Virus record (IMG/VR): IMGVR_UViG_3300046060_000019
Span: 1 to 47,161 of that record
From: a virus
Direction: 5' to 3' (one strand)
Length of the DNA: 47,161 bases
The stretch's first letter is position 1; each line of letters opens with the position of its first letter. The notes beneath the pieces are model-generated. The model had not been told where the DNA came from. It saw nothing but the letters and a program-made list of their open reading frames with translations, and ran no database searches. Below are positions 1 to 47,161 of this stretch, piece after piece. A program made the position numbers and the translations under genes.

Positions 1-55
1 ACTGTTCTAACTGTTCTTCCGGGTCGTCTTCGTCACCCCCCACCAGCATACCCTT
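1..55. repeat. Terminal direct repeat copy 1 (identical to 47107..47161); a circular-assembly overlap
   Basis: The first 55 nt (actgttctaactgttcttccggg...agcataccctt) recur exactly as the last 55 nt. An ORF reads in frame through the junction. Confidence 0.9.
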
Positions 56-448
56 GATTAGCGCCGCTAAGTCTTCGTCCTTCAGCGCGGACAGGTCGAA
101 GTCGTCCACGTCTGGGTCGCCTTTCGCGTCGGCGTCGGCCCAGTGAATAGCGTCCTTGTTAGTCTGTTCCGTGACGACATTCGGAACCACTTCGTCACGC
201 ATGAAGCGGTTTAGGGAAATGGACCCGTCTTCGTCCACCATGTCGTCAATATCAGCTTCACCCGGCCCGAACAGCCCAGACAGCCCCATGTCTTCCATTA
301 GGGCCATAAGACGGCCCGGTGGACGGTGATACACGGGAAGACGGAAGCCCATAATCGGAAGTTCAACGTCGCGGACTTCCGCCGTCTGTTCCTCGTACTC
401 GGTAGTGTCGGGAATATCGTACTGACTGGACGTGTCGTCGGTCGCCAT
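1..448 (-). CDS. Tail assembly chaperone-like protein, first 448 nt. The ORF continues over the circular junction and stops at 47099..47101 (151 aa in total).
   Basis: ATG at 448..446 (MATDDTSSQYDIPDTTEYEEQTAEV...), open to the window edge and therefore absent from the ORF track. The product is acidic. It is the last gene before the tape measure on the circle. A class A motif lies 35 nt upstream. Confidence 0.65.
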   Translation of the reverse strand, partial: MATDDTSSQYDIPDTTEYEEQTAEVRDVELPIMGFRLPVYHRPPGRLMALMEDMGLSGLFGPGEADIDDMVDEDGSISLNRFMRDEVVPNVVTEQTNKDAIHWADADAKGDPDVDDFDLSALKDEDLAALIKGMLVGGDEDDPEEQLEQ

Positions 449-483
449 ATGCCGAACAAGCCACCTGTTCCCCTTCAACGAGC

Positions 484-494
484 GTGACGCTGGA
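484..494 (-). promoter_or_regulatory. Class A promoter-proximal motif (GTCCAGCGTCACG variant)
   Basis: Plus strand reads gtgacgctgga. A 35-nt spacer leads to the ATG at 448. The leader is about 40 nt identical to the one at 39642..39690. Confidence 0.6.
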
Positions 495-507
495 CCACAG
501 ACCCCCT

Positions 508-867
508 TCAGACAGGGACGTGCTGGGCGGCGACCACCACGACGAACGCCACCGTGACGCCCAACACGGTGTATGCCGGTTCCCGAAGCGCGTCGCGGAA
601 GTGAAGCGTGTCGGCGTACTTCCGAAGGCCACGGCCCACCGAGTACGCCGCGCCCAGACCCACGAACGGAAGCCCAGCAACGAGCGCCTGAAGTTCAGCG
701 GGGGCGACCGACATGAACACGTCTGGGGCGATTACCGCGAGAACGCCGACGGCCAAGGCGTGCCACTCGGCGGGGTTGGACAGGAACGATACGTTCCAAA
801 CAGTCGCGTCGTCGCGTCCCGTCAGAAAGTGCGACCACTTCACGGGACCTTCGGAACCGTGGGTCAT
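508..867 (-). CDS. Small membrane protein (119 aa)
   Basis: C-terminal part of track ORF 508..1119, starting at the internal ATG 867 (MTHGSEGPVKW...). It has two or three hydrophobic segments. The upstream part of the track ORF runs over the hairpin cluster and a class A motif. Confidence 0.55.
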   Translation of the reverse strand: MTHGSEGPVKWSHFLTGRDDATVWNVSFLSNPAEWHALAVGVLAVIAPDVFMSVAPAELQALVAGLPFVGLGAAYSVGRGLRKYADTLHFRDALREPAYTVLGVTVAFVVVVAAQHVPV

Positions 868-902
868 AGCGGTGACACTCGGTCCGGGCGGCAAAACACG
901 GC

Positions 903-913
903 GTGACGCTGGA
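903..913 (-). promoter_or_regulatory. Class A promoter-proximal motif TTCCAGCGTCACG
   Basis: gtgacgctgga on the plus strand, with a 35-nt spacer to the ATG at 867. Confidence 0.6.
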
Positions 914-939
914 ACGGACAAGGACGGTGTACGGTACGC

Positions 940-975
940 GGGGATAGACTTATTACGTATGCTAAAAAACAGTAC
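940..975 (-). terminator. AT-rich patch with a T6 run (minus strand); a candidate archaeal terminator
   Basis: The minus strand reads CTGTTTTTTAGCATACGTAATAAGTC (T6 = plus 964..969), directly after the hairpin cluster and before the class A motif. Oligo-T is the usual archaeal termination signal. Confidence 0.4.
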
Positions 976-1002
976 CCGCACGCCGCTTATCGCCGTGCGT
1001 CG

Positions 1003-1135
1003 GCCCGAAGGGGCGACGCCGAAGGGGTTCACCCCCAAAGGGGGTGAATCCCCGAAGGGGGCCTTTGGCCCCCTTCGGGCGTCGTCCCGTAGGGCGACGC
1101 CACTCGGGGGGCCGTCCACGACGGCCCCATACCGT
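1003..1135. repeat. Cluster of four consecutive strong hairpins plus CCGAAGGGG iterons
   Basis: Hairpins at 1024..1053 (13 bp with one bulge), 1052..1078 (12 bp, TTT loop), 1078..1101 (10 bp) and 1108..1128 (9 bp). CCGAAGGGG occurs at 1005, 1019 and 1052, with an inverted copy at 1070. Confidence 0.8.
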
Positions 1136-1190
1136 TGACACTCGTTCTGGATAGGGCGGGAGGGAAAAACAAACAGCGGTGTTGTGTGGT

Positions 1191-1655
1191 CTATGCGAAC
1201 GCTGTCACGTCGGCAGCTAATAGACGTGCTTCGTCATTAGTGAAGGACACGACAGTCGGCTTCCCGCCTCGTTCGACAGCGTCTATTTCTTCCAGCCGGT
1301 CCAAATACTTCCGAAGCGTCCGCTTCGTCACGTTGGCGTACTCGGTCAGCACGTCGTATGTTACGCCGTTCGGGTCTTCAACGAGTGCGTGAAGGACACG
1401 AAGGCGGTTCCAGTCGTCCGCGAACGTCATTAGCCCCTGATACAGTTGCCCGTGTTCATGGCGTATTTGTTCCATGGTGAACAGGGCTTCCACGCGGCTG
1501 GGGTCGGCGTCGGCAACGGCGGAATCAACGGCGGGACTATCATGGGTGGCTAATCGGAAGGGTCCCTTCCGATTACCGCTCTGTCGGGCGATTAGGTCCG
1601 CGCCACTACTTAAAGAACTATCCGTTGGGCCGGCGGGCTGACGCTTGTCAGGCAT
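1191..1655 (-). CDS. Winged-helix DNA-binding protein (154 aa)
   Basis: Track ORF 1191..1679 trimmed to the ATG at 1655 (MPDKRQPAG...). The C-terminal VTYDVLTEYANVTKRTLRKYLDRLEEIDAVER pattern looks like an HTH/wHTH. Confidence 0.6.
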   Translation of the reverse strand: MPDKRQPAGPTDSSLSSGADLIARQSGNRKGPFRLATHDSPAVDSAVADADPSRVEALFTMEQIRHEHGQLYQGLMTFADDWNRLRVLHALVEDPNGVTYDVLTEYANVTKRTLRKYLDRLEEIDAVERGGKPTVVSFTNDEARLLAADVTAFA

Positions 1656-1684
1656 GGGCGTTTTGCTACAACGGACCACTTCAC

Positions 1685-1691
1685 ATAAATA
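1685..1691 (-). promoter_or_regulatory. TATA-box-like element TATTTAT
   Basis: The minus strand reads GAACTATTTATGTGAAG, centred about 33 nt upstream of the ATG at 1655. Confidence 0.4.
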
Positions 1692-1855
1692 GTTCTCGGG
1701 GCGTCTGACATTAGAACAGCGCCCATGGCCGTTTCTAACGCTGGTTTCCGCCGGGTATTCGTTAACAGCCCAGTGGAAGTGAACAGCGTCAGCCCATGTT
1801 CACCGCGTCACAAAGGCCCCATGGTCAGGGGTGAACGAGAAGACCGTCGTTCAGT

Positions 1856-1990
1856 TCAGCGGTCCGCGGGCCGCCCAGACGGATGGACAACGCCCTTCTT
1901 CATTTGGCCGTGTTCCAGACCGCCGTGATTACACCGGCTGTCGGGGTTGTAGCACTGAACGGGGTACGGCATGAAGGTTAGCCGCGACAT
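1856..1990 (-). CDS. Small hypothetical protein (44 aa, Cys/His-containing)
   Basis: ATG at 1990, 10 nt after the major tail gene stop (MSRLTFMPYPVQCYNPDSRCNHGG...). It is below the track size cut-off. Confidence 0.3.
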   Translation of the reverse strand: MSRLTFMPYPVQCYNPDSRCNHGGLEHGQMKKGVVHPSGRPADR

Positions 1991-2002
1991 GCGAACTATC
2001 CT

Positions 2003-3013
2003 TCAGTACGCCGAAGTCTGACCGTTCACCAGTGTTCCCTGAACGTCGTACCCGGCGCTCGGGTCCACCAGCGCCCGAAGTTCGACGTTTTCAGCGATTA
2101 GGTCCTGTTCGTTCAACTGGGCGTCGTGGGTGTTAATGGTACACCGGGGGGCGTCCAGTTCCAGCGAATACTGGGTGGACGTGTCAGCGATTGTCTCGGG
2201 GCTGACCCACTTCGCGTTCACGCCACCCTCGTACAGTTCGTCTTCCGGGCCGGTCGCCCCGGCGGACCCCCAGAACTTTTCCATGACGTTCGTGTTCTCG
2301 AAGTCCAGCGTGGCTTCAAACACTATCTCGCGGGTTCCGACGGTCATTTTCGCCGGGGTACGGCCCCCTCGCGTGTGCGGGGTCAGGTTGTTCGTGACAC
2401 TGACCGTCAGGTCCCGAAGGTCCACTGTTCGGTCGGTCCCGAACAGCGTGTACGTGGCGTCGTGGTACACCAGCGCCCGAAGGTTGTCGTAAGCCGGGGT
2501 TGACGCCGAGACAGAACCGTCCGGCTCTTTCGCGGGCATGTCCATGGACATGGACAGCCGCTCGCCGCTGGAATGGGACAGTTCCAGACTTTCGACGCCG
2601 ACACCCGTGTGGCGAACGGCGTCCACGTTCCCCAGCCCCAGTTCCACGGCCAACGATGGAAGTTTGTCGTCCGTGGTGAAGGTGTGGGTCCCGACTTCGT
2701 CCGTTCCGTCGCCGTCGGGGTCAGACGTGGTGACGCTCGTACTTCCGAACGCCGCCTTCAGTAACAGCCCTATCGCTTCGGGCGTTACCGGCATGTCCAG
2801 TGACCCGTCGTCGGTGAATTCCCCGGCCACCGCCGAGTGGGTGTCACGGCCCCGAGTCGTGGACAGGAAAATCGGGTTGTTATCACCCGAGAACCCGTCA
2901 CTGACGACGTTCAGGAATTCGGACGGGGAAGCCCCGTCGCCGTAACTGGATTCTTCGGCTATACCGGCATAGCCAAAGAACGACTGTCCGTCTTCACCGA
3001 TTGTTTGTGACAT
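2003..3013 (-). CDS. Major tail (tail tube) protein candidate
   Basis: 336-aa ORF located after the connector/terminator genes and before the chaperone and tape measure on the circle. Sequence style resembles siphovirus tube proteins (FGYAGIAEESSYG...). Confidence 0.55.
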   Translation of the reverse strand: MSQTIGEDGQSFFGYAGIAEESSYGDGASPSEFLNVVSDGFSGDNNPIFLSTTRGRDTHSAVAGEFTDDGSLDMPVTPEAIGLLLKAAFGSTSVTTSDPDGDGTDEVGTHTFTTDDKLPSLAVELGLGNVDAVRHTGVGVESLELSHSSGERLSMSMDMPAKEPDGSVSASTPAYDNLRALVYHDATYTLFGTDRTVDLRDLTVSVTNNLTPHTRGGRTPAKMTVGTREIVFEATLDFENTNVMEKFWGSAGATGPEDELYEGGVNAKWVSPETIADTSTQYSLELDAPRCTINTHDAQLNEQDLIAENVELRALVDPSAGYDVQGTLVNGQTSAY

Positions 3014-3423
3014 TAGTTATCACCCTCGTTGTTCCCGTCCGCGTCCGGGCCGTCCCGGTGGCTGGACTGGTGGCCGTCCAGCGCCTTCGTCGTTTCAAAC
3101 GCCTTTCCGCACTGTTCGCACGCCACGCCGAAGCCGAACAGGTTGTTTGTCCGAACCAGTTCGACCGCGACGGGAAGGACAACCGCGTTCCGGGGCGCGT
3201 CCCCGGATTTGACGGCTGTTTCCGTGGCGACCGGAAGGGGCTTGTGTGCGATACGTCCGTTACGCTGTTCTGTCGTGAAAATCAGGTTGAAGTCGTCCAC
3301 GGTAACGCTCGTGGACGCCCCCCGGAACTGGATAAACGACGGGACCGATTCACGGTCCACAACGTCTTCCAGCGGGGGTTCGCTGGTTGCCTGATTTTCC
3401 TCGTTCGTAAGGTCCCTGACCAT
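3013..3423 (-). CDS. Protein with a classical C2H2 zinc finger (136 aa)
   Basis: C-terminal CEQCGKAFETTKALDGHQSSH matches C-X2-C-X12-H-X3-H. There is a TAATG overlap with the tail tube gene. Confidence 0.7.
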   Translation of the reverse strand: MVRDLTNEENQATSEPPLEDVVDRESVPSFIQFRGASTSVTVDDFNLIFTTEQRNGRIAHKPLPVATETAVKSGDAPRNAVVLPVAVELVRTNNLFGFGVACEQCGKAFETTKALDGHQSSHRDGPDADGNNEGDN

Positions 3424-3446
3424 GGTTTTGTATAGTCGTATGTGGT

Positions 3447-3962
3447 TTATCGCGGCTTAATCCGCCGCGTGCGGACTTCAAACCCGACAGAACACCAGTG
3501 GACAACCGCGTCACCCCCGCCGCTGAAGCGGAAGTCCGGTTCCAGCCCGGACCACGTCACGTCTTCAGCGACGGGGTCAGTCCCGTCGGATTTGGTAAGG
3601 TTCCTGTTCGCTTCGACGTTGTCCACGACGGTGGAACATATTCTGACGACGTTTTCCAGTCCCCAGTCTCGGCTAAAGTTCCAGTCGAAGACCGCCGCGT
3701 CAACGCTGAAGGTGTCTGTCTGTTTCGCCACCGTGTCGGCTTCGCTGTCGTACCCCGAGAACACGGTGAACACCACGGGCGGCTTGTAGCTGTTTATCAG
3801 CGTGTCCCCGTCTACCATGCCCGTTTCGTGGAAGGTCACGTCTTCCAGCGATTCGCCGTCCGCTAAGTGGTTGTCCACGGCCACGTCGCGGAAGCGGCCC
3901 AGCACGGTGAACAGGTGTTCGGGGAACCCGGACAGGTCCGCCGGGTCGAATTCGGTGGTCAC
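3447..3962 (-). CDS. Tail terminator / tail completion candidate (171 aa)
   Basis: Call rests on position between the gp10-like gene and the tail tube gene. The product is acidic. Confidence 0.4.
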   Translation of the reverse strand: MTTEFDPADLSGFPEHLFTVLGRFRDVAVDNHLADGESLEDVTFHETGMVDGDTLINSYKPPVVFTVFSGYDSEADTVAKQTDTFSVDAAVFDWNFSRDWGLENVVRICSTVVDNVEANRNLTKSDGTDPVAEDVTWSGLEPDFRFSGGGDAVVHWCSVGFEVRTRRIKPR

Positions 3963-4225
3963 TCGGGGTCACCCCCGACGCCGTCTGTAACGCCGTCCAG
4001 CGCGTCGTCAGCGTCGTCAGCGGCTTCGCGGGCGTGACGGTAAATCACGAACGCGAACACCCAGACGACTGTAACGAGCGCCGCGAACGCCCCCCAGCGA
4101 ACCGTGGGGCCGCCCGCCACAACTGTTTCCACCGACTTCGTCCAGCCGAGTAACGGGACTGTCGGGTAATAGACAGCCTTCTTACCCAGATTAACCGCTC
4201 GTTCCCGTGGTGTGTTCCCTGACAT
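3959..4225 (-). CDS. Small membrane protein (88 aa)
   Basis: Track ORF 3959..4285 trimmed to the ATG at 4225 (TAACCATG junction). Contains the hydrophobic segment WGAFAALVTVVWVFAFVIY. Confidence 0.5.
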   Translation of the reverse strand: MSGNTPRERAVNLGKKAVYYPTVPLLGWTKSVETVVAGGPTVRWGAFAALVTVVWVFAFVIYRHAREAADDADDALDGVTDGVGGDPE

Positions 4226-4227
4226 GG

Positions 4228-4740
4228 TTATCTGAAAGCGTCGCGGACGGCGTCGCCCGCCACGTCTTCGACCGTGGTTTCCCACTGTTTCGTGGAACGG
4301 TCCACGAAACGGTCAGGGAACGATTCATGGCCGGACTGGAAGATGGATTCCCGAACGGCCCACCCAGCCTGTTCGTCACCGAGTTTCGCCCGCGCCCATT
4401 CCAGTATCGGACCGGGCGGTGGGCGTTCCTCGGTGTATGTCGGCGTTCTCGGCTGACCAACGATAGCGCGAACTAACAGCCACCCTTCGCGTGTTTGCTT
4501 GAACGGCTGGACCGTCTTTTTCTTCGACCGTCCTTCCGGCTTCGTGTCTATGCTGTCCCGAAGGCTGGGCGGGTTCTTCCCCGCGCCTTCGGGCGCTTCC
4601 CGCCGCATAGCACTTTCCGCGAGAACGGCCAAAGCGTTGGCGGCGTCCATGGCCCCGTCGTCCACGGCGTTTTCCCATGACTGAACAAGGGCGTTCGCCG
4701 CGTCAGCGTCCACGTCAATTTCAATTTCAGTGCTGGGCAT
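4228..4740 (-). CDS. HK97 gp10-like head-tail joining protein
   Basis: REAPEGAGKNPPSLRDSIDT resembles the gp10-family (A/E)P.(D)TG.LR.SI signature. It lies within the connector module. Confidence 0.55.
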   Translation of the reverse strand: MPSTEIEIDVDADAANALVQSWENAVDDGAMDAANALAVLAESAMRREAPEGAGKNPPSLRDSIDTKPEGRSKKKTVQPFKQTREGWLLVRAIVGQPRTPTYTEERPPPGPILEWARAKLGDEQAGWAVRESIFQSGHESFPDRFVDRSTKQWETTVEDVAGDAVRDAFR

Positions 4741-4748
4741 GGTGGCTG

Positions 4749-5177
4749 TTAGAATTCGTCTATCAACGCCCCGCTTCGGGCGTCCGTGTCGGTCGCTTTG
4801 CCTTCAGTTTCGGCTTCGCTGTCCGCCACGTCGCTGACGTTCGACCACTCGTTGAACTTCGTGTGGGCCTTGTCGTCGGCTGTCCGGGTCCGGTCAGTGG
4901 ACCCGTCGCCGCCGTTGAAGTTACGAGCGTAACTGAAGGTGGATTCGCTGACGGCTAACCACGCCGTCGCTTCCACTAATAGGTCGTGAAGGCTGGAAGC
5001 GTCGGGAAGGTCCGTCTTCCCTGTCTCGTTCTTCCACCACGACTGAACGCTGTTCGTGGCCCGTTCAATCGCCCCGTCAAAGTCCCGTTGGGAACCTTTG
5101 TCGGGGATTTTGATTAGGTCCTGAACGTCGTCGGTCAGACACCAGTGGTCGTCCGATAGGCTGGTTACTTCAGCCAT
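4749..5177 (-). CDS. Head-tail connector (gp6-like) candidate
   Basis: Track ORF 4749..5204 trimmed to the ATG at 5177 (ATGGCTGA overlap with the upstream stop). Call is by position. Confidence 0.4.
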   Translation of the reverse strand: MAEVTSLSDDHWCLTDDVQDLIKIPDKGSQRDFDGAIERATNSVQSWWKNETGKTDLPDASSLHDLLVEATAWLAVSESTFSYARNFNGGDGSTDRTRTADDKAHTKFNEWSNVSDVADSEAETEGKATDTDARSGALIDEF

Positions 5178-5511
5178 TTCGACCACCCAGCCGACCGTCG
5201 TCACTGAACAGCGCCGTTACCACTTCGCTGGGCGGGGCGACTTCCGCCCGTTTCCAGACGTAATACGCCCCTGTCGCTTCCAGCGTGACGAACAGGATAA
5301 TCGCCCAGATTTTCAGTGTCGCTATCGCGGCTTCACTGGGGTTCCACGCCGCCGAGAACACCATTATCAGGGCTGACCCAGCCACGAACAGCGCCGTGAC
5401 GTGTCCGGGGTGACAGCGTCGCGGATTGATTAACTGAAGGTACACGGCGGCGAATACGCCGAACATCCCAGCGAACGTACCGAACCAGTCAATCATTGTC
5501 GTCAGTTCCAT
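5170..5511 (-). CDS. Membrane protein (about 108-113 aa, 3-4 TM segments)
   Basis: Hydrophobic throughout (FGTFAGMFGVFAAVYLQLI..., IWAIILFVTLEATGAYYVW). An alternative start at 5496 gives an ATGATTGA overlap. Confidence 0.6.
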   Translation of the reverse strand: MELTTMIDWFGTFAGMFGVFAAVYLQLINPRRCHPGHVTALFVAGSALIMVFSAAWNPSEAAIATLKIWAIILFVTLEATGAYYVWKRAEVAPPSEVVTALFSDDGRLGGRNG

Positions 5512-5743
5512 GTTCGCTTTCCTCGTTGTCGTCGGACCCGGTTTCTATGCCGACGGACACCGGGAAATTCTCGGTTAGCATGTCCACGCCCAGCAGAATC
5601 CCGATTAGGAACAGTAGCAGTTCCACCCTGACGACGGTCAGGGGTAGTGCGGGTAGCCAAAAATGGGCTAACAGCGTGAACGTCGCCGCTAACCCACCGA
5701 CGGCTTTCGCCGCCTTTGTCCAGCGTATTCCGTTTGTATCCAT
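5489..5743 (-). CDS. Membrane protein (84 aa) with an acidic tail
   Basis: Two hydrophobic segments (GGLAATFTLLAHFWLPALPL, LLLFLIGILLGV) followed by GSDDNEESEHGTDDND. Confidence 0.6.
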   Translation of the reverse strand: MDTNGIRWTKAAKAVGGLAATFTLLAHFWLPALPLTVVRVELLLFLIGILLGVDMLTENFPVSVGIETGSDDNEESEHGTDDND

Positions 5744-5778
5744 GCGTGGTCATGCTCGTTTCCCCGGTGTCGTCCGGG

Positions 5779-5988
5779 TCACTCGGCGTTGTCACCCCGT
5801 TCGTCCAGCGCGTCTTTTACCGTCGTTCGGTCCCTGAAGTCCACTTCCGCGTCGCGGACTTCCGACAGGTGACCGTCGGCGTCCCCGGCCTGAATCGCGT
5901 TTACGACGGCTTCATAGCCGTCGTCGTCACGAACGAATCCGTCGGGGTCGAATTCATCCGGGGCGTCCCCGCCCTCGTTCAGTTTCCC
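5779..5988 (-). CDS. Start-less acidic ORF reachable by a -1 frameshift from 5979..6326 (about 66-codon extension)
   Basis: Slippery heptamer G GGA AAC (plus 5982..5988) abuts the 0-frame stop. The -1 frame reads KLNEGGDAPDEFDPDGFVRDDDGYEAV...DERGDNAE* and has no ATG, GTG or TTG near its 5' end. Confidence 0.5.
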   Translation of the reverse strand, partial: GKLNEGGDAPDEFDPDGFVRDDDGYEAVVNAIQAGDADGHLSEVRDAEVDFRDRTTVKDALDERGDNAE

Positions 5989-6326
5989 GAACCACCCCCG
6001 TCGTCGCCGTCGCCGTTCGTGTCGCTGTCGGTGGTGGCGTCCTCGCCGTTCGTGTCGCTGTCGGTGGTGGCGTCCTCGTCGTCCGTGTCGCCCACCAGTT
6101 CGTCCCGCGTCGGGCCGGACTGGTTGGTGTTGATAGCGGAAGACGGCTGTTCAGTCTCGCCGTCGTGGTCCTCGGGCGGGTCTTCCCACCCACGGGTCCG
6201 GTAGAACCGTTCCAGTTCCGCCGGAACCTCGTACATGCCGGGACCCGCATAGCGGGTGTCCGACTGGTAGTCCACGAATTCGGCGTCGTTCGGCCACTGA
6301 AGCGTGACCGTGGATTTTCCAGACAT
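5979..6326 (-). CDS. Acidic repeat protein downstream of the capsid gene (115 aa)
   Basis: Track ORF containing the duplicated 11-aa unit GEDATTDSDTN. Confidence 0.65.
   Translation of the reverse strand: MSGKSTVTLQWPNDAEFVDYQSDTRYAGPGMYEVPAELERFYRTRGWEDPPEDHDGETEQPSSAINTNQSGPTRDELVGDTDDEDATTDSDTNGEDATTDSDTNGDGDDGGGSGN
6011..6076. repeat. Perfect 33-bp tandem duplication (2 copies)
   Basis: cgccgttcgtgtcgctgtcggtggtggcgtcct occurs at 6011..6043 and again at 6044..6076. Confidence 0.85.
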
Positions 6327-6329
6327 GTT

Positions 6330-7445
6330 TTAAATATCCTGAATGACGACCCAGTTCTCGGGACGAACCATTTCCACGCCGAATTCTTGTGCGACCTTGT
6401 ACCACGTCTGGGGCGGGTCGTTTTCCCACCACGACTGGGTGATGAAGCCCATGGACGTATCCACGGACCAACTTCCAGTCGGTTCCTCGCCGCCGCGCTG
6501 AACGATGTTGTCCAGCCGGTCGGTCAGCACGGGCATACCCGCCGCTCGCGGGTCACCAGCGGTCCCGAACAGGATGTTCCGGCGCTGGGTCCCGGCGGAC
6601 ACGTCGTAGGGTTCCAGAATGTTGTCCTTCACCGCGTTCTCCCGGTCTTCCACGACGTTGTCGTTTTCGTCTATCGGCTCGCCGTTGTCGTTGGTCCTGA
6701 CAACCTTGGTGTAAACCTTCACCATGTTGTCAATCGGAAGCACGTTCGCCACCTGTTCTTCCGTAAGACCCTGAACCGCGACGCCGCTGAAGCGGTCTTC
6801 AAGGTCGTTGTTCTTTTTCAGGTCGGTGGCGACCGACGGCGGGGCGTAGGTGGTCGGCGCTGGAAGTTCGTCCAGCATGGTCCCCTCGGTGTCCACCAGT
6901 TCGTCGGCGTCGTGGAACACGTTCTGGGGGGTCGCGTTGGCGGTGTCGCTGAACGCCGTCGCGGGCTTCAGAACGTGGGTGGAATCCAGTGCGGGGTGGG
7001 CCGTCTGACCGTCTTGCCCAATGAACCCGTCCACGTCGTCCAGCCCGCGCCACCCGGCGACTTCCCGAGTGATACGAAGTTCCCGCTGAAGTTGGTCCAC
7101 ACAGTAGTTGAAGGCGTTCAGCAGGTCTTCGTCCGTGTTCACCTCGAAGTCCGCGCCGCGCTCGGGGCTTCGCTTCTTCTTGAAGGTGTCCACTGAATAC
7201 TGGTCTTTCGACAGGTCTTCAGTTTTCCCCGTCGGCGCTTCCGCCGACAGCGCCGTCTGTCGCATGGGAAGCGCCCCGCTGTTCATCCGGTAGTACGTTT
7301 CCTCGCTGTCCGTTAGGACAATCGTGGGGAGAATGTCACTGATGGACGGCCCACGGGTGTCCAGTTGGGACAGGTCCCGAACGATTTGATTCCGAACCGT
7401 TTCGGGCGACAGTTCGTCTGCCCGACTAAGTGTTAGTTCAGCCAT
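6330..7445 (-). CDS. Major capsid protein candidate (HK97 fold, lambda gpE-like arrangement)
   Basis: 371-aa ORF directly after the protease/scaffold and decoration-like genes. Size and position are typical for a capsid protein. Confidence 0.65.
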   Translation of the reverse strand: MAELTLSRADELSPETVRNQIVRDLSQLDTRGPSISDILPTIVLTDSEETYYRMNSGALPMRQTALSAEAPTGKTEDLSKDQYSVDTFKKKRSPERGADFEVNTDEDLLNAFNYCVDQLQRELRITREVAGWRGLDDVDGFIGQDGQTAHPALDSTHVLKPATAFSDTANATPQNVFHDADELVDTEGTMLDELPAPTTYAPPSVATDLKKNNDLEDRFSGVAVQGLTEEQVANVLPIDNMVKVYTKVVRTNDNGEPIDENDNVVEDRENAVKDNILEPYDVSAGTQRRNILFGTAGDPRAAGMPVLTDRLDNIVQRGGEEPTGSWSVDTSMGFITQSWWENDPPQTWYKVAQEFGVEMVRPENWVVIQDI

Positions 7446-7449
7446 GTGT

Positions 7450-7983
7450 TTATCGGATTAGTGCCACGGCCATGTCAGCCGCGTTGAACTCGGGAATGTC
7501 GGTGTCGAACACGACAGCGGTCGGGAACCCGTCGGTAATGTCCAGTTCCACGTCGGAACCGGCGTCCGTTTCCAGATTCCCGCTGTCGTCCACACCGAGA
7601 CTGTTCGTTATCGTTCCGCTGGAAGCGACGGGACCCGTGATAGCCGAGTACCCGCCGCCGTCCAGTGCGGTGACGTAATCCCCGATAGACGGGGTGTATC
7701 CGCTGTCGGCCATGACCGGAAGAACCGGCTTTGCGACCGCCATGGTCGCCTTTCCGACGTTGTCACCAGCGGCGTGGTCCGACTGGGCGGTGAAGCCCTC
7801 GGGGTCCGTTAGAAGAACCCCAATATCGTTTGCGCGACTGTTCACCTGTTGAACGAGCGGGTTCCGGTTGAAGGAACCCACCAGTTCCACGGCGTCGTTT
7901 TCCGTCGCCACGGTCCCGCTCGGGTCCGCTTCGACTTCGACGGTGTACGTGTCGCCGGGAACAGCGTAAAATTCGTCAGGCAT
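7450..7983 (-). CDS. Head decoration-like protein candidate
   Basis: 177 aa, located between the scaffold and capsid genes as in a lambda C-Nu3-D-E order. It is Gly/Ala/Asp-rich. Confidence 0.35.
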   Translation of the reverse strand: MPDEFYAVPGDTYTVEVEADPSGTVATENDAVELVGSFNRNPLVQQVNSRANDIGVLLTDPEGFTAQSDHAAGDNVGKATMAVAKPVLPVMADSGYTPSIGDYVTALDGGGYSAITGPVASSGTITNSLGVDDSGNLETDAGSDVELDITDGFPTAVVFDTDIPEFNAADMAVALIR

Positions 7984-7985
7984 GG

Positions 7986-9788
7986 TTACTGTTCAGCCTC
8001 GCCCCTGGCGGTGGCGGCCACGAACGCCCCAGCCGGGTTGTCCTCGGTTACGAAGTCCGCCGGGTCTTCGTCGTGCTTTTCAGCCATGAATTCCGCCGCG
8101 CTGTCGTGGTCAGACGAACGGAATTCCATTTTTTCGTCCAGCGTCATGGCGGACTCGGCGACCGCTTCCACGTCGTCGTCGCCCGCGCCGGACGACCCGC
8201 CGCCACCCGACACGCCGCCGTCAGCGCCGTCGCCGGAGGCGTGGGCCTTCCCGTACTCGGAACGCGCCTGTTCGCTTTCCAGAATTTCGGTCGCTCGCTG
8301 TCCGTCCATGGCCTGAAGTTCCGCCGGGGACTTCCCCGTCAGTTCTTCAGCCCGGTCGTCCACGGAATCGGCGTCCGTGTCGTACTTCGGAAGCGACGCT
8401 TCTTTCGCCGCCACGTCTTCCCGAAGGTCAGCGGTGTGTTCGTCAACGAGCGCCTGAACGCCGTCTTCAGCATTCAGGTCAACGTCGTGGAAGTCGGCCA
8501 ACGCTTCGGCGGCGTCGGCCTGTTCCGCGACGACTTCCGCTCGTTCTGTCAGTTCGTCCAGTTCAGCGTCTTCGTCCACGTCCACCCCAGCGGCGGACGC
8601 CACGGCCTGAAGGCGCTGAATCCGGTCGTCTTTGTGTTCGACCACTTCAGCCGCGCCTTCCAGCACGGCGTCGGGGTCGTCCACATCTTGAAGTTGATTT
8701 AGGTCCTTCATGTCTCGTTCTCGCGCTTGTTTCGCCATGGCCCGAAGGGACGACGTGTACGCCGTCGCCGGAGCCGTCGGGGACTGTTCAGCCAACGAAG
8801 CCGCTGTCTGAAGCGGCGGCATGGTCCCCGGCCCCGCGCCGGACACCGCCCCCGTCTTCACGAAGTCCACCTGTCGCACTGTCTCGGCGGTGACCACCAG
8901 CCGTTCCTTCCCGCCGGATTCTACCGTCTTCGGCCGACCGTCGTCGTTCGTATGAAGACGAAGGTCACCAACGATAGAATAGTCCTTAGCGGCCAACTGA
9001 CCGTTCTGGGCGGCGTCCACCGCCTTGTCGTTGGTCAGTTCGTAATCGGTCATAACGAGCGACCGCCCGTCTTCCGACAGGGCGAAGTCAGTCGCCTGAC
9101 CGACCGTAAGAAGGTCCAGTTCCGACGCAACGGGAACAGTGTCTTCGTGAAGGCTGTTCCCGTGGTCCATCCCGAGTTTCGGCGGCTCGCCCGCCTGAAT
9201 CCCGTCCGTCACGTTCTGGAACGTTCGCGGGATGGAATCTTCAGGAACGTGTACCGGCGTCGGTTGTCCGTTCAGATACAGCGTGTGGTCACCAGCCGCC
9301 CAGACAACGCCCGTCAGGTCGTCCACGCCGTCTGGGTTTGCCCCAGACACGGACGCCCTGAACGGGCTGTCAGCGCCGTCAGACGCCACCGCCGCCATAG
9401 CGGAAGCGTCGGCCACGTTGTCCCCGCTAATTTCCCACGACGACAGTGAATCTTCTCGGTGACCAACCATCCGGTTGGAACCTTCCGATTTAGGGACCCA
9501 CGCGGGGCCTTCGTCGTCGGGGTTCTCCCGATACACCATGATTAGGTACGCCGGGTTCTCGGTGGTCCCTTCCACGGTGAAGTCACCGTCAATCCGGTCG
9601 CTGAATGACCCGTCAGTGGTCACGTCAACCACGCGCCCCCGAACAGGGCCGCCGCTGGACCCCCAGCGGACGGTGTCACCGACCGAGAATTGGCTACCTT
9701 CAGCGACAAGGGACTGAAGGGCGTCCTCGACACCCTCGGCTGTCCCGCCCAGCGTCAGGCGTTCGACGTTCTGTATTGTTAGGTTCAC
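7986..9788 (-). CDS. Prohead protease (Mu gpI-like) fused to an acidic coiled-coil scaffold domain
   Basis: The central region (...PKLGMDHGNSLHE...KDYSIVGDLRL...VDFVKTGAVSG) resembles Mu-I type proteases. The C-terminal half is Ala/Glu/Asp-rich and helical. The start is GTG. Confidence 0.5.
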   Translation of the reverse strand: MNLTIQNVERLTLGGTAEGVEDALQSLVAEGSQFSVGDTVRWGSSGGPVRGRVVDVTTDGSFSDRIDGDFTVEGTTENPAYLIMVYRENPDDEGPAWVPKSEGSNRMVGHREDSLSSWEISGDNVADASAMAAVASDGADSPFRASVSGANPDGVDDLTGVVWAAGDHTLYLNGQPTPVHVPEDSIPRTFQNVTDGIQAGEPPKLGMDHGNSLHEDTVPVASELDLLTVGQATDFALSEDGRSLVMTDYELTNDKAVDAAQNGQLAAKDYSIVGDLRLHTNDDGRPKTVESGGKERLVVTAETVRQVDFVKTGAVSGAGPGTMPPLQTAASLAEQSPTAPATAYTSSLRAMAKQARERDMKDLNQLQDVDDPDAVLEGAAEVVEHKDDRIQRLQAVASAAGVDVDEDAELDELTERAEVVAEQADAAEALADFHDVDLNAEDGVQALVDEHTADLREDVAAKEASLPKYDTDADSVDDRAEELTGKSPAELQAMDGQRATEILESEQARSEYGKAHASGDGADGGVSGGGGSSGAGDDDVEAVAESAMTLDEKMEFRSSDHDSAAEFMAEKHDEDPADFVTEDNPAGAFVAATARGEAEQ

Positions 9789-9837
9789 GTTCAGTCCCCC
9801 GCACTAACCGATAGACAAACAGCCCCCATATACGACC

Positions 9838-9848
9838 GTGACGCTGGA
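9838..9848 (-). promoter_or_regulatory. Class A promoter-proximal motif
   Basis: gtgacgctgga, followed on the minus strand by GGTCGTATATGG (TATA-like). It lies 49 nt from the GTG at 9788. Confidence 0.55.
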
Positions 9849-9889
9849 AGTAATAGAACGTTAAAACGGCGTATGGGGCTGATAACTGA

Positions 9890-10405
9890 CTACTGAATCG
9901 CCACGTCCACGTCCACGCCCAGTTTCTCGGCGGCTGTCTGGATAGTTGCCGCCACATTCCGTTCGGCCTGTCGGTCGTCTTCCCGCGAGAACGACCGCTG
10001 TTTCCCTTCGTCAACGTGGTATATCTCCCGAAGGGTCAGCCCGCCGTGTTCGTATAGATAGAACGTCACCGCTTCCCTGAACGTCAGTCCTTCCGTCAGC
10101 AAATCGGATAACGTCGCTGTTTGGTGGCGTCGTACTTGTTCGACCGCCGTCCGACTGTTCGCGTTCCGTTCGACGTATTTCAGCACTTCCGCCAACGTCG
10201 GGTCGTCCGGGTCGTCCACGTACTCGGGGTCTTCCCGCTGAATCGCTTCAGCGGCGGCGTTGGCTATCTCGCGGCCACCCTTCGCTAAGTGCGGGCGCTT
10301 TCCGAACAGACGCGGCATACCGCCGTCAGCGCGTATTCGGTCGAACTTCGTCGTGTGTTTCGACCGGCGAGCTTCAATCGCCGATTTACCCTCGTCGGAC
10401 GACAT
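9890..10405 (-). CDS. HTH protein (sigma-70 region 4 / LuxR-like C-terminus)
   Basis: The segment LTEGLTFREAVTFYLYEHGGLTLREIYHV looks like a region-4 type HTH. Confidence 0.4.
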   Translation of the reverse strand: MSSDEGKSAIEARRSKHTTKFDRIRADGGMPRLFGKRPHLAKGGREIANAAAEAIQREDPEYVDDPDDPTLAEVLKYVERNANSRTAVEQVRRHQTATLSDLLTEGLTFREAVTFYLYEHGGLTLREIYHVDEGKQRSFSREDDRQAERNVAATIQTAAEKLGVDVDVAIQ

Positions 10406-11496
10406 TACGCTTCACCCTCCGGCTGACCTTCAGACACTCGTTGAAGCGCCGTCCGGTTCAGTTCTCGTTCCGGGTCCATGACCGACGGACGGTACTGTTC
10501 CGTGGACATGACTGTCTGAAGATAGTCGTCTGAAATGTCGTCCTCCGACACTACGGGGCGTTCGTCCCGGTTTAGCGTCGGACGAACACTGGACCGACAC
10601 CACGGGTGGTTTGGCGGAATCAGCCACGGCGTCTTCGTCACGTCGATAACGACCGGCGGGCCGTCGCACTCGCCCAGCCGACGGCATAGGTCCGACGTGA
10701 CGAAGTCACACACCGCGTCGTAAGTCAGAAACCGGAAGCCGTTGTTCAGATACCGCCGCGTCGCCGCGCTCGTATAGCCTTGTTGAATACTGTCATGGGC
10801 TATCAGTTCCGCCTTCGTCCGCTTCGTCTGACCGCCTACTCCGGCTTCTTTCCGAAGGTCGTTGTCGCCGTCGTCCAGCACGGCGGCCACCCTCGTTTCT
10901 ATATCCAGTTCGTCAGGGGACGGTGAACGAACCTGTTCGTTCTGGGCCAACCCCAGCCGTATCTGACGGGTCAGTTCGTCGCCTATCTCGTTTGCCAAAC
11001 TATCGTTGGCGTCGCCCACCGCTTCCGTTCCCGACAACAGCCCGGCGTCAACTTGTGTTATCGCCCGATTAAGCGACTGTTCCGCCGGGCTGAAGTCGCT
11101 GAAGTCGCCACGAATTTGTTCACCCAGTTCTGTCTGAATCCGGTCCATGGACGCCCTGACCGCCCGGCCCATGGTTTGCTGACGCCGTTGTTCCAACCAC
11201 CGAACAAGGTCGTTGGACAGTTCCGTGGCGGCCAACCGGGTGATAGCCTCGTTCAACCGCTGGGATTCCTGTTGTGAACGTCCGTACCGCTGGATATTGT
11301 TTTCCTGAAGAAACTGGTTGACTTCGTCTTTCAGTTCTCGTATGACCCGCCGCGCTCGTTGTCGCGCCCGGCGAAGGTCCGTAACGTTCCGACTGGACGC
11401 TGACCGGCGGTCAATGTCGTCGTCTTTGTTGTCTTCGTGGTCGCTTCCGTGAACGCGGGCGGTGGGGTGGAACCCACAATCTAAGCCGTCAGGCAT
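10405..11496 (-). CDS. Head morphogenesis protein (SPP1 gp7 / Mu F-like)
   Basis: PPNHPWCRSSVRP matches the HP.CRC-type signature of the MuF/gp7 family. It lies in the head module. Confidence 0.65.
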   Translation of the reverse strand: MPDGLDCGFHPTARVHGSDHEDNKDDDIDRRSASSRNVTDLRRARQRARRVIRELKDEVNQFLQENNIQRYGRSQQESQRLNEAITRLAATELSNDLVRWLEQRRQQTMGRAVRASMDRIQTELGEQIRGDFSDFSPAEQSLNRAITQVDAGLLSGTEAVGDANDSLANEIGDELTRQIRLGLAQNEQVRSPSPDELDIETRVAAVLDDGDNDLRKEAGVGGQTKRTKAELIAHDSIQQGYTSAATRRYLNNGFRFLTYDAVCDFVTSDLCRRLGECDGPPVVIDVTKTPWLIPPNHPWCRSSVRPTLNRDERPVVSEDDISDDYLQTVMSTEQYRPSVMDPERELNRTALQRVSEGQPEGEA

Positions 11497-11557
11497 ATCC
11501 TAACCACTGATTAAGAGACACTTAAGACATGCGTAAGACATGTGAAGGCTATCTGAA
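11497..11557 (-). promoter_or_regulatory. AT-rich intergenic promoter-like region
   Basis: The minus strand reads CTGAATAATTCAG (palindrome), then ATGTCTTA x2, then CTTAAG at -30..-25 from the ATG at 11496. Confidence 0.4.
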
Positions 11558-11830
11558 TTATTCAGCGTTGGCTTCAACGAGTGCGTGACCGGGCGCGACG
11601 GTCATAGCGATAGTGTCCAACAAGAAGTCGTCTGTCGGTTCCTCGTATCCTTCCAGCGAAGTGCTATCTTCGTCGTCCGGCGGGTCGCCGGTCATCATTC
11701 CCCGGTCTTCTACCCCGTTCAGGATTGAACGAAGACCGTTCCTATTCGGTTCCTTCACGTCGAAGCGGTACGGGTCCAGTCGGACTGTGGCGACGGTCGT
11801 TCCGTCGTCCCACGCTTTAATCTCGTACAT
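11558..11830 (-). CDS. Hypothetical acidic protein (90 aa)
   Basis: Track ORF with a TAATG overlap with the upstream gene. Confidence 0.55.
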   Translation of the reverse strand: MYEIKAWDDGTTVATVRLDPYRFDVKEPNRNGLRSILNGVEDRGMMTGDPPDDEDSTSLEGYEEPTDDFLLDTIAMTVAPGHALVEANAE

Positions 11831-14800
11831 TACTGAAAGTCACCCTCGTTGTATTTCTCGCGGACAACGTCTTCCGCCGTGTCCACGTCCCCAACACTCG
11901 GTACGTCAGGGATTCCATCAAACCGGAAGTCACGGCCCTCTTGTTCCAGAACGGTGTTCAGCGCCACCTTCATGTTCACCGGAATATCGTACACGTTCCG
12001 GTACGCTTCCAACAGGTCCGGGTGGCGGGTTACCAGCGTATAGGCGGCGTCAGCCATTTCACCGTTCGATATGTCTGACGTTGGCCGCATGACTTCGTGG
12101 ATACGGGACCACGTTTCGTGGGCCTGTTTCGCTGAATACCCGGAATCAATAGCATACTTCTTTCTTGTCTCTCGGTTCGCCCCGTGTTCGCGGGCCGCCG
12201 CCGCCTGTCTATACCACGCCTTGTTCACGTATTCCCCGAGATTCCGAACCGCTTCTTCGGGGCCGCTTGGGTCCATAGTCCCCAACCAGTCGTCAGCGTC
12301 CGCCGGGTTCTCTCGCCAATTGTCGGGCGTCCCGTTCCGCTTCCCTTCCACCCGGTCGTATGCGATAAACGGCGCGTCGCGGTCCCAACTGATAGCCGGG
12401 TCGTCGTGTGACGTTTGAAGCGTTCCTGAAACCTGACGCCCGGAACGGTCTTCCAGTACCACTTCGGCTTCCGTTTCCCCGAAGCGTTCTTCCGTGTCGC
12501 CCACGTCCGCTATCCGCCAATTACGAGGTTCACCACGGGACGGCGGTTCGTCCAGCCGTATCATGGTCCCTTCGTCCAGCGGAACGTCGTCGGTGGATTC
12601 AACACCGCTGAAGTTCCGTCCATCCAGTCCCGTCCCGACTTCGGCGTCCACGTCTTCTTTCCATTCGTCTAACTTGTAAGACGGCTGTTCGTATAGCGAC
12701 TTTCCGTCTTCAAAGTCGTCTGACCACGGCGGGGTCTTCAGCCCGTATTTCTGGGGAACCTCGTAATCCGGGCTGTTCCATGCGAAGTCCGGCATGGGGT
12801 GGGTTTTTCCGTCCATGTCGTTGGACCCGCCCTGAAAGCCATACACGTCCCCGACAGCGTGGCCCAGTTCGTGAATGATTGTGTTGTCTGTCTCGCCGTC
12901 GCTGACGCTGAAGTACGCCGTGTCAGGCTGAATCGTATTCACGTCGCTGACGGCGTGGGCGCGTCCCCGCCGCCCGACGCTCGTAAGCCGGGCCATGACC
13001 CGTTCGGCGTGTTCCTTGTCGTTGGACCGGGCTAAGTGCTGGGCGACCCGCTCTTTTACCTGTTCAAAGGTTTCTTCGTCCAGTTCGTCGTCGTTGTTCG
13101 CCGGGTCACCCGGCGCGTTCGGCGTAATGTCGTCCAATACGGACTTCAGGGTCCGCTTCCGTGCGGCTAACGCCGTGTCGTTGTCGCCCCAGTCGCCGTC
13201 AGGGATAGTTACGTCGGGAACGTCGCCCGGTTCATAGAACTTGTACCGCTCGTTCGCTATCCGGGCTGAAATATTCTGTTCGCGCCCGCTGTCGGACACC
13301 ACTTCCAGTTCCTTCCCTGTCACGGTGTCGTCGTACCCGGTGACTTCATACACGAACGGCGTCTGTCGGTCTTTGGCGATAAGCGTCCCTTCGGGAATGT
13401 CCTCGTTTTCGACGGCGTCCCGTGGTATCTTGCCTAAGACTTCGCCCCGAGTGACTTCCCGGCGTTCTTCGGGCGTTCCGTCCAGTTCCGTCAGGTCCGT
13501 GGTCCCCATGTCGTCCACGGTATAGAAGTCGTCGTCCGTCAGCGAAGACTCGGGGTCAAAGACGCCTCTAAACTCGTACACGCCGTTATCAGTGTCCGCC
13601 GGATAGTCAATAGTGAACTGTTCACCGTCGGGCGTAATCACCGTCATAGGACCCATGCCGCCGTCGTCAATTACTTCGCCACCTTCCAGTTCCATGGTCC
13701 GGGGCGAATTGAACCGGACATAGTCGCCTTCGTTGGGGCTAAGAATACCTTCCGTTCGCCATGTCCCGCCCTCGGGGTCGTTCACGTCGGGAATGTCGCC
13801 TTCGTCCGGCGCTGGGCCGCCCCCGCCGTCGTCGCCCACCGAGAGTAACCCCGTCGGCTGGTGGCTTCCGCTGTCGTTGGTGTTGAATCGGATTGTGTCG
13901 TCGCCGTCTTTCGGCTGGACTTCCATGACCGTCCCCGTCATGGACACCAGTTCGCCAATCTTCGGTTCCATGTCGGCCTGTTCGTCCCCATACGCGGCGG
14001 TTTTCTCGTACCGGATTAGGTCGCCTGTCTCGGCTTCGGACATGTAACTGGACGGTTCCCTGAAACGGTCGTCGTCGGGCGTGACGCTGTCCAGCGTCGG
14101 TTCGTCCGGCGTATCGCCACCTTGTGACGGAAGGTCGTCTATGCCGTCCACGTCGTACACGTCCACCGTGGAACGCGACTGTTCGTTGAACGTGAAGGTG
14201 GACCGCTCGCCGTCGGGCGTGCGAACTTCCACTGTCTCGCCGTCGGACCCCTTGTTCAGCACTTCAGCCGGGGACCCGCCGGGGCGTTGGAACACGTCGC
14301 CCTCGTTCAGTTCACCGAAGTCCTTCGGATTCGTCGGAACGTCGGCGTCCGACTGGGGGCTATCCATGCGTTTCTTCAGTTCGTCCACGCTGTCCACGTC
14401 GTCGGGGACGCCGTCAATCCTGATTCCGTCGTCAGATAGAACAGCGTCCATGTCTGGTTCGCCCGCTGTCTCGCCTAAGAACTGGACAAGCCGCCCAGTG
14501 GATTCCGAATTAATGTCTTCCAGCCCTATGTCCATGTCCCACGGGCGTTCAACGAAGCGTCCGTCCGGGCCACGCGGGTGAAGCGACGGGTTCCAGTCGG
14601 CGGCCACTTCGACAGTCCTGTTCAACGACTGGGCCAACGGCGGAAGTGACGCCGCTGTTCTCGCCTGTTCAACGAGACTGTTCATTTTCCAGCGGGCCAT
14701 GTCTTCCAGCATGGACCGAGTAATCCGGTCCGGGTCGTTTGGGACGCCGGGAATCATGCTGAAGCGCCCGCCCGCTCGTTGGCCGCCGCCTTCACGCCAT

Positions 14801-15156
14801 TCTTCGGTCCCCAGAACTTCGTCCTTCAGCGCCGCGCAAAAGCGGTTTGCCTTCCGTTCGGACCACCCTTCTTCGCCCATGAACTTCGCCTTACACGACG
14901 TGAACGACCCGCCCACCTTCGTCCAGACTTCCGCCACGGTCGAAGCGTCCCACCCGTCGGGAAGGCTTTTAAAACCAGTCTCGGGGTCGTCCACGCCGGG
15001 GACGTTCGCCGCCAACGTCCCTACCTGTTCCATGGTGGGTTCGCCCGGTGTCTCGGTCGCCGCGACAGCCGCATGGACCCGGTTCACCAGTTCCTTCCAG
15101 TAAACCAGTTGGTCGTCGTCCAGATTTTCGGGGGGTTGAAGCGCCACGTCAGTCAC
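11830..15156 (-). CDS. Giant head-module protein (1108 aa) with a zincin HExxH motif
   Basis: IIHELGHAV is encoded at 12859..12873. A GTGACTGA overlap joins it to the portal stop. The protein is very acidic and appears multi-domain. Confidence 0.7.
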   Translation of the reverse strand: MTDVALQPPENLDDDQLVYWKELVNRVHAAVAATETPGEPTMEQVGTLAANVPGVDDPETGFKSLPDGWDASTVAEVWTKVGGSFTSCKAKFMGEEGWSERKANRFCAALKDEVLGTEEWREGGGQRAGGRFSMIPGVPNDPDRITRSMLEDMARWKMNSLVEQARTAASLPPLAQSLNRTVEVAADWNPSLHPRGPDGRFVERPWDMDIGLEDINSESTGRLVQFLGETAGEPDMDAVLSDDGIRIDGVPDDVDSVDELKKRMDSPQSDADVPTNPKDFGELNEGDVFQRPGGSPAEVLNKGSDGETVEVRTPDGERSTFTFNEQSRSTVDVYDVDGIDDLPSQGGDTPDEPTLDSVTPDDDRFREPSSYMSEAETGDLIRYEKTAAYGDEQADMEPKIGELVSMTGTVMEVQPKDGDDTIRFNTNDSGSHQPTGLLSVGDDGGGGPAPDEGDIPDVNDPEGGTWRTEGILSPNEGDYVRFNSPRTMELEGGEVIDDGGMGPMTVITPDGEQFTIDYPADTDNGVYEFRGVFDPESSLTDDDFYTVDDMGTTDLTELDGTPEERREVTRGEVLGKIPRDAVENEDIPEGTLIAKDRQTPFVYEVTGYDDTVTGKELEVVSDSGREQNISARIANERYKFYEPGDVPDVTIPDGDWGDNDTALAARKRTLKSVLDDITPNAPGDPANNDDELDEETFEQVKERVAQHLARSNDKEHAERVMARLTSVGRRGRAHAVSDVNTIQPDTAYFSVSDGETDNTIIHELGHAVGDVYGFQGGSNDMDGKTHPMPDFAWNSPDYEVPQKYGLKTPPWSDDFEDGKSLYEQPSYKLDEWKEDVDAEVGTGLDGRNFSGVESTDDVPLDEGTMIRLDEPPSRGEPRNWRIADVGDTEERFGETEAEVVLEDRSGRQVSGTLQTSHDDPAISWDRDAPFIAYDRVEGKRNGTPDNWRENPADADDWLGTMDPSGPEEAVRNLGEYVNKAWYRQAAAAREHGANRETRKKYAIDSGYSAKQAHETWSRIHEVMRPTSDISNGEMADAAYTLVTRHPDLLEAYRNVYDIPVNMKVALNTVLEQEGRDFRFDGIPDVPSVGDVDTAEDVVREKYNEGDFQ

Positions 15157-16981
15157 CCCCAGCGAACAAGGCGGTCATTAGTTCGTCAGTTTCCATGGAC
15201 TGAACGTCGTCTGGAACGTCGTCAAACGGCGGCCCGTCACCCAACGCGGCGGCCCCTTCCGCTTCGTCGTCTTCGTTCGGGGAAGGCGGCTGTTGGTTCT
15301 CGTTGTCGTCGTTCAGCATGTCCCGCATGGACAGTTCGCGCTGGCCCGGCGGCGGGCCACCAGCGGGCGGTCCCTGTTGGGCGGGGTCGTCGGCCGGCTG
15401 TTCGTCTATGTCGAACCCTTCAATCCGGTTCAACGCCTGACGGACTTCTTTCGTCGTCAGCCCGGCTAACCCGGCGTGCTTCAGGGCGGTCAGAATCAGT
15501 TCCTCGTCTTCGGCTTCCAGTTTCGGAAGCGTGTGGTTGACGTTCCCCGACAGCCCGTGAATGTCTTTCTGAACGCGAGCGAAGCCGTCGAACACCGCGA
15601 GAACTTCCCGCCGCCACCCGCTGATTACGTTCAACAGCGTGCGAAATAGCGTGTCACGCGACAGTTCAGCGCCTTCCCGTAGTTCCATTAGGTCAATCGG
15701 GAACATTAGCCGGGCCGCTATGGACTTGTTATACGCCCGGATTTGGTCGGCCATGGCTTCCCCAGTCTCGGGAACTTCTATTTGGTCCACTTCCCAGTGG
15801 GACGGGATAGACATGATGAACCCGGACTGATAGTCTTCCAGCGTACTGAAGGCGTCCGATATACCTTCCCGCATGTGAAGTTCCAACTTCTTGATTGTCT
15901 CGCCGTCGTTCTCGGGGTCAGGAATGGTGTCGTGGTATTCCGATTCCGACAACCAGTCCGGCGGGTTTACCTTGATATACAGCCCGCCGACGGACGCTAT
16001 CTCGGCTTTTCGGGCCATAAGCCGCTGAAGAACCATTTTGTTCACGACAAGGTCCGCCACGGACTGAAGCGGGCGGGAACCGAATAGCGAAGCGTCAAAG
16101 ACGTGTTCACCCAGCGCCAACAGTTCTTCGTCGGTTGTCTTCCGCTCGGTTTCCCATGCGTCGGCGTCGTCGTCCACTATCAGTTTGTCGTATGTGACGC
16201 TGTCCTGAAGGTAGTATTCGCCCCCGTCTTCGGGGTCCCGATAGTAGGTCAGCGATTCCAGCGGAAGTTCCGCTAAGTCGGTGGACCGGACTACTGACCG
16301 GGCCGCCATGTAGTTCTGGGCCATGATGTTCCGAACCACGTCGCCGGGGTCAACGTGGGGAATGTCAGCGTCGTCGGCGTCGCCCTCGTATACGGACTGA
16401 AGATGTTCCGCTGTCCGAACGTCGGCGTCGCTATCGGGGTCTTCCGGTTCAACTTCCAGCCCAGCCTGACCGAGAATTAGCCCCACTTGACTGTTCAAAA
16501 TCGCCGGAATACGGTCGTCCGACTGAAGAATCCACTTCCCCACGCGCTCGTTGTAATCCACCCGGTTGTCCCGAAGTTTCTGGACCTTTTCGTCGTCTAT
16601 CCGGTCGAATTCCGACCGGACTTCATGGAAGTGGCCGCCCAACCGCGTTGTATCGGTTTCCGCTATCGGGTTGACCGTCGTTGACCCGCCGTTGTTGGCG
16701 TTGCCTTCAACAAGAACCGTCTGTTCGGCGGCGGCGTCAGTCAGACCGGCTTCTATGTTCTCGGGGTCCACGTCGGCGCTTTCGGGGATTCGGACAGCGA
16801 CTTCAGAACCCGCCGGGACGTGAAGTTCGTCGTCGCCGTCGCCCGCTTCCCCACCAACATGGACAACGTCGCTGTCCGTTTCTTCGTTTACGGTGGTGTC
16901 GGTATCGGGGTCCCCGTCGGCGTCGCCGCCCCGACGAAGGCGGCCCAGCGCCGACAGGAACGTGAAACCGCGAATATTCAT
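15149..16981 (-). CDS. Portal protein candidate
   Basis: 610-aa ORF immediately downstream of the large terminase. Size and position fit a portal, and the C-terminal tail is acidic. Confidence 0.65.
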   Translation of the reverse strand: MNIRGFTFLSALGRLRRGGDADGDPDTDTTVNEETDSDVVHVGGEAGDGDDELHVPAGSEVAVRIPESADVDPENIEAGLTDAAAEQTVLVEGNANNGGSTTVNPIAETDTTRLGGHFHEVRSEFDRIDDEKVQKLRDNRVDYNERVGKWILQSDDRIPAILNSQVGLILGQAGLEVEPEDPDSDADVRTAEHLQSVYEGDADDADIPHVDPGDVVRNIMAQNYMAARSVVRSTDLAELPLESLTYYRDPEDGGEYYLQDSVTYDKLIVDDDADAWETERKTTDEELLALGEHVFDASLFGSRPLQSVADLVVNKMVLQRLMARKAEIASVGGLYIKVNPPDWLSESEYHDTIPDPENDGETIKKLELHMREGISDAFSTLEDYQSGFIMSIPSHWEVDQIEVPETGEAMADQIRAYNKSIAARLMFPIDLMELREGAELSRDTLFRTLLNVISGWRREVLAVFDGFARVQKDIHGLSGNVNHTLPKLEAEDEELILTALKHAGLAGLTTKEVRQALNRIEGFDIDEQPADDPAQQGPPAGGPPPGQRELSMRDMLNDDNENQQPPSPNEDDEAEGAAALGDGPPFDDVPDDVQSMETDELMTALFAGGD

Positions 16982-17016
16982 ATCCGACAGAATCAGCCAC
17001 GTCCGCTTAACCGAAC

Positions 17017-17027
17017 GTGACGCTGGA
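17017..17027 (-). promoter_or_regulatory. Class A promoter-proximal motif
   Basis: gtgacgctgga, with a 35-nt spacer to the portal ATG at 16981. Confidence 0.6.
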
Positions 17028-17036
17028 ACAGTCAGC

Positions 17037-18893
17037 CTATCCGACTATGCCGCCAACGCTCGTTATATCGCCGCTCGTACTGGTTGGCCCGACCGTGGCC
17101 GCCACGTAAGCGTACAACAGGGCATAGAAGCCGTCGTCTTTCTGGTTCGTCCCGAACGTCGTGAAGTATTCCTTCTTTTTCCCGGTCTGTTCCGATTCTT
17201 TGAATTCCCGCTTTACCGCCGTCAGGTGGTTCGTCCAGTAATCTATAATCTCGCGGGTGTCCGGGTCGTCGTGGAACGGGATACTAATACCGTCCTTGTC
17301 CGTTCGACGGACTGGATAATCCACGTCGTCGGCGTGGCTGGTGTCGTCAAAGCCCTGTTCGTCGGGGAACAGCCGGACAATCCGGTTCGCCCACGGCGGC
17401 TGATACGCCTTCAGAACGCGGTCGTCCAGCGTCATGTACGGCCATTCCCCTGTCTCGCGGTCCACGGTCCCGAAGCGGTGACCGAGTACGAGCGACCCCC
17501 AGCCGTATTCCGGTATCTGGTTCGGGTTGGCGTCGCCGTTCTGGAACAGTCCGACGCCTTCCGACCCGTACCCCATGTCGAACACCGCCCGCCCCCTGTT
17601 GGGTATGCCGAACCTGACCATTAGGTCCGCTATTTCCCGACGGTCTTCGGCCCGTGTGTCGCCGTCAATCAGTTCGACGGTGTCCACGGTGACCCGTGTT
17701 GGAAACGTTTCGTCGCGCTCGTTGACGTGAAGGACGACGGCGATTGTGTCCGAGGATTCCCCGCCGCCGTGGTCCACGCCGAGAAAGTGCGGTTCGTCGT
17801 CCAGTCCCACCTGTCGAAGCGCCCGGTCATGGTCAGCGACCCGCTGAATCGCCTGTTCAGGTATGGGTTTGGCCGCCCCGGAATAGAAGCGGGCCAACCG
17901 ATACCGGACGAAGTCGCCTTCCGGCGTCGTCGGGCGGTCGTATTCCCGCATGATGTAATCCAGTTCGTGTCTCGGCGACACCAACTGACTGAAGTGATAG
18001 CCACGTCGGACAGCGCCGGGGTTGGTCGCCTTCCAGAACCCGTCAGAAAGAACAGTGGCCTTGTCCACCTGTTCGCCGCATTCTTTACAGTGACGTTCCC
18101 ACGTCTTCGGGTCCGTCCCCACCAGCCGAACACTGTCCAACGTCACTGTTTGTTCGTGGCCGCACTTGGGACACGGGAAGAACCATTCTCGTTGGTCAGA
18201 TTCCAACCAGTATTCGTGATAGACGGTCCCCTCGTAGTTCGGGGTCCCCGTCATTAGAATACGCTGATTCCCCTTGTCAACGGCGTTCTTGAAGTTCTCT
18301 ATCGCGGGGCGTGTCCACTGTTGAAGTTCGTCAGCGACGCCGACGTGTCCGTGATAGCCCTGTATCTGGTTCCCGTCGTTCCACGCGGACCGGGCTTCCA
18401 ACACGCTTCCGGGACCGTGCGGCGGGGACTGAAGGTCGTTCCGCTGAACGTTCACGTCGTTGGCGTCCAACAGCGCCTTCAGAAACGGCGGGTCCCCCCT
18501 CGACCCGTTCACCATGCGACGGACGACAGTTTTCTGGAACGTCCGTATCTGACGCATGCGCGGCGTCGCATAGATACAGTCCCGCATTTGCTCGGTCGTC
18601 CCGAAGAACCACTTCACTCGGGCCGACTGTTCGGTCTTCCCCAGCCCACGGGCGAACAGCCAAATGTGTTCTTCCGGGGCGTCGTCGTCAGCGACAGCCC
18701 GCATGGGCTGTTTCCAGAACCGGAAGTCACCCGAGTAATCCAGCGGGTCGCCGTCCAGTGTCGTCAGGTCTTCCGCCCACGCTACGGGGTCGCCCCCAAC
18801 CTGTTGGAACCGCTCGTAAGCGTCGCCGGACGCCGTCGTGGTTGCCTGAAGTTTTGCCTTCAGTCGGTCTTCGGGGTTCTGTTCCATAGACAT
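17037..18893 (-). CDS. terL: Terminase large subunit
   Basis: Walker A-like FARGLGKT, Walker B-like HVGVADE, a CPKCG...CKECG zinc-ribbon insert (as in GpA-type terminases), and an FLGVDHGGG nuclease-domain Asp. Confidence 0.85.
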   Translation of the reverse strand: MSMEQNPEDRLKAKLQATTTASGDAYERFQQVGGDPVAWAEDLTTLDGDPLDYSGDFRFWKQPMRAVADDDAPEEHIWLFARGLGKTEQSARVKWFFGTTEQMRDCIYATPRMRQIRTFQKTVVRRMVNGSRGDPPFLKALLDANDVNVQRNDLQSPPHGPGSVLEARSAWNDGNQIQGYHGHVGVADELQQWTRPAIENFKNAVDKGNQRILMTGTPNYEGTVYHEYWLESDQREWFFPCPKCGHEQTVTLDSVRLVGTDPKTWERHCKECGEQVDKATVLSDGFWKATNPGAVRRGYHFSQLVSPRHELDYIMREYDRPTTPEGDFVRYRLARFYSGAAKPIPEQAIQRVADHDRALRQVGLDDEPHFLGVDHGGGESSDTIAVVLHVNERDETFPTRVTVDTVELIDGDTRAEDRREIADLMVRFGIPNRGRAVFDMGYGSEGVGLFQNGDANPNQIPEYGWGSLVLGHRFGTVDRETGEWPYMTLDDRVLKAYQPPWANRIVRLFPDEQGFDDTSHADDVDYPVRRTDKDGISIPFHDDPDTREIIDYWTNHLTAVKREFKESEQTGKKKEYFTTFGTNQKDDGFYALLYAYVAATVGPTSTSGDITSVGGIVG

Positions 18894-18916
18894 GGCCGCT
18901 ATTCACTTGTTGGCTA

Positions 18917-19024
18917 TCACGGAAGGCTGAATCCCTTGTGACACGGGCGACATAGTGGTTCGCCGTCCTCGTTCCGATACGGAACGTCCGAGAGAAACGT
19001 TTGACAGTCTGAACAGTGTGGCAT
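18917..19024 (-). CDS. Mini zinc-ribbon protein (35 aa)
   Basis: MPHCSDCQTFLSDVPYRNEDGEPLCRPCHKGFSLP, with a TGACCATG junction to the upstream gene. Confidence 0.45.
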   Translation of the reverse strand: MPHCSDCQTFLSDVPYRNEDGEPLCRPCHKGFSLP

Positions 19025-19026
19025 GG

Positions 19027-19386
19027 TCAGCCCTCGTACTCGGGATAGGCGGGGCGCTCGTTTTGTTTGATTCCGAACACCCGTAGTTCGTCGCCGTCTT
19101 CAACGGTGGACAGGTCCCACGGGACCCAGTCGTCACGTCCGTCGGGCGGGTTCCAGTCGCCGCTGTCGTTCGTCCCCACGTTGGCTTTGCGAACAACAGC
19201 GTACTTGTCCGGTGTGTATGCGTGGCGGGCCGCTGTCCCACCGGGGACCTTCAGCGCCTTCGACCCGATTAGCGTCCGAACCTGTTTCAGAACGTCGTCC
19301 ACCGTGGCGTCAGGGCCGAAGTCGGCCTTCCGGCCCTGAATCCGCACTGTAATCCAGTCACTCGGGGTGTTGGGGGGGACAGACAT
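19027..19386 (-). CDS. Hypothetical protein (119 aa)
   Basis: Track ORF 19027..19416 trimmed to the ATG at 19386 (TAACCATG junction). Confidence 0.55.
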   Translation of the reverse strand: MSVPPNTPSDWITVRIQGRKADFGPDATVDDVLKQVRTLIGSKALKVPGGTAARHAYTPDKYAVVRKANVGTNDSGDWNPPDGRDDWVPWDLSTVEDGDELRVFGIKQNERPAYPEYEG

Positions 19387-19388
19387 GG

Positions 19389-19841
19389 TTAGTAGGGGAA
19401 GCCGCACTGTTCGCACTGGTGGCCGACGGCGTAATCCCCGGATAGTGGTTCCAGTTCCCCGCTGAACTTCACCCGCGTGAAGTTCCAGACGGGAATCTCG
19501 TTGTCGTGGTTACAGTTGGGACACGTCAGCGTCTTCGTCGGGACTTCCAGCGTGATTTGGGCGGTTACTTCCCGGTCGCCGTGTTTCAGACCCGTGGTCA
19601 CCTCGTTGAATCCCACGTCTTTGCCCGACCGGGACAGGTCCACACTGAACGCCCCGAAGTCGCTGACGGTCTTGGTCGTCCCGTCGGAAAGGGTTACCGT
19701 GGCGTTCAGGCAACCGCCCTGAATGTCGTGGTCGTCCGGTTCAACAGCGTCGTTGTCTGTATCTTCGTCGTCCATGGTGTCGTTCTCGCGGTTAGTCGGT
19801 CGAAGGTTCCAGCCCAGCCGGTCCAGTAGCAACCCCAGCAT
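19389..19841 (-). CDS. Zinc-ribbon protein (150 aa)
   Basis: Contains a CPNC...CEQC pair and an acidic N-terminus. Confidence 0.55.
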   Translation of the reverse strand: MLGLLLDRLGWNLRPTNRENDTMDDEDTDNDAVEPDDHDIQGGCLNATVTLSDGTTKTVSDFGAFSVDLSRSGKDVGFNEVTTGLKHGDREVTAQITLEVPTKTLTCPNCNHDNEIPVWNFTRVKFSGELEPLSGDYAVGHQCEQCGFPY

Positions 19842-19847
19842 GTGCTG

Positions 19848-20030
19848 TCAGTCGTCGCCCGTCCCTTTGGACCACAGTTCGTGTCCGGGGCGTCCGTCGT
19901 CCAGTTCGGACAGTTTGTCCCTGACAGCCGCTCGTATCGCTTCCGAACGGTTCGGGAATTCGCCGCGGTCAACGTGGCTGTCCAGTTCGTCCACTTGCCG
20001 TTCGGGAATCCGGAGGGTGACACGCTTCAT
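19848..20030 (-). CDS. Ribbon-helix-helix (CopG/MetJ-type) DNA-binding protein
   Basis: [38 protein letters not shown] is a textbook RHH pattern. The track ORF was trimmed to the ATG at 20030. Confidence 0.75.
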
Positions 20031-20188
20031 GCCGGACACCCCGCGTGGACAGGTTCGCCTCGCCACTCGGTCGCCCGGCCTTCAATCGGCGTCCGACACC
20101 AGAAACATATCAGAACGGTGGACGGGTCGAAACGCCGGGTATTCTTCCCCCCGTTCGACAGACGGCGCGTTTTCGGTTCTGGTGTCAT
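20027..20188 (-). CDS. Small Cys/His protein (53 aa)
   Basis: [14 protein letters not shown]...[10 protein letters not shown]...HAGCPA, with an ATGA overlap with the RHH gene. Confidence 0.45.
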
Positions 20189-20189
20189 G

Positions 20190-20822
20190 TCAGACTTCAC
20201 CATTTTCGTCGCCTTCCCACATGGCGTTCGCGCCGTCGGGGACGCCACCGCCGCCACCGGACGACGAAGGCCCGCCACTGATACCCTCGTACTTCAGTCC
20301 CAGCCGGACTTCTTTGGATACACTGTCCAGCGCATCCAGCGTCCCCACCTTCGGCTTTTCCACCATACAACGGTCCATGGCTTCGCCGGGGTCCATTCCC
20401 TGTTCTATCAGTTCTTCAGGGTCCCGTATCTGTTCTTCATAGAACACGCCGTCTTTCAGTAGGTGTTCCTGAAGTTCGTCGCGGATTACGGCGAGCGACG
20501 CTAACGCGGCGGCTTCAGACTTGTTCTCGGCTTTCCCGTGGTATTCGACGTAATAGTCTTCAAACAGCCCCAGATACGGTTCGCCCAGTTCCTTGAACCA
20601 TTCCAGACGCCGCTTTACGGACATGTGAAGCCCGGTGTCCACGGCGTTGAAGTTCCCTTCCGACGCCCCGCGCCCGTCGGGTTCGTCGTCGGGGCCGTCG
20701 GGCTGGTGGGACTTCAGCCAACACCGCCCGTTCTCGCCGTGCTTTGCGTGGGTGGGGTTCTGACAGGGACCGTTCGCCCCCTCGTACCCACAGTTGTCGG
20801 CGTCACCAGTGTTGTCAGGCAT
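20190..20822 (-). CDS. Terminase small subunit-like protein
   Basis: GNFNAVDTGLH resembles the GN.NA.KHG motif seen in many small terminases. The track ORF was trimmed to the ATG at 20822 (MPDNTGD), exactly 35 nt after a class A motif. Confidence 0.45.
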   Translation of the reverse strand: MPDNTGDADNCGYEGANGPCQNPTHAKHGENGRCWLKSHQPDGPDDEPDGRGASEGNFNAVDTGLHMSVKRRLEWFKELGEPYLGLFEDYYVEYHGKAENKSEAAALASLAVIRDELQEHLLKDGVFYEEQIRDPEELIEQGMDPGEAMDRCMVEKPKVGTLDALDSVSKEVRLGLKYEGISGGPSSSGGGGGVPDGANAMWEGDENGEV

Positions 20823-20857
20823 GTCAGACACTCGTATGCTGAACGACTTATCCCACC

Positions 20858-20868
20858 GTGACGCTGGA
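20858..20868 (-). promoter_or_regulatory. Class A promoter-proximal motif
   Basis: gtgacgctgga, followed on the minus strand by GGTGGGATAAGT. A 35-nt spacer leads to the ATG at 20822. Confidence 0.6.
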
Positions 20869-21209
20869 AGGTGGACGCCCCGCCCGGAACGCGCCGACGG
20901 CGACGGTGAACGAGCGAACAGCCACGTTGGACAGTCCGAATTTGTTTCCTGACACTCGGGACCGACCCCCGCCGGGTAGCGCGTCGCCACGGAATAGCCG
21001 GTTTGTGGGCGTGTCGCTGGGCGTCGTTGGTGAAAGTAGGAAAAGGCCCCGCCGGGCGTGTTATTCCCGGTGGGGCGTGGTCACGAAGGGTCCGTGACGG
21101 GACGGTGGGGGACACCCGTGGTCGCCTTCCCACCCACTCGGTCCATGGTGGACCTATCGGCTTTTAGCCGATATGCGGGGTCACCAGACTTCCACGGCGT
21201 TACGTCCCA

Positions 21210-21325
21210 TGCGCCCGTCGGGAATTGAACCCGGTTAGGCCACCTTCCCACGGTCCAGACAGCACGCGACGGCTTCCCCATGGGTCACCGTCCGCTTATC
21301 TGGGCCGCGTTCGGTCCACGGGCGC
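21210..21325 (-). ncRNA. tRNA-like RNA, 116 nt
   Basis: The 5' GCGCCCG pairs perfectly with the 3' CGGGCGC. A T-arm CCGGG-TTCAATT-CCCGA precedes the 3' strand, with discriminator A. I could not fold the D and anticodon parts into a cloverleaf. Confidence 0.4.
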
Positions 21326-21429
21326 TGGTAAAAGGTGGGGGTAGTGGGGGATAGATGTTCGGGACGTGTCCCGTGACGCGGGCCGGTCCTCGTATCGCCA
21401 CGGTCGCCGCGTCAGCGCCGTGGACCGGA

Positions 21430-21593
21430 AGCCGCCGGACGGACTTGAACCGTCGGACATGCCTACATGTCGGCGGAGTGGGCAGGGCCGCCGGGCCGTC
21501 TATCGGCGTCAGGTCCCGGCGTCAGCCCGTGGGGTCGTCCTACCCAGACGACAACGACGTTCGTGTTCGACAGGCTGGATTCCAGACAGCGGC
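21430..21593 (-). ncRNA. tRNA-like RNA, 164 nt
   Basis: The 5' GCCGCTG pairs with the 3' CGGCGGC (one G-U). The T-arm GACGG-TTCAAGT-CCGTC is perfect. Internal hairpins are GTCGTC-TGGGTAG-GACGAC and GACATG-TAGG-CATGTC. Confidence 0.4.
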
Positions 21594-21738
21594 CATGCTG
21601 TCGGTCGTCAGGCCGGTGTTACGAGCGGGGGTCACCCCAGTTCGGCCCGCTGGGGTGGGCTATTCCCGTGGTGATAATCAACTGGTGGTCGTCCATGCGG
21701 TACGTGACTGGTTACCACTCGGGAACTATTGAACGACC

Positions 21739-21749
21739 GTGACGCTGGA
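21739..21749 (-). promoter_or_regulatory. Class A promoter-proximal motif
   Basis: gtgacgctgga lies 5 nt after the stop at 21754. It is followed by GGTCGTTCAATAG and only a 25-codon ORF (21696..21619) before the non-coding region. Confidence 0.55.
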
Positions 21750-21753
21750 AGTT

Positions 21754-21921
21754 TCAGTGGTGGTGACGGACGGCGATTCCAACCAGTACGACCACGGCCA
21801 CGACGCCCAGTACCGTCAGGGCGTTCCGTGCGGCCCACTGGACGGCTAAGATTACGCCGCCTATCCAGACGGCCACCAGTACCAACAGCGCCACCAGCGT
21901 GGCGTCCAGTACGTCAGACAT
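21754..21921 (-). CDS. Small membrane protein (55 aa)
   Basis: MSDVLDATLVALLVLVAVWIGGVILAVQWAARNALTVLGVVAVVVLVGIAVRHHH, with an ATGTCTGA overlap with the upstream stop. It is below the track cut-off. Confidence 0.5.
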   Translation of the reverse strand: MSDVLDATLVALLVLVAVWIGGVILAVQWAARNALTVLGVVAVVVLVGIAVRHHH

Positions 21922-22324
21922 GGTGGGACACGTTCAGGTTCCACCCATTCTTCATTACTCGGTCCACGACGCCTAACAGCGACTTCCGTTCCACGTTGAA
22001 CGTCACGGCGAACGTCGCGGGGGGCTTCGGCGGGTCACCCTCGTTGGGTTCGTCAGCCGCGACGGTCACCGAATAGGCGGCCACGCACGGTTCGCCGTCC
22101 GTTGTCTCGGTGGCGTTCAGTACGGCGTACTGGTGTTTCAGCGTGTCCCGTTGTTCAGTGTGGACCCAGTATAACGGTCCCGCGTCGGCGTCGTCCAGCG
22201 TCGTGAACAGGAATTCACCCTTCCGGTCCACCTCGTTCCCCGACCGTTGGGAACGGTAATACACTTTCAGGTCGTCGCCCGGTTCCAGCCGGGACAGGTC
22301 CGGCGGGTCGTCAGTCGTCGGCAT
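21914..22324 (-). CDS. Hypothetical protein (about 136 aa)
   Basis: Track ORF 21914..22330; the ATG at 22324 is preferred over the GTG at 22330. Confidence 0.55.
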   Translation of the reverse strand: MPTTDDPPDLSRLEPGDDLKVYYRSQRSGNEVDRKGEFLFTTLDDADAGPLYWVHTEQRDTLKHQYAVLNATETTDGEPCVAAYSVTVAADEPNEGDPPKPPATFAVTFNVERKSLLGVVDRVMKNGWNLNVSHHV

Positions 22325-22673
22325 GGTCACTGTTCAGTTCTTTCCACGCTTGTACCCGGAAATCGGGGTCTTCCAGTGGCGACAGGTCCACGAGTTCGTA
22401 CCTGTAACCTTCGGGAAGAACGCTGTCAGTCGGGTCGTTGTGTTTTCCTATGAACGCGGCTTGAACAGACGAGTCGAAGTTTTTAGCGTGGTGTTTTGCT
22501 ATCGGAGCGTGCGTGACAGCGACCAACAGCCACGAATAGCCCATGTGATACGCCGCCAACGCTTCCAACGCCGTCCGGCGCTCGTAATCGGTACGAAGGG
22601 CGTCGGCCGCGTTGTTGACGACTGATTCCAATACCGGCGTGTCCCTGAAAGCGTCGTCTGGAATGTCAATCAT
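22311..22673 (-). CDS. Hypothetical protein (120 aa)
   Basis: Track ORF with an ATGATTGA overlap with the upstream gene. Confidence 0.55.
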   Translation of the reverse strand: MIDIPDDAFRDTPVLESVVNNAADALRTDYERRTALEALAAYHMGYSWLLVAVTHAPIAKHHAKNFDSSVQAAFIGKHNDPTDSVLPEGYRYELVDLSPLEDPDFRVQAWKELNSDHADD

Positions 22674-23217
22674 GGTCGGTGTTCGTTCTGTCTCGGCTGG
22701 TGTCCCAAGTCCCCACCAGCGTGTCCACGGGGTCGCTGTCCAGCCCGTCCCACACTTCCAGTTCGTGTGTGAACCCGTCCAGAACGTCTTTCAGTCGGGA
22801 TTTGTCGCTTCGGTCAACGTCGTTCATGCCCGGCGCGACTTCGTTCAGATACCGTTCCAGATTGTCATACGCTTCAGCGGCGGCGTCGTCGGACATGAAC
22901 ACGTTGGTGAACCGGACCGGGTAGTCGCCCAGTTCCGCCACCAGCGCGTCCATGAACAGGGCGAAGTCGCCTTGTTCGACGCGCCGTAGGTATGGTATCC
23001 GTATCTCGCCGCTTCCGGGCGCGACGGCGACAACGGCGTGAACGGACAGCATACGAGCGTGGACGCACTTCGACGTGTCCGGGTGAACGGGTAGCCGCTT
23101 GACGGATTCCAGCGGGTTGGCGGGCTTTTCGTCCGCCGGGAACCAGTCGGATTCCGGCGCTTGAATCAGTTCCAGTTCGGTTGGTCGCTCGTTCGGTAAT
23201 GGTGGTTCTCGTACCAT
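22666..23217 (-). CDS. Hypothetical protein (183 aa)
   Basis: Track ORF, acidic, with a TAACCATG junction. Confidence 0.55.
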   Translation of the reverse strand: MVREPPLPNERPTELELIQAPESDWFPADEKPANPLESVKRLPVHPDTSKCVHARMLSVHAVVAVAPGSGEIRIPYLRRVEQGDFALFMDALVAELGDYPVRFTNVFMSDDAAAEAYDNLERYLNEVAPGMNDVDRSDKSRLKDVLDGFTHELEVWDGLDSDPVDTLVGTWDTSRDRTNTDHD

Positions 23218-23219
23218 GG

Positions 23220-23426
23220 TTAGACAAACACCCCGTATAGGAACAGGGTGACCCCGGCGGCCATGAACACGTCCGCGAAGACGGAATATACTCGTTCCTG
23301 AACGAATCCACCGGCGTGGTGGTGTCGGACTGGGTGTTCAGTCCAGCCGCGCCAAAAGACGCCGAACACGAACACGGCGACGCCCCACTCGGCGGGGCCG
23401 CCGGGTATGCTTACAGTGGGTATCAC
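23220..23426 (-). CDS. Small membrane protein (68 aa, GTG start)
   Basis: The hydrophobic C-terminal part of track ORF 23220..23561. The Arg-rich N-terminal part of that ORF overlaps a better acidic ORF in another frame. Confidence 0.4.
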   Translation of the reverse strand: MIPTVSIPGGPAEWGVAVFVFGVFWRGWTEHPVRHHHAGGFVQERVYSVFADVFMAAGVTLFLYGVFV

Positions 23427-23428
23427 GG

Positions 23429-23596
23429 CTACTGTTCGTCGTCCGGGTTCTTCCGAACGGTTACCTCGTACACGTCGCCGTCGCGCCGGAACACGTCGGT
23501 CCCTTCGTCGCCGTCCTCGGCGTCTTCGTACCCGCCGGGGCCGGCGATTGATTCCAGCCACGCCGTACTGGGGGCGTGGGGATTCCCGTTAAACAT
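23429..23596 (-). CDS. Small acidic protein (55 aa)
   Basis: MFNGNPHAPSTAWLESIAGPGGYEDAEDGDEGTDVFRRDGDVYEVTVRKNPDDEQ, with an ATGTTTAA overlap with the upstream stop. Confidence 0.45.
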   Translation of the reverse strand: MFNGNPHAPSTAWLESIAGPGGYEDAEDGDEGTDVFRRDGDVYEVTVRKNPDDEQ

Positions 23597-23858
23597 GGGA
23601 TTCACCCGGATTCCGGGGTCCGAAGTTGAACTGGACGCCGTCGAACTGGACCGCTTCGTCGTCGTACACCAGCCCGCATGGGACGCCGTGTTTCACCAGC
23701 GTCAGGGCCATGCGGCGGGCCAATCGGGGACAGTGGGCGTTCATGCCGCTGACCCACACCTGTCCGTCTTCGACGGCGTACACGCGGTCGCCGTGTACGT
23801 CGTCCAGTAGGTCTTCCACTCGGTTCTTCAGGTCGTTCGCGTCGTTTTCGTTGAACAT
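23589..23858 (-). CDS. Hypothetical protein (89 aa)
   Basis: Track ORF. Confidence 0.55.
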   Translation of the reverse strand: MFNENDANDLKNRVEDLLDDVHGDRVYAVEDGQVWVSGMNAHCPRLARRMALTLVKHGVPCGLVYDDEAVQFDGVQFNFGPRNPGESHV

Positions 23859-23867
23859 GGTCGTTGT

Positions 23868-24080
23868 TCAGTATCCCGGTGGATTCGGGCCGCGTGGTTC
23901 AGTGTGTTCGCGCTGTTCCAGATACCTGTCCATACAGACTGACGAGCAAATATAATCCGTCGTCACGCCGTCTGGGACGGGCCGCCTGAACGTAAAGTAC
24001 GGCGCTTCGCTCGTATCCACGGCGGGAAGGTTCATGTCGAAGGTGTACCCGCATACGTCGCACTGTTTGATTACCGGCAT
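23868..24080 (-). CDS. Small Cys-containing protein (70 aa)
   Basis: Track ORF trimmed to the ATG at 24080 (MPVIKQCDVCGYTF...CSSVC), with a TGACCATG junction. Confidence 0.5.
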   Translation of the reverse strand: MPVIKQCDVCGYTFDMNLPAVDTSEAPYFTFRRPVPDGVTTDYICSSVCMDRYLEQREHTEPRGPNPPGY

Positions 24081-24082
24081 GG

Positions 24083-24325
24083 TCAGACGGTCACCCGTGG
24101 GTCGTCGCCGCTCGTACTGAACACCAGCCGTCCCTGTTCGTCGTTCCAGCGGTGGGTGTATCCGGCTTTCAGCGCCCGGCGCGTCACGTCGTTCGTGTCG
24201 TGCCACGTCGGGGCGTCAGTCGTCAGCCACACCGTCTGATAGCCATCGCGGGTGAAGTCGTCCAGTTGGACAACGTCGCTGTTCTTCACCCAGTCCACGA
24301 AGTCCCGGCGTCCAGACCGTGTCAT
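24083..24325 (-). CDS. Hypothetical protein (80 aa)
   Basis: Track ORF 24083..24541 trimmed to the ATG at 24325 (ATGA overlap). Confidence 0.5.
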   Translation of the reverse strand: MTRSGRRDFVDWVKNSDVVQLDDFTRDGYQTVWLTTDAPTWHDTNDVTRRALKAGYTHRWNDEQGRLVFSTSGDDPRVTV

Positions 24326-24534
24326 TCCTTCCACGCCGCCGGAATCACGGCCTGAATCGCTGTCGCTATCTGGGTCGCTTCGTCCGGGGCTTTCAGTTCC
24401 ACCCGGCCGCCGCGTGGACCCTTCAGTATCACTTGTTCGCCGTGTCGTTCCACCGTAATCAGGCGGTGGTTGTCTTGAATCGTTACTGTCGCGTCGGCTG
24501 TTCGTGTGCTGTCGTTGGGTGTCATGGTTGTCAC
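24322..24534 (-). CDS. Hypothetical protein (70 aa)
   Basis: Track ORF. Confidence 0.5.
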   Translation of the reverse strand: MTTMTPNDSTRTADATVTIQDNHRLITVERHGEQVILKGPRGGRVELKAPDEATQIATAIQAVIPAAWKE

Positions 24535-24571
24535 TCGGCATGGTAGAATAGCGAGGGTGGTCGTTCAGCGG

Positions 24572-24841
24572 TCAGTTCGTCAGTTCGTCCACGGCGTTCC
24601 TGAACCGGCGCTGTTCGTCTGGGTCAGGAAAGTAGTATTCGCCGCGTGTCAGGTTCAGTTCCAGCCACTTCAGCGTCAGCGTCCGGTTCTGGATTGGTCC
24701 GTCCGGAGTGTCGTTCGGTTTCTCGGGAACCAGCGTGACTTCGTCGTTACCGGCGGGTTCCATGCTGAAGGGGATTCCGTCGCTCGTTGACTTCAGTGTG
24801 ATTCCGCGTATCCGTTCGGTGGGGGGCGTCTGTTCGGTCAT
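24572..24841 (-). CDS. Hypothetical protein (89 aa)
   Basis: Track ORF trimmed to the ATG at 24841 (ATGA overlap with the upstream stop). Confidence 0.5.
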   Translation of the reverse strand: MTEQTPPTERIRGITLKSTSDGIPFSMEPAGNDEVTLVPEKPNDTPDGPIQNRTLTLKWLELNLTRGEYYFPDPDEQRRFRNAVDELTN

Positions 24842-25350
24842 TTCTCGGTCCACCCTCGGCTGTCCTCGTTGGTGTCCATGGCGGATATGAACTGTTGAAG
24901 TTCGCTCTTGTTCATGGCGCGGGCCGTCTGGTGGTCCGGCGCGTACTGAACGGCGTCCAGATAGTCCAATAGCGCGTCAGCGGGGTGGTCCGCCCGGTCG
25001 TCGTCGTCCGGGTCGGTCGGGTGGTCCTCGTATGCCGAGATAGCGTCCCGAACCACCTGTTCCAGTAGTTCGCGCTTGGGTGGAACCCCCGGCTTCAGTC
25101 GGGCAGGCTTCAGGTAGAATTCACCTGTGAACCACGCATGAAGGCTGTTCAGGATACGCTTCGTGACGGCGTGTCTCGGCGGCCGGTGACCGGTCCGCTG
25201 GGCCAACTTCGCCCGTAACTCGGCGTTGGTCATTTCGCTGACGGACTTCGACATGTCGAGCGTCCGGCTGGTGGCCGTCCGCCACTCGGTACTGTCGTCT
25301 TCGTCGGGCTGTTCGTCGGGGTTCTCGGTGGGTTCGGTGTCGGTTGACAT
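24838..25350 (-). CDS. Hypothetical protein (170 aa)
   Basis: Track ORF with an acidic N-terminus. Confidence 0.55.
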   Translation of the reverse strand: MSTDTEPTENPDEQPDEDDSTEWRTATSRTLDMSKSVSEMTNAELRAKLAQRTGHRPPRHAVTKRILNSLHAWFTGEFYLKPARLKPGVPPKRELLEQVVRDAISAYEDHPTDPDDDDRADHPADALLDYLDAVQYAPDHQTARAMNKSELQQFISAMDTNEDSRGWTEK

Positions 25351-25355
25351 GGTTG

Positions 25356-25781
25356 TTACTCGGCGTCAGGTAGGTCCGCACGGGTGAACGTCACGGCCAC
25401 GTCGTCGTGACCGTCGCGGTGGTCGGGTACGTCGGCGGCGGGGACGACTTCACCGCACGCCCCGCACTCGTATTCATAGCCGGCGACTTCGTCCGGGCGT
25501 TGGGACAGTTCTTCTTTGTCCACGCCCAGCGCGTCTAAGACGTTGTCCAGCCGCTCGTTGTATAGTTTAACGACTTTGTCAGCGTCGGCGTCGGCGTCGG
25601 TGTAACAGCCGTGACAGACCGTTCCGAAGCCGTCAGCGTCGTCCATGGTATCGACGGCGACCATGTTCGCGCTGTCGTCGTCGTAAACGATTAGGACGAC
25701 GTGGGACCGCGTCGGTCTGGAACAGACAAGGCAGTTGTCCATTTCCGCTTTGCTTTGTAGGTGGTCAGCGAAATTTGTCAT
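25356..25781 (-). CDS. Zinc-finger protein (141 aa)
   Basis: Cys pairs CLVC...CHGC and CGAC. Confidence 0.55.
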   Translation of the reverse strand: MTNFADHLQSKAEMDNCLVCSRPTRSHVVLIVYDDDSANMVAVDTMDDADGFGTVCHGCYTDADADADKVVKLYNERLDNVLDALGVDKEELSQRPDEVAGYEYECGACGEVVPAADVPDHRDGHDDVAVTFTRADLPDAE

Positions 25782-25783
25782 TA

Positions 25784-25981
25784 TCAGTATCTCGTTAGTG
25801 TCTGTCGGTTATACAGCGTCACCGCCGCCGAAATGGTCACTAAGGCCATGAACGCGGATATGGCGGTCCAGACGACCCCCGTCGGGTCAGGCGTCAGGAT
25901 TCCGATAGCGGCGGCGGACAGGGCCACCAGTCCGAAGACGGCGATTACGCCGAACGTGGTGAATAGGTGGAACAGCGACAT
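25784..25981 (-). CDS. Small membrane protein (65 aa, 2 TM segments)
   Basis: FGVIAVFGLVALSAAAIGIL and WTAISAFMALVTISAAVTL. Confidence 0.55.
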   Translation of the reverse strand: MSLFHLFTTFGVIAVFGLVALSAAAIGILTPDPTGVVWTAISAFMALVTISAAVTLYNRQTLTRY

Positions 25982-25983
25982 GG

Positions 25984-26412
25984 TCAGGCGTCCGCCCAGT
26001 CCCGAAGGTCACCGTGGCGTCGCCGGGGTTCGTCGCGCCCGTCCATGTATGGCCTGAAGTCAGCGCCCCAGACTTTCGGAACGCGAAGCCACTGTTCGCC
26101 CCGCGCCTTCCGGTCGTCGCGGATTGTCCCTTCCCGGTCCCGTTCGGTGAAGGTACTCGGGTCGAACACCAGAAAGTCTTCGCGGACCCGGATTAACAGC
26201 ATGGCGTCGGCGTCCCGCGCTCGTTCCACCAGTTTTCGCATGGCGCTAATGTCGCCGTTCTTGTGGGTTTGGCTGACGGCGCTGACATAGAAGACTTCGC
26301 CGGGCTGGGGTTCGACCTTGAAGGCGTACTTCCCTTCACCGTCTTCATACCACGCTGTAATCCGCGTTCGTCGGGACTTGAACCACTCGGCGGTGTCTCG
26401 TAACAGCCCCAC
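25984..26412 (-). CDS. Hypothetical protein (142 aa)
   Basis: Track ORF with a GTG start. I recognised no motif. Confidence 0.5.
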   Translation of the reverse strand: MGLLRDTAEWFKSRRTRITAWYEDGEGKYAFKVEPQPGEVFYVSAVSQTHKNGDISAMRKLVERARDADAMLLIRVREDFLVFDPSTFTERDREGTIRDDRKARGEQWLRVPKVWGADFRPYMDGRDEPRRRHGDLRDWADA

Positions 26413-26415
26413 GGG

Positions 26416-26595
26416 TCAGTCACCCCGTCGCGGGTCCCGTTCGCCGGGACCCATGCGGCCCTTCATGGCCGCTCGTTTCTGTTTCCGAAGGTGGTCGGTG
26501 ATTTTCCTGTTCTCGTAGTGTCGGCCCACCAGATAGGCCAACACCGTTCCGATTCCCCAGACGACCGTCACGGCGAACAGGGCGGTCTTACGCAT
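26416..26595 (-). CDS. Small membrane protein (59 aa)
   Basis: MRKTALFAVTVVWGIGTVLAYLVGRHYENRK... It is just below the track cut-off. Confidence 0.45.
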   Translation of the reverse strand: MRKTALFAVTVVWGIGTVLAYLVGRHYENRKITDHLRKQKRAAMKGRMGPGERDPRRGD

Positions 26596-26693
26596 GGTCG
26601 CCCCGCTCGTTCGTGCGGACGGTCAGTTTCGGTGAACGCTTGTCATACATGTGTGTGCGTGTCAGGCGTGTATCTCGGTGTTCAAGGGCTACC

Positions 26694-26704
26694 GTGACGC
26701 TGGA
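26694..26704 (-). promoter_or_regulatory. Class A promoter-proximal motif
   Basis: gtgacgctgga lies 2 nt after the stop at 26706. The next ATGs are at 26650 (19-codon ORF) and 26595. Confidence 0.5.
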
Positions 26705-26705
26705 A

Positions 26706-26972
26706 CTATTCGGCGTCGTCACTCGGGAAGTCCGCGGATTGTCGTTCGCGGACGGCCCGCTTCAGGTCGTCCAGACTGTCGTAATCACCACGGTTCAGGT
26801 GGTATTCCAGCACGTCGTCGGGCGCTTCGTTGTCCAGAAAGTCCAACAGGGCGGCGTTCGCCCCGGACTTCACGGCCCCGTGTTCGTCGTCCAGCATGTC
26901 GCGGACGACGCCGGTAAACAGGTTGTTCAGGTCTCGGTCCGGTCGAAGGTGTCCAGTCTCGTTATCGGGCAT
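26706..26972 (-). CDS. Hypothetical acidic protein (88 aa)
   Basis: Track ORF. Confidence 0.55.
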   Translation of the reverse strand: MPDNETGHLRPDRDLNNLFTGVVRDMLDDEHGAVKSGANAALLDFLDNEAPDDVLEYHLNRGDYDSLDDLKRAVRERQSADFPSDDAE

Positions 26973-26998
26973 GGTGGTTGTTCAGTTGTTCGTGGCCG

Positions 26999-27787
26999 TT
27001 ACAGGTCGTCACTGGGGTCGAAGTCGCCCAGTTCGCCGTCGTCTAAGTCGGCCACGTCGTCCGGGCCGCCGTCTTCCGGCGGGTCCGGCGGGTCGTCGTG
27101 GTCGCCTTCACTTTCACTGTCCGCTTTCGGGCCGTCCGTACCCTGAAAGTCAGTCGAAGCGCCGCCGCCGAGTTCTTCCACGGCCTCGGCGTCCGTTAGT
27201 TGCATATGCGGCCCGTCGCTGTCGTCCAGTGTCACGTCGTCGTGGAAGTCGTCAGCGAACGATTCTGACGCTTCCCGTGCGGAACGGATAACGTCGGTGT
27301 TGATTCCCGCCCGTGTCGCCGCCTGTTCCAGCGCGTCTTCGTCCAGCGGCGTGTCGGCGTCGGTTAGGGCTATGTCGAACAGATATTCCAGTGTCTCGGC
27401 TTGAACCGCTTCGCGGGGGGACCACTGGGGGCTGTCGTCCACCGGGTCCGCCCGGTCATGGCGAAGCGGAATCAGCCGGGATTCCGGTACTGGATAGCGG
27501 TTCTTCGGGTCGTTCAGTCCGTCCCGATTCACCGGATTGTCCGTTAGGTACACGCATTGATACATGGTGTCGTCGGGCGTCGCACCTACCAGCGCGTTCT
27601 TGAAGTATTCCAGTTGGCCTTTCTCGCCGCCGGCCCGTCGGTCGTCGTACTCGGCGACGCTGTCGGCTAATCGCTGGACCACCAGCACGCGAGCGAAGCC
27701 TTTCTGTCCAACGTCGAACGCGACGCCGGGACAGCGAACGGTCAGGTCGAACGATTCCGCTTCGTCGTTTCGGGTGTGTTCCGGCAT
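26999..27787 (-). CDS. Hypothetical protein with a hyper-acidic C-terminal tail (262 aa); weak ssDNA-binding candidate
   Basis: Track ORF trimmed to the ATG at 27787. It ends ...DDVADLDDGELGDFDPSDDL, reminiscent of the acidic tails of SSB or T7 gp2.5. Confidence 0.55.
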   Translation of the reverse strand: MPEHTRNDEAESFDLTVRCPGVAFDVGQKGFARVLVVQRLADSVAEYDDRRAGGEKGQLEYFKNALVGATPDDTMYQCVYLTDNPVNRDGLNDPKNRYPVPESRLIPLRHDRADPVDDSPQWSPREAVQAETLEYLFDIALTDADTPLDEDALEQAATRAGINTDVIRSAREASESFADDFHDDVTLDDSDGPHMQLTDAEAVEELGGGASTDFQGTDGPKADSESEGDHDDPPDPPEDGGPDDVADLDDGELGDFDPSDDL

Positions 27788-27803
27788 GTTGTCGAACCTC
27801 TTT

Positions 27804-27990
27804 GACACCGTTCCGGTCCCGGTGTCGGGGACACCGCCCCGCCGACGGCGACGTGGTCCTGATTACTGGGGTAATCACGGACAACCACCAGCGTGGTTGC
27901 CTCGGTGAACAACTTTCGTTGTTTCACGTCGCCGTCCGGCGGTTTAGCGGTCTATAAACTGTATGGCGCTATACGAATTCGGGACCCGGA
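27804..27990 (-). promoter_or_regulatory. Structured leader or intergenic region with four hairpins and TATA-like boxes
   Basis: Hairpins at 27804..27826 (class B type GACACCG/CGGTGTC), 27860..27877, 27882..27899 and 27907..27924. TATA-like TTTATAG and GTATAGC lie at about 27951..27976. Confidence 0.55.
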
Positions 27991-28167
27991 CTATCCGCTG
28001 TCTTCCAGCGGCTTCGTCCGGGTGTTCGCCACAGCGGATACCGAGAACCGGACGCCGTGTTTTGCTCGTTCCACGTCGTCCAGCCCGTCCACGGTGAAGC
28101 CCGCGTCTTCCAGCACGCTGACGGCTTCCTTGACGGAATCCATGTCGTGTTCGGTGATTCCCGGCAT
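27991..28167 (-). CDS. Small hypothetical protein (58 aa)
   Basis: MPGITEHDMDSVKEAVSVLEDAGFTVDG..., with a TGACCATG junction. Confidence 0.5.
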   Translation of the reverse strand: MPGITEHDMDSVKEAVSVLEDAGFTVDGLDDVERAKHGVRFSVSAVANTRTKPLEDSG

Positions 28168-28169
28168 GG

Positions 28170-28310
28170 TCACGGTTCCAGTTCGGCGGCGGTCGCCGGG
28201 CCGGGGTTTTCCGCTTCGTCTTCGTCCGTTTTGTTCGCGGCGTACCCGAAGAAGTAGCCGAATATGAACACGAACAGTGTCCAGACGGCTAAGGTGAATT
28301 CGCCCAGCAT
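28170..28310 (-). CDS. Small membrane protein (46 aa)
   Basis: MLGEFTLAVWTLFVFIFGYFFGYAANKTDEDEAENPG... The ATG lies 2 nt after the PCNA stop. Confidence 0.4.
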   Translation of the reverse strand: MLGEFTLAVWTLFVFIFGYFFGYAANKTDEDEAENPGPATAAELEP

Positions 28311-28312
28311 GG

Positions 28313-29251
28313 CTATTGGTCGGTGATTCTCGGCGCGAGCATGAACACGCCACGGATTCCATATTCCTCGTTGAAGAACTGGAACACCGCCGGGAACTCG
28401 TCGCCCCAGCGAACAGTGACGTTGTCCATACGAGCGGACTTCAGCGCCTTCGCTATATTACGAAGGTAGTCCATGCTGAACAGGGACGACTGACCACGGA
28501 TTTTTTCGGTCAGCCCGTCGCCGTCGTAATCCTGTTCGTACCCGTTCAGGAACCGGACGGTGTCGGTAACAGTGTCGCCCTCGGCATGGAACTGAAACCC
28601 GTCGTCGTTCTCGGGGTCCGACCGGACCGCGACGTGGTCAGCCGTGGACTTCAGTTGTCCAACAGCGTCCTTCATGGCCTTTGCACTTTCTGGGTGTCCG
28701 ACATTCCGAAGGTTCAGCCCCGGAAGGTCCGGTTCCTGTCGGATACTGTCGGGGTCTATCAGGTTCATTAGGCTGACGCGCTGGGTGGCCTGACTGGACC
28801 GCGTGATTACTGTTTCCAGCCGTCGAAGGTCGTCCCCGTACCGCACTGAAACGGGGTCGCCGTCGTCGTCCACGCCGGACCCAGCCATACGAGCGTATCG
28901 GACGTTTTTCTGAAGACGGCCCAGATTCACGCCCAGCGTTTCACCAGCGCCGTCCACGTCCCACGACCCGAAGCCGCCGCCCTTGGCGGGAAGTGTCACG
29001 TCCACGAAGGCGACGCTCGCCGGGTCCACCGCCCGAATATGTAGCCCGTCCACTATGCTGTCGTCGCCCCACTCGGCTGTTTCTCGTTCCCCGACAACCA
29101 GTTTCGCTTCGTCCACCAGCGCGTAAGGGAGTCGAAGGAACAGCCGTAGCGGGGTCGCCCGAACGTCGAAGGTCAGCGTCGGGTCGGCCACGCGGTTCAG
29201 CGGGTTCGGTTCGTCGTCTGTCGGTTTCTCGGTTTGGTTTGTCGTCGCCAT
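28313..29251 (-). CDS. pcna: PCNA-like sliding clamp
   Basis: 312 aa with a two-domain PCNA-style pattern (LHIRAVDPASVAFVDV..., LGVNLGRLQK, SLMNLIDPDSI, C-terminal FMLAPRI). A class A motif lies 35 nt upstream. Confidence 0.75.
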   Translation of the reverse strand: MATTNQTEKPTDDEPNPLNRVADPTLTFDVRATPLRLFLRLPYALVDEAKLVVGERETAEWGDDSIVDGLHIRAVDPASVAFVDVTLPAKGGGFGSWDVDGAGETLGVNLGRLQKNVRYARMAGSGVDDDGDPVSVRYGDDLRRLETVITRSSQATQRVSLMNLIDPDSIRQEPDLPGLNLRNVGHPESAKAMKDAVGQLKSTADHVAVRSDPENDDGFQFHAEGDTVTDTVRFLNGYEQDYDGDGLTEKIRGQSSLFSMDYLRNIAKALKSARMDNVTVRWGDEFPAVFQFFNEEYGIRGVFMLAPRITDQ

Positions 29252-29286
29252 GTGTGCTTACAGAATCAGGATTGTGATTATCTCGC

Positions 29287-29297
29287 GTGACGCTGGA
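29287..29297 (-). promoter_or_regulatory. Class A promoter-proximal motif
   Basis: gtgacgctgga. On the minus strand ATAAT follows at -30..-26 from the ATG at 29251. Confidence 0.65.
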
Positions 29298-29308
29298 ACC
29301 GCCCAGCG

Positions 29309-29593
29309 TCAGTTCTCGGCGCTGTCGTGGCTGAACAGGAAGTCCTTCAGGTCGTCGGAACAGTCAGGGCAAATGTCGCCCTTCCAGTCGTCCACGACGT
29401 GCGGCTTGTTCTCGCCCACATAATCGGTCAGGGCGACGTGGGTACGGTCGGCCCCGGCGTCGCCTTTCTTCGGTGGTAGTTCGTCGTCCGACCGGATTTT
29501 GATGAATCCGCCACACCGGACGCACTCTTTACCGACTTCCAGTTGGTCAGGGTCCAGTTCTTCGCCGTCTTCAGTTCGGTATTTCCGTGTCAT
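29309..29593 (-). CDS. Zinc-ribbon protein (94 aa)
   Basis: CVRCGG...CPDC. Confidence 0.55.
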   Translation of the reverse strand: MTRKYRTEDGEELDPDQLEVGKECVRCGGFIKIRSDDELPPKKGDAGADRTHVALTDYVGENKPHVVDDWKGDICPDCSDDLKDFLFSHDSAEN

Positions 29594-29595
29594 GG

Positions 29596-30051
29596 TCAGT
29601 ATGTGTCGTCGGCGGTCAGGGCGCGAACGCGGTCGTCCACGCGCTGTTCCACGTCGGCGGTGTCGGGGTAGCCGTCCACCCGTCGAAGGGTCGCCCCCAC
29701 GACGGTATCAACGAGCGTGTCGCGTTCCATGTCGCCTGTCTCGTACTGTTCAAGAAGCCCGCTATGGGCTTCCAGTGCGGTGTCCACGTCGTCGTACCAC
29801 GGCGGGCCGTCGGCGGCGTCGCCGTCCAGTAGGTCCGAATAGACGACTTCCCTGACTTGTGGCGTCGGGACGTTCAGTTCCGCCGCTATCTCGGGAATAT
29901 CTACTTCGGGAACGGTCGCTTCCACGCTGACCTTCACCGGATATTCGGCGGGCGAGCGGTCGGATTTGGACGGCTTTGTTTTCCGAAAACGAACGTCGTC
30001 GTCCCGCCAATTGATTATCAGCCACCCGGTGTACGTCTTTTTCTTCGCCAT
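29596..30051 (-). CDS. Hypothetical protein (151 aa)
   Basis: Track ORF 29596..30351 trimmed to the ATG at 30051 (MAKKKTYTGW...). The Arg-rich N-terminal part overlaps the real gene 30054..30341. Confidence 0.55.
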   Translation of the reverse strand: MAKKKTYTGWLIINWRDDDVRFRKTKPSKSDRSPAEYPVKVSVEATVPEVDIPEIAAELNVPTPQVREVVYSDLLDGDAADGPPWYDDVDTALEAHSGLLEQYETGDMERDTLVDTVVGATLRRVDGYPDTADVEQRVDDRVRALTADDTY

Positions 30052-30053
30052 GG

Positions 30054-30341
30054 TCACATGTCCCCCATGATTGTGACGACGGTCAGGAACCAGACGACGG
30101 CGGCCACGACGCCAAAGGCCACCAGTGAAACGAGCGCCCGGACGTACACCGCCCAGTCGCCCAGCGGAATCGGCGGGGCGAACAGGAATACGGCCACGGC
30201 CCCGAGAAGGCCCCCGACGACGGCGAGGGTCCCGCCGTACTTCGCCCGCGTGAACCCGACGGACGGGTCCGACATGTCGTCGCTGTCGTCGTCCAGCAGA
30301 GACGGGCGGTCCGTGCTGGGGAAGTCGCTGTCTCGGTCCAT
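30054..30341 (-). CDS. Membrane protein (95 aa, 2-3 TM segments)
   Basis: GTLAVVGGLLGAVAVFLFAPPI and ALVSLVAFGVVAAVVWFLTVV. Confidence 0.55.
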   Translation of the reverse strand: MDRDSDFPSTDRPSLLDDDSDDMSDPSVGFTRAKYGGTLAVVGGLLGAVAVFLFAPPIPLGDWAVYVRALVSLVAFGVVAAVVWFLTVVTIMGDM

Positions 30342-30817
30342 TAGGCGTCACCCCCGTTATCGGGGAACAGTGCGTTCAGCCCGCGGTCCCCGCCGTCGGT
30401 CGCCACGCCGTCCAGTCCGTCCACGGCGTTGGCCCACTCGTTCAGGTATTCCCGAATCTCGCGGCGGCCCCGCTGGGTTAGCCCGTACTCGTTGGTCCGG
30501 CGGTCCAGTTCGGACTTCGCTACCAGCCCCATGTCGGACAGCGTGTTCATGTTCGGATACAGTCGTCCGTGGTGGACTTCGCTGTATCCGGCTTCGTCTT
30601 CCAGCCATTCCAGCACTTCCAGCCCGTTCGGGCCGCGTTCGTCGGTGGTCAGTGCGGCTATCGCTCGTAGTTGGTCCCGTTGGAACCCGGTCAGGTCGTA
30701 CATGTTCGTTGTTAGTTCCTGAATTCGTTCGTTCAGTTGTTCGCGCTGTTCATCCGGCGTGTCAGGGTCGTCCCGTCCTTCTTTCAGTTGGTCCAGTATC
30801 CGTGAAGCGTGGGTCAT
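30341..30817 (-). CDS. PadR-like winged-helix transcription regulator
   Basis: GRLYPNMNTLSDMGLVAKSELDRRTNEYGLTQRG matches the PadR-type recognition helix and wing pattern. Confidence 0.65.
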   Translation of the reverse strand: MTHASRILDQLKEGRDDPDTPDEQREQLNERIQELTTNMYDLTGFQRDQLRAIAALTTDERGPNGLEVLEWLEDEAGYSEVHHGRLYPNMNTLSDMGLVAKSELDRRTNEYGLTQRGRREIREYLNEWANAVDGLDGVATDGGDRGLNALFPDNGGDA

Positions 30818-30822
30818 GGTCG

Positions 30823-31038
30823 CTATTCACCGCCGGGAAGGGTGTCTTCCAGCGACCCGTCTATGACGGCTTCTATGCTGTCCACGCCGTCCGCTCGTAT
30901 TCGGTGAACGTCGCCGCCCGCCATGCGGACGACAACGTACCCTTCACCGTCGTCGCCTACATAGAATCCCGCGTGGGACGCTTGTGACCGATACGACTTC
31001 ACCGGGGACACGTCGTCCATGTCCACGTCGTCGGCCAT
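30823..31038 (-). CDS. Hypothetical protein (71 aa)
   Basis: Track ORF. Confidence 0.5.
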   Translation of the reverse strand: MADDVDMDDVSPVKSYRSQASHAGFYVGDDGEGYVVVRMAGGDVHRIRADGVDSIEAVIDGSLEDTLPGGE

Positions 31039-31040
31039 GG

Positions 31041-32507
31041 TCAGGTGTCCCCCCCGTTGACGGCGTCCAGAATCGCTTCGTTCAGTTCGTCCCCGCTGGG
31101 CTGGGCGGACACTGTCGCGTCCACGTCAGCGGCCAACGCTTTCCGCTCGTTGTAATCTGACGGTAGGGCGTCGGCGTCCAGTTCGTTCAGCGTGTCGGCG
31201 TCCACCACGTCGCCCCAGTCGTGGGGAAGAACGTCGTCCACGGGCGTGGCGGCTTCCACGTCGCGCCCGTCTTTGTCGCTGGGGACGACCGTCGCGGCGT
31301 CGTCCGGGTCGCTGTCGGCGGGGTCCACCGCCGCCGCTTCCAGACGCTCTATCAGGTCAGCCCGGTTAGGGTTGCCGTCCACGGAAACGTCGGACGCTTC
31401 CGCCAACGAGTGAAGGGCGGTCGTATCCAGTTCTTGAAGCCGTTCCACACGGCTGTCGTTAGCGCCGTCATACGGCGCGTCAGTGGATTCTTCGTCGTCC
31501 GTGGACGCTGGGTCGTACCCGTCGGCGTCGGCGGCCACGTCGCCCACGCTTCCGCCGTGGCCGGGCGTCAGGGTTTCAGCGACTTCGGTTAGGGCGTCGG
31601 TCGTCTTCCGGGCTATCTCGGGGTCGTTTAGCGACCCGTCGAAGTCGTCCAGCCGGTCGTCCACTTCGTCTTCGGGGACGGGTTCGCCCACGTCCACTAT
31701 GTCCAGTTGCCCGGTGTCTTCGTACTGTCGCGCCCACTTCGGAATGTCGTCGTCCGACGGGGCGGTCCAGACGACCCGCGTCAGGTACGAGTACCCGATA
31801 ACGCCGGGGACCGTCTTTACCGGTTTGTCGGCGTCGTCTTCGCCCAGCCGGTTGTCGTCGTCCATGTAGTTGACACGGACGTTCTCGGTCTTGGCGTCGC
31901 CGTCGTCGTCGGTGACGGCCACCTGTTCGCCGTCGTCCTCGGTGGTCACCGGCTGTTCGTACACCCGGAACGCCGTCGGGTGAATCAGGAACACCCGCGT
32001 GTTCATGGGGTTGATAGCGGGCGGCCCCTGTCGCTTCGACACCGGGATTCCCTTCGACAGCCCGAACCGCTGGGATTCCGTGACGAAGTCTTCCGGGTCG
32101 TCGTAGTACGTTTCCCCGACCCACATTAGTAGGTCCTCGGCGTATGCCGTGGTGATAGCGCCCCAGTGGTTCCCGTCTTCGGAGCCGTCCAGCCGGTCCC
32201 ATAGGTCCTGAAGGTCGTCTTCGTTCGGCTGGGTCGTTACGTCGTCACCCAGCGACCGCTGGAACCCCAGTCCGTCGAACTGTTGGTACGAGCGAAGCGT
32301 TCCTTCTTTGTAGGGAATCGGCGGGTCGAACGTCACGAAGGCGGGAATGTCGCCGCCACGGACGGGGTCAGTTCGGATGTACCCTTTTTCTTCTTCCAGA
32401 TAGCCACACCCGCGTTCTGGGTTGGGTAGTAGTTCCCGCCCAGTCTCGGGGTCGGCTTTCGGTTCGTAATCCAGTTGGTCGCCAAAGTTCGGGTTTTGTT
32501 CGGTCAT
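31041..32507 (-). CDS. Large early-region protein of unknown function (488 aa) with a hyper-acidic C-terminal half
   Basis: Track ORF trimmed to the ATG at 32507 (MTEQNPNFGD...). The N-terminal globular part contains RGCGYLEEEKGYIR and FDPPIPYKEG. I saw no Walker motif. Confidence 0.6.
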   Translation of the reverse strand: MTEQNPNFGDQLDYEPKADPETGRELLPNPERGCGYLEEEKGYIRTDPVRGGDIPAFVTFDPPIPYKEGTLRSYQQFDGLGFQRSLGDDVTTQPNEDDLQDLWDRLDGSEDGNHWGAITTAYAEDLLMWVGETYYDDPEDFVTESQRFGLSKGIPVSKRQGPPAINPMNTRVFLIHPTAFRVYEQPVTTEDDGEQVAVTDDDGDAKTENVRVNYMDDDNRLGEDDADKPVKTVPGVIGYSYLTRVVWTAPSDDDIPKWARQYEDTGQLDIVDVGEPVPEDEVDDRLDDFDGSLNDPEIARKTTDALTEVAETLTPGHGGSVGDVAADADGYDPASTDDEESTDAPYDGANDSRVERLQELDTTALHSLAEASDVSVDGNPNRADLIERLEAAAVDPADSDPDDAATVVPSDKDGRDVEAATPVDDVLPHDWGDVVDADTLNELDADALPSDYNERKALAADVDATVSAQPSGDELNEAILDAVNGGDT

Positions 32508-32515
32508 GGCCGGTA

Positions 32516-32824
32516 TTAGTTGTCGTCGGTCGCTTGTATCTCGTTCCGCCGGACAGGCTCGGCGTCGTCCAGCGGATACGCCTTGAACTTCCGCTGGGCG
32601 GCTTTGTCGGCGTCCGGGTCCAGCGCGTCTTCGGCTAACCCCGCACGCACTTCCCATGAACCACCGTATCGGTCACCCAGTTCGGTGACCGTGTCAACGG
32701 CCCGCCGGACGGCTTCGGGCGGGTCCCTCGCGGGGACCGCCGTCGCCACGACGGATTCCATGGGGCCTTGGTCGGCGTTCGGGGAGTGGGTGACCGTCAC
32801 CGTCCAGTCGCGGCTGTCAGGCAT
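32516..32824 (-). CDS. Hypothetical protein (102 aa)
   Basis: Track ORF starting MPDSRD; its start overlaps the upstream stop (ATGCCTGA). Confidence 0.55.
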   Translation of the reverse strand: MPDSRDWTVTVTHSPNADQGPMESVVATAVPARDPPEAVRRAVDTVTELGDRYGGSWEVRAGLAEDALDPDADKAAQRKFKAYPLDDAEPVRRNEIQATDDN

Positions 32825-32936
32825 GGGTCACCGCCGTCACGCGGACGCCCCGTCGGGCGTATTCTTCGGCTTTGTTGCTATCTGTCGTCTGAAACCGTCG
32901 TTCTGAGCTGTAAACCCGGTAGGTCGTTCTCGCCAT
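32817..32936 (-). CDS. Small basic protein (39 aa)
   Basis: MARTTYRVYSSERRFQTTDSNKAEEYARRGVRVTAVTHA. It is preceded by a class B leader. Confidence 0.35.
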   Translation of the reverse strand: MARTTYRVYSSERRFQTTDSNKAEEYARRGVRVTAVTHA

Positions 32937-32940
32937 AGTT

Positions 32941-32995
32941 CTGTCAGGCAACACCGTTTACACCCGGCGTCGAGGTGACCGCCCCGTCACTGAAC
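32941..32995 (-). promoter_or_regulatory. Class B conserved leader (GTGACGGGGCGGT box plus ACGCCG...CGGTGT hairpin)
   Basis: The minus strand reads GTGACGGGGCGGTCACCTCGACGCCGGGTGTAAACGGTGTTGCCTGACAGAACT then ATG. Confidence 0.55.
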
Positions 32996-33026
32996 AAGAG
33001 CTGTTCAGGGACGGTGTGACGGAAAA

Positions 33027-33200
33027 CGGACAGGGCGGGATTTGAACCCGCGAAGCGACTTCCCCGGCGCTTCCGAAGGACACAAGGACAGTGTTGTCCC
33101 GGCGGGGGTGTCCGCCGGTCCCTCGTACCACGTCCCCGGTTCCGCCGCCAAAGCCCGTTGATGAAAACGGGCCGCCTTGTCCAGACTCGGCCACCTGTCC
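33027..33200 (-). tRNA. Oversized tRNA-like gene (174 nt), possibly an intron-containing class II tRNA
   Basis: Acceptor GGACAGG/CCTGTCC (7 bp, perfect). D-arm GCC-GAGTCTGGACAA-GGC. T-arm GCGGG-TTCAAAT-CCCGC. Discriminator G followed by TTTT. About 90 extra nt carry internal hairpins. Confidence 0.5.
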
Positions 33201-33228
33201 ACGGTGAAACGAACAGCGGCGTTGGCCG

Positions 33229-33504
33229 CTATTCGTCTTCGTCGTCGCGCTCGGGAATCACCATGTCGGTGTCGTCGGCGTCAGGTGGCGGCTGTTCGTC
33301 CTTCAGGTCGTCGTAATCCTTTCGGTGGCGGTCCCGCTCGTACTCGGCTATGTCCACGGCGTCGGCGTCGCCCATAGGACAGTCGGCTTCGTGGTCGTCC
33401 TCGTTGGCTATCAGCCGGTCGCACTCGGGACACGACGGCGGGTCCGGTTCGTTCCATGGGGCGTTCGGGTCGCCGGGACCCGTCCCCGGTGGGTATCCGC
33501 CCAT
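33229..33504 (-). CDS. Acidic zinc-binding protein (91 aa)
   Basis: CPECD...HEADCP. Confidence 0.55.
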   Translation of the reverse strand: MGGYPPGTGPGDPNAPWNEPDPPSCPECDRLIANEDDHEADCPMGDADAVDIAEYERDRHRKDYDDLKDEQPPPDADDTDMVIPERDDEDE

Positions 33505-33506
33505 GG

Positions 33507-33857
33507 TCAGGCGTCACCCTGTTCGGACGGCTTCAGCACGTCGGGACGGACTTCGTGGCCCACTATCTCGCCGTCACCACGGACGACAAGGTGACCGACG
33601 TGGGTGGTCGTCCCCGACTTCAGTCTTCGGCGGTCAACCTTCGGCCCAAAGTGTTCTTCCACGTACTCGGTCCACTTGTCGCTGTCAATCCCAAACACGG
33701 CCCCGAGCGACCACCCCGCCGTGTCTTCATGTCGCGGGTGGTCGTACCAGTTGACCTTCCGGGTGACCGTTTCGTCGTCGTCCATGTCGGATAGCGTCGG
33801 AAGGCCCGCCATGGTCCCGGTCACGTCTTCGGCCAACCGTTCGGCGTCGTCGGTCAT
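33507..33857 (-). CDS. Hypothetical protein (116 aa)
   Basis: Track ORF with a TGACCATG junction. Confidence 0.55.
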   Translation of the reverse strand: MTDDAERLAEDVTGTMAGLPTLSDMDDDETVTRKVNWYDHPRHEDTAGWSLGAVFGIDSDKWTEYVEEHFGPKVDRRRLKSGTTTHVGHLVVRGDGEIVGHEVRPDVLKPSEQGDA

Positions 33858-33859
33858 GG

Positions 33860-34273
33860 TCAGTTCCCGTTTTCGTGCGGGTTCGGGGCCGGGTCCAGTT
33901 CGCCCGATACGAGCATTTCAACGAAGTCGTCCATCGTAAACCAGCCGTTCAGCGGGTTCAGCGGGTGTCCTTCGTCGGGGTGAATCCCGTCGGGGTACAC
34001 CAGTGCGACTTCGCCGTCACCAAAGCCGTCGTCGTCCCGATAGTCGCTGTTCGGGCGGTAGCTGACGCCGTCGAACAGGAACACGTCGCCGTCGTACCGG
34101 AAGAACGTCTTCCCGGCTTCCATGGTCACTGTCGCGCCGGTCCGGTCTGACGACGGGCCGGGCGTGGTGATTGTTCGGTAACTGTTCGGCTGTTCGGCGT
34201 GGTCAGTGGTGACGCGAAGTTGAATCTTGTTTCCAAGAATTCCGACCACGTCACCGGGGTTGTGGTCAACCAT
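33860..34273 (-). CDS. Hypothetical protein (137 aa)
   Basis: Track ORF, preceded by a class B leader. Confidence 0.55.
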   Translation of the reverse strand: MVDHNPGDVVGILGNKIQLRVTTDHAEQPNSYRTITTPGPSSDRTGATVTMEAGKTFFRYDGDVFLFDGVSYRPNSDYRDDDGFGDGEVALVYPDGIHPDEGHPLNPLNGWFTMDDFVEMLVSGELDPAPNPHENGN

Positions 34274-34281
34274 AGGTCGTT

Positions 34282-34335
34282 CAACACCGTTTGCGCCCGG
34301 TGTCAGGGCGACCGTCCCGCCACGAACGAGCGTGA
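34282..34335 (-). promoter_or_regulatory. Class B conserved leader
   Basis: The minus strand reads TTCACGCTCGTTCGTGGCGGGACGGTCGCCCTGACACCGGGCGCAAACGGTGTTGAACGACCT then ATG. Confidence 0.55.
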
Positions 34336-34371
34336 AGCCCGCCGTGACGGTTAGACGGATAACGCCGCTGT

Positions 34372-34503
34372 TCAGTCCTTCGACTGGGCCACGCCGTCAA
34401 AGGTGTTGACTGAACAGCCGCCGTTCGGACACGTTACGTCAGTGTCACCATAGTCGGCGTGAAGCGCCGTCTGACAGTTAGGACAGTAGGTCAGCACTGT
34501 CAC
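34372..34503 (-). CDS. Mini zinc-ribbon protein (43 aa, GTG start)
   Basis: (M)TVLTYCPNCQTALHADYGDTDVTCPNGGCSVNTFDGVAQSKD, with a GTGA overlap with the upstream stop. Confidence 0.4.
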   Translation of the reverse strand: MTVLTYCPNCQTALHADYGDTDVTCPNGGCSVNTFDGVAQSKD

Positions 34504-34625
34504 CAGCCCCGTGGACCCTTCCCGTCCATGGCGGCGTCCGCACGTTCATGGTCACGGAACCGCGGCGCGGGGTTGTTCTTCGCCTGTTCGTTAGCCGTCG
34601 GAACGTCGTTAGTCTCGTTGGTCAT
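34500..34625 (-). CDS. Small hypothetical protein (41 aa)
   Basis: MTNETNDVPTANEQAKNNPAPRFRDHERADAAMDGKGPRGW, with an ATGA overlap with the upstream stop. Confidence 0.35.
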   Translation of the reverse strand: MTNETNDVPTANEQAKNNPAPRFRDHERADAAMDGKGPRGW

Positions 34626-34945
34626 GGTCGGCGGCGGTTGAAGAACTGAAGGTCAAACCCGAAGTGGGGTTCCACCGTCCAGTTCTCGTTTCTGAAGCCG
34701 GTGACTTCCGGGTCGCTGACGCGCCCCAGTTCGCCCGTGAACAGGCTTTCGCCGCCGGTCAGGTGAACAGCCCACTTGTACGGGCCGCCTTCCCATGCGA
34801 CGCCCCACGCGCCGTTCTCGCGGGGATTGTCTTCGGGCCGGTACAAGTGGGCGTCGGCGTCCAGTTCTTCGGTCAGGTACTTGTGAAGGCGTTTCGCCGC
34901 GCTCGCCGCTGTCTCGTATTCGCTTAGGTCCAGTGGGTCGGACAT
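34622..34945 (-). CDS. Hypothetical protein (107 aa)
   Basis: Track ORF. Confidence 0.55.
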   Translation of the reverse strand: MSDPLDLSEYETAASAAKRLHKYLTEELDADAHLYRPEDNPRENGAWGVAWEGGPYKWAVHLTGGESLFTGELGRVSDPEVTGFRNENWTVEPHFGFDLQFFNRRRP

Positions 34946-35046
34946 GGGCAGTGTCGAAGGGGCGCTTCAAGGTCGTACTCGTTTAGGTCGTCGCGTTGCT
35001 GGAAGGGTTCGTCAACGGCGTCGGGGTAAGTCTCGTTGTCGTACAT
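34924..35046 (-). CDS. Small acidic protein (40 aa)
   Basis: MYDNETYPDAVDEPFQQRDDLNEYDLEAPL... It fills an otherwise empty 106-nt gap and overlaps the next gene by 22 nt. Confidence 0.3.
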   Translation of the reverse strand: MYDNETYPDAVDEPFQQRDDLNEYDLEAPLRHCPCPTHWT

Positions 35047-35051
35047 GCGAA

Positions 35052-35441
35052 TCACCGAACAAGTCGGTACGTCAGCCGGGGAAGTTCGTCGTCGTCCAGT
35101 TCGTCAGCGTCCATGTCGTTGTCCAGTTCACCGGATTCCAGAACGTTCACCTTCAGTCCAGCGTGTCCAGCGATAGCGGACACGTCGGTGGGAATTGAAC
35201 GCTTCCCGGGTTCCTGAACCACGGTGACGGCGTACAGAACGCCGTCTTCGTTCTGGAACACCGGGGTCAATTCTATGGATTCAATCGGCCCCATAGACCC
35301 GCCTTTCTCGTTCAGAATGGCGTTTCGTGCGGCCACCAGCCCAATTTCAGGCTGGAATTCGTCGGGGAAACTGTCTCGGTCGGTTCGCGCTTCGTTGACG
35401 TACTGTTCAAATTCGTCGGCTTCGACAGTATGCGATAGCAT
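35052..35441 (-). CDS. Hypothetical acidic protein (129 aa), the first gene after the large non-coding region
   Basis: Track ORF 35052..35750 trimmed to the ATG at 35441 (MLSHTVEADEF...). The basic N-terminal part of the track ORF lies in the structured non-coding DNA. Confidence 0.55.
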   Translation of the reverse strand: MLSHTVEADEFEQYVNEARTDRDSFPDEFQPEIGLVAARNAILNEKGGSMGPIESIELTPVFQNEDGVLYAVTVVQEPGKRSIPTDVSAIAGHAGLKVNVLESGELDNDMDADELDDDELPRLTYRLVR

Positions 35442-35474
35442 GGCTGTTTCTCGGCGCTGACGTGGCCGCTGACG

Positions 35475-35530
35475 GACACCAGTTGTCCATGGTGTCAGTG
35501 GAACCGTCCCGTCACGAAACGAGCATGGAC
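35475..35530 (-). promoter_or_regulatory. Class B conserved leader
   Basis: The minus strand reads CATGCTCGTTTCGTGACGGGACGGTTCCACTGACACCATGGACAACTGGTGTC (7-bp hairpin GACACCA/TGGTGTC). Confidence 0.5.
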
Positions 35531-36373
35531 GCCGTTCGTCCAGTGGCCCATGTCGTGACGGTTTGACGGTAGAATGAACTAACGCACGCGACGCTTCCCG
35601 ATTCAGGGCGTTGTCCTTTCGGGAAGCGAACGGCCCAGTCGCCTGTAACAGCGTGAAGGCCATTCCACGACACCGGGTGAAGTTCCGCCTTTCGTGGGCG
35701 TTCCACTTCGACCGGACCCGACGGTCCGCGCTGGGGGTGGCGTCAGTCACCGTGCGGGGGCGCTGTCCCGCGTCGGCGTCGTTTCTCTCGTCGCCGCGTG
35801 GCCCCGTTCGACTGGGGTGTGAACCACGCGGCTGGACTGGTGTCCCCCGTCACCCGCTCGCGCCGAAGCGCGTCGGTACACTGGGGTGTCTCGGGGCGTG
35901 ACGCCCGAAGGAACCAGCGGGACCGCCTGTCGTCGCCCCCGAGTGGTCGAACGGCCCAGCATGGCCGTGGGTCCCGCACTCGGGGGAACCGCCGTGAATT
36001 GTGGCCGCACGGCGGAACGGGGGCGAACAGGTGAACGCTCGTCAGGCAGGGGGCGCGTCAGCGCCCCGATACATGACACCCTTTCGAGAGTAGCCACTTA
36101 TATCTTTCCCAATTGTTCCACTGGGCGTATTAGGGTTAGTCACAAGAGCGGATTACCGGCCCGTTCCACCGACCGGCGTATGACAGGCGAAAGCGGTTAG
36201 GCGGTGAATAATCCGCCGTTCAGCGTCTTAGTAACCTAATAATCAAGTGCCACCGGGCCGTCGAACCCAGTGCGGGCGGCGGCGGTGAACGCTTGTCAGG
36301 CAACACCTTTCGTCCCGTGAACGCGGACGAACTCTTGCCGCCACCCCCAATTCAGAATCAGACAGCGACCGCG
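35531..36373. other. ~840-nt non-coding, highly structured control region (candidate origin and/or large ncRNA)
   Basis: There is no acidic ORF. Tetraloop-capped GC helices lie at 35859..35872, 35593..35627, 36050..36067 and 36200..36217. An 18-mer repeat occurs at 36031 and 36285. An AT-rich core at 36085..36250 carries an ORB-like box. Confidence 0.6.
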
Positions 36374-38098
36374 TCAGACAATCCTGACGTTCTCGTATGT
36401 CTCGCCGTTCTCGGCGGACACATTCACTGTCCCGTCGTCGTTGACCGCCGTGACTTCGCCCACGACCGGGTCAAACCCACCCACGACATTAGAACCGCCG
36501 CTGGTGGCGGAATTTCGGCGCTGGATAATCTGATTCACCGCCGCCTGTCCGATAGATTCCGTGGCCGTCGGACGTTTGGTCCCGAATTCCACGTTCGTCT
36601 TCGCTTCGTCCGGGGCCACCTGATATTCCACTTTCTGAACAGTGAAGGTGTTGTCCGTCACTTTTTGCGGAATCCCGCGGCTGGGGTAATATATTTCAGC
36701 CCGGTCGCCGGGGCGAACGTCCATTATTCCGGCGACTGGGGCGGTTCCGCTGACGCTCGTTCGGTACGCCTTATCAAATACGTCATGGGCGACAGCCAAC
36801 GCCTGATACCAACCCGTAATCTGGGGGTCCGACACACTGGTGGCGCGAAGGTCTATTTCGTCTATGTCGTTGATTCCCCCAGCGAGACTATCCTTCCACT
36901 TCCATGTGTATTTGTCACTGGTATCGGTGGGGAACACCCCTTTTTCATGGGGATTTTCGTAGCCCCACATAGTGTAAACAGACCCGTTATACGCCCATGT
37001 CCAGACATTCACGCCGCCCTGACCGGAAACCTGAACGTAGTTCTTCACGCCGTCTATATTCCGCTTCGCTATCGGTCGGATTACATTCTGACCTTCAGTG
37101 AATGTGTACCGACTGGGTTTGCGGGTCTGTTCCGGGCGAACAACGAGCGTGTCCGTGCTATCCCTGACGAAGTATTCCCACGGCGTCCCCCCGTCCAGCG
37201 ATTGAATATAAGAGATAATACGGTTAAGAAAGTCCCGGGTAGAATAATCCTGTTGGGCGCTGAAGTTCCAGTCGTTCTCTACATAATTGTATATATTAGC
37301 CGATAGCGCCACAGTCGCGGACCCGGTCAGGTCAGGAACGTTCGTGTTGATACTGTTCACTTCCGCCCACAACTGATTCCCACCAGACAGCGCCAAATTC
37401 ACGGCGTTGGTCCCGTAAGCTTCAACAGGGCCGTCACCCGGTGGAAGGTCCAGTGACGCTTTGACAGTGTTTCCGTCAGCGTCCGCCCCGGTTATATCCA
37501 GCGTGTACGTCGCGCCCGTGTTGTTCTCGTAACCGTCAATCCGAAGCTCGGCCTGTTTCCCCCGGTTGTCGTTGACAGTTTCGTGTTGGTCGAAGGTATC
37601 AGAATTTGCGTCGAAGCGTCCGTAGTGGGAAACGGTGACCATTCCGAAGTCGGTTGCTTCCGAGAACAGGCCGTATTCGGCCTTTGCGGCGTCAGCGTCA
37701 TACGAGATACCCCGGATTTTGGACGGTCCCGTGTCCACGACGCCGTCAATAACGTCCCAAATGTTGTCTTCGTTGTACCGCCCCACCACCGTGCTGTCGT
37801 CCAGACGGCCTTCAGGCGTCCGTGCGTCCAGCGTGACGACGGGTTCCGTGTCGTCGTCGTCCACGTCGTCCACGAAGCCGCTGAATACCACGGTGTCGTT
37901 TCCGTCGGTCAGCGTCACGTCTATGTCCGCTTGTTCTTCCAGCGCGTGCGGGCGCTGACTGGTATCCAGTTTGACGGTGACGCTGTTCGGGTTTCCTTGT
38001 TCTCGCGTGTACGTTATTTCAATTACGTCACCAGAAACGTCGCCTTCAGGGCTGACGGTGACAGTCCAGTCAACCGAGTACGCTTGTGTGGCGGACAT
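36374..38098 (-). CDS. Tail tip / baseplate protein candidate (574 aa)
   Basis: It is the last gene of the tail module. The N-terminal pattern (VDWTVTVSPEGDVSGDVIEITY...VVFSGFVDDVD) resembles hub or Tal-type N-domains. Confidence 0.45.
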   Translation of the reverse strand: MSATQAYSVDWTVTVSPEGDVSGDVIEITYTREQGNPNSVTVKLDTSQRPHALEEQADIDVTLTDGNDTVVFSGFVDDVDDDDTEPVVTLDARTPEGRLDDSTVVGRYNEDNIWDVIDGVVDTGPSKIRGISYDADAAKAEYGLFSEATDFGMVTVSHYGRFDANSDTFDQHETVNDNRGKQAELRIDGYENNTGATYTLDITGADADGNTVKASLDLPPGDGPVEAYGTNAVNLALSGGNQLWAEVNSINTNVPDLTGSATVALSANIYNYVENDWNFSAQQDYSTRDFLNRIISYIQSLDGGTPWEYFVRDSTDTLVVRPEQTRKPSRYTFTEGQNVIRPIAKRNIDGVKNYVQVSGQGGVNVWTWAYNGSVYTMWGYENPHEKGVFPTDTSDKYTWKWKDSLAGGINDIDEIDLRATSVSDPQITGWYQALAVAHDVFDKAYRTSVSGTAPVAGIMDVRPGDRAEIYYPSRGIPQKVTDNTFTVQKVEYQVAPDEAKTNVEFGTKRPTATESIGQAAVNQIIQRRNSATSGGSNVVGGFDPVVGEVTAVNDDGTVNVSAENGETYENVRIV

Positions 38099-38121
38099 GG
38101 TGGTTGTTCAGTCCCCAGCGT

Positions 38122-38910
38122 TCAGGTCATACTAAGCGTCCACGTCACCTGAAGTTCCTGACTGGACGTTTTATCTATCGTTGGCGACACTACTGTTCGG
38201 TTCAGCATATCGCCGTCCACGGCGGCGGTGGGCGGAACGTTGAACAGTCCGGCTTCGGCGATACTGACGTTAGCCTGACCCGTTCCGAAAGACCACTGTC
38301 CGGTAATTTCGACGGCGCTTTCGTCACGGGTATAGAACCCGCTGTCAAGCCCGATACGAGTGTCTTCAGCCAACAGGTTAGTTTGGCTATCGCTGACGCT
38401 CGTTCCGTCAGTACCGACGGCCAACCATTCCCACGGATACCCGTAGTAAGATAAGTCAACAGCCACGTTGTCCGTTCCGCTGGTCGGGGCGCTGTCGAAG
38501 TAAAGGACCCCGTCGAAGTAGTTCACGGCGTAATCCGCGGGAACTGATTGTGACGTACCGCCCACGGTCACGTCGGTGACCTCGCGGATAGGGTGATATG
38601 GGTGGGGAATGTCAAACTGGGTCTTTGACCCGTCACCGCTGAAGGTGACTGTTTGACTGTCAGCGATTCCACCAACGTACTGAAGTAAAGCGTTCTCGCC
38701 TTCGTCCACCGTCGTGTTCAGGCTGACACGCCGGTCCACGTCGCCCGTGCGGGCGTCAGTAAGAACGAAGGTGAATTCACCTCGCCATTTGTCGGAACCG
38801 CCCAGCACGTCGTGGAAACCGTTCTGGGCCTGTTCCTGAAGCCGCTTCCGCTTGTTCTGGATTCCGTTCAGTGCGTTCTGAATCGCCGTCGGTGAAAGTT
38901 CTCGTTCCAT
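38122..38910 (-). CDS. Tail fibre / baseplate component (262 aa)
   Basis: Call is by position in the distal tail module. Confidence 0.4.
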   Translation of the reverse strand: MERELSPTAIQNALNGIQNKRKRLQEQAQNGFHDVLGGSDKWRGEFTFVLTDARTGDVDRRVSLNTTVDEGENALLQYVGGIADSQTVTFSGDGSKTQFDIPHPYHPIREVTDVTVGGTSQSVPADYAVNYFDGVLYFDSAPTSGTDNVAVDLSYYGYPWEWLAVGTDGTSVSDSQTNLLAEDTRIGLDSGFYTRDESAVEITGQWSFGTGQANVSIAEAGLFNVPPTAAVDGDMLNRTVVSPTIDKTSSQELQVTWTLSMT

Positions 38911-38915
38911 GATTA

Positions 38916-39641
38916 TTACTTCCCTGTGGCCTGAAACAGAAAGTCCGCCGTTGACCCGGATGAACCGGCATTATTTATTCGCGCTTCCACGGTGAAGCCG
39001 TCCACCGTGACGTTCGTCGTTCGTATCCACGCGAAGGCCACGGACGTGTCAGACAGCGTGTTCAGCGTCGCCACGACGCTATCAGCCTTCCGTGGGTACG
39101 AGTGGTCGAAAGTATGGTCAACCGTAACGACGCCCGTTACGTCCGTGGCAACCGTACTCGTTGTCCCCGTTTTCTGCCCGGTAATGCTTTCGTAAGAGTG
39201 TTCTTCGGAAAACGCGACGTATTTTCGGAAGTCCTCGGTCCCGGTCACCCCGGACCCGTCGGTGGTCACCTCCCATATTTTCATTACGTACTGACCGGAC
39301 GGTGTGGTCCCGTCTGACGTATATTCAATAGCGGCGTTGTCCGTCCTCGCGTCGTCCACCACTATGAAAATCTCGTTCGTCGTTGACCCGTCCAACGTAA
39401 GGGTCGTCGTGGCGTCCGACCGGACAAAGTGGCCGCCGAAGAATCCGTCCCCAGCCGCCACGTCCACGTCGTAACTGGACCCGGACGTGGTAATGTCGAA
39501 ATGGCCGTCGTGGTACGGGGCGACCACGAAGTCAGCCATACGGTCACCGAGCGAGTGTAATAGACGGTGAAGTTCGCTGTCCAGCGCCGATTCTTCGCTG
39601 AACCCCGACGCTGACCCAGTGGGGTGGACGGTGAACGCCAT
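38916..39641 (-). CDS. Tail fibre / baseplate component (241 aa)
   Basis: Track ORF 38916..39653 (TTG start) trimmed to the ATG at 39641, which lies 36 nt after a class A motif. Confidence 0.45.
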   Translation of the reverse strand: MAFTVHPTGSASGFSEESALDSELHRLLHSLGDRMADFVVAPYHDGHFDITTSGSSYDVDVAAGDGFFGGHFVRSDATTTLTLDGSTTNEIFIVVDDARTDNAAIEYTSDGTTPSGQYVMKIWEVTTDGSGVTGTEDFRKYVAFSEEHSYESITGQKTGTTSTVATDVTGVVTVDHTFDHSYPRKADSVVATLNTLSDTSVAFAWIRTTNVTVDGFTVEARINNAGSSGSTADFLFQATGK

Positions 39642-39677
39642 TACGACGGACAAGCCACCTGTTCCCCTTCAACGAGT

Positions 39678-39688
39678 GTGACGCTGGA
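39678..39688 (-). promoter_or_regulatory. Class A promoter-proximal motif (inside the tail module)
   Basis: gtgacgctgga. The downstream leader is nearly identical to the one at 449..494. Confidence 0.6.
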
Positions 39689-39698
39689 AGCGAAGGGG

Positions 39699-40961
39699 TC
39701 AGCGGTTGTTCACGACACGAACCGATAGACCCGAATACTCGTTAGACAGCCCACCAGTGAAAAACCCGATATGGTCCGTGGACGACCCGGATACGCTAAT
39801 CACCACGTCGGCCCCGACGGGAAGTGTCCACGCCGCGCCGTCCGTGTTTTCGTCAGTCCATTCGTTTGACATACCGCTGGAACTGTAACTGTCGGCGATA
39901 GCGTTTGCGTCGTCCTTCACTACGTACCCGCCGTGGCTACCGGCCTTGAAGTTGAACGACACGCTCGCGTCATACGCAAACCCTTCGCCACCCTGTCCAG
40001 TCTCGCCGTCGTCGTGGGTAATCGCTATATCAACCGATTCAGTTCCGGGGTCAACAACCGTGACACTTGTCGCCAACGTAATCAGATTCGGGTGGTGGGC
40101 CTCGGCGTCATAATAGTCGTACCATGAAGACGTGCCGCTGACAGATAGCGGGGTTATCTCTTTCAGCCCTTCACCCCAGTCCGCGAGAATCTCGGCGTTT
40201 GTCCACTTCACCGTCACGGGTTGGGACGTACCACTAACCCCGGTTCCAAATTCAGTGATTCTTACATAATAGTCCACTTCAGCCGGATAGTCAAACGTTC
40301 GGTCCAGCGTGAACGTATTCGACCCACCAGCTGACAAGGTTGCTGTTTGTTCTGATAGCAGTTGGTCGCTGTCGTTGAAGAATTCCATCTTCACGTCCAC
40401 TGCGGTGGACCCGGGGTTTTCCACCGGCATGGACAGCGTCGTTGCCTCGGTGGGCTTCAGCACATACGGGGACGCCGTTAGAAGACCGGGGCGGACGTTC
40501 ATCCACGTCACTGGAACGACATTAGACTGACTTGCTTGATAGTTGAACGTCCCGGCGTTATCCTTCGTCACGGTCTGGGTGTATTTCACCGTGGAAGCCC
40601 GCTGTATGGTCTTTGTTTCTTCGGCGAACTGATTCTGGTTCTCGCGCCACGGGACGGTGAAGTCGTAGGAATCAGTTTCGTCAGTGTTCGTCACCGGAAG
40701 TTCCAGCGTGACAGTGTCGCCCGCGAATAACAGTTGTTCAGACGGGTTCAGTTCCCCCAGACGAATGTACGAGGGGACGCCTCCGGGGGCCTGACACAAG
40801 TCTTCGGCCACCATGACGACGTTCTGACCCTGTTTCACTCGGGACGGGCCGCGCCCAGATTCCTTGTCGTGGACCACCACGTTGTCGCCCGATTTAACAG
40901 ACGTATCTGACAGGGCTAATTCTTCGCTGACAAGTATTGTTTCTTCACCCTGTTGGACCAT
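39699..40961 (-). CDS. Adhesin-like tail protein with CARDB-like beta-sandwich repeats (420 aa)
   Basis: Segments such as AGDTVTLELPVTNTDETDSYDF and ATTLSMPVENPGSTAVDVKMEFF resemble CARDB-type modules. Confidence 0.4.
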   Translation of the reverse strand: MVQQGEETILVSEELALSDTSVKSGDNVVVHDKESGRGPSRVKQGQNVVMVAEDLCQAPGGVPSYIRLGELNPSEQLLFAGDTVTLELPVTNTDETDSYDFTVPWRENQNQFAEETKTIQRASTVKYTQTVTKDNAGTFNYQASQSNVVPVTWMNVRPGLLTASPYVLKPTEATTLSMPVENPGSTAVDVKMEFFNDSDQLLSEQTATLSAGGSNTFTLDRTFDYPAEVDYYVRITEFGTGVSGTSQPVTVKWTNAEILADWGEGLKEITPLSVSGTSSWYDYYDAEAHHPNLITLATSVTVVDPGTESVDIAITHDDGETGQGGEGFAYDASVSFNFKAGSHGGYVVKDDANAIADSYSSSGMSNEWTDENTDGAAWTLPVGADVVISVSGSSTDHIGFFTGGLSNEYSGLSVRVVNNR

Positions 40962-40964
40962 TGA

Positions 40965-43900
40965 TTACTGTCCGTATTTAGTCGTCACACCGCCACCCTC
41001 GTACTCGTTTCCGCTTCGGTCATACTTCCCACCGAATATCAGCCATCCAGTGTTAATGTTTTGGTCCGAGTCGCCACCGCCACCCCCAGCCACAAGGTCA
41101 GCGGAATTGAACAGCGGACTTGTCGTCGCGTCGCCCGTGGACATTCTAATGTCCAGCGCGAACCGGGCCGAAGATTGTGATAACCCAGTGACGTTGTAAG
41201 GGCCGCCGGACCCGTCCAGTGTGATAGGGTCGCTCGTTTCGTCCACTGTCCCGTCGCCGTTTACGTCCGACTGGACGCTGACGGTGATTGTCTCGCCGTT
41301 AGGCTGGGCAACCGTATTTTTCAGCGACAGGGACGACGGGTCCCGGTCAGAACTGAAGGACTTCCAGTCTGTCGTCAGGTCACCGTCAGTCACGTAAAGC
41401 AACTGGTTGGCCGGGTCCGTCACGGCGATACTGTCACCTTGCCACGCTCGGAATTCGGTTATTTTACCCTTGAAGGGAACATCCCCCTTTGGGTCGTCAA
41501 ACAGTCCAAACGGGTCGGAGCCGGTGTCGTGACCGTCTGATACTGACGCCGTGTATTTAGACCCGTTAATCCACGCGACGTACTGGTTGTTCACTTCCCA
41601 CCGCATGTATATATGGTGATACTGTCCAGTAGACAGCGGCGGCCCCATGTCGGCGTTGTTCCCAAAGGTAGCGAAATTGAATACACCGTTCTGGTTCCGA
41701 TTCACAAAACAGGTCCACATGCCGTTCTGTTCAAACACCTTTTGATTCGTGGAATCGTCTGTAAGGTAGAACCAGACTTCCGCTTCAATATAGGAATTCC
41801 CGGTGTTGAATATGGAGCCGTAATTCACCGTGGACCCGGTTGTCCCGTCGTTAGAGATTGATTCGGCGAATCGGGGTCCGGGGGCGGTTTCCCAAGATAG
41901 GTTAGACTCTTTCGTCCCATCGTTCCCATTACCTGAAACGTCGTACACTGTGGACCCAGAACCGGCATAAAACCGGGAAAACACCATGGGATTTTCTTGC
42001 GTGTTCTGTTGCCCCAGCCGGACGCTTGTTTCGTCGCGTTCTGGTTCGTGTTCGACCCCGGATTGGGATTGACTATTGTTCCAGTCCGCCGCTGTCCCCC
42101 ACTCGCTCGTTTCTTCGGTTCCGCCGCCTTTACTCGCGGTCCCGCCGTCATTCACACTGACTGATTCCGTCAGCGACGCTTGTCCAAATGCGGGAAGTAA
42201 GTCAGTGTCGTCTATGTCGGCTATTGAATCCTGAAGCGCGGCGAAGCCTTTCCAGTTCAGCGACCCGCCCGCGTCGGAGAGAGTCAGCGAACCAGCCGAG
42301 AATGTGGGAAAGTCCGGCGACCCCGCTTTCAGTTCCGGGGCGATTCTGAAGTCCGTGTGTCCTTGCGACCACGATAGACCGTACTCGGTCGCCCCGTCCA
42401 GCGGGACCTTGTACCGTTCTTCGTCGCTCGTGCCGGGGCTTCCGACAACGTCCAGCGTGATTGACCCACCGTTCAACGAATAGGTTAGGTTCGTCAGGTT
42501 AGGACTAACAGGCTCGTTGTACGTTCTGGACGCCGTGGTCAGGGACCCCGGAAGCGTAAGGGTAATATCTTCAAACCACATTTCCATGCTGGCGTCCCGC
42601 CACTGTTCGGCGTTCTGGTTTTCTATCCAGATTTGTTCCACGTCCTTGCCGTGTTTTAGGTCGCCGGACCCTGTGGCCGTTGACCCCGACTGAAGGTCTT
42701 CAAAGTCATACGAGTACGCTTCGGCGGCCCAGTCAAATATCAGTGTAAATCGGACCCAGCGGTTGTAACCGTCGGCGTTGTATATTTGACGGAACGAGGC
42801 GGCGTCGTCTATTTGCCACTCGGGGTTGTCGGTCCCCACGCCAATTTCCACGTTCCCGTCAGAATTCACCAGCCGGATTCCGCCGCCCGTCGAATTACTC
42901 GTTTCTTGCCAATAGAATTGAAACACCGCGGGTTCAGCGCCGCCGCTGAAGCCGGGCGGGGTCCGGGCCGCTTGATAGGCGTCAGTTAGTCCATTATCGG
43001 TGTATCCAGCCCACGACCCGTTGAACGTGCGGTCCTGAACCGCCTGAAAACTGTTGACGGTCCATTCCGCCACGTCGCCGTCTTCAAAGCCGTCGCTGAA
43101 CGGGTCCAGTTGGATTATGTCACTCGGGTGTTTTACCCGCGTTTCGGCCACGGCGTTATCCCAGTCTGACGCCGCCCCCCAGTCTCGCGTGGGGACGCTA
43201 CTGGTGTACCCGTCGTCTATATCTACCGCGTCGGCCAACGCCATGATACGAGCGAATTCAAAGGCGGTGTCGTCAATTACGAAGTCGTCAGAAAAGACAA
43301 GGTCGCTGTCTGACGTGTCCTTCTCGCCTATCAGTTTGTCTCGGTGGTCCGTGCTGTCGGTGATACTGTCGTCGTCGGTGACAAATTCCCATAGCGGGAT
43401 ACAGTCGGCCGGGAACCCCGACTGGTTTACCTTTACCGTCCCCTCGCCGTCGGCGTCGGTGTCCGTGACGAAGACGTAATTCGTGTCGTTAGCGGACAAG
43501 GTGACTGTTGTATCAGGGAAGGACACGTATTTGTCGTTCAACGACCCTGTCCCGGCGCTGATAGTGACGTTCAGCCCGCTGGTATCCTTTGACCCGGCGT
43601 CGTCGTCGCTGACGTATGTCCCGGTGTCTTTCACCCCGTGGTCTATGAAGGAACTGACTTCCCCAATCCCGCCTTCAGGGTCGGATACGATTAGCAAATC
43701 CAGCGAATACTGGAACAGTCCCTTCAGATAGTCCGGGGCGTTCTCGTTGTTCCGAACGGACAAGTCGGCTATTAGCGCCCACCCGTTCTGGAATTCGGCG
43801 TCCAGATACGACAGTTCGTTAGACCGGGCCTTGTCCCATAGCGCCGTCTGACCCGCGCCGTCAGTGTTTCCGTCTATGGTGACCTTTGTCACCAGCCCGG

Positions 43901-44420
43901 CGTTGTCCACGGACTGACTGATACCCTGAAGACGGTCCACAGTGTTCGTCTGTCGCTCGTAATTTTCTTCGACCGATTCCGGGTCATATCCGAAGTCAAA
44001 TCCGCCGAGTTTGAACGTGTTCCCGGTCGTCGGCGTCGCGTGGGGCGGGTACGCCGTGTCGTTGGTATAGACGCGGTTCACAGTAAGTATGAACCGATAG
44101 TAGCCCAGTTCGTCAGCCTGACGGAACGGGTCGTCTTCTATGATACAGTCGCCGCTAAAGAACGGGTCAAAGTCCACATGGACTTCCCCGCCCTGAATCG
44201 CTATTTCCTGAAGGTCTTCCAGTTCTTGAAGGTCGTTTTGCTCGTTCAGGGACAACTGCCCTTCAACTTCAAACTGAAGTTCTTGTTGGCCGGATTGATA
44301 GAACTGGGCCAACCCCTTCTGGTAGTGGGGAACAGGCGTATTCCCCAGTGTTAGATGTTTCCGGTACTTCTCGGGTGGGTTGTCAAACTCGTATCCACCG
44401 ATAGTCAGACTGTATGCCAT
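40965..44420 (-). CDS. Distal tail protein (Dit-like N-terminus) extended by a LamG/concanavalin-like domain (1151 aa)
   Basis: It sits directly after the tape measure gene. The C-terminal region VYDVSGNGNDGT...ITEFRAWQG is typical of Laminin_G_3-type lectin folds. Confidence 0.55.
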   Translation of the reverse strand: MAYSLTIGGYEFDNPPEKYRKHLTLGNTPVPHYQKGLAQFYQSGQQELQFEVEGQLSLNEQNDLQELEDLQEIAIQGGEVHVDFDPFFSGDCIIEDDPFRQADELGYYRFILTVNRVYTNDTAYPPHATPTTGNTFKLGGFDFGYDPESVEENYERQTNTVDRLQGISQSVDNAGLVTKVTIDGNTDGAGQTALWDKARSNELSYLDAEFQNGWALIADLSVRNNENAPDYLKGLFQYSLDLLIVSDPEGGIGEVSSFIDHGVKDTGTYVSDDDAGSKDTSGLNVTISAGTGSLNDKYVSFPDTTVTLSANDTNYVFVTDTDADGEGTVKVNQSGFPADCIPLWEFVTDDDSITDSTDHRDKLIGEKDTSDSDLVFSDDFVIDDTAFEFARIMALADAVDIDDGYTSSVPTRDWGAASDWDNAVAETRVKHPSDIIQLDPFSDGFEDGDVAEWTVNSFQAVQDRTFNGSWAGYTDNGLTDAYQAARTPPGFSGGAEPAVFQFYWQETSNSTGGGIRLVNSDGNVEIGVGTDNPEWQIDDAASFRQIYNADGYNRWVRFTLIFDWAAEAYSYDFEDLQSGSTATGSGDLKHGKDVEQIWIENQNAEQWRDASMEMWFEDITLTLPGSLTTASRTYNEPVSPNLTNLTYSLNGGSITLDVVGSPGTSDEERYKVPLDGATEYGLSWSQGHTDFRIAPELKAGSPDFPTFSAGSLTLSDAGGSLNWKGFAALQDSIADIDDTDLLPAFGQASLTESVSVNDGGTASKGGGTEETSEWGTAADWNNSQSQSGVEHEPERDETSVRLGQQNTQENPMVFSRFYAGSGSTVYDVSGNGNDGTKESNLSWETAPGPRFAESISNDGTTGSTVNYGSIFNTGNSYIEAEVWFYLTDDSTNQKVFEQNGMWTCFVNRNQNGVFNFATFGNNADMGPPLSTGQYHHIYMRWEVNNQYVAWINGSKYTASVSDGHDTGSDPFGLFDDPKGDVPFKGKITEFRAWQGDSIAVTDPANQLLYVTDGDLTTDWKSFSSDRDPSSLSLKNTVAQPNGETITVSVQSDVNGDGTVDETSDPITLDGSGGPYNVTGLSQSSARFALDIRMSTGDATTSPLFNSADLVAGGGGGDSDQNINTGWLIFGGKYDRSGNEYEGGGVTTKYGQ

Positions 44421-44423
44421 GGA

Positions 44424-46736
44424 TTACCTGTTTGAGCCGTACTGTTGTCTCGTTTCTCGTTGTAGCTGTTCCGCCGCCCGTCGGGACCACTGATACGGGT
44501 TGTTCTGAACGTCCCCGCTTGCGTCAACGGATACATTCACGCCGCCCTGAATCACTTGTTGGGACTGTTCCTGACGCCGCTGTTGGATAGCGGCGGTGTC
44601 GGTGGACCGCGTTTCCGCCTGAACAGCGTTATTATCCAGCGAAACCGTGTCCAGTGTCCCCACGTCCGGGGCGTCCACGCCGGGTATTTCGCTGACGGAA
44701 TCGGCCACGTCGTCCAGCGTGGACAGAAACTCGTTCAGGGCCGTGACCACCGAGTTAATCAGTCCTTCGACGGCGCTGGAAGCGATACTGGAAATGGCGT
44801 TGAAGACGCTGACAAACGTGTTGTAAACGGCGTTCAGTTTGGATTCCACCAGCGCCAACAGCCACGTCAGCCCCCGGATAGCGGCGTTTGGGACTGTCTC
44901 GGTGAAGAACGTCACCAACTGGGCAGACAGGAAAGACAACCCGGACATGACGAACGCGGGAATATCGTTCGTGAAGAACTTCAGGAACGCCGCGCCGAGA
45001 CTTTCCAGCCCCGACACGACAGCCCCCCACGTATTTCCAAAGGCGTCCGCGAATACCCCCATGACTTCCATGAAAGCGTCCGCCGCGCCCTGAAGGTCAC
45101 CTTTTACCAGTTCACCGATAGCGGCCCCAACTCCGGCGATTAGCGGGAACAGCCCCAGCGTCAGGACCGAGATTAAGGTTAACAAGTGACTTGTCAGTTC
45201 CGACCCCAGCATATCCCCGAGTGCGGCCCCAGCGTCACCGACAGCGCCCATGATGCCTGTTATCTGTAACAACCGGACCACGACGCCGCCGATAGCGGCT
45301 CCAAGTGCAACCGCCCCGGCCACAACCGCCGCCGTGGACCCGGCGAGCGTGGACAGCGCCCCAGACAGCCACGTCGTCGCGTTCGCCAACGCCCCAGTGA
45401 CGGTGGACGCTGAGGTGAAATGCGTGATTAGTGACGACAAATTCGCCAATATTCCGCTTCCAGTCAAGAACATCAAGATACTGGACAGGGCGGACGCCAA
45501 CTTCACCAAGACAGGCGCGAGAACCAAACCCGCGACTGTGATTCCCTGAAGGGTCCCCGGCATGTCGTTTACCGTTTCCATGAACCCCGTAGCCGCTCGT
45601 ATCAGCGCCGTCAGTGCGGGAAGGACCACCTTCGCCGCGGTGGTCCCGAATTCCAACAGCACTGGGGCCATATCAATCAGGGCGTCCAGTAGGTTCCTGA
45701 ATTCAGGTTCTAACTCGGTGACGGACTGGAATATGGCGTCCATGGCCCCCGGTCCTTCCGACATTAGGAACCCGAAGAATTCCCGCGCCAACGGTAGGGC
45801 GTTGCGGGCTAAGTCGAACATGAATCCTGTTAATGCCGGTAGGACTTCCATCATAGCGGCCCCGAATTCACGGAGGGCGTCGCGGAACTGCTCGGTCCCC
45901 CCGACGGCGTCTATCATACGCCGAACGAGCGTCGGAATGGCGTTCAGCGCGTCTTCAATTAGCGGGATGAACTGTTCCCCAAACTGACTGATAATCGGGA
46001 CAAGCTCGTCCTTTAGGTCGGACACCGCGTTCTTCAGCGCCCCGCCCGCCGTCGTCGCTTCTTCCAGTCGCTTCTTTTTCTTCCGAAGTTGGTCCAGCCG
46101 GGCCTGTTCCTGTTTATTCAAGGAGCCTGTTTGTTCTTTCAGGCTTTCGTACTGGGCTATCAGCCGTTCCGTCTGGGCCAATTCTTCTTTGTTCTGTTTG
46201 GCCTTTTTCTGACCGAACGCGAGGACACCTGACCCAACGATAGCCCCGAACGCGCCCGCAAGTGCGGCGGCCCCGGCGGTCAGGGCGACCAACAGCGCCG
46301 ATAACGGGGCCAATACCGTAAGCAACGTCAGTATCGCCGGTATTAGCGACAGTTGTGTGGTGACAGACCACTGGCGGAACGAGAGGTTCGCGCCGCTTGC
46401 CGACGCCGCCAACGCGGTCAGCGCCCCGGAAGCGATACTGGACTGGGTCGTCGTTTCACCAAGTTCGTCATTGAATTGGTCCATGGCTGTCTGGGCGTAC
46501 AATCCCGTCCGAGCCACGTCGCCCACGTCGTCTTCCAGTTCGTCCAGTGCGGACTGAAGAATCATGGACTGGGTGGTAGCTTCCCCGAATTCGTCCGATA
46601 GTTGGTCCAACGCCGTCTGACCTATCGCCGCGTCGTCGGACAGCCCAGTAATTTCGTCGCCGACTTCGTCAATAGACTGTTCCGCCGATTCAGTCAGCGC
46701 GTTGATTATGACCCGGACGGTCGCTGATTCAGCCAT
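44424..46736 (-). CDS. Tape measure protein
   Basis: 770 aa, Ala/Leu/Gly-rich, with long helical and hydrophobic stretches. It follows the chaperone pair and precedes Dit. Confidence 0.8.
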   Translation of the reverse strand: MAESATVRVIINALTESAEQSIDEVGDEITGLSDDAAIGQTALDQLSDEFGEATTQSMILQSALDELEDDVGDVARTGLYAQTAMDQFNDELGETTTQSSIASGALTALAASASGANLSFRQWSVTTQLSLIPAILTLLTVLAPLSALLVALTAGAAALAGAFGAIVGSGVLAFGQKKAKQNKEELAQTERLIAQYESLKEQTGSLNKQEQARLDQLRKKKKRLEEATTAGGALKNAVSDLKDELVPIISQFGEQFIPLIEDALNAIPTLVRRMIDAVGGTEQFRDALREFGAAMMEVLPALTGFMFDLARNALPLAREFFGFLMSEGPGAMDAIFQSVTELEPEFRNLLDALIDMAPVLLEFGTTAAKVVLPALTALIRAATGFMETVNDMPGTLQGITVAGLVLAPVLVKLASALSSILMFLTGSGILANLSSLITHFTSASTVTGALANATTWLSGALSTLAGSTAAVVAGAVALGAAIGGVVVRLLQITGIMGAVGDAGAALGDMLGSELTSHLLTLISVLTLGLFPLIAGVGAAIGELVKGDLQGAADAFMEVMGVFADAFGNTWGAVVSGLESLGAAFLKFFTNDIPAFVMSGLSFLSAQLVTFFTETVPNAAIRGLTWLLALVESKLNAVYNTFVSVFNAISSIASSAVEGLINSVVTALNEFLSTLDDVADSVSEIPGVDAPDVGTLDTVSLDNNAVQAETRSTDTAAIQQRRQEQSQQVIQGGVNVSVDASGDVQNNPYQWSRRAAEQLQRETRQQYGSNR

Positions 46737-46737
46737 G

Positions 46738-47106
46738 TTAGTTGTTCAGTTCAGTGTCCGCCTGTTCCCGCTTGTCCCGTAGTTCGCCCAGTCGTTCCAG
46801 TTGACCTTCCGGCGACGGCGTCTGTTGGCCCGCCTGTTCCATGGATTCCCGAAGTTTTGCCCGGCTTTCCTGACTATCGTGAAGGTTGTCCTTTTGCTGG
46901 GGCGACGCCGCCCCCGCCGTCGTCGCGCCCTGTTCGGCCTGTTCTTTTTGCTCGTTCTGGAATTTGACCGTCGCTTGTCGGACCGCCGCGTCGGTCCAGA
47001 ACGCTTCCAGCGCCGTCTGGTGTTGTAACCCCAGTATTTCATGTGGACGCTCGCCGTATTTCTCGCCTATCAGCCCGGCCTGAATCGCTATCGGGTTGTC
47101 AACGAA
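46738..47106 (-). CDS. Start-less ORF in the +1 frame of the chaperone gene (candidate frameshift extension, 122 codons)
   Basis: Reads FVDNPIAIQAGLIGEKYGERPHEILGLQ...DKREQADTELNN* with no ATG, GTG or TTG near the 5' end. It overlaps the chaperone stop (47099..47101) and ends 1 nt before the tape measure ATG. Confidence 0.5.
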   Translation of the reverse strand, partial: FVDNPIAIQAGLIGEKYGERPHEILGLQHQTALEAFWTDAAVRQATVKFQNEQKEQAEQGATTAGAASPQQKDNLHDSQESRAKLRESMEQAGQQTPSPEGQLERLGELRDKREQADTELNN

Positions 47107-47161
47107 ACTGTTCTAACTGTTCTTCCGGGTCGTCTTCGTCACCCCCCACCAGCATACCCTT
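47099..47161 (-). CDS. C-terminal end of the chaperone ORF begun at 448 (continuation across the circular junction)
   Basis: Reads ...KGMLVGGDEDDPEEQLEQFR*. Positions 47107..47161 duplicate 1..55. Confidence 0.6.
   Translation of the reverse strand, partial: KGMLVGGDEDDPEEQLEQFR
47107..47161. repeat. Terminal direct repeat copy 2 (identical to 1..55)
   Basis: Exact 55-nt identity with the window start. Confidence 0.9.

Follow-up and report, generated by a model that had tools for sequence, protein, structure and literature searches.

The haloarchaeal virus genome recorded in IMG/VR as IMGVR_UViG_3300046060_000019, analysed here over positions 1 to 47,161 (47,161 nucleotides, hereafter the window), carries its largest non-coding stretch between the tail module and the early genes. 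An earlier note, made from the sequence alone, had described about 840 nt of non-coding DNA at 35531-36373 and suggested for it one or more of three contents: a replication origin, a promoter-operator complex of the early genes, or a large structured RNA. Every motif listed in that note was found at its position, and the interval was indeed non-coding, with a slightly greater extent than described: based on the ORF list, the gap spans 35442-36373, bounded by the stop codon of a tail gene (574 aa) and by the ATG at 35441.

Genomic setting and non-coding status

The upstream edge of the non-coding unit is the stop codon of the last tail-module gene (36374..38098, minus strand), a homologue of HHTV-1 gp40 for which 54 homologues were found, HHTV1_40 among them. 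The tape measure and tail genes are located upstream of the gap; downstream of it come a tRNA, PCNA, and early genes for small acidic proteins. The first early gene (35052..35441, minus strand) encodes an acidic protein of 129 aa, and its position is occupied by at least six unrelated proteins in relatives. All of the genes and the RNA unit described below share the minus strand, on which a covarying hairpin located after the tail stop, a promoter, a core RNA and a leader follow one another. The region had been presented as the switch point between late and early genes; the late-to-early junction was observed, whereas a divergent switch was not, since the RNA has the orientation shared by every gene.

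Region 35442-36373 is non-coding: stops were observed in all six frames in 11 of the 11 window-clade homologues, substitutions exhibited no 3-periodicity in the homologues, and gap lengths modulo 3 were distributed as 36/102/80. The ORFs that are present were basic rather than acidic, in agreement with the earlier remark that no halophile-like ORF occurs here. Neither ARAGORN nor the Rfam tRNA model detected a tRNA or tmRNA in 35442-36373, the nearest tRNA being located at 33027-33200. A scan for bacterial promoters and terminators was uninformative. Short AT-rich patches were observed at 36090-36135 and 36220-36250.

A conserved structured RNA on the minus strand

The interval is a structured RNA carried by the minus strand and conserved in three virus clades, including that of HHTV-1, and the large structured RNA suggested earlier is strongly supported by covariation in these clades. 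The RNA core (35575..36073, minus strand; about 500 nt) was described with RNAalifold, which returned 154 pairs, 37 of them compensatory, and with a curated structure comprising helices H0 to H8 and pseudoknots PK1 and PK2. In the curated structure (11 homologues; 128 pairs; 93.5% paired), 44 pairs had changed on both sides, versus 20.8 ± 2.8 in shuffles and 2-15 with slid partners; this is the covariation analysis over homologous regions that had been proposed as a check. The HHTV-1 clade alone yielded 110 pairs, of which 33 were compensatory. The fold z-score against shuffles was -7.19 for the minus strand and -3.76 for the plus strand, and invariant G-U pairs were found solely in the minus-strand reading; both observations designate the minus strand as the RNA strand.

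At the 5' end, the GGGGCGC-GTCA-GCGCCCC helix noticed earlier (36050-36067) corresponds to the conserved terminal hairpin H0 (36050..36067, minus strand; GGGGCGC-UGAC-GCGCCCC, GGGGCGCUGACGCGCCCC), whose pairs survive changes in L004, L009, and L010. H1 (35989..36015, minus strand), with loop CGGCCACAAUU, was compensated in all 8 of its pairs and 99.3% paired among 18 sequences from three clades, in which it is formed by fully different sequences (CCGCCGUG/CACGGCGG, GGGAACCAG/CUGGUUUCC, and CCCCAGA/UCUGGGG). Its loop was invariant over clades, except for one substitution in L166 (GGACACAAT), and the loop motif GGCCACAAT was also observed 3' of the tail gene in six more HHTV-1-like loci. H2 (35986-35977/35945-35936), which forms with PK1 the segment 35919..35986 (minus strand), was compensated in 5 out of 10 pairs. 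PK1, in which GGGACC of the H2 loop (35975-35970) pairs with GGUCCC (35924-35919), was compensated in 6 out of 7 pairs over three clades and takes the form UGCUGCC/GGCAGCA in HHTV-1. Overall, 14 of the 15 pairs of H1 and PK1 were compensated, with 97% paired (18 sequences, three clades).

The 3' half of the core (35592..35831, minus strand) is made up in the curated structure of H5 (35831-35824/35801-35794; 6 of 8 pairs compensated), H6 (35781-35774/35675-35668; 3 of 8, 100% paired), H7 (35661-35657/35636-35632; 2 of 5, 100% paired), and H8 (35628-35620/35600-35592), which covaries in L006, L019, and L016. The GC helix CGGGAAGC/GCTTCCCG reported earlier at 35593-35627 is this conserved H8. Moreover, the H8 loop is engaged in PK2, where its AACG (35612..35609) pairs with CGUU (36037..36034) of the second copy of an 18-mer repeat (4 pairs, 100% paired, 2 compensated). 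Three motifs appeared as single-stranded and invariant across clades, namely GGCCACAAU, ACAGGCGG, and AGAAAC.

Other elements noticed earlier were real and restricted to a few lineages. The helix CGCGC-CGAA-GCGCG (35859-35872) and the GTGACGGGGGACACC box (35839-35853) both lie in a lineage-specific insertion (35843..35889, minus strand), found only in the window, in L005, and partly in L007. Likewise, the long-range complementarity between CCGTTCGAC and GTCGAACGG is present and not conserved; it holds in the window and L005 only, and was dropped as a core helix. A long-range closing helix proposed by RNAalifold (GCCUGAC..GCGU with GCGUGCGUUGGU) was also dropped, and the global fold is incomplete as this helix showed no covariation and is broken in L016. 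Pairing of a conserved CGAACGG loop with CCCCGUUC or CCGUUCGG fits some lineages; the loop motif is missing in L010 and L016 and this candidate was not retained.

Searches with Rfam 15 gave no match at gathering thresholds over the whole window, no match at E ≤ 10 inside 35442-36373, and no match except a tRNA for the HHTV-1, L164, and L018 versions; region 35442-36373 thus matched none of the described families (RNase P, SRP, group I/II introns, GOLLD, ROOL, OLE, HEARO, riboswitches). Among GenBank phages, HHTV-1 itself was the only match, and PLSDB gave none. Scans of IMG/VR returned 0 matches with the 19-mer repeat, 5 chance matches with CCTGTTCGCCCCCGTT, and 102 chance matches and no true one with the leader pattern. 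The metagenome_contigs collection, which does not hold the window's own contig, yielded no relatives with the core pattern or by tail-protein alignment. In GTDB genomes, the leader pattern gave 40 matches, of which the 4 checked, including the sole haloarchaeal one, scored as chance. With compensated pairs above controls and no conserved reading frame, the interval is a structured non-coding RNA, and neither Rfam 15 nor the searchable literature yielded a large structured RNA described from an archaeal virus.

Predicted promoter, upstream elements and repeated leaders

A BRE/TATA-like element (GGGAAAGATATAAGT; 36096..36110, minus strand), conserved in position and sequence across the window clade, was kept in three clades (GATTTATAC in L010, GTCTATAAGTGG in L168, and GGGAAACAACTAAGTGG in the HHTV-1 clade), at a constant distance of about 28 nt from the onset of conservation. 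This conservation supports its prediction as the early promoter. Considering the TATA spacing and the point where core conservation starts, transcription is predicted to begin at CAUGUA (36070..36075, minus strand), about 28 nt past the TATA element. The early promoter-operator complex proposed previously is thus supported in its promoter part, as a prediction, and is plausible for operators, which are suggested by the concerted 18-mer copies described below, by TTAGGG-type repeats, and by the CCAGTGGAAC palindrome near the TATA element. Both the repeats and this palindrome adjoin the TATA element. An imperfect palindrome adjoining the promoter (CCCAGTGGAACAATTGGG; 36108..36125, minus strand; alignment A1) is inverted in L002 and L006 and exhibited no covariation in alignment A1; it may act at the DNA level, as a candidate regulator-binding site.

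Directly past the tail-gene stop, a hairpin element (36274..36348, minus strand) was kept in 8 relatives, with an outer stem GG(U/C)GGCGGC/GCCGCCGCC and an inner hairpin UUCGUCC..GGACGAA. The outer stem was compensated in L010 (GGGCGUCG/CGACGCCC) and in L016 (GGGG-C-GGCA/UGCC-A-CCCC), with the pairing read by eye. Within this hairpin, the first copy of the 18-mer (GCCUGACAAGCGUUCACC, 36301..36284) is single-stranded. The repetition of the 18-mer reported earlier was confirmed as a direct 18/19-mer repeat (36030-36048 and 36284-36302; repeat family D1), with copy 2 (GCCUGACGAGCGUUCACC; 36030..36047, minus strand) being the one with which the core RNA begins. The two copies flank the promoter, one per side, and were altered in concert in L016; this invariant 18-mer may act at the DNA level. 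The GGCGG-TGAATAAT-CCGCC helix described at 36200-36217 is present in the variable upstream part and is lineage-specific.

Downstream of the core, a leader of about 110 nt (copy 1; 35462..35574, minus strand; covariance-model match of 75.5 bits) ends 21 nt before the ATG of the first early gene. It comprises a long hairpin, made up of P1 (CCGUC/GACGG), an AAA bulge, P2 (CCGUCACG/CGUGACGG), and P3, and an H-type pseudoknot formed by S1 (UCCA/UGGA) and S2 (GACACC/GGUGUC). In the window clade, the core is not separated from the leader by an oligo-U terminator. Three other copies were found on the minus strand with the covariance model: copy 2 (34270..34363; 101.1 bits), which ends at the ATG 34273; copy 3, the "class B" leader (32937..33027; 70.1 bits), which runs from the 3' end of an intron-containing tRNA to GGUGUUGCCUGACA, the shared 14-mer; and copy 4 (27791..27955; 46.5 bits), whose hairpin carries a 92-nt insertion. 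The sharing of the 14-mer TGTCAGGCAACACC with position 32942, pointed out in the earlier note, was confirmed, with 3 matches at no more than 2 mismatches versus 0.37 expected (0 out of 100 shuffles reached 3).

In the alignment of 22 leader copies, 95.7% were paired and 10 of the 29 pairs were compensated, values matched by 0-1 out of 500 shuffles; the alignment supported the pseudoknot and contained no TATA-like block. Each of the 4 leaders per genome is located directly 5' of an early gene block, often immediately 3' of a tRNA. Such a tRNA immediately precedes a leader in the window, L002, L004, and L005, as well as in L164, whose tRNA sits downstream of the core and ahead of leader 1. HHTV-1 also carries 4 leaders, which occupy its early intergenic gaps; the window-clade covariance model R1 misses these diverged HHTV-1-clade leaders, which were found with an HMM built from the HHTV-1 clade. 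The leader pseudoknot has an A-rich third loop and is located 0-33 nt upstream of the start codon. Sequestration of the Shine-Dalgarno sequence by S2 was rejected as a general rule, given the variable spacing and the presence of a distinct Shine-Dalgarno-like GAGG(U/A) motif beyond the knot.

Interpretation of the RNA unit and comparison with known systems

Overall, the interval is probably a transcribed non-coding RNA unit of the minus strand that heads the early module. An archaeal BRE/TATA-type promoter (36110-36096) would start transcription near 36073, and the compact core formed by the first 500 nt or so would comprise at least 10 covariation-supported helices and at least two pseudoknots. 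The core would run on, without an oligo-U terminator, into the leader of about 110 nt ending just 5' of the first early ATG. In HHTV-1, the RNA is predicted to start about 25-30 nt past AACTAAGT, at about position 34,630 of the record; here as in the window, promoter, start site, and RNA ends are predictions. Since leaders recur four times, always 5' of a gene block and repeatedly 3' of a tRNA, the early region may be made as long precursor transcripts, co-transcribed with the RNA, and the leaders could provide the (processed) early mRNAs with structured 5' ends, for protection and/or translation initiation. Our best guess is that the core is a structured, enlarged and stable domain at the 5' end of the primary early transcript, with a function that would be general and not tied to one gene. 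Against this guess, a pseudoknotted and highly conserved domain of 500 nt greatly exceeds the cis-acting leaders known to us in size.

Another reading, which we consider possible without favouring it, is that the core is a trans-acting viral ncRNA, similar to GOLLD or ROOL and released from the early transcript, with the leader alone acting in cis; it might then, for instance, scaffold an RNP, act as a ribozyme, assemble itself into particles, or divert host defence as a decoy. The size of the core, its pseudoknots and invariant single-stranded motifs, and the variable downstream gene are consistent with such a role, and the core adjoins viral tRNAs, beside which GOLLD and ROOL have also been reported. 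In L164, RNase P/Z processing of the tRNA that separates core and leader would free the core, which therefore need not stay on the mRNA, an arrangement compatible both with trans action and with a leader. Release from the transcript is argued against by a leader and gene always directly after the core and, in the window clade, by the lack of an oligo-U terminator ahead of this leader; moreover, no Rfam family matches, GOLLD, ROOL, and OLE included. Tentatively, the core could be the first representative of an undescribed class of large functional RNAs with pseudoknots, specific to archaeal tailed viruses, and would be either a ribozyme or an RNP/scaffold RNA made at the onset of infection (for example for early pre-mRNA processing or capping, or as a hijacker or decoy of a host machine), the leaders then being smaller cis-acting relatives that mark the 5' ends of processed early mRNAs.

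It appears improbable that the region is a replication origin, for which no positive evidence was found. Such an origin could be of the Orc1/Cdc6 type, with ORB boxes around an AT-rich element, or primed by a transcript, like those of ColE1 RNA II or T4 R-loops. ColE1 RNA II formally resembles the present promoter-driven structured RNA of about 550 nt, and a non-coding location is shared with such transcripts; here, no G-rich transcript or skew was observed, the cumulative GC skew does not turn in the region, translated genes follow the RNA, and compensatory changes are expected of RNA, not of duplex DNA sites. Shared with haloarchaeal Orc1/Cdc6 origins are the large intergenic region, here at a module boundary, the AT-rich patches, and a single CCAGTGGAAC element similar to an ORB core; a PCNA gene is also present in the virus, and the Pfam scan of 17 proteins revealed no initiator. 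Published haloarchaeal origins, however, are characterized by at least two inverted ORB repeats (20-40 bp) that end in a G-string and lie on either side of an AT-rich element, and by an orc1/cdc6 initiator gene next to them (PMC3528665). Here, no inverted 20-40-bp repeats with a G-string were observed, the sole long repeat (the 19-mer) is direct, the single CCAGTGGAAC has no G-string, and the Pfam scan of 17 window proteins, including the flanking genes but not the remaining small ORFs, detected no orc1/cdc6. The recurrences of GTGGAAC were rejected as ORB cores, as all but one copy lie within covarying RNA hairpins.

Even less likely is a region limited to a promoter-operator and a late-operon terminator, in which helices would be a by-product of GC richness and close relatedness. 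Regulatory DNA typically carries elements such as the BRE/TATA-like box, the flanking 18-mers, the TTAGGG-type repeats, and the palindrome observed here, and shuffled GC-rich sequences also fold stably (mean of -275 kcal/mol); however, conservation extends about 600 nt past the TATA element, pairing in H1 and PK1 survives fully different sequences in three clades, and slid-partner controls were only 33-48% paired.

Finally, the coding of small proteins (gp41, gp42, and gp43 of HHTV-1; 160 aa in L018; 169 aa on the opposite strand in L002), proposed by the GenBank annotation of HHTV-1 and by gene calls in L018 and L002, is hardly credible given the six-frame stops, the absence of 3-periodicity, gaps that are mostly not multiples of three, and the location of the L002 ORF in an insertion upstream of the promoter, outside the conserved RNA. 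Proteins encoded here by related viruses, which the earlier note would have held against its reading, formally exist in HHTV-1, in whose annotation the hypothetical gp42 and gp43 cover the RNA unit and gp41 directly precedes it; these ORFs look spurious, as they have GTG starts, a D+E fraction of 0.05-0.09 versus 0.17 for gp40, and translations that stops and frameshifts interrupt in L163, L162, L018, and L166. The gp42/gp43 annotation should be corrected. For the 169-aa opposite-strand ORF of L002/L003, no Pfam family scored above the cut-off.

The RNA occupies the predicted first-transcribed position of the early module, and the repeated pseudoknotted leader appears to organise early mRNAs; both matter for the control of early gene expression and RNA processing in archaeal viruses, subjects that to our knowledge are largely unexplored. 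Because HHTV-1 is in culture (host Haloarcula hispanica) and carries the unit, the role of this unit is directly testable. Large (>500 nt) RNAs with complex folds are rare, and earlier examples led to new biochemistry.

Among known systems, the leaders share with the preQ1-II and SAM-II riboswitches a compact terminal H-type pseudoknot with an A-rich third loop at a short distance from the start codon; unlike these, they have no Rfam match, a variable AUG spacing, and a GAGG(U/A) motif outside the knot, and occur as four copies before unrelated genes. PeSL-like motifs have been described in T4-type phages and, as a TATA box and inverted repeat before ORFs, in the halovirus HGTV-1 (PMC3950731). 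A conserved element repeated before many early ORFs of a tailed virus, in one case haloarchaeal, is common to both systems; the leaders, however, carry no TATA-like box at each repeat, exhibit RNA-level compensation and a pseudoknot instead, and in copy 3, which starts directly at the tRNA 3' end, leave no room for a promoter. The promoter-proximal antitermination RNAs of lambdoid phages (HK022 put, lambda nut) are also structured RNAs located just past early promoters, present more than once per genome and heading early operons; they act in cis, as the leaders would. They are about 70 nt long with two stem-loops, whereas the present unit combines leaders of about 110 nt with a pseudoknot and a 500-nt core, would be transcribed by an archaeal RNA polymerase, and shows no identified terminators and no sequence similarity. 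GOLLD and ROOL are similarly virus-borne, multi-domain RNAs of 500-800 nt with pseudoknots, often located by tRNA genes and recognised by metagenomic covariation. These RNAs, whose Rfam models gave no match, belong to bacteria and their phages, whereas the RNA described here is that of an archaeal virus, lies close to its predicted promoter, runs on into an mRNA leader, and has its leader sub-module repeated four times in the genome.

Genome context and the gene-free gap

The window is a haloarchaeal tailed virus. Bases 1-55 are identical to 47107-47161, and this 55-nt overlap of the ends therefore indicates a circular or terminally redundant assembly, corresponding to a complete genome of ~47.1 kb. 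All long ORFs are on the minus strand and their products are acidic. Relative to transcription, tape-measure and tail genes precede the region, with terminase and a Mu-F-like head protein further on, and small acidic early genes, an intron-containing tRNA, and a PCNA homologue are found downstream. The tRNA gene (33027-33200, minus strand), whose D arm is class-II-like and which contains an insertion of ~100 nt (an intron, a long variable arm, or both), was missed by ARAGORN and by Rfam at gathering filters, and scored 34.6 bits with the Rfam tRNA model in permissive mode, where the gathering score is 29. Among described viruses, HHTV-1 (Madisaviridae) is the closest, with 45-47% identity in its tail proteins. 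A perfect 31-nt direct repeat was also observed at 6011-6074, as two tandem copies 33 nt apart inside a minus-strand coding region.

The gap starts at 36373, immediately after the stop of a 574-aa tail gene, and ends at 35442, adjoining the ATG that opens a 129-aa gene. The earlier note, whose listed motifs were all found in place, described it as non-coding and devoid of halophile-like ORFs. This observation was confirmed: stops occur in all six frames of the window and of ten homologues, and the longest ORFs are basic (K+R 0.11-0.27, D+E ≤0.16), whereas genuine proteins of the virus are acidic. No three-base periodicity of substitutions was found in the gap of the window and its homologues (p = 0.25-0.97), and alignment gap lengths modulo 3 were 36/102/80.

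The 574-aa protein has 54 homologues in a large protein collection. The contigs of the closest ones (58-78% identity; 50% for L010) all had a 760-1440-nt stretch without genes at the corresponding position. These stretches share long invariant blocks, while the flanking protein is merely 50-78% identical, and the following gene varies between viruses, with at least six unrelated proteins at that position. Three relatives (L002 5440-5949, L003 4226-4735, and L019 4878-5447) carry an inserted opposite-strand ORF of ~170-190 aa, located between a post-tail hairpin and the putative RNA promoter, with inverted CCAGTGGAAC elements on both flanks; no Pfam family was found for it above cut-off.

Related viruses encoding a protein across the interval had been named as evidence against a non-coding region, and HHTV-1 is indeed annotated with hypothetical CDS 41, 42, and 43 (NC_021322 34312-35248; 7831-8767 in the extracted locus, L165). 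These overlap the putative promoter, structured RNA, and leader, with CDS 42 and 43 covering the RNA unit and CDS 41 just upstream in the same gap. They are probably spurious because they are non-acidic (D+E 0.05-0.09 versus 0.17 for gp40), begin with GTG, and have reading frames that are not conserved, their translations being broken by stops and frame changes in L163, L162, L018, and L166. A 160-aa gene call in L018 (3378-3860) presents the same problem.

A conserved, strand-specific RNA structure

The gap contains a conserved, strand-specific RNA structure of ~600 nt, with a conserved promoter-like box in front. RNAalifold predicted 154 pairs from ten sequences, 37 of them with compensatory double changes. 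Its closing helix showed no covariation, failed in L016, and was dropped, which leaves the outermost topology tentative. The curated structure (11 sequences) comprises 128 pairs in 23 helices and is 93.5% paired. Both sides had changed in 44 pairs, versus 20.8 ± 2.8 in column shuffles (0 of 500 reached the observed value) and 2-15 when partners were slid by 1-3 columns; the covariation analysis suggested in the earlier note thus supported the structure well above both controls. The best-supported helices were H1, H2, H4, H5, H6, H7, and H8. In pseudoknot PK1, the H2 loop pairs with a segment 3' of ACAGGCGG; in the short PK2, CGUU of the repeated 18-mer pairs with AACG in the H8 loop. Several invariant G-U pairs exist in the minus-strand reading only, and the fold z of the single window sequence was -7.19 on the minus strand versus -3.76 on the plus strand.

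A hairpin element (36348-36274) directly follows the tail-gene stop; it displays copy 1 of the 18-mer, and L010 and L016 show compensatory changes in its outer stem. The next stretch is variable and partly AT-rich, and ends in the palindrome CCCAGTGGAACAATTGGG (inverted in L002 and L006), followed by a BRE/TATA-like element, GGGAAAGATATAAGT, kept in all relatives. Strong conservation starts ~28 nt past this element, with CAUGU(A/G) and then hairpin H0. Judging from sequence, GGGAAAGATATAAGT is the predicted RNA promoter, and transcription would begin near 36073; conservation of the element at constant spacing favours the early promoter that had been proposed here. In L016, both 18-mer copies carry the same changes (GCCTGACAGCGCCACC), for which the PK2 partner compensates; a common constraint therefore acts on both copies, through either a shared protein or a shared RNA partner.

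An IMG/VR search with the tail-protein alignment yielded seven HHTV-1-like loci, HHTV-1 included. The more divergent contig L162 (47% tail-protein identity) has a 1.2-kb gap with a weak HMM match to H1/H2. The H1-loop motif GGCCACAAT has a single occurrence in the entire window; in L162, L163, L164, HHTV-1, L168, and L018, it is located 450-1000 nt past the tail gene. These sequences carry the same unit: TGTTAG(G) repeats followed by a BRE/TATA-like box (in HHTV-1, GGGAAACAACTAAGTGG), an H1 whose stem sequences are fully exchanged, PK1 as UGCUGCC/GGCAGCA, and the motifs ACAGGCGG and AGAAAC. In L167 and L169, reverse-strand genes occupy the homologous position and the RNA is absent. Six HHTV-1-clade sequences alone gave 110 predicted pairs, 33 of them compensatory. 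In 18 sequences spanning three clades, H1 plus PK1 were 97% paired and 14 of their 15 pairs were compensated. Compensatory changes in the window clade, in the HHTV-1 clade, and in the three clades combined thus argue for one of the options raised previously, and the region is very probably a large structured RNA unit.

Directly upstream of the box in HHTV-1 (L165 8070-8115), and at homologous sites in L163, L162, L018, and L166, are three or four direct repeats of the TGTTAG(G)/TTAGGG type. The window has TTAGGGTTAG at 36134-36143 (plus strand), in inverted orientation relative to these repeats. All of these are candidate operator sites.

The repeated leader module

The HMM of the region also matched ~100-nt stretches further downstream in every relative. 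In 22 aligned copies, this leader combines a long hairpin (P1, AAA bulge, P2, variable P3) with an H-type pseudoknot, in which S1 loop GACACC pairs with GGUGUC beyond an A-rich linker; pairing reaches 95.7%, and both sides have changed in 10 of the 29 pairs. A covariance model located four minus-strand copies in the window (35574-35462, 34363-34270, 33027-32937, and 27955-27791), each just upstream of a start codon; the last has a 92-nt insertion in its hairpin. The third starts at the tRNA 3' end, an order also seen in L002, L004, and L005. The 14-mer that the earlier note reported as common to the region and 32942 corresponds to pseudoknot strand S2b plus GCCUGACA, and is shared because the module is repeated. 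HHTV-1 has four copies, occupying its early intergenic gaps; the HHTV-1-like leader is diverged, with the same pseudoknot topology (GAUCCU/AGGAUC).

A weak match to the leader model (14.4 bits, E = 0.03) spans the variable region and promoter (36062-36209, minus strand), and some upstream segments, as well as GAGAAAC and the H6 stem in the core, are similar to the leader hairpin. The unit in its entirety may have expanded through leader-module duplication. A second intergenic repeat (plus strand ...CGTGACGCTGGAAG) occurs in six copies (470-496, 9824-9850, 17003-17029, 20844-20870, 21725-21751, and 39664-39690) just upstream of minus-strand late/structural genes; it may act as a promoter or leader for late genes, separate from the early leader.

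Possible function and relation to known RNAs

Leaders recur before early gene blocks and after tRNAs, and no terminator-like U-run was found before the leader. We tentatively favour a cis-acting leader, in which the RNA would be the 5' domain of the early primary transcript. After processing, leaders would provide early mRNAs with structured 5' ends, protecting them from decay and/or presenting the start codon, and the core would act as a stable, enlarged domain whose function is general rather than gene-specific. In the main rival reading, which is somewhat unlikely, the core would be set free to act in trans. The invariant single-stranded motifs are as compatible with this as with a leader, and so is a canonical tRNA inserted between core and leader 1 in one HHTV-1-like contig (L164 3539-3613; 57.5 bits). 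Published hallmarks of haloarchaeal replication origins are an AT-rich element enclosed by inverted, G-string-bearing ORB repeats and an adjoining orc1/cdc6 gene (PMC3528665); the region has a single CCAGTGGAAC without G-string, no long inverted repeats, no Orc/Cdc6 match among 17 proteins scanned, and no turn in cumulative GC skew. Priming of an origin by the RNA is improbable. Of the earlier interpretation, the structured RNA and promoter are thus supported and the origin is not.

Rfam 15 gave no match for the window, HHTV-1, L164, and L018 versions, except tRNAs. No similar DNA was found in PLSDB, nor in GenBank phages other than HHTV-1, and literature searches turned up no account of an RNA of this kind; in reviews, HHTV-1 is listed with 74 ORFs and without any tRNA or non-coding RNA. 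Leader-pattern matches in GTDB species genomes were chance-like; the four evaluated with the model, among them the sole haloarchaeal match, had low scores. By sequence comparison, this is a new RNA family, with no relationship to known families detected, and since the cultured virus HHTV-1 carries it, it is directly testable. If released and acting in trans, the core would be comparable to the phage-borne GOLLD and ROOL RNAs.
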